Made by a program: the position numbers and the translations under genes
Assembly (NCBI GenBank): GCA_010909165.1
Contig: MU008162.1
Span: 2,046,001 to 2,110,000 of the forward strand
DNA length: 64,000 bases
Reading direction: 5' to 3'
Origin: Anthoceros angustus
Taxonomy: Eukaryota; Plantae; Anthocerotophyta
In this document: in pieces, positions 1 to 64,000 of the stretch
How positions within the stretch are numbered: the first letter of the stretch is position 1
How the letters are laid out: every line of letters starts with the position of its first letter
Notes under the pieces: model-generated
Seen by the model: the letters and a program-made list of their open reading frames with translations, nothing else
Database searches by the model: none
What the model was told of the DNA's origin: nothing

Positions 1-390
1 GCTGTCCACGAGCACAGGCGCCGCATGACGGCCGCACAAGTACTGCCATCCGCCATGCATCCCGATATCGCAGACAAATGAAAGTACAATGTTAGGGCTA
101 GGGGCAGAACACAGAGGCGGACGCAAGGCATGATCAAAACAACGTGAAAGGTCCGCAAACATGCCATTGCATGCATGCCAAAATTCCCAAAGGACGCATA
201 ATCATGCATGCTTCCAATCGACCATGTCGATGACACTAGTTTGAACAGCGGCATCAAGCACCATTGGAGCCTAAGCTCGTCGGCCGGCAATAACGATAGG
301 GCCGGCGGTGGCGTCTTGTGCACACGGGCATGCCCGCACCATGGGTGCCTAGGCGCTGCCGCCGGCACCATGGGTGCTGGCGTCCATTAG

Positions 391-1965
391 ACTCCACAGG
401 CGCGCCCTGACGGCCGCACAAGTACCTTCGTACCGCCATGCATCACAAGTACATGGGTGCGGCATGCCGCCACATGTCCATGGGCGCGGCATTCGGCAAC
501 CGAAAGTGCGCGCATGTCGCAACAGCGATCTGCGCTAGCATGCCGGAACAAGCGATACGTGGCGGCATGCCGGTAATCTCTAGTACATGGTCGGCATAAC
601 AGAACACACACAAGTGCGTGGGCCACGCATGATCACAGTGTGTGGGCGGCATCGGCATTCCAATTCAATTGAATTGCCGGTAACCCAATGGTTCATCTGC
701 GCCGGCATTCGGGCACCCCACTAGTCATCGGGAACAGGCATGTTGGCAACAACGTGGCAACTGGGCGCCGGCATGCCGGCGCCCTAGCAGTGCCTCTGCG
801 GTGGCATGCATGCAACATAGTGTTGCCGGAATCACCATACAGAGGAATAGGTAGGAACCAGCATGCCGGCGCACACACTGTTGGGAAGGTGAGCACTCGG
901 CCGTGCAGGTGAGCACAACTTTGCCACACTTACAGATTAATGTCCAAACGGCATTGGGCTTGGAAAGTCGTACCTTGGTGCTCGTGCTTCTTATGTTGAA
1001 CTTCAATCCTGCGCATAATGAACATGTCGAAAACCTATTGGACTTGGGTATCTTCACCCGTTTGAAGTTCTTCCCAAAGCCGCAGAAGTAGGCATATGAA
1101 ATAAAGCGCAATCCTTTGTGCTCCATTTCCCTTTGTATTGTGTCCGGACCTCTAGCTTAGTGAATGTGTCGGCAAGTTATACACCTCCACGCACAGGCGC
1201 CGCATGACGGCCGCACAAGTACCCGTACGCCATGCATCACAAGTACATGGGTGTGCATGCCGCCACACATGTCCATGGGCGGCATTCGGCAACATGAAGT
1301 GAAAGTGCGCGGCATGTCGGCGGCATACTGCGCTAGCATGCCGGAACAAGCGATGCGGCTGGCATGCTAATCTCTAGTACATGGTCGGCGGAACACACAA
1401 GTGCGTGGGCCAGATAACATGATCACAGTGTGTGGGCGGGCATCGGCATTCCACAAATTCATGTGTTGAATTGCCGGTAACCCAATGGTTCATCTGCGCC
1501 GCATTCGGGCACCCCACTAGTCATCGGCGGGCATGTTGGCAACAGCGGCGCGGCATGCCGGCGCCCTAGCAGTGCCTCTGCGGTGGCATGCATGCAACAT
1601 AGTGTTGCCGGAATCACCATACAGAGGAATAGGTAGGAACCATGCGCACTGCTGGGAAGGTGAGCACTCGGCCGTGCGGTGAGCACAACTTTGCCACGAT
1701 TCTGATTAATGTCCAAACGGCATTGGGCTTGGAAAGTCGTACCTTGGTCGGTGCGGCGTCTGCTTCTTATGTTGAACTTCAATCCTGCGCATAATGAACA
1801 TGTCGAAAACCTATTGGACTTGGGTATCTTCACCCGTTTGAAGTTCTGCTCCCAAAGCCAGAAGTAGGCATATGAAATAAAGCGCAGTCCCTTCTGCTCC
1901 ATTTCCCGTTTGTACTGTGTCCAAACCTCTAGCTTAGTGAATGTGTCTGGTAAGTTATACACCTC
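391..1965. repeat. ~800-bp imperfect tandem duplication
   Basis: Block starting cacaggcg..gacggccgcacaagtac at ~395 recurs at ~1192 (partial third copy at ~13); copies differ mainly by indels. Confidence 0.9.
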
Positions 1966-2010
1966 CACGCTTGGTAAACGCTCTGCCAAGTGGATGAATG
2001 TAGAGTCCAT
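725..2010 (-). pseudogene. Transposase-like fragment (Sola/DUF7869-type Cys motif), present in two tandem copies
   Basis: 'ISYAYF..LW.QNFKRVKIPKSNRFSTCSLCAGLK' (PKxxRFxxCxxC) occurs in both ORF 725-1126 and ORF 1459-2010; frameshifted. Confidence 0.45.
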
Positions 2011-4643
2011 CCACGCAATCGCACCCTAAGCATGGGAGGATTGAACCCGAGGACTCGGCTTGTTCTCATCCCATGAAGCATTACACAGTACCCTCCTCTT
2101 CAACTCTTCATATCTTGTTGAGCCGATGCGTACACCAACCGGAAGGCTTTCGTGAGATCTCATTGAGCAGCACCATGAGATGGGTTATAACTCGTTGTCT
2201 TGAGCTGGCCTGCAACTGGTCGACAAGGGATCAAGAAATGTTTCTGTCTGCTCAACCTCGGAACTGTCCGCTCGAAGCCTTCTTTGGTCAACATTTGGAT
2301 GCACAATTTGTTGCAACATGGTTTCGAAAATCCGCAACACAGTCCCCTCTGTCTTACGCAAAAGCGCAGCCGGCGCTTGAACCCGATATCATGTTCGCTT
2401 CAGCGTCTGGACATAGGTTTGGATGATAGGAAGGTGGACTTCGTCTTACCGGTGGTGTCTGGAAAACATTCTCTTCATCCACATTTGGGTGTCCAGCTTC
2501 TCCACCACTAGCATTTCCATTAAAGCGGACCTCGGACCGCACAACCGCTCGCCACTTTCCGGACGTACCCTCCCTCCACAGGACTTCTATCCATTGCGTG
2601 TAGAGATTCATATTTCTTGGAGTGGGAGGAAAGCGAGGCACACGAGCCTGCGATGAGTCCTCCTCCACCTGGACACCGCGAAAGTGAACATTTGTCGCAA
2701 TGCGGAAGTGCAGCGTCCACACGCGAGAACTCCACTTCACGCTTTATAACATGTCACCAATGCTCGATTGTAATTGCTTACTTTCTTTGAGAAGGTTGAG
2801 GCATGCATGCAAACGGCCGAGTCATATCTGGCGGCAAAATTCGCTTGACGCGTTTGGTTCTTCTTTCCGAATCGATCTCTCGGAGATATTGGGAGGCATC
2901 TTCGCCTCCAAAATGAACATCGCCATCACGGTCCTTCAGATCGGCAACCACGTGACCCACATTGCCATTAAGTTTCACTACAAAGGGTAATAGAAGTGAG
3001 GGGCACAGTGGTATCACCTCGGCGTCATGAAGAATGTGCGTAGCTTGCAGCATGATGAAGGTCTAGAACCTTGACGACCTCGCCGGTGACACCAATAGTC
3101 ACCAACCTCGCAAACTATAGCCACGCTTGCTCTCGTGTGTTGTACCTCTCTCACATTCCAGCCTTGTATGGAACATTGAATGGGTGGAAAACGGGTTTCA
3201 CGTTTCTTGAAAGCCAAAGCAACAAGGCCAATCCTTCTCGCAAGAAGTGGACGCAAAATATTTTTAAGGCATGCATCATTACGATCTAGCGGATCGAACG
3301 GCTCAATTTATGGTTTTAACCACGGTAAAGCAGCGTTTCCATCTTCGCCGCAACTAATTTAGGGTTTCCTCCCATACGACACATCGGCACCGTATTATAA
3401 GCACGGGTGTCTATTGTCGACCTACAAGTGAGCGTATGACGCCATCTTCTTCCTTTATTGGGTTCGGAAGGCAACAAGTGCTTGTGAGAGAACTCTGTGC
3501 TCCGGCAATTCGCGACTGCGATGGCGCACCAGCACCAGCAATTCCCGCCTTGCTCCGGCAATTCCGTGTCGCGGTGAAGGAATTCGGTGCCGCGCAGCGA
3601 AACTGCTCAGAGCCAAGTCCCGGCCCGTCTCGAGCGGCGAGCATCAAATTCGGCTAACCCCACAAGCATCGTGCACGGCGGCGAGGAGGTATTTCGCTTC
3701 AACCCACACAACCATTGTTTTGGATGGGCAATTCTGCCCTTGACCCGTCTTGTGTGATTTCGTGAGAGCAGATATGGCAAGTGGGCGGGCCGGAAGGAGC
3801 GGCTGGCAGATCTGTAGAGCTTGTGGACAAGCCAAAGCGGCATAAGAAACGACACTCAAGAAGGAAGAGGCAGTGGCCACTGTGAGCATAGCGTGGAGGG
3901 GCAAAGGGTCCAAGTCTGGTTCCCACGTTTCGAAACCAAGCTCGCAAAGGGAGCGCAAGGGCACAGGAAAAGGTTGGCCTTCCCAAGTCTCGAAGGCTCC
4001 TCCCGGATCCCATCCCATCTCCTTATACGTATGAGGAGGCGGTGCACCAGCAGCACACAAGCCAGTTGATGAAGTTGTTTTGTTGGAGAAAGACGGTTGT
4101 TCACGCAATCGGAGGAACTCAAGAGGACACAATGGTGTGGACTCCTTGTTAAAATGTGGATTTTGGGTTCAATGGTGCTTTGCACAATCGGAGGGCTAGG
4201 CGGGATGGGTTCTCACAGGCTACAATGGATGTGGTGGATGGTGAACCGGAGTTCAGTTTTGTGCACATCCAAGCCTTACGAAGTGGAAGGGTTGCCACCG
4301 ACACCGATGACTACAATGTGTATGTGCTAATGCAAACTTTCACGGCGGGAAGTGTGAACCGTATATCCTGTCAAGGAAGTTCTTGGATGCCTGGCGAATT
4401 GAAAATGTAAGTGCAAATGTTTCCCCTCAACTCTCTCTAACATGATCGGTGTGTATTTGAGAGGCTGATAAAAGTAACACATGTCTTGTGCCAAAACCAT
4501 GTGCAGGGTGGAAGATCATTTTATAGGTTTCTTTGTCAGGTGATTACAGACTCCATGAAAATGCACCGCCGCGAGATGTCTTTGCGGAGGACAAGGCAGG
4601 CCCTTCCACAGTTTGCCTTTACTAATGCAGAAGAAGAGGAAGC

Positions 4644-6770
4644 AGAGTTTGGACCCTCAGATGAGGAGGATGGTCCCATTAAGCAGCTAGGACAATGGAT
4701 GAGGAAGCCTCAAGACCATGAGGAGGAAAGGGACAAGGGCTTTGCTTGTGCCAAAGTTAGCATATCCTCGATGAAGATGGGAGGAGGAACCCTTCGACAA
4801 CCGATTGGGAAGCCCGCAACAAATAGGTTTGTATCGGGCTTTGATGCAGGGAGGAGGAAGGGCGCCGGCATGCGGCCTGGGTGCCTTCCCAAGCGAGAAG
4901 GCACCCTAGCACGTTAGGTGGTGGTGTGCAATCGAGGCACCACCGCTAGTGGTAGTGGGGAGCCCGCCACCGAGGGCTAAGAAACAAGATAATCGGGAGC
5001 CATGGAGCTCTCTATGCAGGTGGAGACGTCGGAGGAGGAAGGGCGCGGCATGCGCCCCTCCTTCCTCCGATGAGGTGCGGCGCCGGCATGCCGCGCCCAT
5101 GTCTCGAGGCGGTGGAAGGGAGGCGGACGGCATGCCGCGCCCCTCCTCCGAGCATGGATGTGGGCGCCGGCATGCGGCGCCGGCATGCGGCGCCGGCATG
5201 CCGGCGCCCCCTCTCCTCCGATGGTGAAGAGGGCGGCATGCGGCCCCCTTCGGCGGAAGGTGGGGATGCGGGCCGCATGCCGCGCCTTCGGTGGAAGGTG
5301 GGGATGCGGCGCCGGCATGGCGCCACCGTGAGCCGAGCAGAGATGGAGAACCTGTCGGGAAGAGGAAGACTTCCTCATCGACCCACCGAGGCAACAATGG
5401 ACTCACGGTGGATGCCGCAGCAGATACGAGGCGGAAGAAAGGAAAACGCGTCGCACGCCTTCCGATAGCAATGACATTCCAACTGTACATGTGGCCACAG
5501 ATGGGGAGCATCGACTGCAGGCATCTATGTTGGATGAAGATTATTTGAGCAAACTGCGAGAATCGGCGTATGCAAAAAGGTGGTTCCAGAAACTGTTCTT
5601 GTGAAGCTCGAGAACTTGAGGCCTGCATCATTTCTGACTCCGATGCAGATCCGGAATGTGGATGAGGCTGGGCTAACTATTTGGCACGTGTGATAGCAAA
5701 GGACGATAGAGGAAGGCGAGTTTGGACCCTCGGATGAGGAGGATGGTCCCATTGGGCGTAGGCGTCGGATGAGGAAGCCTCAAGACCATGAGGAGGAAAG
5801 GGACAAGGGCTTCTTTGCTTGTGCCAAAGTTAGCATACGTTCGATGAAGATGGGAGCAGGAGGAACCCTCCTCTTCGCGACAACCGATTGGGAAGCCCGC
5901 AAATAAATAGGTTTGTATCGGGCTTTGATGCGAGGCGGGGAGGAGGCGCCGGCATGCGGCGTCTGGGTGCCTTCCCAAGCGAGAAGGCACCCTAGCACGT
6001 TAGGTGGTGTGCAATCGGAGGCACCACCAGCGCTAGTGGTAGTGGGGAGCCCGCCACCGAGGCGAAGACATCTGGAGCCATGGAGCTCTCTATGCAGTGG
6101 TGGAGACGTCGGAGGAGGAAGGGCGCGGCATGCCGGCGCCTCCTTCCTCCGATGATATGTGGTGCGGCGCATGCCGGCGCCCATGTCAGGCGGTGGAAGG
6201 GAGGCGGGGCCGGCATGCCGCGCCCCTCTCCTCCGATATATGATGTGGGCGCATGCCGGCCTCCCTCCAGGTATGGATGTGGGCGCGGCATGCATAGCCT
6301 CCGATGGTGAAGAGGCGGCATCGGCTCCCCTTCGGAAGGTGGGGATGCGGCGCCGGCATGCCGCGCCTTCGGTGGAAGGTGGGGATGCGGCGCCGGCATG
6401 CGCCCACTGAGCCGCAGAGATGGAGAACCTGTCGGGAAGAGGAAGACTTCCTCATCGACCCACAGAGGCAGTCGGACTCACGGTGTGGATGCCGCAGCGG
6501 TCTGGCGGAAGGAAAACGCGCGGCCTTCCGATAGCAATGACATTCCAACGTACATGTGGCCACGATGGGGGCAGCGCATCTATGTTGGATGAAGATTATT
6601 TGAGCAAACTGCGAGAATCGGCGTATGCAAAAAGGTGGTTCACTGTTCTTGTGAAGCTCGAGAACTTGAGGCTGCATCATTTCGACTCCGATGCCGCAGA
6701 TCCGGAATGTGGATGAGGCTGGGCTAACTATTTGGCACGTGTGATAGCAAAAGGACGATAGAGGAAGGAG
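4644..6770. repeat. ~1.07-kb imperfect tandem duplication, GC-rich, many GCATGC palindromes
   Basis: gagtttggaccctc..gatgaggaggatggtcccatt at ~4644 and ~5718; both copies end in gtgatagcaaa..ggacgatagaggaagg. Confidence 0.9.
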
Positions 6771-9520
6771 TCCTCCCCACCGCTATGATTGACCCATCGA
6801 ATGCGGGGATATCCAAGCCCGGATGGATCAAGTTTTAAGCTAAATGCGTGATGGGAGTCTTAGGTGGCAATCATACATATGCCATGAAGCACCTTCGACA
6901 TATCGCCAGGAAGGCAAGGTTCCAATGGATGGAGGCCCATGTTTATTGTGGGCTTACTATACAGAGATGAGGATATTGGCAATGAGACCACAACACGATG
7001 TCCGATAAGAGGAAAAGATGAATTTCATCGAACAAGTTAGGTACTGCGAGATGAGCTCCAAATTGCAAAGCGAGATGGTGTGACCATGAGCATGAACTGA
7101 AGTTTAACCTTTATAAGGTGCTTGGGCTAATAGAGGGCGATGAAGGTCGCGAGGATGAGCAATATAAAGAACAAGGTGGACAACAGACACATATTCTATG
7201 CATTGCGAAATTGGAGGGAAAGGTTTGGAAGAATGTTGATAGTATTTTCACAAAGTGGGAGGCCATGGAGCTACGGCGAGGCAAAGCATGTGGCAGCCGG
7301 GACCAGCAAGAAGGGCAAAGGAAAAGCATAAAGTTGGTGATGAAACAAAGTCATTGAAGGTGTATTTGAAAGAAATGCGGGCAAGCCATGGCGCGATTTT
7401 CAAGGTATTCCTCCGTGGGAGGCGGCGAAGATGCTAATTAGTGTGATGAGAAGGTGTTGATGGTCTTCTAGACTGAATGGAATGTCCAAGGAGGTGACAT
7501 GGAAGAAATTTCATGTCATACAAGTGGCTATGGCAAAGCATCCGGGTGTAGTTCATTCGACATGGTGAGAGACGAATACCCACTACACTCATCGGATGCG
7601 ATGTCGCGAGGTTCCAAACCGCTTTTGAGGGAAAGGTATGTCCTTCTATGTCCTGTTCGATTAGATTGGTTGAAGGCGCCGGCTTCGCACCAATCGCTTT
7701 TTCTTGTTTTTCAATCGGAGGAGGCGGGCGCCGGCATGCGGCGCCCGCCTCTCTTCTCCGGCGTGATTGTGAAGCTTTAGCGGTTGTCTTCGTGCGGCAA
7801 GTAAAAGATGTTGAAGACAAGAAATTGCAGGATTTTCAAGCTTTCATACGAGAGGTGCACACATGGAAAGGCTTGGAGGACGAGCAAAGGGCACTTGCGG
7901 ACATGGACATGGAGGAAGGGCTCCAATCTTTCACGGTGCCAAAACGGAGAATATTGTGAACTACTGTGGTATCAAGAGATGCCTTGGACATGCGGGGTTT
8001 CTACGGGTTCAAGGTACACACTATTGTTGATGGATGTGCCGATTCAATAAGGGACAACATGATGTGAAGATGGATCGAGTGAACACCATTTTCCATTCTT
8101 TCCATGACATGACAAGTTGCTCGGAGATTAGATTGATAGTCATGCATGGAGTAGAAGAGCTGCACATGGTGAGAGAGGCAATGCGGAAGTGGTGCAGGTG
8201 GAGGGATGGTCTCCTTCGTTTGGGATAAAGCGAATATGCACGACCAAGGAGGCTATGACATGGAGTACATCACGGTGGGTGGGGTTTCACCTCCGGCAGA
8301 TCGGGAAGATGTCTATGCTCCCGAATAACTTGCAGGCTCTTTCAACAATGGGCGTGCAGCTTGCGCGACACTGTGAAGAAGCATTGTATATGTCATTTGA
8401 CAAGCGGTGGTATCAAGAGATGCCTTGGACATGCGGGGTTTCTACGGGTTCAAGGTACACACTATTGTTGATGGATGTGCCGATTCAATAAGGGACAACA
8501 TGATGTGAAGATGGATCAGCACGGTGAACACCATTTTCCATTCTTTCCATGACATGACAAGTTGCTCGGAGATTAGATTGATAGTCATGCATGGAGTAGA
8601 AGAGCTGCACATGGTGAGAGAGGCAATGCGGAAGTGGTGCAGGTGGAGGGATGGTCTCCTTCGTTTGGGATAAAGCGAATATGCACGACCAAGGAGGCTA
8701 TGACATGGAGTACATCACGGTGGGTGGGGTTTCACCTCCGGCAGATCGGGAAGATGTCTATGCTCCCGAATAACTTGCAGGCTCTTTCAACAATGGGCGT
8801 GCAGCTTGCGCGACACTGTGAAGAAGCATTGTATATGTCATTTGACAAGCGGTGGTATCAAGAGATGCCTTGGACATGCGGGGTTTCTACGGGTTCAAGG
8901 TACACACTATTGTTGATGGATGTGCCGATTCAATAAGGGACAACATGATGTGAAGATGGATCAGCACGGTGAACACCATTTTCCATTCTTTCCATGACAT
9001 GACAAGTTGCTCGGAGATTAGATTGATAGTCATGCATGGAGTAGAAGAGCTGCACATGGTGAGAGAGGCAATGCGGAAGTGGTGCAGGTGGAGGGATGGT
9101 CTCCTTCGTTTGGGATAAAGCGAATATGCACAACGACCAAGGAGGCTATGACCTGGAGAGTACATCACGGTGGGTGGGTTTCACCTCCTCAGACGATCGG
9201 GAAGATGTCTATGCTCCCGAATAACTTGCGGGGCTCTTTCAACAATGGGCGCTTGCGCACGACTTTGTGTGAAGAAGCATTGTATATGTCATTTGACAAG
9301 CGGTGGTATGTGCATACGAGGCCTCTAGGCACGATGATGAAGCTCATCAAGAACTTTTCGAAAGAGGCGGGTTACGGATGTATGTCTTTGGGAGTGGTAC
9401 GACATTGGCGTAGCTATGTGGACGCAATTGTATTGCTCGATATTGATAAGCGGTGTCGGAGTTTATTCCAGAGGATCCATGGATATGAAGTCTGCCGGAT
9501 GCCGAGGAGGAATTGACTCA
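5420..9520 (+). pseudogene. Frameshifted ParB/Srx-like domain followed by beta-class N4/N6 DNA methyltransferase-like domain
   Basis: Hand translation across frameshifts: DEDYLSKL...VLGGNHTYA (6863-6874)...VYCGL...LAMRxHN (ParB-like); then LLLMDVP (motif IV-like, ~8033), FVWDK...MEYI, HTRPLGTMMKLIKNFS (motif X-like), FGSGTTLA (9387-9410, motif I) and GRNCIA/LDID (motif II). Confidence 0.6.
7966..9308. repeat. 445-bp unit repeated three times in tandem
   Basis: gtggtatcaagagatgccttggac at ~7966, ~8407 and ~8852; ORFs 8189-8491 and 8634-8936 are identical. Confidence 0.95.
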
Positions 9521-12500
9521 TGAGCCGCGTCGGGACCCTCCCAATTCAGGCTAAGGAATTGAGTCTTTCGAGAAGGATGTCTCCGTGCTCGTGGTTCCTT
9601 TGGGGTTGAATAGGATGAAGGAGATCACGGAGATATTCGGGCGATGGCCAACAAACCTTGCCCACCTTATGGCAGAGAACAACGGAAAGGAAATGATGGT
9701 GGCCTTTTGGATGCAGAGAATGCCATGAGGGAGAATGACAATTTCAAGATGCGGAGGAGGCAAGGTCAAGAGTACGGAAGTCGTCTTTGGATGCGTGCAG
9801 GCGGTGCCACAGTCCCAACCTTGCGGATTAATTGGGCGATTAGGTCAAAGTTGCCTTGGCTGTCCGCGGATTTCGAGCCATCGATATAGTGCAAAAGCGG
9901 CATGCGGTCTTGACTTTATACATATTCGTGTTTGGGATTTGAATCCTTTTATGCATATGTTCTGCCATTGCTCGTTCATAGTTTGCATACATTCTTTGCA
10001 TCGTGTGATCTCCACAAGACCGTATCCGCATATCATATCGATGAAATCGGACAAAACCATATTGTATGCCATTGACCAACTGCGGCCAAAAACCCGAGGA
10101 ATGAAAAAGCGCTTTTGTGACCGTGGAGCACATAGAAAATTGGTCCGAGGTTTCTGGAAGCGGCTTCGTATATTCAGCCCCTTCAAATATTAGCATGTTG
10201 ATTGGATAATCGTGCTTCTTGTCATCCCTTTGGCTTAGAATGGTAATTGCATAGGCGAAGCGTCTACAAACACGTGGAATTTCTTGCTCGGTCGCGGCGT
10301 GGGTCTTTGTGATCGGTGGTCGAAGATCATTGAAGGCCTCCTCTCGTTTTTCGTCCATTCCACTCCACGGTCCTTGCGAAGCGATTACGTAGCGGAGCTG
10401 CCCTTACGGAAATTCTTCACAAACCTTCGATAATAGCCTACCATTCCGAGGAATCCCTAAGCTCCTTGATGTGGTAGGTGGCTTGAGGCGGTAATGATTT
10501 TGACCTTATCCGGGTCGACCTCTATCCCCAGCAATCGGTGCCCCAACAAAATACCCTCGGCATGCGAAATAACATTTCTCGGGATGTAGACACAATTAGT
10601 CATTGACACCGTTCGGACATTTGCGAAGGTGGTTGAGGTGATCTTTGTTGCTCAAACACGAAGTCATCCGGAAGACCTCCATGAAGTCCCTAAGGTATTC
10701 CTTGAAAATCTTGACAAGTCGCATGAAGGATCACTGGTGCCCTGTTAATCCGAGCACTCCGTTTGTAGGCATAGGTTCCCGATGCTGTAGTGAAAATTGG
10801 TGGCCAATCACTCTCCACGAGATGTAGTGGTTATACCGAATACCCATCCGAGGAGCAGGTAGACCATTCTCCCTGCAACTAAGTCCGATTATGTTGTCTA
10901 TGAATGGAAGCGGGTAATGGTCTTTTTGGTCACCTTGTTTAACTTCCTCCAATCACAGCGGACCCGTATCTTCCCTTACGCTTTTGGGAACCACCACAAT
11001 TGGGGCTACCCACTCCGATGTCACAATAGGATATATGGCGTCGCATAGTAGAGCTCCATGTTCCTTTACCTTCGAATACTTTGGATTTAGCTTGTATTGC
11101 GGTCCGGGTTGCACCGGCTCGAGATCAATCTTGTGCTCCCCACTCCCTCGGTATACCCTTCATGTCACGTCAAAAGCAAAACGTGGATAAATTCCATGAT
11201 TTGTTTCATACCCTTTCCAAGTGCATTCATCTCGAAAACTTAAGGACCTTTGGGCAACACTTCCACGTCCTTGACCTCATCCGTCATGCCACTCTCTCCA
11301 CGGCGGATGTGATGCGAACCCTTCCTCCGGTGTCTTGGTTCTCCTTGGCGCATTCCCCATTCCGGAATAGGTCGAGGTAAAGCGTGAGACACCCTCCTCG
11401 CACCTCAGTTTGTCCGGATCGTCGCTCCCCGGCTCACCACCTCTACTTCTGTTCCTCGACCTCCGTCCGGCCTCCGATCCTCCTCCGACCACCGGGTTGT
11501 CAATTGTGACTCCATAGCACCCTAATAGGTTGATGGAATGGGAATATCTCTCCGTGTCCTCTTCATCGACCACGAAATATGCGAATGGGAATTTCTCCTT
11601 CTCATCCTCCCCTCCCCAGGTATCTTGAGAGGTGTATCCCTCCGTTTATGGGTGTCTCCCTGCGTCGTATCTGCTCCAAGTCAAACATATCCTTCCTCCT
11701 TAATTTTGGGGTCCCGATCCGGAGGTTTGAATCCCACTTCCTTTCTCGCCCATTTGAAGGTGCAACGTGCCCCATACATCCATGTTCGTCAATGAGAACC
11801 TCATACCACAGCGCTTTTTGTTTAATGACCACGTAGTCCATGAGGTGCGGAATGGTACCAATATGGGTTAGGACTCCGTCACTCCCTACGCCATTTTGGA
11901 CATGTCCGCCCGCAACACCTTTGATGTATGTTCTATCGCAACCCAAGCTTAGGCGGTCTCCTCTGTCATGATGTTGACTCGACCGGAATCTAGCGGCACC
12001 TTCTTGATTACACATCCATAATTTCTCTGCTCAGACACAGTCCATCATGGCCACCATATTCACAAGGGGTTTCGGCCTTGGGGTGGAAAGGTTCGTCTCT
12101 TCTTGGGTTGTGCGCCTTCAATGCCCCACCAGTTCTTTGGCGGTCTGCGGATTGTCCACTGTCAAGTTATCATGAACTTTTGGTCCATGATAGCGTCCAA
12201 ATTGAAAGGAACACTGTTGTGCTGTTTCTCCTTGCCAACCCCACCGTCATTTCGGCAACGCTGTTTGAGATGTTGCGGTCGTTGAAGCAGGCGTGGGTGG
12301 GTGGGTGGGTCGATGGCCAAAAATGGCCGTCGAACTGTTCGATTCTTGTCGGATCATATCCATAACTTCCCGACATCGGTGACGGACTCATCCTTTTTCC
12401 TCTTGCGGGTTTTCGCCCCATGTGTCTCGAGTCCCGCTTCGTCTCGTTTGCACTTCACCCTCGAATCCAGCGGTCTCGTGCTAAGGGAGTTACACTGTGA

Positions 12501-14560
12501 TGCCATCCGAAATCGCAATCCTCGCGTTAAGTGTGGCGTTGTGCCTTGCTCCCGTCCATTGGATTCATGCCCTTTCTTTTCGGATTCCCATCGAGTCCCT
12601 CGTCGCCTTTTGTGGTTGGACTTCTCTTCCTTCCCGCTTTGATGAACGCCTCTTCCTCCTCACTTGCGGACGTTATGGAAGCTCCACTCCGTTCTTCTTC
12701 TCTTTTCCCCGTTCCCTTCTTAGGGTGTCCGCCTTCCTCTCGCCGCTCCGTTGAGCGACCATCGCGGAGTTCCGTAATACCACTATCCACATCCCCAACC
12801 CTTCCGGGCTCCTCGGTGCAGCCTCGGAATCCTCCCATACCATGAGCGCATCTTGACTTGCATTGCGGCAGCGGGCTTTCATGCGGGGGTGGGTCGCCGT
12901 GCCGGAGGTTGAGCGATCCTCACATGTTTCTTTGGTGTCTGGCGGAGGGCCTGCCACTCGTGACGATTGCTTGCAATCCACACACCTTTCAAAATCACCA
13001 TTCCACAGCGAGATGCGGAGGGGCATCCAGCAAGATGCGAACCCTCGGCAATTGTAACACCGGCACTCATTTGCCGGGTTCCTTGCCATCGATTACGAAT
13101 GCCCATACGTGGGGTTTCGTAAACTTGAGGTACAAAGTTTTGGTACCCAGATCGGTTGCCTCTTGAATTTGGTATGTATCTTCCAAGCACATCTTCCTCG
13201 TCCTCCTCGTAGCTGATTGCACTTTTGTTTGTGGGCAGTTCGACCTCGAGTGCTGTCCACAAGTTGAGCGAAGAGATTCGCCGCTCCGGTAGCAACCCTT
13301 CTTCTATCATGGTCCTTGATGGCATTAAGATGGAGTTTCTCGGTTTGACCATCATTTCCTCCATCTTGTTCCCTTGTTGCTCCACTTTTTGGCTCTTTGT
13401 TTCCACCTCTCTTCTCACACTCCGCGTCCTTTCGTGCATATAGCGGCTCCTTCCCTTTTGCACGTCGTCTTGTTTCCATCATTTTTCCCTTCTTCCTTCT
13501 ATCCCTTGATTGCGCTCACCGTCACGAATTCTCCTCCGAATCCTCATTGGTCTCCTCTTGTGGAGCTACCGAGTCGGTTGAAAACTATCCTCCTCCATGG
13601 GCTGTCATCGGAGGGCGAATAGTACTTCTTCTTCTTTTGTATTTCTTTTGTCCTTAGTGCCCTTGTTCGAGTTCTTCTTCTCTTCCGCGTTGGACTCCTC
13701 ATAGTTCAGAGCAGCCTTGATCGCCCGATCCAAATCTTTCTCAGCCTGGAGACGCACGTGTCTTCCCATCTCCGCGCCCAATCCTCTTGCAAACCAGCGA
13801 ATGGCCATTAGCTCCGAGTGCGGACCAGCCCGATCCCGTAGGCTGTGGAACCTTTCCACATAAGCCTGCAGGGTCTCTTTCTTCCCTCTCCGCAATCCCT
13901 CCAACTTGGACAGGACATACCCTTCCACATCGACCCCTCCAGATCTTTCACAAAAGCTCTCTTCAAGGCCCCAAAGTAGGCGGGGTGTGGAAGAAGCTAT
14001 GTACTCGCTTGTACCACTTGGCCGCCGCTCCGTAAGACTCCATAAAGCAGTGGGCACGATCGCATCCTCCTCGGTTGGCAAGTGCTCAAAGCAGCTCGAC
14101 AAACTCGTCGGGATCCTCATGGCCCTTCTTTTCTCCAGGTAGATTGCTTAGTAGTAACAAGCAGATCGCCATAACTACCGTGGTAGTACTTTCACGATTG
14201 CGGTAGTTGGCGGCCTAAATGCGGGCCCGACCTCTACATTCACGGTGGACGGGCGGATCTAGGCAATCGGGCGAGATCAAAAGACAAGGTGGGGTACGGC
14301 CCTTGTACCGCCGTAGTCGAGAGTTGGGAATCGAATCCGTTAAGATCCGATCCCTAGTTCGAGTTGACTCCACCTCCCCTTCCTCGTCCAAGTGTGATCT
14401 CCGTGCTCTCCTCGTAACTCTGCAATCTTTCCGCTTGGCGTTGCCGTCTTGCGAGCGTTTCCCCAGTCGGATCGAATCGCTTGTCTCCACCGAGGCATCC
14501 ATCAATCTAGTAATGCTAGACTCTCGTAAGCTAGGTTAGTCCTTCCTCGTCCTTGTGATT

Positions 14561-14578
14561 CCATTCCCGGCAGCGCCA
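14561..14578 (-). promoter_or_regulatory. Primer-binding site (tRNA-Asp-like, Athila-type)
   Basis: Minus strand reads ...ccaCA-ttt-TGGCGCTGCCGGGAAT upstream of gag, resembling TGGCGCCGTTGCCGGG; LTR terminus TG at 14582 on +. Confidence 0.7.
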
Positions 14579-15224
14579 AAATGTGGAGTGTGGATTGTGT
14601 CGAGGGACACCGTGAGGTCCACATTCACCCTCAATGTCGTTGTAGGCTTAGGATTCGCTCCCAAGGGAATGGTTTGTGCCAAGGCGCTAACTTCTATCAC
14701 TCTTGCCTAAGTCGACTTACACTTTATCACTCCTCTTACCTATCTACTCAACTACTACTACCGACTTGTCCACCTTATCTCATTTCCGCAAATCTCATTC
14801 CTCATCACGGTGGTTGCTCGACTACCGAGGTGGGTCCCACCAAACCCTAGCGACTTATTTCGGCGCGCGCCCGGATCTGCAGGCGGCTACCGGTGCTCAC
14901 GGATCGGACTTTGGCACTCCACACTTCATGCACACACACAATTCCTAGACCATTCCTAGGATACCTCCACTCCTCACACACACACACACACGGCGCCACT
15001 TTTACTAGAGACTGTTTTCCTTGTGCACTTTCCACCCGGCCAGTTTGGTTTCTCAATTCACACAATTCTCCCTTTGCTAGCCTCCAATTAGTTCCTTACT
15101 CTTCCCACTTACGATCTCACACCTCGCATCGCGTCTGATTATTTGATCTCTCCTTCACCGATCTCTTCTCTCTCTCTCCCTCCCTCAATTCGCCCAGGCT
15201 TCCAACCATCCACTCACACACCTC

Positions 15225-18200
15225 GATTTGAACACAACTTCGTGTTTAAAGGTGAAGGAAAGAAGAACCCGGCGTCAGGCGTACGAGCAAGCTCCGGACC
15301 CGCCGCCAATCCCTTGGCTTCCTCCTCCTTGTCGCAAATTGCTCCATCACCTCCTCCTCCTTGCGGAGCAAGCTCTCGACCACCCCTAGGAGCGCCTCGC
15401 ACACCACCGCCAATCGGACGTCTCCAACCATCCACAGGCGTGGGGATCTCAACCGAGTTATCGTGGTGGGCAAAGTTGCCCCTCTTATACATCGGCCGGC
15501 CGCTTTTTATTTAGATCCTAAGCTAAGGGCACCCACAATTCGATTTGAACACAACTTTCGGGACAAGGTGAAGGAGAAGAACCAGGCGTCCGGGGCGTTC
15601 TGAGCAAGCTCCGGACCGCCCGATCCCTTGGTTTCCTCCTCCTTGTCGCAAATTGCTCCATCACCTCCTCCTCCCGTTGCGGAGCAAGCTCTCGACCACT
15701 AGGGCGTCTCGCACACCACCTCATCAATCGGACGTCTCCAACCATCCACAGGCGTGGGGATCTCAACGGGGTTATTTGTGGTGGGCAAAGTTGCCCCTCT
15801 TATACATCGGCCGGCACTGCCCAGTTTTAGATCCTAAGAAAGCTAAGGGCACCCACAATTCTAAGCGATCCTAGGTCGATGGGGCATCCTAACCAAATTA
15901 TCTTTAGGATGCTACCACCTGCACTTATCCGCGCCCTCCCGACTTGCCTTTGGCCCCGTCCTCCATCGCCGCCACGAGCCCTCCGCCACGTCACGGGTTT
16001 TCCCACACTTCCACCTCACATCGCTGGGCCCTAATTGAGGGCATACCGCCTGGGCTTCCGCCTCTTCGCGCCTATTCTTGAGGATTACCACGGTTCCTCA
16101 TCCACCCAAGCTGGACCTCCTTCGCTCAACTCCTCCAAAGTCGCCTCCGCATAATAGGGGCCAACCACACTCGGCGCAATGGTAGAAGTATGCACGGGTC
16201 CTCACTTGCGATGGTAGGACTGATCCCTCCTATTTCCACACGCACATGGGCGGTGAGGTTAAGCACGCGTTCTCCATTCACATATAGACCGAGCACGTAA
16301 GTTTCCTCATCCATGTGCCGTAATATAATAGGACCTCTGCGGTGAGGTGCTTACCCCTCCTCCGTAGACTACAGTGGTCCATGTCCTCGCGGGGCGCCGT
16401 CGCGCCTGTCGCCCGTCCGCGGCTTCGCTACCGCGGTAGTGGTCTCCACGACCGTCGTTGGTCCGGCCCGGTAGTGAGGTTTCTACCTCTTCTTTCCTTC
16501 CCTCGGTAGTGCCTTCCACTGTGATAGTCTCCACGACCGTCGTTGGTCCGTAGTGTAGGTGTTTGACTACCTTGGGCTGCTTCCTTCCCTCGGTAGTGCC
16601 TTCCACTACCCCGATCGTGGTCCACCACCTCGCTTCCCCTTCTCTTTTACGGCCACGTGCCTCATCCGCTCCGTTTATACTCCGCTGCTTATGGGCCTTT
16701 TCCACGAGGCCGCCTCCACGCTCTGGGCTCGCAACAACTCCCCGCATCTCTGGTTTGACTCGTGGGCATCCTTAATTTGAGCCATGAGTGCTTCCTGGCA
16801 CTCGTCATGGCTGCAACTTCTCACAGGCCTGCACAAATCTTCTTGAATCTTGATTCTTATCTCCTCTAAGGCCGCTTGTCTTCCTCCGTTGCTTGCGCTT
16901 CTCCTTAAATCAAACTGGCCTTCACCACTTCCTCCGCCGCCCTGCCCAGGCCATGTGAGAGCCAAGGCCGCTTGATCCAACAAATCGCTTGGGCCGGATC
17001 ATCGATGTCGTCGGCTCACGCAAGTCCACTTGTTGGCGGCCCGTGCACGCCATCCCTGTCGAGAACTTTCCTTCCCAACAAAGTGCGCACCCTCACCAAT
17101 TGCGTCCACCTCTGTTGCGGTGGAGTCCCCTTGAAAATCTCTTCCCATCTTTGAGGAGGGTCCGCTCCCGAGGTCGACCTAAACCCTCGGTGATTCATCA
17201 TCGCATCCAGTCGGCAAAATTTTCTTCCTCGGATCGCGCCTCTTCCTCCGCCACCTCGCTGCGTTTGGCTTTCATTTTCTTTGCTTTCACATGGCCTTGG
17301 CACCGCCTTGACACAGTGACGCGTCCACCTTCACTTTTTGGGACCTTTCACCCCGGTCTTCCTCTTCTTCTTTGGTAGAATTTCCTTCTCTTCCTCGGGC
17401 ACTGTCGCCATGGACTCCCGGTATCCGATTCCTCCTCAATTTCCTCCTTGGGCTCCTCCGCTTCCACTTCACCTCCCGGCTTCCACATATGAAGGAGGCC
17501 ACAATTTCTACCTCTGGCGGGCAATTAGCATGCGCATAAAGATGAACTAGGAATGGTGAGAAATTAGAGGGCGAGGTAGGAGAAATCAGTTCAACCTTTC
17601 TTCACTCAACTTCTCAAAGAGGATTCGTCCCATCGATTTTCGCCCGTGCCTCATCCGCTCCGTTTATCCGTTAGCTTATGGGCCTTCTCCACGAGGCCGC
17701 CTCCACGCTCTGGGCTCGCAACAACTCCCACCATCTCTGGTTTGACTCGTGGGCATCCTTAATTTGAGCCATGAGTGCTTCCTGGCGGCATGGCTTGCAA
17801 CTTCTCACAGGCCTGCACAAATCTTCTTGAATCTTGGCCCTTATCTCCTCTAAGGCCGCTTGTCTTCCTCCATTGCTTGCGCTTCTCCTTAAATCAAACG
17901 GCCTTCACCACTTCCTCCGCCCTTGCACCGAGCCATGTGAGCCAAGGCCGCTTGATCCAACAAATCCGCTTGGGCCCGGATCATCGATGTCGTCGGCTCA
18001 CCAAGTCCACTTGTTGGCGGCCCACGCGCCATCCTCCTCATCGAGAACTTTCCTTCCCAACAAAGTGCGCACCCTCACCAATTTGCATCCACCTCTGTTG
18101 CGGTGGAGTCCCCTTGAAAATCTCTTCCCATCTTTGAGGAGGGTCCGCTCACGAGGTCACCCTAACCCTCAGTTGATTCATCATCGCATCCAGTCAAAAA

Positions 18201-20040
18201 ATTTTCTTCCTCGGATCGCCTCTTCCTCCGCCACCTCGATCGTTTGGCTTTCATTTTCTTTGCTTTTCACTGTGTAGCCTTGACACAGTGTGTGCGTCCA
18301 CCTTCACTTTTTGGGACGTCTGCCTCCGGTCTTCCTCTTCTTCTTTGGTAGAATTTCCTTCTCTTCCTCGGGCTGTCGCCATGGACTCCCGGTGTCAGAT
18401 TCCTCCTCAATTTCCTCCTTAGGCTCCTCCGCTTCCACTTCACCTCCACAGGCTTCCACATATGAAGGAGGCCACAATTTCTACCTCTGGCGGGCAATTA
18501 GCATGCGCATAAAGATGAACTAGGAATGGTGAAATTAGGGGGGTAGGAGAAATCAGTTCAACCTTTCTTCACTCAACTTCTCAAGAGGATTCGTCCCGAT
18601 CGATTTTCGCCCCTTGACAACTTCATGGAGGAACAACGGCAAGTGGTCGGACAAATAATCCGCTTCTTGTCTTTGGAAGCGGAGAAGCCATCTGGCGGAC
18701 CATTAAGCATCTTTGTTGCCAATTCGCGTCGACCAACCATTGGGTTCCCATTCGCCCGCCTTCACGGGCGGTACCTCTTCTTCTTTGTGCTCCTTTTGAA
18801 GGTTCCATCACCAAACCCCTGCCTCCTCCTTGCGCCCATACACTTCCCTAACCAATGCGGTCCCAATCACGAGGTTTTGCTCTAATTCCCTCGCCCGGTT
18901 GCTTGTCTTTAGGTGGCGGCGCACTCTACCGATCCGAATTGTAATTCCACCGCTTCTCCATGAAACCCGGCCGAGCTCCTTCACGGGCCCCAGCTCGGAC
19001 TTTCCAATGGTCCATGTTTGGCCATTGGGCAGCAATCTCATTTGTGGCTTTGGGCGCCATCCTTCCATGATAGTCCCCCGGTCTCGCGCCTCGGGTGCCA
19101 CCTCGCCCAATTTCTGGCAAGGTCGGCTTCGAGTTCCTACCTCCTCCAAGCTGCGTTTGGCTTTCATTTTCTTTGCTTTTTCACATGGCCGGCACCGCCT
19201 TGACCAGTGGCCTTCACTTTTTGGGACCGTCGCCGGTCTTCCTCTTCTTCTTTGGTAGAATTTCCTTCTCTTCCTCGGGCCTGCCATGGACTCCCAGTCG
19301 ATTCCTCCTCAATTTCCTCCTTGGCTCCTCCGCTTCCACTTCACCTCCAGGCTTCCACATATGAAGGAGGCCACAATTTCTACCTCTGGCGGGCAATTAG
19401 CATGCGCATAAAGATGAACTAGGAATGGTGAAATTAGAGAGGTGGGAGAAATCAGTTCAACCTTTCTTCACTCAACTTCTCAAGAGGATTCGTCCCATCG
19501 ATTTTCGCCCCTTGACAACTTCATGGAGGAACAACAGCAAGTGGTCGGACAAATAATCCGCTTCTTGTCTTTGTAGGAAGCGGAGAAGCCATCTGGCGGA
19601 CCATTAAGCATCTTTGTTGCCAATTCGCGTCGACCAACCATTGGGTTCGGATTCGCCCGCCTTCACGGGCGGGCTGCTTCTTTGTGCTCCTTTTCGAAGG
19701 TTCCATCACCAAACCCCCGCCTCCTCCTTGCTGCCCCATACACTTCCCTAACCAATGCGGTCCCAATCACGAGGTTTTGCTCTAATTCCCGCCGGTTGCT
19801 TGTCTTTAGGTGGCGGCGCACTCACCGATCAGTCATGTAATTCCACCGCTTCTCCATGAAACCCGGCCGAGCTCCTTCACACCCCAGCTCGGACTTTCCA
19901 ATGATCCATGTTTGGCCATTGGGCAAGCCATCTCATTTGTGGCTTTGGGCGCCATCCTTCCGCAGAGTCCCCCGGTCTCGCGCCTCGGGTGCCACCTCGC
20001 TGCGAATTTCTGGCAAGGTCGACTCGAGTTCCTACCTCCT
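15225..20040. repeat. Series of imperfect tandem duplications (~320 bp x2; ~0.9-1 kb overlapping units x3-4)
   Basis: 15225-15540 matches 15541-15860; 16655-17645 matches 17646-18610; 18610-19500 matches 19500-20040. gaaggaggccacaatttctacctctggcgggcaattagcatgcgc occurs three times. Confidence 0.9.
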
Positions 20041-20684
20041 CCGGCGCCGCGCGCGCCGCCTTCCTTCCACGGGGTTGCGACTTCAGGTGAGGGTTCGGCC
20101 CTCCACCACGATCGCGCCTCTCGCTCTCGCTCTCCGATCACGGTCCGCCTCTCGAATCGCTCCTCCACGCTCCGGCCGTTGCGCTCCACTCCTCGCTCGC
20201 TCCGGCCGTTGCGCTCCGCCGTTTGAGCAGCTCTGGTCACCCTACGGTTTCCTTAGGGTTAAGTTTGGCCCACTACCACCGGTTGTCTTCTCGCTTCATC
20301 CCAATCCACAACCCCATACTCATTCGCTACCGCTGGTCGACCCCTAACTTATAGACAAACCCCAAATAACCACCCCCTACCCGCATATATAGACCTTTTT
20401 GGAACATTGGTCCATGGGCCAAGGAACACCAAATTCCGGACCATTTATTATCTAACCTAGGCAATAAAACAAAAGAACTCCATAGGCCAAGGACATTTTT
20501 ACTATGAATATCCCCAACTACCGTCAATCTGACTTATTTTCACACCACTCTCAGCAAAAAACAAAAAAAATTCACTTCAGGGCACCTTTTAACAGGGGTT
20601 TCCGAGACTAGATCGTTTACACATACGATTAAGTAGACAGAGGAACTTCATCCGTCCAGCACCTAGAGCATCCACCTGCAGCAG

Positions 20685-21983
20685 TCAAGGCAAGTAGGAA
20701 GAGTACTCTACCAGGCCCAGCGCCTCCATATGAAAAACATGCTTGCTTGTCGGTAGGCTCTTTGTAAGCACGTCGGCTGTATTTAGCTCCGTCGATATAT
20801 ACTCAATTTTGATCACCTTGCGCTCCACAGAATGTCGGACGTAGTGATGCTGAATTTCGATGTGCTTGGTGCGCGCATGAAAACGAGGATTCCCAACCAA
20901 AGCAATGGTCGACATGTTGTCGCAGAAGATAGTTGTGGGAATCGACTGAGGAAAGCCCAAGCCAGCTAAGAAATTGCGTTCCCATTCAGCTTTCTTGGCT
21001 GAGTCCGTAAGAGCTTTGTATTCTGCTTCCGTTGATGAGAGGGCTATGGAAGTTTGTTTCTTCGAACTCCAGTTGACTGCTGCACCGGAGAGCATAAAAC
21101 AATATGCAGAAATACTTTTCCTTTGATCTGGGTCTGTAGCCCAGTCTGCATCTGCGTATCCCTCAAGAGTGAGTGCATGGTCACTGCCCTGGAAACATAG
21201 CCCAAAGGTAGATGTGCCTTTAAGATACCGGAGAATCCTTTTAACTGCCATCCAATGCTCGGGGCCTGGATTCTCGAAGTATTGGGAAACAGCACTTATA
21301 GAATGCTGGATATCAGGCCTAGTCCAGCAGCTAATGTAGTTAAGGCAGCCCATAGCATGCCGGTAAGGGATCTGGCTCATGGCTTCGCGTTCATAATCAT
21401 CTTGTGGGCACGGTTGAGCAGAAAGTTTAACCCCAACGCTTCCTGGTGTGCTGACAGGTTTAGCGTCTTACAAGTTGAAGCGTCGAAGAGTCTCACCAAT
21501 ATATTTAGTCTGGTGCAGAATTAGTGTGCGATTGGGTCTATCTCTCAACAGTTGAACACCAAGGACAAAGGTAAGTGGTCCAATGTCCTTCATATCATAT
21601 TCCTTGTGCAGCATACCTTTCACCCAGTCCAGTAATTCTATGTTGTTGGATGCTAATATAACATCATCCACATAAAGTGCTAGGATGACCAGATGACCGC
21701 CTTGGGAATAGATATACACGTTGGAATCAGCTGGATTCTGGATGAAACCTATCGACTTGAGGTATTTATCTATACATTTGTACCACTCACGGACACTTTG
21801 CTTCAAGCCATATAGGGTCTTGTTTAATCTGCAAACCCAATCTGGATGTTCAGAGTCCACAAAGCCTTCAAGCTGATCCATGTAGATGTCTTCTTCAAGC
21901 TCTTAGTATAGGAAAGCAATTGAAACGTCCATCTGCTCGAGATCCCAGTCTCTAGCAGCTGCAAGGGCCAGCATCATCCTAAT
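20685..21983 (-). mobile_element. Ty1/Copia RT (C-terminal part) and RNase H
   Basis: IRMMLALAAARDWDLEQMDV, LNKTLYGLKQS, LALYVDDVI, TRPDI, GYADADWA, SSTEAEY, FCDNMS, RTKHIEIQHHYVR, ADVLTK. Confidence 0.95.
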
Positions 21984-24900
21984 TGTCTGTGTCTTGATTC
22001 AACCTCCTGCCATCCCTCGGAGCGGGATATGGGAATCCTTTGCCTACATCAGGAGCTGGATTCGCCAATCCCCTGCCGGGATATGGAGTCGGGTATGGAA
22101 ATCCCGTGAGTGGGCAAGGAACAGGGCTTGGACAAGGACCTCTGCCTGGGCAAGGACTTCCGCTACCACCTCTGCCAAGCACATCGTTGGCACAGCAGGC
22201 TGCCTTGATGCCACCCTTCTTCGCATACCAGCCAACTTACACAACAGAGTTCAAGGAACGTGACAGGTTCAATGGAACTAAATACCACAGCCATGGGGAG
22301 CGTCGTGCGACCCTTGATGCTTGGCATGTGTGGAGCGTTGTGAGCGGGCAGTTCCAACAACCAGCTGTTACTTCTCCTCAACCTGACCAGGACAGATGGG
22401 AGAATGCCAACACCGTCGCACGCGCACTCATAATAAGTGGCCTGGACGAGGTGTTAGTACCTGATGTGGCTTTCCTCACTAAGGCTGAAGACATTTGGAC
22501 ACAATTAGCACAAACGTACGACGTGAAGAACGTGCTTACCCTCTGTGTTGTCAGGAGCGAACTCTTCACTCTTCGCATGCGTGAAGGAGACAAGGTTGCT
22601 GCTTTCGCGGTGAAGTTCAAGCAATTACGAGCCAACTTGATCTCCCTTGGTTTTCCCATGCCCGAACTTGATGCTGCGGCTCACTCTGACTGACCTCCTC
22701 CCGATTACGGTCCTTTGTAACGATTCACGGTGCAACACTCGAGATGTCGCAAAGCCGCCACGCAGATAACTGTCATGATCAGCTTTGCAGATGTTGTTGG
22801 GGCCCTCTTTCAAGAAGAGCAATCCCGTCAACCTCATCCCAATTCTAATCGCACCAAAACTGACAAAGTGCTTTTTACCACAAAGTTCAAACCACAAGGC
22901 AGAACCAAAAACTTATATGTCGCTGGGTCTTCGAGAGAATCAAGGCCAGGGCAGATCAAGAGACCAGGCTCATGCAACTGGTGTGGTTCTCTCGGTCACT
23001 GGGTGTAGGAAGAAGAAATCTAGAGAACCAAAGAAGGCCGAGAAAACTAACAGAACGTTTGAGGCCCATACGGTTTCCAAGGACAAACCAACAAAATCTT
23101 CCTCAACTGGCAAGCAACCTATGATTACGACCATACACTGTCTGCGGCCTCCGAGCTTGATGATGCACAGTATCTCGATTCGAGAACAGCGGCACATATA
23201 CAGCACAGAAAATTGATGAGTAACTTCACTCCTCTCCACACAGCTGAAAAAGTTATGCTGGGAGATGAACTCACAAGAACAGGTCTGAAAATTCTTGGTC
23301 GAGGTTCCTGATCCTTCAGGCAGTCGAATGGCCAGATTTTTCAGATTGACAATGTCCTCTTTGTGCCTGACATGGCAAAGCATCTAATTTCAGTTAGCCA
23401 GTTGATGCAACTCAAGAGTTTAGAACTCAAATTCACTGCTACCGGATGCACACTTAGCGAGTCTCGACCTTCCTCCGTAGTTGCACAGGGCTTACTTGTG
23501 CAGGATCTATACAGGCTAGACATGCCGTGTCTCCCTGCTAACAGCGTGCATCTTGTTGCTAGTTCTCAGGTTGCTCTAGCACAACTTTGGCATGCTGTCT
23601 TGGTCATGCTAATAAGGATAAGTTGATCAAGATGTCCAACCTGGAGTGTTATCGGGAGCCCCTCCCTAAGTGCTTCAAAGACCTTCCTCTTTGTGATGCA
23701 TGCATAGTAGCCAAGCAAAAAGAGTTACCTTTTCCTGCTACTTTGGCTCATAGGTCTTCTTCCATACTTGACCTAGTACATGCAGACATCTCTGGGAAGA
23801 TCCATGTACCGTCTTTGGGAGGTTCTCTTTACTACCTCACACTCACCAACGATTTTAGTCGGTATTCCTGGACATACCCACTCAAGCGCAAATCTGACAC
23901 TTTCCTGCTTTTCAAAGAGTGGCTCACTATGATACAGAGACAGACTGGGACTCACCTTCGCTGTTTAAGATCAGACAACGGCACAGAGTTTGTGAATGCT
24001 GCCTTTGATGAATATCTTGCAGCTCAGGGTGCAGTCCGCCAGTTCAGTATTCCTTATACCCAGCAACAAAATGGGGTAGCAGAACGACGCAACCAGATTC
24101 TACTCAGCATGACAAGGAGCATGTTGGCTTGGTCAGGGCTCAGCAAAGCCTACTGGGCAGAGGCAGTTGTCACTGCCACCTATATTCTCAATAGGCTCCT
24201 CATTTCTGCAGTTCCTGAACTCCTTTCGAGATGATTTGGAAACGCAAACCTAGTTTGCTTCATCTTCGAGTATTCGGTTCACCTGCCTATGCATATATCC
24301 ATGAAGAACAGCGCATGAAGCTTGAGGATAGGGCCAGACCTCTTGTGTTTGTGGGCTATGGTGAGGAGACTAAAGCTTATAAACTTTATGATCCTCACTC
24401 TAGGTCCTCTATCTTTGCCCGCAGTGTCACTTTTAAGGAACTGTAGGCTCCTGCTTCCACAGCCACCACTTCTTCAGCATCTTCTCCTTTGGATATTGAT
24501 GATTTCGACGAGTCTCCCTTTGCATATCCTCAAGATGCTGCCAATGAACCGCCTCCTGCTCCTCGTTTTGATTCACGGTGGCGGTTGAGGGGAATGATAT
24601 CGACGCTCAGTCCGCATAATGATGCGCTTTATGCACGTATGTCTGACCATTACTGCGGCAGGTGACTGCGGAGGATGATACGGATCAGGATTATGAACTC
24701 CCTATTCCTGATGCTGAGGTGGTGGACTCCCCACTATCTGAGGAACATCAATTCAAGGACAGCTCACATTGATTCGGACACATGCACTGCCTTTGCCTAT
24801 CAAGGCGCTTCTTGTGCAATCTGGCGGCGAGTTGGAACACCTTTCGACAAGCGGTCAGTTGAACCTCATGAGCTGGAGGCTGTTGAGGAACCACTGCAGC

Positions 24901-25388
24901 TGAACGGCTGTTGAACCTCATGAGCTGGAGACTGTTGAGGAACCAGCTGCAGAGCCTGAACCAGTTGTTGAGGAGCGTAGGTATCCCAGCAGATCCCGTC
25001 CATCAAGGGAAAATTGGAACACAAGGCCCTATGAACCTGAAGATTTCAGGATCTCTCGATCTGCTCGACTTTGTGAAGCTTTCTCCACCAGTACCCTCCA
25101 TTTAGCAGAACCTAACACATATCAAGAGGCTATAAATGGTCCGGACAAGCATAATTGGATCCCTTCAATTCAAGATGAGTACAATTCATTGATCAAGAAT
25201 GGGACATGAGAGCTTTGTCCTTTACCTGCTGGGAGGAGAACAATAAGCTGCAAATGGGTGTTCAAACACAAGCTGAATGCTTAGGGAGAATAGCACGGTA
25301 CAAATCACAACTGGTTGCTCGAGGCTTCTCCCAAGTTGTTGGTGTAGACTTTAATGAGACATTCAGCCCTTTTGTGGACCATTAGCTG
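21984..25388 (+). mobile_element. Ty1/Copia gag-protease-integrase-RT(N-terminal part), degenerate, inverted relative to its RT C-terminal half
   Basis: Gag FNGTKY..W, CNWCGSLGH knuckle, GAG-pre-integrase WH..LGH/CDAC, integrase LVHADI..DFSRYSW..LRSDNGTEF..QQNGVAERRN, RT N-terminus EPNTYQEA..CKWVFK..LVARGFSQ..DFNETFSP; stops and frameshifts. Confidence 0.93.
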
Positions 25389-26352
25389 GGAATCTTCCTC
25401 TTCGTCATCATCTTCATCAACATCTAAAGAAGAAGCAAGTCTCTTCTTGGGCTTGATACCTACTTCTAGTCTTGGAGCAAACATGAGTTCATTGCATGCT
25501 ATCATAATGACTAGAATGCAAAAATAATGATAAAGAAAATAAATAGCTTCCTATACCATCCATGTAAGATTATAACAGGAAGGATGAAAGCATTGCCATC
25601 GAGGCTCAAGTTAAGTATTGTAGCTACCAATCTCCTCAACAGTGAGAACCTCAGAAAGAAAAACGAGTTGTCCCTATGATAACCTAATCCACAAGAGACT
25701 CAATCCTAGTTGCAACATGCTCTTGATTCTGTCGGTATGTTGCTTGGCCTACAGGAATAGCTATGCGCACAGCCTCCTCTACCTCCACTTAAAACTTCGA
25801 CCAATGTACTGCTTCTAATTCTTGGGTTCTAAGCGCAAGCCCTAAGTTGCAACCGACTCTTAGCTTTCATCTTGCCCAAGAAACCCACAACAATTGTGTT
25901 GCAAGAAGTCCAAGAATCGACTATCCACGAATTGATCCAAGCAAGTGCACGTTGATGCGGTTTCTAATTCGTTAAGAAAAAGTCATTGGTGTTAAAACGA
26001 TCAAGTTTGACTCAGGTCCTGTTATGTACCAGGTAAAGTTTCGTGGCCATAATTCACAGGCTGTGTCTGAGCATACTTTAGTTGGTATTGTTGAGCATCC
26101 TAGCTAGTTTTCATGTATGAACCAAACTAAAATGATCGAAAACTGCGTGGTTCCCAACCATGACCATGACCGTTCTAGTTGGAAGGCCAAATATGAATCC
26201 ATTCAGGTCCTTTATTGAAAAAAATTACTTTTTATGATACCTTGCTTGGTGTGTTTTTAGTTGGTATGGGCTTGGACATGCATGTTACTTCCACACGCTC
26301 ACATTTGCTAATGCTTTACGAGCAGCTTAAATTCTACCTCCACAACTTGCTG

Positions 26353-26810
26353 CACCCTTGTTGTTTCTTCATTGATGGTACGTACCACATCATCCATAAA
26401 AGCCACAATTGGTCAATGAGCAATGTTTTAGAAATCTTCTCCAATGGCAACAATATTAATTTTTTTTAGGTGTTTCCTAGTAAGCGAGGATCATTCCACA
26501 TTTTCGGCTCCGTTTTTGACGGATCCTTGTCTTCCTGCGTGGAGACTTTTGTAACTTTTGCCATATCTTCATAAAGTCTCACAACTTCGCTATCTTTATT
26601 TTTTCTAACTTCTTAGTTGATCTGTGAAGTGATCATTGGATTAAAGCAAATTTTCAAGAATCGAGTGATCAATCGCTTCATAGATTAGCTAAAAAGTTAG
26701 AAAAATTAAAATTGTTACCATCGGAGAAGATTTGTGGAACATTGCTCATCGACCAATTATGGCTTTACGGACAATGTGGTGCATACCATTGATGAAAAAC
26801 AACAAGGGTG
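26353..26810. mobile_element. MITE-like element with ~115-bp imperfect terminal inverted repeats
   Basis: cacccttgttgtttcttcattgatggtac...aatcttctccaatgg (26353-26465) is the imperfect reverse complement of 26700-26810 (...ccattgatgaaaaacaacaagggtg). No TSD seen. Confidence 0.6.
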
Positions 26811-26833
26811 GTTCTCCTTTTTTGTGCTTCTTA

Positions 26834-27098
26834 TCTTGCTAAGCGAGATGATTAATGAAAGCAAGTAATACATTGCTTCATACTACACAAGATAATACCA
26901 CCACAGAATCTAGCCATTCACGCCTTGTCTCGTCACCACTTCGTACAACTCATAATTCCCTCGAACTCTTGCTAAGCGAGATGATTAATGAAAGCAAGTA
27001 ATACATTGCTTCATACTACACAAGATAATACCACCACAGAATCTAGCCATTCACGCCTTGTCTCGTCACCACTCCGTACAACTCATAATTCCCTCGAA
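26834..27098. repeat. ~132-bp near-perfect tandem duplication
   Basis: tcttgctaagcgagatgattaatgaaagc...cataattccctcgaac occurs twice. Confidence 0.95.
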
Positions 27099-27716
27099 CC
27101 AGACATCTCTACGAACTTCTCTTCTAGGCAAATTCGAATTCCTCTCTCGGGATTTTCATGCATATCGCGTTGGCTCCATCCCATATATTTCTTTCCGTTA
27201 TACACCTTTTATTTGTGGGACTCAGATTTAAACCAAGATATAATTAAGAGTGGTCCCACAAATCTATTATCTTATTTACGTTTATATTTTAAGTAATATC
27301 GTAAATTATTAATCAATTTAGGGTTCATTGAAGATGACGTTTCTTTATCAATGAATATAAAATTCTATGTTAGATATAATTACATAGGTCTTCAAAACCT
27401 ACGTGCTGATCCCTTATCCTAGGAATCTATGTATGTACTTCGTTCGATATCTCAGTTCCGTTTTGTTTTACATACTCCAAGTACCACAGTGCAAAAATGC
27501 ATGCATGAAGCTATGGAATCAAGAAAGACAAAACTAATACCTACACCGAAAGATAATGTCTTGCTTGTTTCCTGCCCTTCGTGGGAAGTGGTGGTTGTTT
27601 TGCGGAGCGCGAGCAACGCGCATTGCGTTGGTTCTTGTGCTGCATCAGGAGAATGCTTGGCTGTTGAATGGTGTGCCTTTTAAGCCTGGGCACGTGGGGG
27701 AGGGATGAATACGGAG

Positions 27717-30700
27717 TCAGGACTCGGCTGACTTGAGCGTATCTGATGCAGTGGCTGCATCGGCTACCAATGCTGCAGGCACTCGGCCTTGAAGGCATGT
27801 GCCGATGTCGAACGGTGTAAGAAAAAGGCCATCGAAGATGAGGTTGACACCAGGCAGTGGGATATCCCCGCTCTCGTCCTCATCGACGAAGTTGGAGCTT
27901 ATACCTTTCATGCTTGGAGAAAGAGGGCCTGAGTCATCGAAAGCTCGAGATGGTGCTTCGAACAGGGTGCCCAGTGGTAGCAACCTGCACATGCCAAGCT
28001 TGCGAGTTTTAGGGTTTTTGTGGGTATGGGAAGTGCAAGAAAGAGTTGGGTCGGTGTAGGGGTTGGCGAACGTACTTTGGCAGTTCTCCAACAAAACTAG
28101 CCACTTCAGATCGTCGTCTTGCTCGGGTGGGTTGTTGCAGATCTGATGACGGTGTCAAAGTGGGTGTGAGAGGTGGCATACCGTCCAAGGGACTCCATTG
28201 TCCTGAGATGGAGGAAGAGGACGGGTGAGTCCCTCTTGCTCCATCGTAGGCAAGCTTGCACACGGAACCGCTAGGTTGATAGTTGGCCATGAACTCCAGT
28301 AACGCTTTTCTGAGCTTGTGCATGGCTTCTCCATGCTTGGTCAGGGAGTTAGGGTGGAAGAGATCAGCACGGACTACTCCTTCACATACTTGCTTACATA
28401 GCTCTGTGTTGAAGAGGGGTACCCCGAGCTCCACACTCTGAGGTACCCATTCCCAGGCATCACTATCTGCAGACATGTGAGATGCATCATGTTCTTGACC
28501 CGGTCTGTGGATTCGTATGAATCTGACGTATCCAACTGTTTGGAGATTGAGCTCCTCTGTGGCTTGTATGATTCGGGGATGTGGAGCAAAGGGTTCTACT
28601 CTCCGGTCCCCTTCTACACTGGAGGCGGACTGTGCTAAGGGTAAGGGGACATCCTTGGTTGCAGGACCTCCAGTTTCGGTGTTGGTGAGACATGTCCTCG
28701 GGAATGGCTGAATGAGTACTGCAGATTGCTTCAGAACTGCATTCAAGCAATGTAGCAGTATGTTTCCTTCCACCAAAGTGCCCTCAAATTTGCCTCCCAG
28801 TCCGGCAAGACCAGTGCCATCCCAGGACCATATTAGAGCCTTGGCACATCCCGCTAAGTAGGGTGGCAGTAACCTCAGTCGTTGGCCCCTTACAAGCACC
28901 ATGGACACAGGCCCCGACTGAGCCACAGAATACAGCAACAGCTTCATCCATGGAGACGAGGCAGCTTGGAATGGAGGACCAAAGTGTATAGGGCCTTCGC
29001 CATCTGCAGAGACTACTGAAGGAGGAGCTGGTAGAGGAACCATGGACACTACCACATTGTAGTCTCTTCTCAACACACGCTGTAGGGTGGCTGGGGGCAA
29101 ACCTGCTAAGCTTTCACAACGAATGACATCAACTTTGCAGTTACGAGCTTTCCTGTTTCGCTTCCCTGGGCCTGAAGCGGAGTCGGAGGATGAACTTGCT
29201 CCTGCATTCGTATCCATGTCCATAACATTTGTAGGATGTCTATCTTGAGCTCCATTCTTTGGAGCGATGTTGCCTGCTTCGTCCTCCATGTTTCCGTCTG
29301 TGCTAACGCCCCCTGATCGGATGCAATCCAACGCATGACGCAGGCTGAAAGCATGGACGGCCAATTCTTGCAACTCGCCTTCTAATTCTGTGCCCTCAAC
29401 TTTCCTCAGGTCCTCACACATGTCAGCTACACTGGAGTCTCCAAGCTTTCCAGCTTCGTACAGACTTACAGCATGTCCTTTCAAGCCTGGGAAACCATGC
29501 AAACTAAGATCAGAAAATGCGGACAACACATTGAGACTGCACTTTCGTCATCTTTCTATCTTTCTCACATACCTGGCGACAGTGAGCCCATCATGAGATA
29601 AGAGGTGAGGTTAGCATCCACCATCAGAGCAAATCTTGTTACCCCGCTAGGAGCCTTGGAGTCTCCAACAGCAGCGTCGGGTTGGAATACTCCAGGCACA
29701 ACTGAAGTGGGGCTTGCTGGATGTCGGAAGGCCCAACCTTCATCACCGGCCCCATTGCCATCACTAACTGTAGAACTCTCAGTTTCCTGAAGAAGAGAGG
29801 CAGGATCCAACACTTTTTTTGCCCACCCAAGGCGGCAAGCCAATGACACAGCAGATTCAAGCTGGCCGAGGTCTGCTTGTAATGTCGTTGCTAATTCTGC
29901 CACTGTGGCACGTTCGCTCGAAGCCACAAATACGGCATAGAGAAGTCTGCAGACAGTCATCAGATGCTCAGCAACAAAAACAAACTGGTGGGCTAGCTCA
30001 CACATGCCCATACACTAGTCAGCATGATGAATTATGATCTCACTCCTCTGTAGGGTCTTCGTAGGATTGATCCTTGTTTGAAACAAATCCTTCCAGAGCC
30101 GACACTGTCGTAACAAAGTGTGTGGAGCAATGAAAAATATTTGGTATTATACCAAGAAAAACTAATTAAATATTTTAAAGTTAGGAATTGAAAACCTTGA
30201 ATATGGTCATCTGGAAACACTGGTACATCCAAGTAGACAACACCCTTCCGAAAGAGACCACGCACCAAATCAATATCAAGTTCGCCAATTAGGTTTTTGG
30301 GGTTGTCTTTTGTTAGATAGTTGATCAATTGTATGTCTCTATCTGAAAATTTCTGTTCCGCTTAATAGTAAGTAATAATCTTTTAGATTGCATTACAAGC
30401 TTTTTAGAATTTGTATGCTCATTTAGATATTAGAGACAATGCTTACTTTCAAGTCCTCTTGAGTCATGTCCATGACTCCCACCGTCCACCAAGGTTCCAT
30501 TGCAAAATCTATAGGTTGTGTTGGGAGCATATCTTTCACAATAGCTTTGTTTATTTTCCACATGATTTTCTGTGGTAGATTGTTCAGTATAGACTACTAT
30601 AGCATCATTCAATCTGTCATTTATTGATGGATAAAAAATAAAAAATAGATTACCTTAGCTCTACACTTGTTCATGATATCTATAAACTCATTTCGACCAA

Positions 30701-31391
30701 TCCCAGTCAACCTCAATGCATCCGCTGCTGTGAAGTTTGGTATACTATCGTAGGGCTTTTCTACAAATATTGATAACATTCAATGTCAAATTACATTTGG
30801 CAAGTACATAACCAAGAAGAAAACTTTGTATGATTGGATGAGAGTGTTACCATTTTTCATAATATCAAATAAGATATCGCTATAATACCGAAATGGAGTG
30901 ATCTTCATAACACGACATACATAACCTGATAGGTTGTATGGAAACAGCTGCAAAAAAGCGATAATATTGTTTGATGAAAGGTCCAAGGCACAAATTTAGC
31001 TATGAAAATTCTCTCGTACAAATGTGAGGAATTAATACGTTGGATAAAATTGCAGTACTTGAAACACACCGCCTGACTCTTACGTAAGTAAGAAACAAGC
31101 TCCTCATAGTATTCACTTTCTTTACAAATCATCCTTGCTAAACAATCGCTCCATTTGAGCCGCTTCTTGATGCAATAATCTTTTACCCTGTAAAGTGATA
31201 ATTGTGTTACAACAAATGCACTAGTTGATAAAATAAGATTGCAACAAGCAAGTCTTCTCTAACTTTTTGTTCCAATCTTCTGATGTTGCAAAAAATAGCT
31301 TCAACCGCTTTGGAAGCTTCTCCCATGTAGCTTCTTCTTGTATAGCTCGTCCAATCATTCCCTCTTCCACATTTGTGGCTTCTCGTTGCAT
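27717..31391 (-). CDS. FAM91A1: FAM91A1-family protein (about 10 exons)
   Basis: Spliced translation [19 protein letters not shown] / [20 protein letters not shown] / [15 protein letters not shown] / [34 protein letters not shown] / [14 protein letters not shown] / [25 protein letters not shown] / [16 protein letters not shown]; GT-AG introns. Confidence 0.92.
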
Positions 31392-32747
31392 GATGTATTA
31401 TATAAAATGATCTAAGACGGTACAGTAGTAACGCAACTTATACTATGGTAGGAGAGAAAATAATAGGTGATCAGGTTTTCTAACATGGATTGGAATGTGT
31501 TAATTGCATTGAATTTGATGAGGGAAACGTTAGGTAGGATAGTCACTATTGATATAATGCACTTATTCTTTTCAATTAAGATATTAGAAAAAAAATGGTT
31601 CTTAAAAATGTCACCTATACCTTACACATGCATAAGGTGACCAAATACCTAATTAGTAATAGATACCTAGGGGAAGCTAAAAATGATAAAGATAATTCTT
31701 CATTCAAAAAACTGCCAATAATATAAAATTATAATATAAAATAAATATATACGATGTTATCATATTTTGATAAAACTAAAGTGCTCTCATGCGTAAATTT
31801 TTGAAGTGAATTAAAATAAAATAATTCTAGCTATAAATGGTCTTTTTCCTTGAAAATTAGTTGGTTTTTTTTATCCTCATCCCCAAACTTTTTTTGACAC
31901 AATTAATTGATTGATGGATTTGGTTGCATTTCAATTTGCATTACTTCTTTTCTATTGTTTATGTCCCTCTAGTTCAGATATACGTATGTGTCCACCTTTT
32001 TTTACCACTTTTCAACTGTACATTTTTTGTTCCATGGTGGTCCTTCCACCCTTAGTGCACATGAATAACATTGTTGTTGTTGTTGTTGTAACTTAGTCGA
32101 TAAAAGACAAAGTTTCTAGTCTTAGGGATGGTGGTTCAACTCCCGTAGTCGACCTAGCATAGTTAGCCTTGTCGACGTGGTATAGAAAGTGTCATGGTAC
32201 ACACAACCAGGATGAGGTGGCACCCATCCCCATTTACCTTTACGTAATCCATCTGCATATGCATATATGATATAATGATTATTCTGATTTTTGTCCTTCA
32301 TTGAGGAGTGAACCATGAGTTCATTGAAACTTCCTAAATAAGGGACACTTCGGTTGGAACACTATTGGGATGGAGTGCCATCCATCCTTGTTTGCTGTTG
32401 CCCCTTAGTGTTCTACGGTCATTTTGTAAGGCCTTCCGGGGCTGTCCAATATATAACGTCCACTTTCTCGCCCACAAAAAACGATGCTGTCGTAAAGGCC
32501 TTAGGCGTTGGCTCATATATATGATCTTTACTATCCTACCCGCAAAAAAGGTGGGGCTCTTGTAAAGCCGTTATTAGGGGTTGTTTGATGTATGATGGTT
32601 ATTGTCTCACTCGTAAAGAGAGGGTAGCGCTGTTGTAAAGCCTTTAGGTCCTAATTGACATTTACTACCTCACTCGTAAAGAGGGCAGAGCTAACCTAAA
32701 GCCTTAGGTGTAGGGCGCTCTCATGTATAAACTATGCCTACAATGAA

Positions 32748-33065
32748 ACTCTATTGTAAAGCTTTTCAGGGCCTCCCAGTCACTTGCTCTATTGTAAAGC
32801 TTTTCAGGGCCTCCCAGTCACTTGCTCGATTGTAAAGCTTTTCATGGCCTCCCAGTCACTTGCTCTATTGTAAAGCTTTTCAAGGCCTCCCGGTGCTTTT
32901 CAAGGAGGCCACATGCTCTATGGTAAAGCTTTTCAGGGCCTCCTGGTCCCTTCCAGTCACTTGCTCTATTGTAAAGCTTTTCAGGGCCTCCTGGTCCCTC
33001 CCAGTCACTTGCTCTATTGTAAAGCTTTTCAAGGCCTCCCAAGTCACTTGCCTTCACTATTGTAA
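32748..33065. repeat. Minisatellite, ~39-48-bp unit
   Basis: cagtcacttgctctattgtaaagcttttcagggcctcc repeated about 7 times with variants. Confidence 0.92.
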
Positions 33066-33186
33066 GGTCTTTAGAATCCTTCAAATTAAGTAAAATATAA
33101 ATACATGAAGTGAAAGAATACCCACGTATGATGGGTATTCACATCGATATCGAAAAGTTGTTAAAAAGAACTTTCTGGTGCTATAG

Positions 33187-33510
33187 GCCAAATGGACACA
33201 CATTTATAAGAACACCGTGATTAAGCGCCAAATGGACACACGTTTATAAGAACACCGTGATTAAGCGCCAAATGGACACACGTTTATAAGAACACCGTGA
33301 TTAAGCGCCAAATGGACACACATTTATAAGAACACCGTGATGCTTAATCCTGGGCTTAGATCAGCACTTAGATGGGGTGCCTAAAGGGAATGCATGCCCT
33401 TGGTGCAAAGTAGCTTAGGCACACCATGGTACAAGTTGTCAAGTACCAAGTCCCATGACGGAAATCCGTCCTTAGTGGACTTAAACAAAATTCTTCAACT
33501 TCTTCTTCAA
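33187..33510 (+). repeat. Dispersed short repeat (SINE-like) with an internal 40-bp tandem array; inverted copy at 50213-50502
   Basis: gccaaatggacacac(a/g)tttataagaacaccgtgattaagc x4, then ...ggtgcctaaagggaatg...aagtaccaagtcccatgacggaaat..ccttagtggactt and a (TTC)-rich tail. Confidence 0.8.
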
Positions 33511-33662
33511 TACCCACCTATAAGTCTTTAGGTGGACATTTCATGGATTCTTCTATACCCACCTAGTTAAGTCTTTAGGTGGACATTTCATGGAGTGAAC
33601 TCCCGAAAAGAACTCTCTAGTGCTGTACCTACCTAGTTAGAGTCTTTAGGTGGACATTTCAT
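33511..33662. repeat. Three copies of a ~35-bp motif
   Basis: tacc(c/t)accta..agtctttaggtggacatttcat at ~33511, ~33556 and ~33626. Confidence 0.8.
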
Positions 33663-34359
33663 ACACGGAACTCCCGGGACTTTCTCGAGTGAAATCATCG
33701 GCACGAGCGCCCAACTCCCTCAAGTGGATTGATCGGCAAGAGACCAGAGCCGATGTATCTCCATTGTCGGAAGGCTATCCAATACAAGACCTCAGGTAAA
33801 AGGTCTAAAAATTTGGTATATAGACAACTCTACCCCTTGCAATCCAGTTCCTCCTTGATGTCGCAAAAAATGGTATGTTACACAATCTCAGCAAGGATTA
33901 ACAAGACGGGCTAAAAGATGGACCGCATGGCCCAGCCTGGAAGATACTCGGATATGAAGTATTGACCTTGGCCTGAATGGAACAACAGAGTGCAGCGGGA
34001 TATTCACGACACCCTGGAGAAGTAGCATTGATGGAAGCGGAGGAACGTGTAGCATTGTGGGCTTTCTTGCTCTCTGTCAAGTCTTATGCCACATGAATTA
34101 ACCGAGACTGCCAAAATAGATGCTGCATTGACGAGAACAGTTGCTCTCATCCTCCGCTTCGGTGGCTGCATGGAGCAAAAGGCTGTCTCCTGAAGTTGGT
34201 CAGCAGGTTACTGCACACATCAGGACCTAGACCACCAGCTTGTATGGCATGGAAATGCACCATCTGGTGGAGGCTCGAGCATCAGCATCAGCAGCAGCAG
34301 CCGCCCCAACGTTAGATTAATTCCCAAGAGTGTGGAGTGCCCTGCAACTGTGGAAATGC

Positions 34360-36495
34360 TCATTTGTCATCTCCACAGGAACACAAACCATCCCTGAAAT
34401 GATGCACACGGTGGGCATCTCGAACAATAATTTCCCTCTTTTCAACCCTGGAAACTGTCTTGGAGCCGATATGGCAGTGATCGCACATTCTAAGATTCTT
34501 CACTATGAGCAGACTTGTGCCTGGAGGTGTGTTGAGGAGCCCAAATGCCAAGGCCAGCTTCTCAGCATGTCCACACAGGGCATCTTCCTTCTCATCCTCA
34601 GGAAGTGCTCCCAGCACAGGACTAACATGCCCTGTCCCCCGGGCCTGCAAAGTCAGACTTTTCAGCTTTGCAGATAGGTCCGCCCTCTTTTCTCCAACAA
34701 CGAATTCGTGCACCTTGTTGTCAACTTCTATGGCGGCCATTGCAGGCTTCTTCTGAATCCCTGCAGACCTTCTTAAGTGATTGATGTCCCTTTCATCTTC
34801 CCACCTTCCTGCATCCGCATACATTTCTGACATCAAAGTATAGGCAGCTGGGTGTTCGGGTTCAATCTGAAAAATGTGGTCAAAGCAGCGCCTTCCCATA
34901 TCAATGTTGCCATACACTTTGCATGCACTCAGCAAAGCCCTCCAACCAGCACTGTCATGTTCGGATGGCAAAGACTGCAACATGGTTTCTGCCTCTTCCA
35001 GTTTGCCTGATCGGCTGAGAACATCAACCATGCAAGTGTAGTGCTCTCCTATAGGTGTGATTCCATGCAAGTCCACCATCTCCTTGAAGTACTGCCGAGC
35101 CTCTTCCACTAGGCCCACATGACTGCAAGCAGCCAGGAGACAAGTAAAGGTTGCAGAGTCAGGCTCCACTCCCCTTTGTCGCATTTCCTCAAAACATTGC
35201 AAAGCCATGCCACATTTGTTATGCTGGCCATACCCTTTGATGAGAGCAGTCCATGACACAACATCCTTTTTTGTCAATCTGTCAAATACTGTGCGGCCTT
35301 CATCCACACTACCACACTTGACATACATGTCCACCAGTGCATTCCCGACTTTGGTCTCTGATTCCAGCTCCCTTTCCAGAATTTGGGCGTGGATTTGCTT
35401 GCCCTCTTTGATGGCCCCTATGCTACCACATGCTTTTAAGATGCCCACAAATGTTATGTCATTAGCAGGAGATGTGCCATCCTGCTCCATGCTTCTGTAG
35501 AGTTCAATGGCTTCCAGACCAAGACCCTGTTGGGCATATCCAGTGATCATGGCACTCCATGTCACAACATCTTTCTTGTTCAATCTATCAAACACAGAGC
35601 GCGCCTCCTCTAGACAACCACATTTGGAATACATGTCGACCAGGGCGTTTCCAATGAAGACATCTGATTCAAGCCTCCTTCTTTGGATCTGTGCATGGGC
35701 TAACTTTCCAACCTGTATGGCTGCCGTGCTGCCACAAGATTTCAAAACGCTAACAAAAGTATATTTATCTGGTGTCATGTCATACTGCTCCATGCTTGCA
35801 AATAACTGGAGGGCTTCTTGACCCAAACCATGATGGGAATAGCCCGCTATCATTGCATTCCAGGACACCATATCTCTAGTTGACAACCTGTCAAAGACTA
35901 CGCGAGCATCCTCCAGACTTCCACATTTACAGTACATGTCCACCAACGTATTGGCGACATATACATTAGATTCAAACCCACTGTCAATCACATCAGCATG
36001 AACCAGTCTGCCAGACTTCAAATCTGCTGCACTGGCACAAGCTTTGAGCACAGCAACATACACGAAGTCATCTGGCAGAACACTTGATTTCCGCAACTGC
36101 TGATACACTGTCACTGCCTGCTTTGGCTGCCCGTTTTCCGCATACGCTGAGATGATTGACGTCCAACAGAATGCATTTGGTTTAGGCAGTTTGCTGAAAA
36201 CTCGGGCCGCCTCCAGCAGATCCCCGTGGAAGCCATACATGCGTATGATGCGATTTGCCAGAATCATATTCAACTCATGCCCAGTGCTTACAGCAAGAGC
36301 ATGAACCCGCTTGCCAAGGACCAGATCCTTCTTTGCAATACACCCTTGCAGGAGACGATACAACATGTCCAAGCTGATGCAGCTTTCGTGATGTTCCATC
36401 TTGTCCACAACATGAAAGGCCTTCTGGAGCTCTCCCTCATCACATAGTCTGCTCCAGGCTTCAAATACGAAGACACCGCCGTCATGCGCTGCCAC
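34360..36495 (-). CDS. PLS-class PPR protein with E1-E2 and DYW:KP deaminase domain (candidate U-to-C organellar RNA editing factor)
   Basis: About 14 P/L/S repeats; KKPAMAAIEV in place of the PG box; GHAEKLALAFGL; NLRMCDHCH; ends CSCGDDK. The real start and transit peptide are probably upstream (~36685, MLAVSRRNV...) across apparent frameshifts. Confidence 0.93.
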   Translation of the reverse strand: MAAHDGGVFVFEAWSRLCDEGELQKAFHVVDKMEHHESCISLDMLYRLLQGCIAKKDLVLGKRVHALAVSTGHELNMILANRIIRMYGFHGDLLEAARVFSKLPKPNAFCWTSIISAYAENGQPKQAVTVYQQLRKSSVLPDDFVYVAVLKACASAADLKSGRLVHADVIDSGFESNVYVANTLVDMYCKCGSLEDARVVFDRLSTRDMVSWNAMIAGYSHHGLGQEALQLFASMEQYDMTPDKYTFVSVLKSCGSTAAIQVGKLAHAQIQRRRLESDVFIGNALVDMYSKCGCLEEARSVFDRLNKKDVVTWSAMITGYAQQGLGLEAIELYRSMEQDGTSPANDITFVGILKACGSIGAIKEGKQIHAQILERELESETKVGNALVDMYVKCGSVDEGRTVFDRLTKKDVVSWTALIKGYGQHNKCGMALQCFEEMRQRGVEPDSATFTCLLAACSHVGLVEEARQYFKEMVDLHGITPIGEHYTCMVDVLSRSGKLEEAETMLQSLPSEHDSAGWRALLSACKVYGNIDMGRRCFDHIFQIEPEHPAAYTLMSEMYADAGRWEDERDINHLRRSAGIQKKPAMAAIEVDNKVHEFVVGEKRADLSAKLKSLTLQARGTGHVSPVLGALPEDEKEDALCGHAEKLALAFGLLNTPPGTSLLIVKNLRMCDHCHIGSKTVSRVEKREIIVRDAHRVHHFRDGLCSCGDDK

Positions 36496-37353
36496 CCTGC
36501 CCCGTCCAGAGAATGGCCAGAAGTGTCATAACCAGGATGTCTGTAGTGCCCACCTGGTATCCATGCAAGCATCCAGAACTGAAATTGCAGACATAACAAG
36601 AGAGAGGCACAGTGCTAGACTTCCATAGCTTGGATAAATGTTGCAAAGTACCTGCCATGACGTTTCTCCGACTGACAGCTAGCATCTTGAGCCCAGCGGT
36701 GACCCCAAGAGTTCTGTGTGCAGGAGATTTCCATGCGTTAGTGCTCATCAGTCAAACAAGCGGCCAAGGGACCACTTAACTGCCCATCAGAAAGAGAGTA
36801 CCTTGTTGGGCAGCAGAAGTTTCCACCACGACTCTTGTGCAACTGACCCATCTGCAAGCCAGCTGGGACGTCAACAACCGAGACCCGAAACTCCAAAGCT
36901 GTTGAAATCGAATGCATCCACAGAGAAACATAAATGTACCGTGGCGTTTTTTTGTGCTCCCAAGACTGGACAGATGCCTGTACCAATCCTCCAGAGGGCT
37001 GTAAGGGCTTGGTCTACCTCGAACGATGCTGGACACAGAGGCATGTCCGCCGAACGCACGGATACGAGCACTCTTCATTCCGCTGGCCCAGTCTCAAGAC
37101 TTCCAAACCGTTTGGACAGTTAACCCTGACAGGCTTGCACACATCACAGGACACATGCCATCTGCCTGCGCGGGGAGAGGAATTCACGACCGCAATGGGA
37201 GCTACAACTCTTTCTCTTTCGGCTACACTGTTTTGTATGCTTGATTGCAAGGGTCCAGGTTCTGAGATATCTGACGCTGGGTTGTAGGAAGGATCAGCTG
37301 CCCAATAGCGGAGTTTGTGCTGGGTGGGCTACCTCTCAGGGGCGGCAGGCGCC

Positions 37354-40300
37354 ATGGATCCGAGAAAGTTAAAGCGAGAACTGCTTGACTTGGAGGCAGC
37401 CATGAAAGAGGACCAGGAGGCCCTGCAAATGATTGATCAGAGAGAGCACGCTATGAAGGAAAGGGAGGATGCTTTCCGGGAGCTGCAAGAGAGGGAGGCT
37501 GCGTTGAAGCAGAGGGAGGACGCTTTGCAAGAGTTGCGGCTGAGGGAAGAGGCTTTGAAACAGAGGGAAGACGCATTGCGGCAGCTTCGGGAAAGGGAGG
37601 AGGCTCTGAAGCAGAGGGAGGATGCCGCGCTCGTTGAATTGCGACGTAGGGAGGCGGCTGTGAAACAAAGGGAGGAGGAATTAATGGGCAGAGGAGCAAC
37701 AACAGCAAGCCGAGAAAGAGGTCGGGCTGTCCCTGAGTTCGTGCCTCAGCACATAGCCTTGTCTCCTCCTCCTTCTGCCAGTTCCTTTGGACAGGATAGT
37801 GGCTATGAAAGGATCTCTGAAGACAGGTACCGGATTCGATTATGTTGGAATATGCAGTGGTAGAGGTCTTTGTTCTGCACCCATGTTATCTATTGGTTGC
37901 TCTCTGCCACCACAGAGAGAGCATGGAGAGTGAGGAGGACTACAACTATGCCTCTGAGAGACCAGACATGGAGGAGGAGGAATACACATCTGCTGATGGC
38001 AGTGATGAGGATTTTGATGAGGAAACCATGTACGACAACAACTCTGGAGGCGATGACTTTGAAACAGACGCCCCAACCTCACCTGATGGTGAAGAGTCTG
38101 AAGAATTGGAGGAGGAATCTCGGAAACCTCTTACAGCAGCACAGAGAAGATGGAGGAGGGCCTACTTCTTGATAAGGAAGCATCTGGTAGGCTACATTGT
38201 CGTTTCTGCATCTTCCACAGCTTCCATGATTCAGGTTCCACAGCCTCCCTACATTTGCAGGCTATTACAAAACATGGCATGCGTACTACGATTGGCACAG
38301 GAGCAGAAATGGAGGGTTTTGCTCTAGGCTTTGTGCCAGCGAAACATCCTGTGCGGATGAAAGTCTTTGCTTTCTTGTATCACCAGTATCCACACCCGGC
38401 AGTGGGGGTTTATTTTTGGCGCGTACATGTTTAGCTTCTCGGGACTTCGGAGGGTCTACTCTCCTTTACCTCTTATCTGCAGACGCACTGAGTACTGTCT
38501 GGCTTTTCTCATATGCGCACACCTCATAATACTGGTTATGAAGGCACAAGTGGAGGATATTGGGATGAAGCCTAACAGATCAGCATTAGACCTTGCAGAT
38601 GCTGTGGTGACCTTTTTGTACACGTATGGTCTTCTCGCCATCTTGGCCATTGGCTTGCTTAGTTACTGTGATGAAAAAGGTTGGCTGAGCATACTGAACC
38701 CAACTGTTTCAGCGTTGAGATGCTTCTGCGTATTCTGTGCTTGGGCTTTGCTCGGGGTGAGCACACGTTTCTCAAGAACAGCTACAACAAGCTTGATTTT
38801 GTCATCGTCTTCGACTCCTGGTAAGCTTGTGTACTGCTTAGTTGCTCACATTTGATTTCCAACAGGTGATATTATTAACATTATAATTTCAATACCTTTC
38901 CTGTGTTTGATGAGGTGTGAGGCTGCTAAGTCTAGTCTCTCTTGTGTGACTCGTAGGATACATCTTCTAGTCAAACTTATTACCAAGAAGGACACTTTTG
39001 CCCGAATTGCAGTATTTCGTGCTTTCCGAGTCTTGCCGATTCTGCGGTCATTCTCTTTCTTTGGAAATCTCTTAGTATGTGGTCAATGTTGCTATCTTAT
39101 GCAGTCGTTTTCTACCCTCACAACTCCTGCACAGCAAAAGAGACTTGATTCCACATATTGCTTGTATTTCAGGCAATATTAGAAGCCAGCAGGCGTTGCA
39201 TTGCTCCACTCAATAATGTTATCATCCTCACATTCTTCATTCTCTCCTTTTATGGCCTCGTGGGTGTTCAAACCTTTGGAGGGTCCCTAAGCCGCAGGTA
39301 GAATGTCACAACTTGCTCTTATGCTTCATGCTCAAGATCTTGGTCAGTAAGAATGGTGTCTTCATAATAGCAAAGGGGAAAGTCTGTACGTCTGTTAGAA
39401 GTTTTGCGTCATGTATGTAAGGTAATGAGACTCGTTCCAAAGACCACCTCCTTGTCTTCATGAAAACCATCCGTACTTTGTCCTTCTCAAACTTGATTTC
39501 ACAGGTGTGTAAGTTTTTATCCCTTATCCAACACCACTTTCCAAGAGCAGTTTCCTGAAAAATCCTGCGGAATCGGAAAGGGTTATCAGTGTCCTGATCA
39601 ACAAGTCTGCGAGGTGACCCAGGATCTTCCGTCCTTGCATTCAATATGCCTCTGTTTGATGTACATAAACGAAATCATCATGCCCAAGCAGTTTCATTGA
39701 ATTATTATTACTCATATATGAATCATAGTTTCTGGAAAATCCAAACTGGGGAGCAATGAACTTCGATAGTTTTCCGTATGCCATTTTGACGATGTTCCAA
39801 GTATGGAGTTTTGAAAATTCATAAGTTAACTGGAAAGAAATAAAAGAATATGCAAATTGGATATAATATAATTAATTTCTTATGTATTAAATAACAGGTT
39901 ATAACTTTTGCTGGTTGGAGTACTATTATGTATTCCGTGGAGGATGCAGAATCTCAAGCATCATGTGTATATCTGTGTATTCTATATATATTATTAAATA
40001 TATTTAAATATAAATATTTAATAATTTTTAATTGCAGCTGTATATTTCATCACTTTATGTGTGTTTTGGAAGCTATTTTCTAGTTAGTGTTTTCGTAGCA
40101 GCAATAAGCGGTGTTTTTCTAAGAGTTCAAGAGAGCACCGGTTACATGTATTGATTGAAATAAATTTAATTATGGATTTATTTTAAATATAATTTATATA
40201 AATAGACAGTATTTTCATTCCAATCAGATTCTTATAAAAAGACATCGGCAAGTTACACAATCCTCTCTTCACAGCTCTAAAGTGATGGAAAAGGTTTACA

Positions 40301-43300
40301 AGGAAATAGGATATGATGCTAGTGAAAGACCTTCTTGGCAAGGGCAACTACATAGGAAATCAATCAACGTCGTGAAAACAGCACATCGACGGACATTGAA
40401 GATATTCCGATCTTTTTCAGTTGTAGTGCTTGGTCGAAGAAAAATAAGTTTTGCAAATAATGTTCAAACATCTTTACCGTTGGGACCCTTCTCAATTAGC
40501 TACACTGTGGCTGACAGAGCCAAAGCTTTAGTGCTCGGTCCTACTTTCATATATGGCGCTCAGATTATGATAACTATGAATGTGTGTATACTTTGTTTAT
40601 ATCACGAAGGAATGTCTGATGAGTTTCATGATTTGTTATGTATCCATAAAAGTTTTTTTCATGTTAAATGTAGACAAGATGGAAGTTTTTACTAACACTG
40701 TGAGTTCCTTAATAACAAAAGATGTTTTGGAAGCAATAATGCTTTTAGCCTTTATCATAGAAATGTGCTTACGGTTCATTGCAGCGGGATTGAAGGAGTT
40801 TGTTGATGATGGTATTCTACTATTTATTTGATAAGTTTGTTTAAAATTGTGTTATTATTTCTAGAATCATACCCTTAATGTTTCACACTAATATTTTGTT
40901 CCAGGTATGAATATATTTGACGTTATTATAATTGTATTATCGTGTGTTTCACTAGCAACTCGTTTGTACCCAAATATCTCAGCAATTAGAGCTTTGCGTT
41001 GGTTCTACAGACCTGGAAAGACCGATGTTACAAACCGATCTATCATGGTTTGCAACTCCAGTTCCTTTTCATTAGGTTGCTAATGAGAAGAATGAACGAT
41101 ATAAGTTCAATCAATCATAGAGGCTCTACAAGCTCTATAAAGTGTCATCCTTGGAATGCATATGTATCAAACAAACAAAAAAACATCGGAATGAAATAAT
41201 ATTTCTTCAATAATAAATATATGATATTTATGAGCTCCTCCACTTACTTAAGCTTTGTTGCGCAGACCGATTGTATTAGAAGTTTGGGAGCGTTGTCCAG
41301 CTTGATATTCTTCTATTGCCTGATCATTTTTATATATGCCATTATTAGTATGGAACTTTGGGGTGGTGAGTTTTATAATTTTGATGACGGTTATCCAAGA
41401 CAAAACTATGATACTATATTTAGAGCAATGCTCTCTTGGTTCATAATTACCACAGCAGAGAGTTGGCCATGGACTATGGGTAATTCAATGCGACCTGGAG
41501 TAAGGAATAAGTAAATGACACAACATAGATATAATACGTTAACTATCAAATAATTATATTGATGCAAGGATTATCACACTATGTGTTTGCCAATCTTTTT
41601 TGTCATCCAAATACAAGACCCATATCCTTTGCAGATGGACAGCACCAATTCTGTTTGTGTTCTACTTCGGATTCACAGTATATGTAATTCTCAATTTGAT
41701 CATAGCAATTATATTAGAAAAGAGTGAGATGACAGATCGCCAGAAAAAACATATACAAAAGGTTTGACTATGAAACCTAGTCTGGTGTACTTATCATTCT
41801 TACTTTGAGGTTTTACAGGTCTTATTTCCTATAGGCCAGATAACCAGTTCTAATTCTAGCACTCTCGTTTAGGAAAGTTAAATATATTATATCTTTTGTT
41901 CATCTTAAAACTTACTATTACCTCAAATAACCAAATAAAACTCTACCACTCTTGGCAGACCGAACACTTGAAAGCCTTGCGGAAGAAACAAGCGCAATCG
42001 TGCTACACAAATAGACGAGGCAGCTGGTTTGTAGATGCAATGTCCACTGCTCACGCTGGTGTGAAGGGCATAGCAAGGAAAATAAATTCATCAATGAGGG
42101 TGAGCCAGATTTACATCCCAGGACGTTTATCTATGCTGGCCTATCGTGGGCGAAAAGGCCGAGCAGACACCAGGAATCCCGACTCTGGCAATGGGCTTGC
42201 TGGCGAAACCTCGCAAACATCCATGCCTTCATCTTCGTTGAACGATCACACCCATCATGCCCATGGTCTACCACATCATGCTAATTTACGCCGTCGTTCC
42301 ACCCAGCGAGGATATCAGCTGCTTCACCAAACAGGCTTCCGAGGCAGCTTAGGGAGGGAAGGAAGTATAAGGCCTACTGCATTGGAGAGCTCAGTGTTGG
42401 CCTTGATGGAGGAGCAAGAATCTGGCTACAAGCCAGAGCCTAGTGGTACACTCCAATCCTCTGGGGATATGGCAGGGTCTGGTGATGACAGAAGTAGAAC
42501 TCGGACTTCTTTTCGTCTTGCTGACTTCGAGGAATTCGAAAGCACAAGTGCTCGAACCAAGGCCCCCTGGTACATCACGGATTCAGCTCTGTTTCTATTC
42601 GGGAGTGAGAACAAATTTCGAGTTGTTTGTCAGAGGCTCATGGATAGCAAATGGTATAGAAGATTCATATTCTTTATGGTCTTCGTGAGCATTGTAGCAA
42701 CGGTTGAAACCAACCCCCAGGGAAAGCCAATTGTGGCTCCGATTATCATTGACAGCGCCAACAAGGCTGTCTTAGTGGTTAGTGCTTCTCTGGGACGGCG
42801 GTGTACATGCTATCAGTATGCTTGAGGGTCGAAGCAACATGTAAGTATCCCTTTGCCTTGCAGGTGTTTGGACTGGACATAGTCTGCAAAAGCGTAAGCT
42901 ATGGGTTCCTGCTGACTCCGGATGCCTATCTGGGAGATGCCTATAATTTTTTGGATCTGTTCAACTTTGTAGTTGATCTCTTAGCAACTCTGCCTGGCTG
43001 GTCTCAGTACTGGCTGAGAGTCCTGCGGATGCTTGTTGCCTTCCGACCTACAAGGCTTATTGTCCGAATTTCTGGTCTTCGGGATCTTGTTACATCCTTG
43101 CTTTTCACTGTTCCAGCCATCGCATCGACTCTGGCTTTTAGTCTGACTATATTTGCCATATTTGCAACAATAGGACTACAGCTCTTCAGGGGCCGGTTCA
43201 ATGCTTGCAATGACGACTCAGTCAGTAATCGCCTTGAATGTGTGGGCGTGTTTGAGAATTCATCAGGTAAGACTCTGGCACAAGTTAAGCTGGTTTGCAT

Positions 43301-45577
43301 CCCAGCTCTGATCCATCATTCTTGAAGCCTCGGGGCAGCACTCAGCTCATTGTTTTGTTGGCTGATACTGTGACTCACGCTGTAATTGTATCAGGAGTCC
43401 TTGCACCTCGTCTTTGGGAGACGCCTACTTATCATTTTGATGACATTGGCAATGCCATGCTGTCTCTTTATGTTTGCTCGACATTCGACAACTGGGTCTC
43501 CTATTTTTTGAATACAGCCATGGATATCCCCTCAGATCCAAATGACCAGCCAAGAAGAAACCACAGCTCTTTAAATGCCCTGTTTTTTGTGGCATTTGTC
43601 TTCATAGGGGGACACTTCGTTGTGCGTATGTTTGTCGGAGTGTTTGTGGATCAGTTTGGGATTGTGTCAGGCTCTAAGCTACTGACTGAGCGACAGAAGC
43701 TCTGGAGAGACAACAACCGGATAATTCAGAGGCTTTCACCAACTCGCATGCCAACTAAGCCTCGTGGAAAGCTCCGAAGTGTATGTTTTAGGATTGCTCA
43801 TTCAGTGGGTTTTGGACGGCTGATTGTGCTCCTGGTTGTCGCTAATTTCGTCTGCCTAGCCAGCCAGACATTTCATACAAACATAACACCCAGGGTTTCA
43901 GCAGTGGAGCACAGATTTATTCAAGTTGATGCAGCGTTTGTGTTTGTGTTTTCCATGGAACTTGCAATCAAGCTACTTGGCTCTAAGGTAAGGCTTGTTC
44001 TCTGTTTCCTCAGATTGGTGCTACACGGACAGGTTTACTTCCTCCTAACACGTTGCACCTGCTTTGGTATGACGGTGGGCAGTTCCATGACTGGTGTGTA
44101 AACTTCTGGAACTTCTATGAAGGGATCATAGTTATCGGTTCAGCATTTTGCATCTTTCCTGCTAGAGGAACCACCAGGCTCAAAGTGGGGCGTGTGTTTT
44201 TTCTCGTCCGAATATTTCGGATCATCCGATACATCCCTCCACTCCACGCACTGGTCCAGACTGTGTTTGTGAGTTTGCCTTCAATGGTCCACATCATAAG
44301 TCTGCTCTTGATTATTCTTTTCGAGTTTGCTGGAGTCGGAGTCCAGATGTTCTCCCATGTCACGGATGGAGCTTGCATCGGTCCCCACATGAATTTCAGG
44401 ACATTCGTGAATGCATTTGTGGTTGTGTTCCAGGTTCGATCTCTCATCCTGCCTAACAACTCATCTTCTTGCTCTAATATTCTACCTCGAAGCCAGATGT
44501 GACGACCTTGGTGCCTGCCAGTGTCCCGTCACTCCTAACAAACCATTTGCTGCCAGGTTGCCACAGCTGATAACTGGTCTTGCATTATGAACGATTGTCG
44601 AGTACAGTACCCGTCATGTGCCAAGAGCAGTAATCTGACTCAAGACGAATGCGGTTTCTCAGCAGGAGCTCTCGTCTACTTTATTTTCCTGGTGGCCTCA
44701 ACTACATGGATCTGCACAAACTTGTTTGTAGCTGAGATCCTGGATACCATCACCTTTGGATTATTGAATGAAGAAGCCATGATCACTCCCAGCCATCTGC
44801 TCGACTTTCAGACGCTGTGGGCCCACAGTGAATTCGACCCGAAGTATGATTTCCACCAAACATTGGGTCTTGCATCTGCCCTGTCAGTGCTGGGTATCCA
44901 TCCATTCTTGTATGCCATCTTCTCGGGGCTCCCTGTGCAGGAGGAAGGGGTTCATTGGGCTTCACAAACTTCGAACTTTCTTGAATTGCCTGGGCCTGCC
45001 CTTGGGCCGAAGGCCAAATGCTCCTGCCAAGTGGTAAGATTCATGTCACCTTATCATCCTCCGTTCAAACCTGATTCAGTATGGATGCTCAGAAATGCTT
45101 CCTGGTATCAGGTATACAAGGATCGAGTACGAGGTCATGAGTTTTCACCAACGGGGCAAGGGCGTTCCATTCAAGCAGTTGCTGGAAACACTCACCCTGT
45201 ACAAGATCGGGGCACAGGTATTGACAATTGCAAATGCAGTAATCCTAAAGCCACATTAACCGAAACACAAGCTTGTTAGAATACTATGAGGGGCTGGCAA
45301 ATAAATGCAGGGCCTGGAGCTTGCCTTGCGGATAGAAAGGGAGAAACAGATACAGCATGTGTACAGGCACGGAGCTGCCACGAAAATTCAAGCAGCGATC
45401 AGAGGGTTCATCGTGAGGGCCAGGTTGAAGAAGTTGGAGGAGACCAACGCGGAAATCGATCCTGCAGCCTTGGATGCTGGACAAAAATTAGATCCGGATT
45501 CTGAGTTCACTTTCAGGATAAAGAACATGTTGGATCTCAAACTGGAGATTTTCATGCTCAAGACATTGTGGTTCTAA
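37354..45577 (+). CDS. Four-domain voltage-gated cation channel alpha subunit (Cav/Nav superfamily), multi-exon
   Basis: Four S1-S6 repeats with S4 segments (FRAFRVLPILR; AIRALRWFYR; LRVLRMLVAFRPTRLIVR; KVGRVFFLVRIFRIIR). Four pore loops (FQ|VITFAGW, FIITTAESW, YVCSTFDNW, FQ|VATADNW). DIII-IV linker LLTERQKLW, EF-like C-terminus FQTLWAHSEFDPK and IQ motif IQAAIRGFIVR. GT-AG introns. Confidence 0.93.
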
Positions 45578-45729
45578 CTTCTAAGCTCTTTCAGGTTCTC
45601 CATGAAGTCGCTTGCTTGTACAAGTCAAGACTGTCCCTCTTACAACTTCTTCATTCACCAGCGTGCCGAAGAAACCCACCAGCTTAGATACTCAAGGCAG
45701 ACTTGGGCATATCCACATCCCTGAGTGCT

Positions 45730-46362
45730 ATGGCGTCTGCCCAGTTGCTTCCCGGACGAACCCTGCATAGCCCTGGGCTAGTCCTGCGTCGGCTGCCTTC
45801 TATTCCTCGGTTACGTCCGGTGGCTGGACGGTTTAGGCGTCTTGAGGGACCCAGCACAGTCTTCGTGAAGGCCTGCAGCGATGCCGGGAATCCGTCTTCC
45901 AGCGCTGTTCCGGGGCCGGGATTTGAGGACCCCAACAAGGAGGTTGCGACACCCGCCTGGAAGAGGTGGCAGAGCAATGCAGCGGACATGAGGGCGCAGG
46001 TGGCCAAGCTTGGCCTGGCTGCGGTGCTAGCTTACGGCCTCTTCGATGGTGTCACCTACACCACCTTCTTCTTCCTGGCCTTCCTGGGCTACGAGAAGAG
46101 CACTGGGAACAACCCGGCTGCCAACATCCAGGCCCTGCTCGGGATCGTCATCACCATGTGGGCCGGCAACAATGTGACCAGACCCTTCCGGGTGGCTGGA
46201 GCAGCTGCCATTGCTCCAGTTGTTGACAGGTTCTTGAAGAAAGTGCAGAAGGTGCTGAAGCTGCCGAACCAAGCCTTCGCTTTCATGCTGGTGGTGGCTT
46301 CTTTCGCCTTCCTCTGCTTCTCGCTGGTTGGCCTTCTAATCCTGTCACGTTGGGGAAGATGA
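45730..46362 (+). CDS. Single-exon putative plastid-targeted membrane protein (DUF1279/FAM210-like)
   Basis: Arg/Ser-rich transit-like N-terminus followed by conserved-looking LGLAAVLAYGLFDGVTY...WAGNNVTRPFRVAGAAAIAP and a hydrophobic C-terminus. Confidence 0.75.
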   Translation: MASAQLLPGRTLHSPGLVLRRLPSIPRLRPVAGRFRRLEGPSTVFVKACSDAGNPSSSAVPGPGFEDPNKEVATPAWKRWQSNAADMRAQVAKLGLAAVLAYGLFDGVTYTTFFFLAFLGYEKSTGNNPAANIQALLGIVITMWAGNNVTRPFRVAGAAAIAPVVDRFLKKVQKVLKLPNQAFAFMLVVASFAFLCFSLVGLLILSRWGR

Positions 46363-46940
46363 CATCCTTCCTTTTCAACAGTCCTTTTGGCGTAAGTTTC
46401 TTCTGGACTGGCATCACAGTCAAGCAAATTCAGGTGCGGGGTTTCAGGGTGAAGGCTGCCTCAGAGTTGTTTTTGCCCTCGAATGTATTATGTTGCCTAA
46501 CAAAGATTGTTGGGTCATCCCACTCCTGCCCGCAGCTTTGCTTTGTCCTTCTTGGATGTCCCAGGTGTTCTTGTCTCTGCTGCAAACGACTTGGCAAGCG
46601 TTGAATCACTATGTCGATGCATGTCCAGTGGAACTAGTCTAATGATTTTCTAAAGCAGTGCAAAAGCTTTGGGGCTAGACCATAATCAACAGTATGGGGA
46701 AGATTCGGTTTATCTAACAGGACCCCTCACTGCAAACCTCTTTCCCTTGGCTTTCCACCCGAGATTCATGAGCAATCTTGTACTAATTACATCTCAACAG
46801 GTAGAGGAAGGGCAAGCGTTGTAACCAGCTGGTGCCGTTCGCAGACGAGCAAGATGTTGCACTTACAGTATATGCATCTGTACAGGAGAGGAATGGAAGA
46901 GGAAAATCTTTGGACAGATCAATGCTTCGGGGCAAGCAAA

Positions 46941-49209
46941 CTACGATTCGGGATCTGCTCTTCCACCAAACAGCTTTACGCAGGATGTCGGTGTCAACTG
47001 CTCCACACACGCAGGGCAGTCTTCCCTCACACTTCTAAAAGAGAAGTAGGCAAAAAGTTCCTCAGGAAGGCCCTCTTCGTCAGCGGATAGGGAGCCCTGG
47101 GATTCAGAAACTTCTATGTGAAGCCTCTGCCGGCCAAGTTGCTTGAGCATGTGCCCTGCTGCAAACGCCGGTGAACCTTCCACCCAGAAATACTTCAAAT
47201 CCGGCCCTGCTTGAGAGAAGGCCTTGGCCACACCCTCAGCAGTGAAGGGACAATGCCGGAACTCGAGCCGTCTAAGACTGCGGCACCCCCGAAGCAGATC
47301 CTTCAACCCATCGTCGTCGTCCCCAGCGCAAACCAGACATATCCATTTCAGCGTCGACCCACCATTCTCCCCGATATGCCGCAGCCCAACATTTGTCAAA
47401 CTGCCTGCCCTCATCGCCAGCGCCAGCTTAGTGAGCGCCCTACACCTTTGCATAATGTACAGAATGCCCTCGTCTATGGGAACAAGCTGCGAGTGGTCCA
47501 CCTTCTGGACTATGATCAACCGCAAGTCGTTCAACTTCCTGCAGTTCTCCCCCAAAGCCTTCAACGCATCATTGGACAACTTCGCAGCATAAACAGTGAG
47601 AAACTCCAGCTCGGAGCACCCTCTAGCCAACGCTGTTATCCCCTCCTGCGTGACCTCGTTCTCAGCATCCTCATCCACGTCCAACCTCTCCACCCTAAGC
47701 TTCTTCAACGACTTGCAATGCGCAGCAATCACCCGAAGCCCAGCATCCCCAATCATAGGCCTCACCTGGAGAGCAAGAAACAACAACCACATCCTGTCAG
47801 CCAAACTCCAAGGCACCACACCACATCACCATCCTCCACATCCTTCCTCACCTCAAGCGCCTCCAGGTGCTTGCAATGCGCAATGAGCTCCATCACACTC
47901 TCCCGACTGAGATCAGCCAACTTCAAGTCCAGGTTCCTGAGCGTCCCACTCAACGGCAGCAGCATGGGCAGATGAACATCCGCAGCATCGTACAACCCGG
48001 ACAGCGACACTAGCCTGTCAGGCAACAGCCGCCCAAACCTCCCGGCCTCATCTTCTGGAAACAACCCCGTCCCAAGCTCCCTTAGCGCAGGAGCCCTAGC
48101 CAAAACCTCCCAACACGCATCCTGCTGCTTCCACACCCCCAACCTCAAGCTCCTCAACCCACGGCAAGACCGAACAAGCACCCCCAAGTCCTCCATCTCC
48201 GGCCCCTTCGCGTCCGGTTCTTCATCATCCCCAACCCCTTCTGGGTCAGGATCCGGCAGCAGCAGCTCCTCCAAACGCGGGTTGTTTCCCGCCAGCACTT
48301 TGAGCCAGTCCCCCCGCATATCGTCCATCCGGCTGCTGGCCATGTCCAGCGTCCTGAGCGACCTGCCATGCATCCGCCACTCCAGCCCCCGTCACCCACA
48401 GCACCAACTCCGAGCGACCCAATTTACCCAATTCCAACCCAATTACGAGCAACCCAAGTCCTAGCAACCCATTTCCAACCCAACTCCGAGCAACCCAAAC
48501 AACGAGCAACCCAGCTCCACACAACCCAAATCCTAGCAACCCATTTCCAAGCCAACTCCCGGCAACGCAATTCCCGAGCAACCCAACTCCGAGCAACACA
48601 TTTCCAATCCAACTCCGAGGAACCCAAGTCCAAGCACCCCAATTTCCGCCATCCCTCGACTCGACCTGATTGAAGCCTACCTGCAGGAGTGGGCGAGCAT
48701 GAGGAGGCCGTGCGCGGAGAAGCCATCGCACTTGTCCAGCACGAGGCGCTGGAGGGCGCGGCCGCATCCGGCCGCGAGGGTCTCCAAATCCGCGTCGTTC
48801 ACGACTGCCCGCTTGAGGTAGAGCGACTCGAGGGCGGGGTACTTGGCGGCGATCGCGCAGATCCAGTCCCGGCGCGGCCGCCCCAGTCGGCGGCCAGCTG
48901 CTGGAACTCCATGGCGCGCGGACGGCACTTGAGCTTGATGCGCTTGAGGCTGTGGAACCTGCGGGTGAGCCGGTCCGGGTACGCGGCGTAGCAGTTGGCC
49001 ACCGTGACCTCGGCCCGCATCCGGCCGTCCACGAAGCACCAGCGCGAGCAAACCTCCGAGGCCGCGTGCAGCGCCTGCACGTCCGATTCCAAGTACCGGA
49101 AAATGGACTCCAGCAGCGGCCCGCGCAGCACCTCGTCCATGGCCCCCTCGCCCTCCTCGGCCTCGTCGCCCTGCGGCAGGGAGAGCAGCATCCGCTTGGA
49201 GCTGGCCAT
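46941..49209 (-). CDS. COI1-like (TIR1/COI1 family) F-box/LRR protein; 3 exons (49209-48681, 48362-47852, 47765-46941) with one 1-bp frameshift at ~48869
   Basis: F-box LLESIFRYL..ASEVCSRW; TVANCYA; LKCRPRAMEF..WGG; LVLDKCDGFS; LRVER; DLRL; LEFRHC; YFWVEG; ELFAYFSF..REDCP. Intron positions match the family. Confidence 0.88.
48385..48640. repeat. Imperfect tandem repeat inside intron 1 of the COI1-like gene
   Basis: Recurring gagcaaccca / ctagcaacccatttccaa / caactccgag units. Confidence 0.8.
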
Positions 49210-50212
49210 GGCGGCTGAGGGCCGCGGCTGGGGGCCCCAACCAACTCGCACCATCATCTCCTTCCACACCTGTTCCTGTTTCACATCGGCATCACACCTC
49301 CTCTGCTGCTGGCAGCTGGACCCTGGAGCCTGGGGCCTGGAGCCTGGGGCCTGGAGCCCGAGCCCGAGCCGCCCAGGCCAGGGAGGGAGGAAGGAAGGAA
49401 TGAAGGCTGGAGGAAGGAAGGAAGGAAGGAAGGAAAGGAGCAACCGGCGTTGCAGAAGATGCGGACAGCCGCAGGCTCGGGACGCCGCACATGCATCGTC
49501 GTCTACTGTGTTCATGTTTTATAATAATCTAACAAGCGTCAGGCGATGTCGGACAACTCTGTTCACCTCACGCTGTTGATAATGCTCGCAAAAGGCCTTG
49601 TCGTTGGCTTAACGACCGAGCCTGTGACGGGAGCTTCCCCGGCCAATCCGCTCTGACTCTTACGCTGGCCTGCTTCGCTAATATGGCCGGCTTCTCTATT
49701 AGCGGAGACGTTGATGGGTTGATGGGTTGATGGGCATGATATGGCAGACTCCTGTCGTCGTTGTTTGGAAGTTTTGGGGCTCGCCGTTTTCCCGTTGCGT
49801 GACACAGCGGGGCCGGGGGCGGGCTCGCTGTCCGAAGTTGAAGAACGGAGTTGTGTTGGTGTTGCGTGAGACCGTGGTCCACGTATGTCGGTTGTTTTGT
49901 TGTATGTCGGGGACCTACACTTGTATAGAAATCCTTTGGCTTTTTTTATGGAGTTCTAGAACACGGACGCGCGAAGACAAAAAGACACTAGTGAGATCAT
50001 AAACAAAGGGCGCTGTACTCTGCTGCTGCAGCAACACAGCAACACAGCAACGCAGGCGACCAAGTTGGTTCCTGACGATTTGGAAACAACCTAATCAACA
50101 AAGATTCCAAAGGTGTATGGTATGGTATATCCATTACACATCCGGTTCTTGAGAAAAGTTTTTTTCCCTCTCTACAAAATGGAATACTATATTCATGTAT
50201 ATTTTCGTCCAC

Positions 50213-50502
50213 TTAGAAGAAGAAGAAAAAAAATGTATTGAAGTCCACTAAGGATGAATTTCCATCATGGGACTTGGTACTTAACAACTTGTACCATGGT
50301 GTGCCTAAGCTACTTGCACCAAGGGCATCCACTCCCTTTAGGCACCCCATCTGGGACTTGGTACTTAACAACTTGTACCATGGTGTGCCTAAGCTACTTG
50401 CACCAAGGGCATCCATTCCCTTTAGGCACCCCATCTAAATACCCATCTAAGCTCAGGATGCTTAATCACTAAGTTCTTATAAATGTGTGTCCATTTGGCC
50501 TA
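50213..50502 (-). repeat. Inverted copy of the 33187-33510 dispersed repeat with an internal ~85-bp duplication
   Basis: aagtccactaagga..tgggacttggtacttaacaacttgtaccatggtgtgcctaagctac (x2)..gttcttataaatgtgtgtccatttggcc. Confidence 0.85.
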
Positions 50503-50569
50503 AGCCATTTGGACACTAAATATATATAAATTTTAGTTATATATACACTTCGTAGTACGGTACTGAGAG

Positions 50570-50727
50570 CCAAAAGTTCTTTTCTTGTAGCTCAAGTGCG
50601 TCCAAAAGTTCTTTTCGTGCAGCTCAAGTGCGTCCAAAAGTTCTTTTCCTGCAGCTCAAGTGCGTCCAAAAGTTCTTTTACTGCAGCTCAAGTGCGTCTA
50701 AAAGTTCTTTTCCTGCAGCTCAAGTGC
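50570..50727. repeat. 31-bp minisatellite x5
   Basis: ccaaaagttcttttcctgcagctcaagtgcgt repeated head to tail with no spacers. Confidence 0.95.
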
Positions 50728-51861
50728 ATTATTCGCGTACTTCAAAAACTCTACCATTCTAGGGTTTTATTTCCGGTCTATAAAAAGTTATGTTCACAAA
50801 GTGAGTTTAGAGTTTAGGGTTTTCGCAAGGCTGATCGCTTGCCCCGACCGTGGCAAGAACAAGCAACAAGTTTGCACCATGTTGACTTGTGGACATCGTC
50901 GAAGCTGGTGTCCACTAAACTTTGTTGCCGGACGGGCTGGCTTTCTCATAAGGGGACACTAGACATCGATAATGGCCTATGTCATGCAATACAGAGAAAT
51001 TGCAGGACTTCGGATCATCTAAAGAACTTTTCAGAATTGGTCCCCTGCCTGTTAAGGGCATATCTATGTAAATTTCTATATTGCCAACTTACAAGAGTTG
51101 GCATATTTGCATCATCTCACGATAACAAGACAGCTATAAAATTCAATGCTGACTAGCCAAGCCATGGCTAAGGTCTAAGTTACAACATGAGCGCCTACTA
51201 TGGCCAGAAGTGCCTAGGTGCATAGAATTGAGCCTAAGATCTCCCGCAAGCAAACACTTGCGTTGATTATATGTTACCATGTTAGGGTGTCAACAAGGTC
51301 GACCATGGTCGTCAAACCCCGATGCAACCCTAACCAACTGTATCACAAAATTTTGAAATAGTGTGCATTCGATATAGGCGGAACCATTTTATACTCCCTT
51401 GGCACTTGAAACATAGTTCATGGTGGCACCCTTTGTCTAGAGAGATTATTTCACATATAAGCAATCGTACACCATAGTGTAGGAGTAAACGCCGGCGGGA
51501 ATCAAAGGAGATAATTCTCACTAGGGGGCCCCTGTCCACAGCTACCACGACGACTCCGCACTACTCACATGCTACATCCTACATTCGAACAGCGAGCCGC
51601 CAACCCGTGCCGGCGCACCAGTGGACTGTGGAAGCGGCACCGATACTTCTTCGGGACATATACAAAACAGGATATTCATGGGGTCACACAACCTTGCCAA
51701 TCAGCAGACTACTAATCGAATTTCTCGAGCTACCGCACCGTCCATGACCCACCGCGAGTCATGGGCGGGACCCCGGGCCAACAAACTTGTCAGCGTCGCG
51801 TACAACACTCCACAACGGAGTCCATTAAGATAGAAGGCGACCTGCTGACAGCCCGGACGAT

Positions 51862-53914
51862 TTATTCGATGTGCTGATAGCCTGGGAGCAGAGATGTCAC
51901 GAATCCTACCACGACCATCTGCACTTCCTTGAGGACACCCCACCAATTAGGCCCGGGGGCCTGGTCTGGACGTTCCTCTGCAGCACCGCCTCCACCTTCT
52001 CCTTCTGCTCGCGCTACGGCCAGATGTTGGCCAGGGTCGGCCTCAGGGTTGTCAGCTGCACGTGGGTTCCCGGCTGCCGGATTGGCTGGGACGGGCTCAG
52101 CTCCGTTTGCTTCCACTGCTGTAACACACCAGCTTATTTCATAAGGGACAATCCTACAGGAGGGCATGATAAGCATTCAGAGGCAGTGCCCATGCGAAAC
52201 ACCATACTTACCAGGAGCTGCCTGCACCTCTGGAGCTGCGGGTGGGGGTGGCATCATGGCACGCTGTGCACTCTGCGAAATCCATCGCAGCAACGGGGCC
52301 AATGCTCCAGTCTGATAGCTGGCATAGAGAGAGAAACAACAACGTCAGTGTAGAACTACAGATTTTCTTGTCACGAACCTGTTATCAACTGAACATAGTC
52401 GCACCATTCCATAAAAGTAAGTCTCCCTGCTTGGTTAAGTAAGAACAGAGCTTGTGAAAGTTTGCAAAGCGAACAGCAGCCCCAATTGAAAAGACATGGC
52501 TGTCTGTCCCCAAGCCAAGCTAGAGTGCAAACCATGGTGTGACCACTTTCCAGAAACAACGCAGCAACTATGTAAAACAAGTTGGACGAGAGTTTGGAAC
52601 TTACAGATAAACGCCAGCTGCCAGAAATAAGAGTAGCGCCAATCGGTCCTTGGATCCATCATGATTGAACACCACCACCACCACAGCTAACTTCATAATC
52701 AAAAACAGGTCTAGCTGAAATCCCACTTGGAATCTCCTCACCACCTGCCTGGGGATTTCAGGCCTTGCTGCCCTTCCTACTGCGCCAGGGCGGTAACGAA
52801 GTCCTGCTTGAGCTGCTACTTCCCGTTGAGCTGGTGCGCCTCTTCCATCTTCAGCCTGCCCTGCTGCAGGAGTAGCTGTTGTACCAGGTGCATCTGGCGA
52901 AGGAGGGCCCCTGGAAGTTCAAGCCTGACGTTAGGAGGAGATGAGAAAGAGGAGGATCATCATTGTTTATGAAATTACGTGCCTCCGCAAGGTAGAGCAA
53001 GGGTTCTACTCAGACACAGCAAACAGAGATGCCCGCCGCACTGCAGTGAAGGACCAAAACGACTCACACATGACATGACAGTTATTAGGGGAGAAAGGAA
53101 GAGGTCGAAGAAACTCACAGCGGAAAATTAAGTGACAAAGGAACAAGACCACCGGGTGGATACCCCGACAGAGGCCCAAAATACGGGAACAGAGGAACTG
53201 CATATACACCCCCTTGCAGTTGATTTTGTTCTTGCAACGGTGCTTGGAAAAAGCTTGGATTGCCGGTATTGTGAAAGAAAGGGACCATAGGTGGTGGCAA
53301 GCTCGCAAGATCTGGTCTTGAACCACTTCCAGAAGCTCCAGTGGAATTCACCAGGGGTAGGAAGACCCAAGGAGCAAAATTAGCGTCGACACCAATAACC
53401 TGCGAGTAAGAAGTAGCAGGGAGAACTCAGACTACGGCCTAGCCCATAGCAGTCGCGAAGCTTTCGTGACGCTTTCGTCACTAAAATCCTAAACAGACTG
53501 TGGAATCACCTCGCAGCAATAACTTCTCACGACTCCAACGACGTTCATATCACTACCAGCACAACCTGGACTTACCCGTGGACAGCAGCCAGGATCAGAT
53601 GCTAAGGTCGGACCAGAGTGACCTGTACCGGCCACAGCAGGCTGCTGCTGAGCATCAGGATTACTGGAACCTTTATCGCCCACATCACTCCGCTGCTTAG
53701 CATCGAGAGCATCGGAATTCTTCGGACACCCGGGCTTTCGATCCTCCTGCACCTCCGAGTTCACCACCTCCGCAGGCGAATTATCAGAATTAGCCAGACT
53801 TCCAGCCTCCTCCAAACTTCCAGCTTTCTCCACACTGCCAGCCTTGTCCAAACTCTCAGCCTTCGCTACCACCGCTTCCGAAGGTCTCTCATGCGATGAA
53901 TCCTCGGCAGCCAT
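51862..53914 (-). CDS. EBS7-like ER membrane protein (multi-exon)
   Basis: Low-complexity N-terminus; GGVYAVPLFPYFGP..LVPLS; FQLDLFLIMKL...NHDGSK..RL; C-terminus NWWGVLKEVQMVVVGFVTSLLPGYQHIE, recognised as similar to the plant EBS7 family. Confidence 0.65.
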
Positions 53915-54439
53915 GGCCGATGCACAGGACACCTCAACAGATCCGATCCCAAATACCTAAACACAAGAACTGGTGAGTCAATTCAGAATCCACGCTGAGA
54001 TATCCACAATTCGCAAAACCTGGCTAGAACCTAGACTACAACGCTTCGCAACAACCAGCCAGAAGCGAGGGACCTCTATTCTGCAATTGCTCCGTTGTGC
54101 CTCGAAATGAGGTCAATTTTCATTCTTCTTCCTCACGAAACGCAGAAAAGCTGCAGGACGAAAATGAACGTGCGGCAGCACATACCTTCAGAGCTGGACA
54201 GCGACATCAGAGCGTCGTCAGCTCACCGCTTCCTGGCGCGAAGCACATCACTGCAGAATTCTCCGTGGCGGAGACACCTCGAGAAGCCTCAGGCCAAATG
54301 ATCACAGAGGTGAAAAAACCCCGATCACCAGGAATTAATCATTTATGAGGAGCTTTCGAACGAAGCTTTTGATCTTCTACATGAACTTGCTAAATATGTG
54401 ATCCTACACACTTGGGCACTAGCTGCTACTTCGTTTTTC

Positions 54440-56880
54440 TCACGGTCGACCATTACAACTGCAACGACCATTTGCGAATAGAAGAACACGGTACCCATCC
54501 CGTAACAACGATATCTCTCTTCATGTCTTGACATGATCTCAGTGGAACTGTGGCAGTCACAGCACATGCGTACATTCTTCGTTACCACCAGAGGTGTCCC
54601 ACTCGGAGTGTTCAAGAGACCAAATGCCAGAGCCAGCTTCTCAGCATGCCCACAAAGCGCATCTTCCTTTTCCTTCTCACCCAGCGGCTTCAACACCAAC
54701 TTTGGGTGAGGTACGTGGCCTCCTTCCTCCTTCAGACGTGCATTCGTGCTCTCTACCTTGAGGGCAATACCTCCTCTCCTTTCTCCCACCAGAAATCTGT
54801 GTACCTGCTTATTCACCTCCATGATCGCCACTGCAGGTTTCTTGTTAGCCCCTGCTGCCCTTCTCTGTGTTTCAATCCTGTCTACATCCTACTTGCATCT
54901 GCATAAGCATTAGCCATGGGCAGATAGGCTGGGGGTCCAGCGCCTAACGATGCTTTCAAAACACCACATCGCCCTCTCTATAGCCCCGTGACTTTTGCAG
55001 GCATTCAACAAAGACGTCAAGCCCACTCCATTACTTGCCCTCACATGATAATAGCATCTTCTCTGCCTCATCTAAATGGCTAGCACGCACAAGAAGGTCA
55101 ATCATGCAGGTGTGTATGCTCAATAGCTAGTAGGTTTGCCATGGTGTTCAGCCATGGAGTCAAAGTGCTTGCGACCTTCGTGGACCAGTCCCTCATGACT
55201 ACAAGCTACTAGAAGGCAAGTGAAAGCAGCATCATCAGGCTGAACACCGGCAACTAATATCTTCTCGAGAAAATCTAGTGCCTTGTGACCTTCATCACAG
55301 GCACCATACCCAGATATCAGGGCCTTCCATGTGACCACATCCTTTGTCGCCAACCTGTCAAAAACCTGCATGCAGCGTGCAGCCTCCAGTTTGCACATTT
55401 TGCATGCACGTCTACCAGGCAGTTGCCCAACACTGAGTTTCTCAGCAGTTCTCTTTCGACAATCTGTGAATGCAGCTGCGTGCCCTTCTATAAGGCACCA
55501 CTGCTTGCACAGGCCTTCAGAAGGCAAGCAAAAGTAAAATGGTTAGCTAAAAATCAGCCCTCCCTGCGCCATTTGTCCATGCACGACAACCGCCTAATGT
55601 CCGAGCCCTTGCTGTGCATACCCAGCGATCAGGGCATTCCATGCCACCACATTCTTTGTATTCATGCTGTCAAAACCTGGCTGGCATCCTCCAGTTCACC
55701 ACATTTTGCATACATGTCCACCACGCAGGTGCCCACCACGTTATCAAGCAGTCCTCTGTGGATAATCTGTGAGTGCAGCTGCCTGCCCTTCTGTAAGGCA
55801 CCAGTGCTTTCACAGGCCTTAAGAAGGCAAGCAAAAGTAACATGGTCAGCCAATATGAGGCCCGCCTCCTCCATTTGTCCATACACAACAAGCTCCTCCT
55901 GGCCTAGTCCTTGTTGTCCATACCCAGCAATCAGGGCATTCCATGTCACAACATCCTTTGTTGCAATACTGTCAAAAACCTGGCGTCATCTTCCATTTCA
56001 CCACACTATGCAGATATGTCCGCCAGGCAGTTGCCCACCACTGCGTCATCCAGCAGTCCTCTTTCTACAATCTGCAAATGCAACTGCCTGCCCTTCAGTA
56101 AGGCATCATTGCCTCCACAGGCTTTGAGAAGGAAAGCAAAAGTAACATGGTTAGCCAAAATGAGGCCCGCCTGCTCCATTTGTCCATACACAACAAGGGC
56201 GTCATGTCCGAGCCCTTGCTGTGCATACCCAGCAATCAGGGCGGCCACGTCACCACATCCTTCTGGCCGCCTAGGCTGTCAAAACCCTGGCGGGCATCTT
56301 CTAGTTCACCACATTTTGCATACATGTCCACCAGGCAGTTGCCCAACAAAAACATTATCCAGCATTCCTTTTTCGACAATCTGCAAATGCAGCTGCCTGC
56401 CCTTATGTAAGGCACCACTGCTTGCACAGGCCTTCAGAAGGCAAGCAAAAGTAACCTGGTTAGCTAAAATCAGCCCCTCCTGCTCCATTTGTCCATACAC
56501 GACGGTAGTCCTCTTTGGACAATCTGTGAGTGCAGCAGCCTGCCCTTCTGTAAGGCACCGGTGCACAAGCAAAAGTCACATGGTTAGCCAAAAGCAGGCC
56601 CTCCTGCTCCATTTGTTCACACACAACAAGTGCCTCATGTCCGAGCCCTGACTGGGCATACTACGAGGGCATTCCATGGCACCACATTCTTTATGTTCAT
56701 GCTGTCAAAAACCTAGCGTGCATCTCTCAGTTCACCACATCTTGAATACCCAGATATCAGGGCATTCCATGTCAACACATCCTTTTTGGCCATGCTGTGA
56801 AAAACCTTGCGTGCATCTTTAAGTCCGCCACATTTTGCATACATGTCCCCCAGGCAGTTGCCAATAAACAAGTCAGTAGG
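54440..56880 (-). pseudogene. Frameshifted PLS-PPR DYW:KP gene with GRP C-terminus
   Basis: Repeated WNALIAGYAQQGLG / VTFACLLKAC / VGNCLVDMYAKCGELEDA motifs in changing frames; KKP-like ..PAVAIMEV, GHAEKLALAFGL, NVRMCCDCH. The shifted frame ends ..NGRCSCNGRP* (TGA at 54440-54442). Confidence 0.88.
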
Positions 56881-57499
56881 ACTGTGAGGTACTGTGTATG
56901 ACCACACAATACGGGCATATAGGTAGTTTGGTACGGAATACCGTCCTTCCAGCCCAAACCACAGCTGTGTAGGCTTAGCCACCTCCACAATCCACCCCAT
57001 TTGTGTGGGCAATTAGCCTCCGACGGCCCCGGAAAGTGTTTGGGTATACTCTATCAAATTTTCTAGGTGGGAGGCGGTCTGCATGCCTGTCCGGTCTCTC
57101 GTTTTCTAAGTAAGGTCAGCTGATGAAGAAGGAAGTGCCACCAAGTTGGACGACTTTCCAGGGCTCGAACTAGTGGCAGTCACAGACAGAAAGAGAAACT
57201 CTGTCCTGTTCACAGACTTCCCGAACATGAGCTCGTCTCAGCACCTCAGTTTGCGTACTTTTGCCGAATGTGGCTCACTTGTTTTCTAGAAGATGCGCAT
57301 CATCTGCTGTTGTCGTAGATGTGAGACTGACTGGGACTGAAGATGAGCCCCAACAGCCCATTCATAGTGTGTGATATATGGAAAATGCACCATCAAGTAG
57401 TAAATTTTTCCAAGAGAATAACAAAATTATTTATGAAAATTAAATTATGAATGAATAAATATGTCAAACATATATCTATGTATATGAACAATGGAGACT

Positions 57500-59576
57500 T
57501 TATTAAAAAAAAGAGATGGGAAAACCCATCTACTCCGAACCAAGGGGGGACAATCCACTAAAGGGCCAAGAGCCAGGGGGAGCTAGCCCCACGAATGCCA
57601 ACCCCGAAGCTACCTACCGCCCCGATTATGTCATGGTCCGAGATGAGCAAAGGCCTACCTACAACTAGTGTCGATAATGCCACGTCTCCTTCGCTCGTTG
57701 TCGTCCTGTAAATAGCGTTGGCCAGTGCCCTCTACAACGCGATGAATACCCGCTGTCGACGGAAAGCCACCATCGAGGAAAGAGGGAGACCCACCCCGTT
57801 CCGACGACTGTGGTAGGCTTTAGCACAATCGTTAATGAGCCTGGAAAAATCCTTGCCCATAGCTCCATGAGTCTCAATGGCGAGGGGGATGAAGGCATAG
57901 CCGTCCTGCAAAGGTGTGTATTTGTGTACCTTGGCATTCGCGCATCCCTCCACTGCCCAGCCCGGAGGGTTGAAAATGACATGCTCACAAATGGAGTTCC
58001 AGGTAGGGTCTGTTATGACGACATCCGCAAAGGACATTTGGTCTCCCTGGATCAGAAATAGATCCGCCTTGACCGACACCCCATTGCGCAGGGTAAATGG
58101 CCGCTCCCTCTATGAAAAATACCTGCTCTCCTTGGCCATCGAGAACATGACGTCGTGAATGCGTCATGCATAGCCATATGTTCCCCTCCAATTGGACAGT
58201 GAGCTAGGTGGGTCCCTGAGTCGTCGAGGGGGGCCCCACAGCTATAGGCTGAGAGAGAACAGGCCAGAGGTTGGACCAAACCCAGGTGAAACCTCATCGT
58301 AATAGAAAAAGAAGCTGGTGTGATTCGGAACACCTGGAGGCAAGGCCAAGCTAGAAGCCAGGAGCATGCTCTCTTCCTCGAGCAAGAGCAGATGCGGGCA
58401 CGAACAGGCCGGGGAATAGTAGAGTCCAGAAGGATTGCCCACTACGCCTGCCAATATTTCTTCTCCTGGAGAGAGGCCTGAAGGCCATGTAGCCCTTCCA
58501 CGAAAAACGAGGAAAAGGGAGTCATGGCCGCCCTAGCCTCGAAGGAAAGGAAGTCCCTGGCCAACTTAAGGGACGCCTGCAAAGGGAAGGACCCCTCCTC
58601 CAACACCCGAGACGAAGGCCTCCAAGATGGAAACATACCGGATTCAGAAACGAGCGGTGAAGACAGGGGCAGAAAGGGCACAGCTCCCAAGGAAGGCCGC
58701 CGGCGCCGAGGCCTCCATGGCCAGCAGACCTGTGCCTTCAAAAGCGATAGGAAGGGATGCCTGCCGCTGAGCAAGGCCCCCTGCGGCACACTCGAAGGTC
58801 CCCAGCCCGATAATGTTTCCAAGTGCCTGCATAATCTGTAGGTCAAAATTCCGCTGGTTTAATAAAAAGGGGAGGGGGCCACCGTCTTGGTGAGGTAACC
58901 CGGCTGACGCGCGAAGTAGGACCAAAGGATGCCAAATGCCACTTGAGGGTCCCCTAATAGAGATAGGTCGCCGACGTGGGCCAAGTCCTCCATCAAAGCC
59001 TCATCCACAAAACCCTAAGTAAAGGACGGAGGTCCCACTGGGACCTGTTAGATTCAAAATATGGACAAAAAAACAATAGAGGAAAGGAGCACACTCTAAT
59101 AATCAGAATAATCGAATAATACAAAATTGTTTGAGTGTATGTCTTATATGCATGTAATACGTGTCCCTTCATTATGTGACCTTTGGATTAACTAAATAGG
59201 CATAACTTAACTAGCTTAAACCCTAAGCGAGGGCAGCTTGTGCTCTAACAGGACCCCCAAGATGCGAAGTCCCCGCGAAGGAACTATGTCCCCCCCAGGA
59301 AATTGAAGAAAGGGAGTAATGCTAGACGGGGACCAAACCTTGCACTTCAGAATCCTGACCCTCAAACCCAAGCGGGAGAGCTCTGAGGAGAAGAGTGCGA
59401 ACGCTTCCCTGACCTTGCCCCCCAGTCCTAAGATATGAGTGTCGTCCGCCACGAACGGAAAGAGACGCTCCCCAACCGCGCCGGTAGTAATGGCCAGGGC
59501 CCTGAAGTGCGCAACGGCAAAGAGGGCACCCCCCAAGGGATCCCCCTGCCTCGTGCCCGTCGCCGAGTCCAGCACG
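57500..59576 (-). mobile_element. Non-LTR retrotransposon with RT and C-terminal restriction-like endonuclease (CRE/R2-type), 5'-truncated and inactivated
   Basis: RT GTRQGDPLGGALF..ADDT..GLRILGVPVG; zinc-knuckle remnant CGAPLD..HLAHC..GGE..HD; RLE KADL..ADVVITDP..KVHKY..FIPLAIETHG; AATAAA near the 3' end. Confidence 0.85.
59046..59250. mobile_element. Solo LTR (205 bp) with 5-bp target-site duplication
   Basis: GGACC|TGTTAGA...TCTAACA|GGACC; removing it restores the RT peptide GLRILGVPVGPPSF. Confidence 0.92.
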
Positions 59577-62500
59577 TGTGGTCGTACTTTCGTTGACGGA
59601 CCAGCCGGGCGCACACTATATCCTGTATCGTGTAGAATATGGTTCGATCCCAAGGGAATGTATCTTACCGCACCGTTCGCCTATTAATTTAACTACTTTC
59701 GAGTACTTCTAACCAGTTTGGAATGTTATTGATGGGCGGACCTCGTCCACCGGAGTCCTTAACCCACCAAGGTACTCAGCGGACTTCGATCCTCCTACGG
59801 TCCACTCATGTTAAACACAAGCGCCCAGGTCCGTTTCCCGACGTGGCCCATGATCAGGACCCGCTACTACGTTCGCGTGGCTAAGCGAGCCTTATACCAA
59901 AAGTAATGCCTGAGGAACAACCCGACCCGTCTAATGAATCAAACAGACATACGAGTCGCCCTACAAAGCGTCAATGGTCGGAGGTTACAACCTCAGACCC
60001 ACTCGTACCCTACCTAAGTCTCTACTATGCACCCGCCTTCCTCTCACTCCTACCACATTCCATATCAAGTTCTACCAGATAGGCCCGGTATCGCCGAACG
60101 TTTAGGGACTCGTCTACGTCCTCTAGTCCACCAGTTGGGTCATCTTCCCGCATTCTCCACTCTTCGCTCGCTCACACACCTCCGTAGTCCGTTCGATGTC
60201 TAGTGTCACGCTTCGGTGGGGTATCGTGTTGCCGCACCTCCGCATCCGCGTGTGCACAATCAGGCTAGTTCTAGCTCTTTACGCCCTCCGCTTACCATCT
60301 TGTTACCGGCGTCCGCTTCGGTGCACTTATCCCCTTCGCACTGCTCTTGAGGAGCAAGGGTCAAGGTTCTTCAGCACTGCAACCACCACCACCACGCATT
60401 AAGGCTTGCCACTAGAGCTAGGATAATCCTCTCCGAGGTAGTCCGCCCGCTCGGTGACTCAGCCGCATTCACACTTGGTTCAGAGGAACTTCGTGCACCA
60501 TGCGGAATCAACCCCAAAAGGAAAATTGCATTACAGGGCAGTGACCTCCCTCTTATACTGCCTCTAAAGCAGCGCCTTTATTACAACCCGTAGGTTGGCC
60601 CTACTGCCAGCTACCAACACACGCAGGAGGGATATCAAATCCCTTACGCGTGGCTACCTACACCTACGGCGATTGGACTGCTGACCCCGGCTGACTCCCC
60701 CGTCTGGCAACCCAATCCCTAACCCTGGTGCCGGAGGAGTGCCTAGCGTAATTATCCTTGACCCTGCCTTCCGGCAAGGGTCCAAGTCTCACCCCGACCC
60801 GGATTAGGCCGCACTCCAAGAGTCACACGACAACGCCGTCACCATCTTGTCTTCCTCGGCCCGCTCAAAGACATGGGGTTTTGGGGATTCCCTCCCTATC
60901 CCCCGGTGGGCCCCCCGTCCACCAGTCCGCCCAAAGGAACGACTTGAGTCCGTTCACTTTGGGTCCATTGAGGCAGCTCGCCGGACCCCACCGAATCCGT
61001 TTCTAACTCCGGAGGATAGACCTCCGGGTCTATCCTTCCCCCCGGGGAGCGGACCTCACGGACCCCTACAATGGGTCCTTCCCTTGACTCAGCTCCTCCC
61101 TCCTCGCCGAACCACCGTCTTCTAGGCCTTCTAACCCGAGCACTATGTCCGGAGAGCATACCTCATTATCAGCCGGAGCTGACGTGCTTAGTCTGGCTTG
61201 CCCGTCCGTGCCCCGCTCCTCCTCCGACGGCTCGGCCTCGCCGCTGCTCCCATCCCCAAACAGGGTACCAAGGTTCCCTAGGGCTCCGTTTTCCCCCAGC
61301 CCTTCCTCTTCCATGGGCTCCTCCCACTCCTCTGTTGGGCCTACTGCCTCGGCAGGCTGATACACCACACTCACCTCCTTTAGGATTTCCGAGTCATAGT
61401 AGGTGAAGTCTGAGTCTACTTGCTGGATGGCCTCCTCCACATGGGCCCGCAAGACTTGGTACTCCTAACTCCATTAGTGCTCAGGCAGCGGGGCGTGCTC
61501 CCCCGCTCGTTGGGCCGTCTCACCTCCCAGTCCTTCCGGCCAAGCCTTGGCAGCATCTCGGAAGGCTGTAAGGGAAGCCTTCGTGAGCTCCTGGAGCCGC
61601 TGCTTCTCACTCGACCGCTCCTTCTCCCGCTCTGCCTCAAGGTCCTTCAGCTATTTCGTGAAGAAGCGAACACGACCCTCCGCTAGGCGTAGCTGAATTA
61701 TCAGCTTCTGCTCCTCCCCCTGCCCCCTTTGGCAATCCTCCACCTCTTTGCTCAGGCGGTCCACCTGTTGCTGGAGTTGCTCCAGCACCTTCACTAGCCG
61801 ACTAGTCTCTTCAAGATCCCTGGTTAGAAGATCGATGTCCAGCTACTTTCCTTTATTGTGGGTCTCTATCGTTCGAAGATTCAGTTGGAGACGGTGACCG
61901 TCTCGTTCTACTGCGCTGCTGTCGAATAGTGGACGCCACATTTGTTCAAAACCCGCAATAACGTACATGGTTTTCTAAGACACGCTTTTCTATGGATATG
62001 ATGATGGGAAAGTCTACTGCCTTTTGCCCAACAGCTCATTTCAACGGAATCCACCGATATTGCGCAGACATTATTGGTCCACCTCTGGCTCCAAGTCTCC
62101 AATCCTGCCCTACAGGAGTCCATTCCTCTCCTCCACCACCAGAAGCCACAATTCTAGGGTCTCCTGCTCTGCTTCCCTTAGCTGCCGAGCCTCCTCCGCC
62201 CTTTGGAGCTGCGCCCAGAGTTCCACCAACTCCCCAAGCCACTCCTGATCTCATTTCCATGGGCAGCCCGGGCTTGCTCCCATGATATATGCCTGGTCTC
62301 TCCTCAGGTCAGCAACCTCCTGCTCTCGCTTCTTCAGCCCGGTTGTGGTTACTCCGGCCGCCTCCCTCAACCGGTTCCGATCCCGGCGGTAGTGTTCTCG
62401 GTTCTTCCTGGCTCTCTCCTCCCTGTCCTTCACTTCCTTAAGTTAGGACTCTAGGGCTTCTCGCTCCTCATGCCGGGCGGACTCCACCGCCTCTTGGGCT

Positions 62501-64000
62501 TCCTTCACTACTCACTTCGTGACCTCCTCCGTCGCCCGTGCCTTCTCCGTCGCGCGCTGTGCCTTCTCTAGCTCCTCGCTTAAGGCCTCTGCCTGGGCTT
62601 GGGCCTCTTGCGCCTGCTTCAGCCGTTCGCATAGCTGCAGAACCCTGGCTCGATCCTGTAGGGCGAACTGAGCCTTCCGTTATGCTGTTCGGCGCTTCTC
62701 CTCCTGGATTCTTGCTAGGGTTTTCCGCTCCGGGCTGCCACTGCTTGGCCTTGGAGCTTGACCATGCGCTGCCGAGTGGCCTCAACCTCCTGTGTCTTCT
62801 GGGAGGCTCAATAGACCCCCAGCTGCCAGTCGCTCTGGCCACGGCCAAGACCCATCGGGCTCCTTCTTCGGCCGAGGTAGGTGAGCTTCCTTCAAACTCC
62901 TCCGAAGGTGCGGGCATCTCTCGGCCCACCAAGGTTTGCCAGACCGCTCGTCGGAGTTGGTCCGGTTTGGGTACTCCGGCCTCGATCAGGAGGCCTAGGT
63001 CCTGTCCATCGGGCACCGGACCCTTCACCTCCTTGGCCCTCTTGGCGGCCAACTCCTTTTCCGCCCTTCTACGCTTAGGGTCCGGTGGTGGCAACAGAGT
63101 CCGGGAGCTGGCCCTTTTTCCTCTCCTGGTGGGAGAAAGCAACCGCTCGGTGCGACTGCTGCTAGTGTCCACCTTCCCCTTGGGCCGCATCTCGTTTCGC
63201 CCGTCGGACAGCGTGTTTCGCCTTAGCCCATTCGTCATTCATCGATAGTGTAGCGATGCCGTAGTTCTGGTGGCTACCTCTAGCGCTCTTCTTTCGGCCC
63301 TCCATCCTGGTCCGGCATGGCTCTGCTTGGCGGCCGGGGTTGGTCTTGCCGCCGCCGGGGCTGCCCCCACTGGCGCGACTCTTGGCTCCACCGGCACAGC
63401 CACTGGGGCCTGCTCCTCGGGTGCCCCGACTAGCAATAGAGAAGCGGGGACTTCTTCCCAAATTCCCTTGGTGGTGAAGGGATCCGTTTCAGTCGAATAT
63501 TAATGGCATCCGAAATGCCCTCCAAATCTTCCTCGGCCTGGTTACGCCGCTCCGTGGCTCAGCAGCCTTTTGTCGTGGCCTGCTCCTCCTCGTCCTTCAC
63601 TTCCTTAAGTTAGGACTCTAGGGCTTCGCTCCTCATGCCGGGCGGACTCCACCGCCTCTTGGGCTTCCTTCACTACTCACTTCGTGACCTCCTCCGCCTG
63701 TGTTTTCTCCGCCTGTGCCTTCTAGCTCCTCGCTTAAGGCCTCTGCACTGGGCTTGGGCCTCTTGCGCCTGCTTCGCCTGCTCAGATAGCCGCAGAACTC
63801 AGCTCGATCCTCAGGGCGAACCGAGCCAGGCCGTCTCCTCCTGGATTCTTGCTAGGGTTTTCCGCTTTCCGCCTGGCAGCCTGGGCCACTTCTGCTTGGC
63901 CTTGGAGCTTGACCATGCGCTGCCGAGTGGCCTCAACCTCCTGTGTCTTCTGGGAGGCTCAATAGACCCCTGTGCCTGCCGTGTCGCCACGGCGGCCAAG
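59577..64000 (-). mobile_element. Probable LTR-retrotransposon-derived region with degenerate coiled-coil/low-complexity ORFs
   Basis: Begins TGTGG where RLE-element homology stops; followed by LTR-like noncoding sequence and Glu/Arg-rich ORF fragments (61066-63461). No catalytic domain seen. Confidence 0.4.
62420..64000. repeat. Duplicated ~430-bp block
   Basis: gtccttcacttccttaagttaggactctagggc...gaggctcaatagacccc at ~62425-62820 and ~63592-63970. Confidence 0.9.

What the first reader, a model, noticed from the sequence alone, without database searches (positions are those of the whole stretch)
37354..45577. Apparently intact four-domain voltage-gated channel in a land plant
Seen: four S1-S6 repeats, pore loops, a Nav/Cav-like DIII-IV linker, an EF-like C-terminus and an IQ motif across spliceable exons. 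Established: four-domain Cav-type channels occur in green algae such as Chlamydomonas and are absent from angiosperms. Inference: the gene was retained in a lineage with flagellated sperm and may act in sperm motility or chemotaxis, or in action potentials.
Basis: partly seen in the sequence, partly recalled or inferred. Interest (0 to 1): 0.85.

Follow-up and report, generated by a model that had tools for sequence, protein, structure and literature searches.

The report
Four-domain channel in swimming-sperm plants
This probable hornwort has a conserved gene for a four-domain ion channel, the kind animals use in nerves and that land plants are widely said to lack; named relatives turned up only in plants with swimming sperm, and the channel looks closer to the NALCN/Cch1 leak and calcium-uptake channels than to classical voltage-gated calcium channels.

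Summary
Window 37354-45577 (+) is a 24-exon, about 1,880-residue four-domain channel gene with an EF-like tail and IQ motif. It is transcribed and spliced in the same sample and under purifying selection against a related species' copy, whose 24 exons are all open. Exon 11 carries three one-base indels in an AT-rich stretch, probably assembly errors; shifted splice sites also bypass them.

Orthologues occur in Marchantia (Mp2g23520), Riccia, Selaginella, Diphasiastrum and Ginkgo; no named angiosperm appeared. With marine green picoalgae they form their own clade. Trees reject grouping with Cav3 or the sampled chlorophyte channels; a model matches NALCN best. The pore reads A/E/D/D (other land plants mostly E/E/D/D), and the domain II voltage sensor is charge-poor.

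Most likely it is a calmodulin-regulated, weakly voltage-dependent Ca2+-permeable channel of flagellated sperm; this is inferred, not shown. A moss candidate and the flagellum link were noted in 2016, but reviews still call these channels absent from land plants. This scan noted the A/E/D/D filter on this same stretch, and a Mid1/FAM155-like gene elsewhere in this genome (unchecked by me).

The parts
37354..38186 (+). Exons 1-2 (37354-37826, 37916-38186): N-terminal repeat-rich coiled-coil-like segment and acidic stretch
   Evidence: Open frames; junction 37826/37916 spliced in RNA run X2; similar repeats in L001 but only 35% identical; not seen in Selaginella or Diphasiastrum N-termini
38261..40140 (+). 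Domain I, exons 3-11; S4 in exon 6 (38957-39074), four-cysteine extracellular loop in exons 7-8, pore helix in exons 9-10, S6 in exon 11
   Evidence: tblastn; Pfam pieces; junctions after exons 2, 3, 4, 5 seen in RNA contigs of related organisms
39910..39912 (+). Domain I filter position: Ala (Ser in L001, Glu in the other land plants)
   Evidence: no other letter listed here in DNA run X1
40038..40140 (+). Exon 11 (DI S6): one extra base in the T-run at 40064-40067 and two missing bases near 40127 and 40138 relative to L001
   Evidence: a stop-free in-frame route with donors at 39967 and 40148 and acceptor before 40206 needs no sequence change
40228..41761 (+). DI-II linker and domain II, exons 12-16; charge-poor S4 in exon 14 (40905-41047); filter Glu at 41458-41460
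39700..41900 (.). AT-rich segment (introns 12-33% GC) where DNA contigs break and differ from the window, and where no RNA contig lies
41959..42777 (+). Exon 17: long DII-III cytoplasmic linker, DIII S1 and start of S2
   Evidence: RNA contigs of X2 and X19 begin at 41992 and 41984
42778..42863 (+). Intron 17, unspliced in the listed contigs of all three RNA runs; read-in gives a stop after 15 codons
42864..43987 (+). Domain III core, exons 18-19; filter Asp at 43487-43489; DIII-IV linker without IFM; DIV S1-S2
   Evidence: junction 43266/43395 spliced in X2, X19, X23 but not in DNA run X1
44083..44843 (+). Domain IV, exons 20-21; S4 in exon 20; filter Asp at 44569-44571; S6 and start of the C-terminal domain
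44941..45577 (+). Exons 22-24: EF-like C-terminal domain, IQ motif at about 45374-45430, stop at 45575-45577
   Evidence: same stop position in L001

Best explanation
A single polypeptide folds into a pseudo-tetrameric 4 x 6TM cation channel of a green-lineage family that lies outside the Cav/Nav group, on the NALCN/Cch1 side of the tree. Shown: gene structure, conservation, transcription, family placement. Inferred from known channels: the lysine-free acidic filter (A/E/D/D here) passes Ca2+ with modest selectivity; the thinned S4 charges (two in regular spacing in DII, a gap in DI, DIII and DIV) make gating weakly or slowly voltage-dependent; calmodulin on the IQ helix gives Ca2+ feedback. 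Inferred from distribution and sparse expression data: the full-length channel is made mainly in the male germ line and admits Ca2+ in the flagellar membrane to tune beat or steering towards the egg. Speculative: it works with a Mid1/FAM155-like subunit, and vegetative transcripts stay unproductive through retained introns.
For: Purifying selection: pS about 0.72, pN 0.11-0.24 outside the N-terminus, dN/dS about 0.1 where computable. Clade of land plants plus marine green picoalgae at 100 support; those algal contigs carry CEP104 and nuclear MinE beside the channel. Foldseek top six hits for a DIII-DIV-tail model of the Diphasiastrum orthologue are NALCN, TM 0.79-0.81 against at most 0.74 for Cav/Nav. 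NALCN is the only solved channel matched out to profile position 716 of 721. Linker and S4 patterns resemble NALCN. Named orthologues are all from plants with motile sperm. Mp2g23520 is near zero in wild-type thallus (0-0.01 TPM) and rises in a line that ectopically turns on germ-line genes (PMC13190419 supplement 8). A Marchantia Slo K+ channel is highest in male tissue (10.1101/2021.06.01.446568).
Against: No localisation, knockout or current recording exists for any member. RNA from runs of unrecorded tissue covers both ends of the gene, so it is not silent outside known sperm samples. The Marchantia signal is low and one of 584 up-regulated genes. Sequence scores rank Cav1/Cav2 above NALCN, VIA Z-scores do not single out NALCN, and an exclusive clade with NALCN/Cch1 is weakly rejected (p 0.023). 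Absence from angiosperms rests on named hits only. An earlier unchecked note reports a broken SPEF2 flagellar gene copy in this genome.
Confidence: 0.55

Rival explanations
1. A classical steeply voltage-gated Ca2+ channel, the functional equivalent of Chlamydomonas flagellar CAV2, driving Ca2+ action potentials in sperm flagella.
For: Acidic filter; DIII and DIV S4 keep four to five positive charges; best sequence scores to Cav; CAV2 is flagellar (PMC8318260).
Against: Rejected as one clade with the sampled core-chlorophyte channels and Cav3; DII S4 has two regular charges and DI lacks the filter glutamate. CAV2 itself was not in the tree.
Confidence: 0.17
2. A somatic channel: Cch1-like Ca2+ uptake under stress, or the trigger of thallus action potentials, with the link to sperm being coincidental.
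For: RNA contigs at depth in three runs with no sign of being sperm samples; several paralogues in Selaginella; kinship to the Cch1 side.
Against: Those RNA contigs keep introns, use a frame-shifting donor at 39047 and skip exons 9-16; Marchantia wild-type thallus has almost no transcript; no named hit in plants without flagella.
Confidence: 0.17
3. A recently disabled copy: the exon 11 indels are real and this accession makes no full channel.
For: Three indels against L001; no RNA contig over exon 11; X1 contigs only lack letters relative to the window, so they do not visibly supply the two missing bases.
Against: All three lie in 103 of 5,648 coding bases (chance about 3e-4) between introns of 12% and 17% GC; the window has 34 surplus letters against short-read contigs, apparently in this AT-rich part; no other exon is damaged; an in-frame bypass exists.
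Confidence: 0.1
4. Algal or fungal contamination or recent horizontal transfer.
For: The family is common in algae, fungi and protists.
Against: Land-plant neighbours, one DNA contig running from the upstream region into the gene, same exon phases in L001, nesting among land plants.
Confidence: 0.01

Closest known systems
Marchantia Mp2g23520 (Mapoly0069s0001), Selaginella XP_024521493 and paralogues, Diphasiastrum O6H91_02G023500, Ginkgo Gb_09885
   Same: Orthologues: colinear, shared intron positions where checked, one clade; already auto-annotated as ion-transport or Cav/Nav-like.
   Different: They keep E/E/D/D; this gene has A/E/D/D and an N-terminal repeat segment. I found no paper that studies any of them.
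Physcomitrella Nav/Cav candidate of Brunet and Arendt 2016 (PMC4685582, Fig. 6 legend)
   Same: Four-domain channel candidate in a bryophyte, loss linked to loss of flagella.
   Different: A mutual-best-BLAST remark without gene model, tree or filter analysis; they found none in seed plants, whereas a partial Ginkgo model turns up here.
NALCN (animals) and Cch1 (fungi)
   Same: Best structural match, similar DIII-IV linker and C-terminal domain, reduced S4 charge, same side of the deepest split.
   Different: No lysine in the filter (NALCN E/E/K/E); S4 of DIII and DIV far more charged; not an exclusive clade with them (p 0.023).
Cav3 (T-type) channels
   Same: E/E/D/D filter in most land-plant members.
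   Different: Clade with Cav3 rejected, so the filter is convergent; marine relatives have E/E/D/E; an IQ motif is present.
Chlamydomonas CAV2 and other core-chlorophyte four-domain channels
   Same: Architecture, green lineage, proposed flagellar role.
   Different: Sampled Tetradesmus and Myrmecia channels fall in a different clade; CAV2 has E/E/E/E (PMC5824947) and was not tested directly.

Membership tests
Four-domain voltage-gated-like cation channels (FVCC superfamily) | Four Ion_trans repeats in one reading frame | tested here: met
   frame continuity depends on exon 11; fully open in L001
Four-domain voltage-gated-like cation channels (FVCC superfamily) | Four pore loops with a filter residue before a conserved Trp; EF-like tail and IQ | tested here: met
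Cav1/Cav2 (HVA) | E/E/E/E filter and four charge-rich S4 | tested here: not met
   A/E/D/D; DII S4 with two regular charges
Cav1/Cav2 (HVA) | AID motif for Cav-beta in the DI-II linker | not tested
   no specific motif search was run
Cav3 (T-type) | E/E/D/D filter | tested here: inconclusive
   met by lycophyte and Marchantia members, not by this gene
Cav3 (T-type) | One clade with Cav3 | tested here: not met
   AU p 1e-6, LG+G4, 24 rows
Nav | Lysine in the filter and IFM inactivation motif | tested here: not met
NALCN/Cch1 | One clade with NALCN and Cch1 | tested here: inconclusive
   sister at 95 in FastTree; unresolved neighbour in the mixture tree; exclusive clade weakly rejected, p 0.023
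NALCN/Cch1 | Charge-poor S4 segments | tested here: inconclusive
   DII poor, DI NALCN-like, DIII and DIV fairly rich
NALCN/Cch1 | Obligate Mid1/FAM155 subunit and leak-type gating | not testable with these tools
   only an unchecked note of a Mid1/FAM155-like gene in this genome
Chlamydomonas CAV2 orthologues | Orthology to CAV2 and flagellar location | not tested
   CAV2 was not identified among fetched proteins; other core-chlorophyte channels were excluded as sisters

The most novel reading that the evidence does not exclude
Non-flowering land plants and Ginkgo kept a complete NALCN/Cch1-type channel complex, this pore subunit plus a Mid1/FAM155-like partner, as the Ca2+ entry route of swimming sperm. 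Its production would be gated by a held-back intron at the same position in hornworts and liverworts, and hornworts retuned the pore by dropping the domain I glutamate.
Probability: 0.3. Interest if true: 0.88.

Novelty: new variant of a known kind. Interest (0 to 1): 0.72.

Why it matters
Papers from 2014 to 2024 state that land plants lack four-domain channels (PMC4030171, PMC5824947, PMC8318260, PMC11085791). A conserved orthologue group from bryophytes to Ginkgo moves the loss from the move onto land to the loss of flagella. Ca2+ signalling in plant sperm chemotaxis is described as largely unexplored, with moss GLR the one channel named (10.1101/2025.04.26.650577). Mp2g23520 was the only copy found in Marchantia, a species with routine gene editing, so the question can be tested directly. 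A green relative of NALCN/Cch1 would also bear on how old that complex is.

Tried and rejected
The joined protein was not built or searched; trees used separate exon pieces and full-length relatives. Exact look-ups of two window proteins, meant to fetch the short-read contig over exon 11, found nothing. Read laying listed only the best-supported indels, so X1's gap positions are unknown; only 37300-43299 was laid. The AU test under the mixture model did not finish, so the reported tests use LG+G4 on 24 rows. NCBIfam gave nothing. No main text names Mp2g23520, Mapoly0069s0001 or VICSPER; six supplement searches were blank or irrelevant. From memory and unverified: meeting abstracts have used the name MpVICSPER for Marchantia sperm channels, and I cannot say if this gene is among them. 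P0020 could not be traced. TPC hits are explained by folding only two domains. Unnamed members (P0002, P0007, P0010, P0192, P0261-P0263) could not be assigned to taxa, so mosses, ferns and charophytes are untested. The hornwort assignment is inference from contig totals near 100 Mb, compact genes and tree position.

Full report
Observation. The finding's coordinates are the exact start and stop of a plus-strand gene. I defined 24 exons (5,648 coding bases). All introns are GT-AG, 73-218 bases long, phases agree, and 23 exons have no stop. Selaginella, Marchantia, Diphasiastrum and Ginkgo proteins align in order along the gene. Pfam finds Ion_trans in all four repeats and an IQ motif above cut-off. 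Exon 19 alone hits solved Cav, Nav and NALCN channels at E 1e-11 to 1e-23. The upstream neighbour is a PPR-DYW gene, which fits a land plant.

Is it intact? Exon 11 has one extra and two missing bases against locus L001, a related species' contig. In L001 all 24 exons are open with the same phases, about 1,854 residues. Synonymous sites are near saturation while non-synonymous change is low, also in the AT-rich exons (pN 0.20, dN/dS 0.11), so the gene has been under constraint. The indels cluster between two very AT-rich introns; such clustering has a chance of about 3e-4 if spread over the coding sequence. Short-read contigs of the same sample label lack 34 letters that the window has. RNA run X2 matches the window without gaps wherever it lies, which points to the AT-rich part as the site of those differences. 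The tool did not list their positions, so the error reading is likely, not proven. Independently, shifted canonical splice sites give a stop-free route that keeps the S6 core. I put an open frame at about 0.85-0.9.

Expression. Runs X2 (same sample), X19 and X23 (related organisms) show spliced joints at predicted introns 1-5 and 18 between them, none of which appear in DNA run X1. The same contigs also keep several introns, use an out-of-frame donor at 39047, keep intron 17, and leave 39740-41980 uncovered. Contigs show presence only, and the tissue is unrecorded. Still, no full-length productive transcript was seen. In Marchantia the short isoform Mp2g23520.2 ends 14 residues past the last residue it shares with the full-length form, at the identical intron position. 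In PMC13190419 supplement 8 the gene is at 0-0.01 TPM in wild-type thalli and at 0.34 (full) and 1.19 (short) TPM in a male line that up-regulates MpBNB, MpGLID, MpDUO1 and MpPKAR. This is weak, indirect support for germ-line expression.

Relatives. An HMMER search with exon 19 and two searches with full-length relatives returned Marchantia, two Riccia species, several Selaginella paralogues, Diphasiastrum and a partial Ginkgo model, and no named angiosperm or conifer. Window exons 18 and 19 fall in this land-plant clade, exon 19 next to the L001 protein. Its sister is a set of marine sequences whose contigs carry CEP104 and a green-type nuclear MinE, so probably flagellated green picoalgae. 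The joint clade has 100 support in all three trees. It lies outside a strongly supported group of Cav1, Cav3, Nav and the sampled core-chlorophyte channels, near NALCN/Cch1 and some protists. AU tests reject union with Tetradesmus/Myrmecia and with Cav3, and weakly reject an exclusive clade with NALCN/Cch1. It is best called a lineage of its own on that side. Deep branches here are short and long-branch effects are possible.

Anatomy and mechanism. The filter is A/E/D/D; L001 has Ser in domain I, so loss of that glutamate is a lineage trait rather than a misread. Other named land plants have E/E/D/D where all four sites are present, and the marine sisters E/E/D/E. Lysine-free acidic filters are Ca2+-selective or non-selective in characterised channels (PMC5824947), so Ca2+ permeability with reduced selectivity is the reasonable inference. 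S4 of domain II keeps two regularly spaced arginines across the land-plant clade, domain I follows the NALCN-like pattern, and domains III and IV keep four to five charges. The DIII-IV linker lacks IFM and lines up with the NALCN-type row without gaps. A model of the Diphasiastrum DIII-DIV-tail (pLDDT 80.5) matches NALCN best by Foldseek. VIA gives NALCN the longest alignments but not the top Z, and sequence scores favour Cav. Extracellular cysteines are conserved but are shared widely.

What is known. Several papers say embryophytes lack these channels. Brunet and Arendt 2016 did report a Physcomitrella candidate and tied loss to loss of flagella, and databases already label the Marchantia and Selaginella genes as voltage-gated channel-like. 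So existence in a bryophyte is not wholly new. I found no published gene-level, phylogenetic or functional study in the library searched. New here are the breadth up to Ginkgo, the placement away from Cav, the A/E/D/D pore and the shared unspliced intron.

Verdict. Real, conserved and probably intact; a new variant of a known kind. The sperm-flagellum Ca2+ channel reading is the most likely (0.55) but rests on distribution and thin expression data.

Noticed in passing
window 42778-42863: Intron 17 is unspliced in contigs of three RNA runs, and the commoner Marchantia isoform ends inside the intron at the same position; a possible conserved held-back intron.
   Followed up: partly
window 39740-41980: No RNA contig from any of three runs covers exons 9-16, and two runs restart at 41984-41992; could be dropout, filtering, or separate 5' and 3' transcripts with an internal start after the AT-rich intron 16.
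   Followed up: partly
window 39047: An alternative donor 28 bases upstream of the exon 6 end is used in X19 and X23 and would shift the frame.
   Followed up: no
window 34360-36495 (-): Intronless PLS-class PPR gene with E and DYW domains, head to head with the channel; one X2 RNA contig spans from inside it to the end of channel exon 1.
   Followed up: partly
window 45703-46362 (+): A 219-aa ORF with a transit-peptide-like start and hydrophobic C-terminal half begins about 125 bases after the channel stop; no Pfam hit.
   Followed up: no
window 46941-49244 (-): F-box/LRR gene resembling COI1/TIR1 by eye, in several ORFs; only weak LRR hits were obtained.
   Followed up: partly
L002 7179-9749; L003 13716-16331: In marine green picoalgal contigs the orthologous channel sits directly beside the ciliary-tip gene CEP104.
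   Followed up: no
window 28009-29529 (-): 506-aa ORF with a FAM91 C-terminal domain.
   Followed up: no

What the first reader, a model, noticed from the sequence alone, without database searches (positions are those of the whole stretch)
39898..44577. Atypical selectivity filter A-E-D-D
Seen: filter-position residues are DI T-F-A-G-W (GCT, 39910-39912), DII T-A-E-S-W (41458-41460), DIII T-F-D-N-W (43487-43489) and DIV T-A-D-N-W (44569-44571). The DI and DIV loops are each split by a phase-0 intron after FQ. Established filters are EEEE (HVA Cav), EEDD (T-type), DEKA (Nav) and EEKE (NALCN). Inference: this is an EEDD-type filter that lost its domain-I carboxylate, which could change Ca2+ versus monovalent selectivity.
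Basis: partly seen in the sequence, partly recalled or inferred. Interest (0 to 1): 0.85.

Follow-up and report, generated by a model that had tools for sequence, protein, structure and literature searches.

The report
Hornwort calcium channel missing one acid
A hornwort carries a four-domain calcium-type channel, a family that reviews say land plants lack, and its ion filter has only three acidic residues instead of the four seen in other plants, which probably makes it less calcium-selective and offers a natural test case.

Summary
The filter residues are A (GCT, 39910-12), E, D, D, in register with Cav1.1, and no other splice acceptor, alternative exon or editing gives an acid. The gene (24 exons, about 1,880 aa, 37354-45577) belongs to a land-plant four-domain channel clade found here in liverworts, mosses, lycophytes, a fern and Ginkgo, with no flowering-plant hit. 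All 13 other plant loci read at domain I have E. A second genome on the same branch (hornwort position; synonymous sites saturated) has S-E-D-D, so the loss of the acid is a lineage trait, not a base error. The clade is sister to green-algal EEDE channels; its EEDD is convergent with T-type. Best reading: a voltage-gated, Ca2+-permeable but weakly selective cation channel (Nav2 DEEA/DEES-like, neutral residue in domain I), probably acting in motile sperm. Selectivity and sperm role are inferred, not measured. Caveats: only two genomes on this branch; the next exon (40038-40140) has three single-base indels in homopolymer runs, probably assembly errors; no spliced RNA covers the domain-I pore. 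The scan noted this channel only on this same stretch, not on other DNA.

The parts
37354..45577 (+). [quoted passage not shown]
   Evidence: exon/phase table, 23 of 24 exons open with GT-AG ends; 21 of the 22 exons compared keep the length modulo 3 of L001; Ion_trans in five exons
38957..39074 (+). DI S4 voltage sensor exon (four Arg)
   Evidence: 92% identical to L001
39729..39800 (+). DI P1 helix exon ending in FQ, phase 0
   Evidence: 88% identical to L001
39898..39964 (+). DI filter and P2 helix exon (TFAGW)
   Evidence: least conserved pore exon versus L001, 68% over 22 codons
39910..39912 (+). DI filter codon GCT = Ala (L001 TCG = Ser; other plants GAA/GAG = Glu)
40038..40140 (+). DI S6 exon; as assembled carries +1 (T run, about 40064-67), -1 (A run, about 40128-30) and -1 (G run at the donor, about 40140); probably assembly errors
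   Evidence: 31 of 32 codons same amino acid as L001, 18 synonymous-only changes
40905..41047 (+). DII S3-S4 exon; short, charge-poor S4 as in all plant orthologues
41458..41460 (+). DII filter codon GAG = Glu; next residue Ser, no 'beacon' Asp
42864..43266 (+). DIII S2-S5 exon with S4 (five Arg); its 3' junction is spliced in run X15
43487..43489 (+). DIII filter codon GAC = Asp
44083..44433 (+). DIV S3-P1 exon with S4 (five Arg, one Lys)
44569..44571 (+). DIV filter codon GAT = Asp
45374..45430 (+). C-terminal IQ calmodulin-binding motif
   Evidence: Pfam IQ, E 2.7e-5, above cut-off

Best explanation
[quoted passage not shown] Shown: the ancestral land-plant filter is E-E-D-D; on the branch holding this genome and L001 the domain-I Glu is replaced by a small neutral residue (Ala, Ser) while the gene stays under strong purifying selection. 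Inferred: S4 charges open the pore on depolarisation; three carboxylates from DII-DIV, no Lys and no beacon Asp leave a weaker Ca2+ site, so the channel passes Ca2+ together with monovalent cations, much like animal Nav2 (DEEA/DEES) with the neutral residue moved from domain IV to domain I; the IQ motif gives calmodulin feedback. Inferred from distribution only: it works in the biflagellate sperm, coupling depolarisation to Ca2+ entry and flagellar steering, like Chlamydomonas CAV2.
For: Codons and register. DI = E in 13 land-plant loci from liverworts, mosses, lycophytes and a fern, and in the algal sister clade. L001 has Ser with the same second-position C and pairs with the window at 100/100 outside the moss, liverwort and vascular clades. 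pN 0.126 against saturated pS 0.77 over 17 exons. S4 charges and IQ kept. Single Glu-to-Ala changes in Cav1.2 weaken Ca2+ block 10-50-fold (PMC2233694). Nav2 filters with three acids plus A/S/G/T are non-selective (PMC6259924). Plant hits come only from groups with flagellated sperm, including Ginkgo. CAV2 is flagellar, and a similar link to flagellated gametes is proposed for diatoms (PMC11085791).
Against: No electrophysiology exists here, and filter letters do not fix selectivity (turrets switch T-type EEDD channels to Na+; PMC6259924). Only two genomes on the branch, neither named by a tool. The DI S6 exon is frameshifted as assembled, and X1 does not supply the two missing bases (11 gap letters, all net deletions). 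The one RNA run shows retained introns and a skip of DIV, and no spliced DI pore. No sperm expression data. The absence from flowering plants rests on ranked hit lists, not an exhaustive search.
Confidence: 0.55

Rival explanations
1. The substitution is real but functionally buffered: the channel stays Ca2+-selective because DII-DIV acids and outer-vestibule acids do the work. Both hornwort-branch copies have Glu ten residues after the filter where vascular plants have Lys or Gly.
For: Filters with a neutral domain-I residue (NEEE) are classed as calcium-like (PMC6259924). The extra Glu at +10 is in both copies. Fresh-water Na+ is low, so high selectivity may not be needed (inference).
Against: No beacon Asp in any domain. 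Position +10 lies at the far end of the P2 helix (inference from the Cav1.1 alignment). Single Ala changes measurably weaken Ca2+ binding in Cav1.2.
Confidence: 0.25
2. Domain I no longer shapes the filter, or the protein is poorly conducting: constraint on the DI and DII P2 helices relaxed on this branch and A/S is drift rather than tuning.
For: The DI filter exon is the least conserved pore exon between window and L001 (pN 0.26 against 0.07-0.11); the DI and DII loops differ at 4 and 3 of 14 residues, DIII and DIV at 1 and 3. Two different residues occupy the site.
Against: Only 22 codons, so the contrast is weak. TFxGW, the P1 helix, S4 and S6 are strongly kept. A/S interchange is also what Nav2 shows at its neutral site.
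Confidence: 0.1
3. The copy in this genome is a very recent pseudogene: the three indels in exon 40038-40140 are real, and this allele makes no full channel.
For: In-frame stop at 40083-85 as assembled. X1 agrees on the two missing bases, and the RNA run shows mostly partly spliced 3' transcripts.
Against: All three indels sit in single-base runs within a 21-25% GC stretch. X1 drops bases in such runs even where the RNA of the same sample agrees with the window. The other 23 exons have no lesion, and the exon shows 18 synonymous to 1 replacement change. It would not explain Ser in the intact L001 copy.
Confidence: 0.07
4. GCT is a base-calling error for an acidic codon.
For: The codon lies 130 nt from an apparently unpolished exon; the covering DNA run may be the assembly's source; no RNA covers it.
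Against: Glu would need two substitutions. An independent genome has Ser with the same middle C. The nearby errors are indels, not substitutions.
Confidence: 0.03

Closest known systems
Land-plant four-domain channels: Marchantia Mp2g23520 (MARPO_0069s0001), Selaginella XP_024521493, Diphasiastrum, Ceratopteris KP509_11G019800, Sphagnum, Ceratodon, Ginkgo Gb_09885
   Same: Same clade; 43-51% identity over the DIII-DIV exon; shared intron sites; x-E-D-D filter; charge-poor DII S4; IQ motif
   Different: All have Glu in domain I wherever it could be read (not readable in Ginkgo). They are only auto-annotated; no functional paper was found in the searched library
Green-algal Cav-like channels (Chloropicon EEDE clade; Chlamydomonas CAV2 as functional model)
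   Same: Sister clade with 100% support; four domains; flagellated organisms
   Different: EEDE filter with four acids. CAV2 itself was not in my sequence set, so orthology to it is untested
Animal T-type Cav3 (EEDD)
   Same: E-D-D in domains II-IV
   Different: Separate clade; Cav3 has DI Glu and a DII beacon Asp and lacks the C-terminal IQ, the reverse of this protein
Animal Nav2 (DEEA, DEES, DEEG, DEET)
   Same: Three carboxylates plus one small neutral residue that varies A/S, no Lys; non-selective (PMC6259924)
   Different: Neutral residue is in domain IV; unrelated clade; a functional analogy only
Fungal and protist channels with neutral domain I (NEEE, TDEE, TEND, SESE, AGKE, SSKE)
   Same: No acid at the domain-I filter site (PMC6259924, PMC5824947)
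   Different: Other lineages, other residues; AEDD/SEDD is not among the filters named in the text I read

Membership tests
[quoted passage not shown] | Four 6-TM repeats in one gene, each with a P-loop | tested here: met
   exon map against Selaginella P0016 residues 85-1735; Ion_trans; PDB Cav/Nav hits. One exon is frameshifted as assembled
[quoted passage not shown] | Arg/Lys-rich S4 segments | tested here: met
   DI 4, DIII 5, DIV 6 charges; DII only 2-3, as in orthologues
[quoted passage not shown] | Voltage-gated current | not testable with these tools
   needs electrophysiology
Land-plant FVCC clade (Mp2g23520 family) | Falls inside the clade in a tree | tested here: met
   99/98 clade of 28 plant rows, single-exon tree
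Land-plant FVCC clade (Mp2g23520 family) | E-E-D-D filter | tested here: not met
   A-E-D-D against E in 13 other loci; Ceratopteris is EDDD
T-type Cav3 | EEDD filter with DII beacon Asp | tested here: not met
   A-E-D-D; residue after DII Glu is Ser
T-type Cav3 | Groups with Cav3 in a tree | tested here: not met
   plant orthologues group with green-algal EEDE channels, 100% SH-aLRT, quick tree; no AU test run
HVA Cav1/Cav2 | EEEE filter | tested here: not met
HVA Cav1/Cav2 | AID motif for the beta subunit | not tested
   PMC5824947 finds it only in the HVA clade
Nav1 / NALCN | Lys at the DII or DIII filter site | tested here: not met
   E and D
Nav2 (works-like comparison) | Three acids plus one small neutral residue, no Lys | tested here: met
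   A/S-E-D-D, but in a different domain and clade
Nav2 (works-like comparison) | Non-selective Ca2+/Na+ permeation | not testable with these tools
   needs bi-ionic reversal potentials

The most novel reading that the evidence does not exclude
Hornworts independently evolved a Nav2-like three-carboxylate filter in domain I, turning the land-plant sperm four-domain Ca2+ channel into a weakly selective cation channel, within a family that current reviews describe as absent from land plants.
Probability: 0.35. Interest if true: 0.8.

Novelty: new variant of a known kind. Interest (0 to 1): 0.62.

Why it matters
Reviews from 2018 to 2024 state that land plants lack four-domain Cav channels (PMC5824947, PMC6259924, PMC11085791), yet a clade of them spans bryophytes, lycophytes, a fern and Ginkgo, that is, plants with swimming sperm. 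Within it the hornwort branch is a natural experiment that removes one filter carboxylate. EEDE, EEDD, EDDD and A/SEDD orthologues form a ready series for testing how many acids, and in which domain, Ca2+ selectivity needs outside animals. Marchantia and Anthoceros are transformable (own knowledge), so the role in sperm steering can be tested directly.

Tried and rejected
Alternative acceptors and a hidden alternative exon for the DI loop: none gives an acid. RNA editing: C-to-U or U-to-C on GCT gives Val or Ala (reasoning). One-residue register shift: no acidic residue lies near the site. T-type ancestry: rejected. More genomes of the same branch: the DII-exon search found only L001 and a fragment without the DI pore; the metagenome scan gave no such locus; exact look-ups of ten window ORFs were blank. 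Loci L028 and L029 do not reach domain I. No shared neighbours with L001. Ten paper searches found no study of these plant channels; subscription papers are not covered. I recall conference abstracts on a Marchantia sperm channel called MpVICSPER1; the library has no hit and I could not check whether it is Mp2g23520. The Atlas search added only Ion_trans. Two rows of alignment A3 (P0243, P0309) were wrong slices and are ignored. A contrived open splice path around the broken exon exists (shifted donors and acceptor) but abandons the frame in which the exon is conserved, so I rejected it. Searching, folding or tree-building with the joined spliced protein was left out; all window work was exon by exon.

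Full report
Observation. The DI and DIV loops are each cut by a phase-0 GT-AG intron after FQ. The register is right: the DIII loop aligns TFDNW to Cav1.1 TFEGW, and the 22-residue DI exon aligns ITFAGW to Cav1.1 ITMEGW without gaps, with only L-type channels among its weak PDB hits. No other acceptor gives an acidic residue: three upstream AGs run into stops and the downstream one loses the Trp. The flanking introns, 97 and 73 nt, cannot hold an alternative exon.

Gene. Exon-by-exon comparison with locus L001 (Logan SRR33208241) and the Selaginella protein gives 24 exons from 37354 to 45577, about 1,880 residues. Twenty-three exons are open with canonical ends. S4 segments carry 4, 2-3, 5 and 6 positive charges, the weak DII sensor being typical of the plant orthologues, and there is a C-terminal IQ motif. 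One exon, DI S6 (40038-40140), has +1, -1 and -1 single-base indels relative to L001 and a stop as assembled. All three lie in single-base runs within a 21-25% GC stretch, and the exon is otherwise the best conserved in the gene: 31 of 32 residues equal, 18 synonymous-only codons. I read these as assembly errors (about 85-90%), but could not prove it. DNA run X1 has only deletions relative to the window there, so it does not supply the missing bases; it also drops bases in runs where the RNA of the same sample agrees with the window. Earlier notes on this genome also mention assembly errors (s1-267911, s1-324618; not checked).

Is the Ala real? X1 covers the codon with no listed substitution, but it may be the assembly's source, and the RNA run X15 does not cover the DI pore. 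The decisive evidence is comparative. L001 has TCG (Ser) at this codon, sharing the middle C. It is a distant genome: 82% protein identity in the largest pore exon, synonymous sites saturated (pS 0.77) against pN 0.126. Two independent genomes therefore lack the acid in a gene under strong purifying selection.

Family and polarity. The closest named proteins are Marchantia Mp2g23520, Riccia, Selaginella (several paralogues), Diphasiastrum, Ceratopteris, Sphagnum, Ceratodon and Ginkgo Gb_09885. Domain I is Glu in all 13 land-plant loci where it could be read. The consensus is EEDD, Ceratopteris is EDDD, and the sister clade with Chloropicon is EEDE. In a tree of one exon (43397-43987), window and L001 pair at 100/100 inside a 99/98 land-plant clade and outside the moss, liverwort and vascular-plant clades. 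That is the position expected of hornworts; short introns, about 50% GC and a DYW:KP-like PPR neighbour fit, but no tool named the species. A tree of full-length natural proteins places the plant clade with the algal EEDE channels and apart from Cav3 (quick tree, midpoint root, no AU test). So EEDD arose in plants separately from T-type, and the domain-I acid was then lost on this branch.

Mechanism. Shown: three filter carboxylates, no Lys, and no beacon Asp (the residues after the filter sites are G, S, N, N, as in most plant orthologues). From published work: single Glu-to-Ala changes shift Ca2+ block of Cav1.2 by 10-50-fold (PMC2233694); Nav2 channels with three acids plus A, S, G or T are non-selective (PMC6259924). 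Inferred: a depolarisation-opened, Ca2+-permeable, weakly selective cation channel with calmodulin feedback. Inferred from distribution alone: a role in flagellated sperm, since every plant hit is from a group with swimming sperm and none from flowering plants in the ranked lists, and Chlamydomonas CAV2 is flagellar (PMC11085791). I put the lineage-level loss at about 0.9 and the whole mechanism at 0.55. Rivals: buffered Ca2+ selectivity (0.25; both copies gain a Glu at +10), relaxed or poorly conducting pore (0.10; the DI filter exon is the least conserved pore exon, but only 22 codons), recent pseudogene (0.07), base error (0.03).

Comparison with what is known. Unusual filters, including neutral domain-I residues, are already recorded in fungi and protists (PMC5824947; PMC6259924), so the filter is a new variant, not a new class. 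A/S-E-D-D is not named in those texts. Three papers state that land plants lack these channels, which the public proteins found here contradict, although databases already auto-name the Selaginella copies as calcium channels. Ten searches of the open library found no study of them; subscription literature is not covered, and my recollection of abstracts on a Marchantia sperm channel could not be checked.

Limits and conduct. Only two genomes on this branch were obtained. The scan's other note on this stretch (s1-703613) calls the gene apparently intact; I agree on its identity but add the broken exon. My two genome-wide look-ups showed no second four-domain channel among the listed notes, which is not a test for paralogues.

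Verdict. Real feature, new variant of a known kind, interest 0.62: a confirmed lineage-specific filter change in an overlooked plant channel family, directly testable, with function still unmeasured.

Noticed in passing
window 40038-40140: DI S6 exon is frameshifted as assembled (three single-base indels in homopolymer runs, stop at 40083-85), so 'intact gene' needs this caveat.
   Followed up: yes
window 41992-44900: RNA-like run X15 shows spliced junctions 43266|43395, 43987|44083 and 44843|44941, a skip 43987|44666 that removes DIV S3 through the filter, and retained introns 42778-42863 and 44434-44556; the 5' half appears only unspliced at low depth.
   Followed up: partly
window 34360-36495 (-): PPR-E-DYW editing factor whose tail has KP and HAEK motifs and ends DDK; from memory this is the DYW:KP class linked to U-to-C editing in hornworts and ferns.
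   Followed up: partly
window 39940-39942 and L001 4344-4346: Both copies have Glu ten residues after the DI filter site where lycophytes have Lys or Gln and the fern Gly; a possible outer-vestibule compensation.
   Followed up: partly
P0243 (Ceratopteris), P0249 (Marchantia second paralogue): Ceratopteris has an EDDD filter and lacks the DIII Trp; the second Marchantia paralogue has Asp after the DIV filter residue (beacon-like). Selaginella holds several paralogues.
   Followed up: no
window 40784-40786: Run X1 differs from the window at three adjacent bases in the DII S2 exon; error or strain difference unresolved.
   Followed up: no
window 37354-37700: N-terminus is a coiled-coil-like run of 14-residue repeats rich in E, R, L and Q, also present in L001 but not in the Selaginella or Marchantia proteins aligned.
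   Followed up: no
window 39700-41950: The middle of the gene is AT-rich (GC about 0.33, introns near 0.2) against about 0.48 on either side.
   Followed up: partly
window 46941-49267 (-) and 45703-46362 (+): An F-box/LRR-type gene and a small membrane-protein gene with no Pfam match lie directly downstream; neither matches L001's neighbours.
   Followed up: partly
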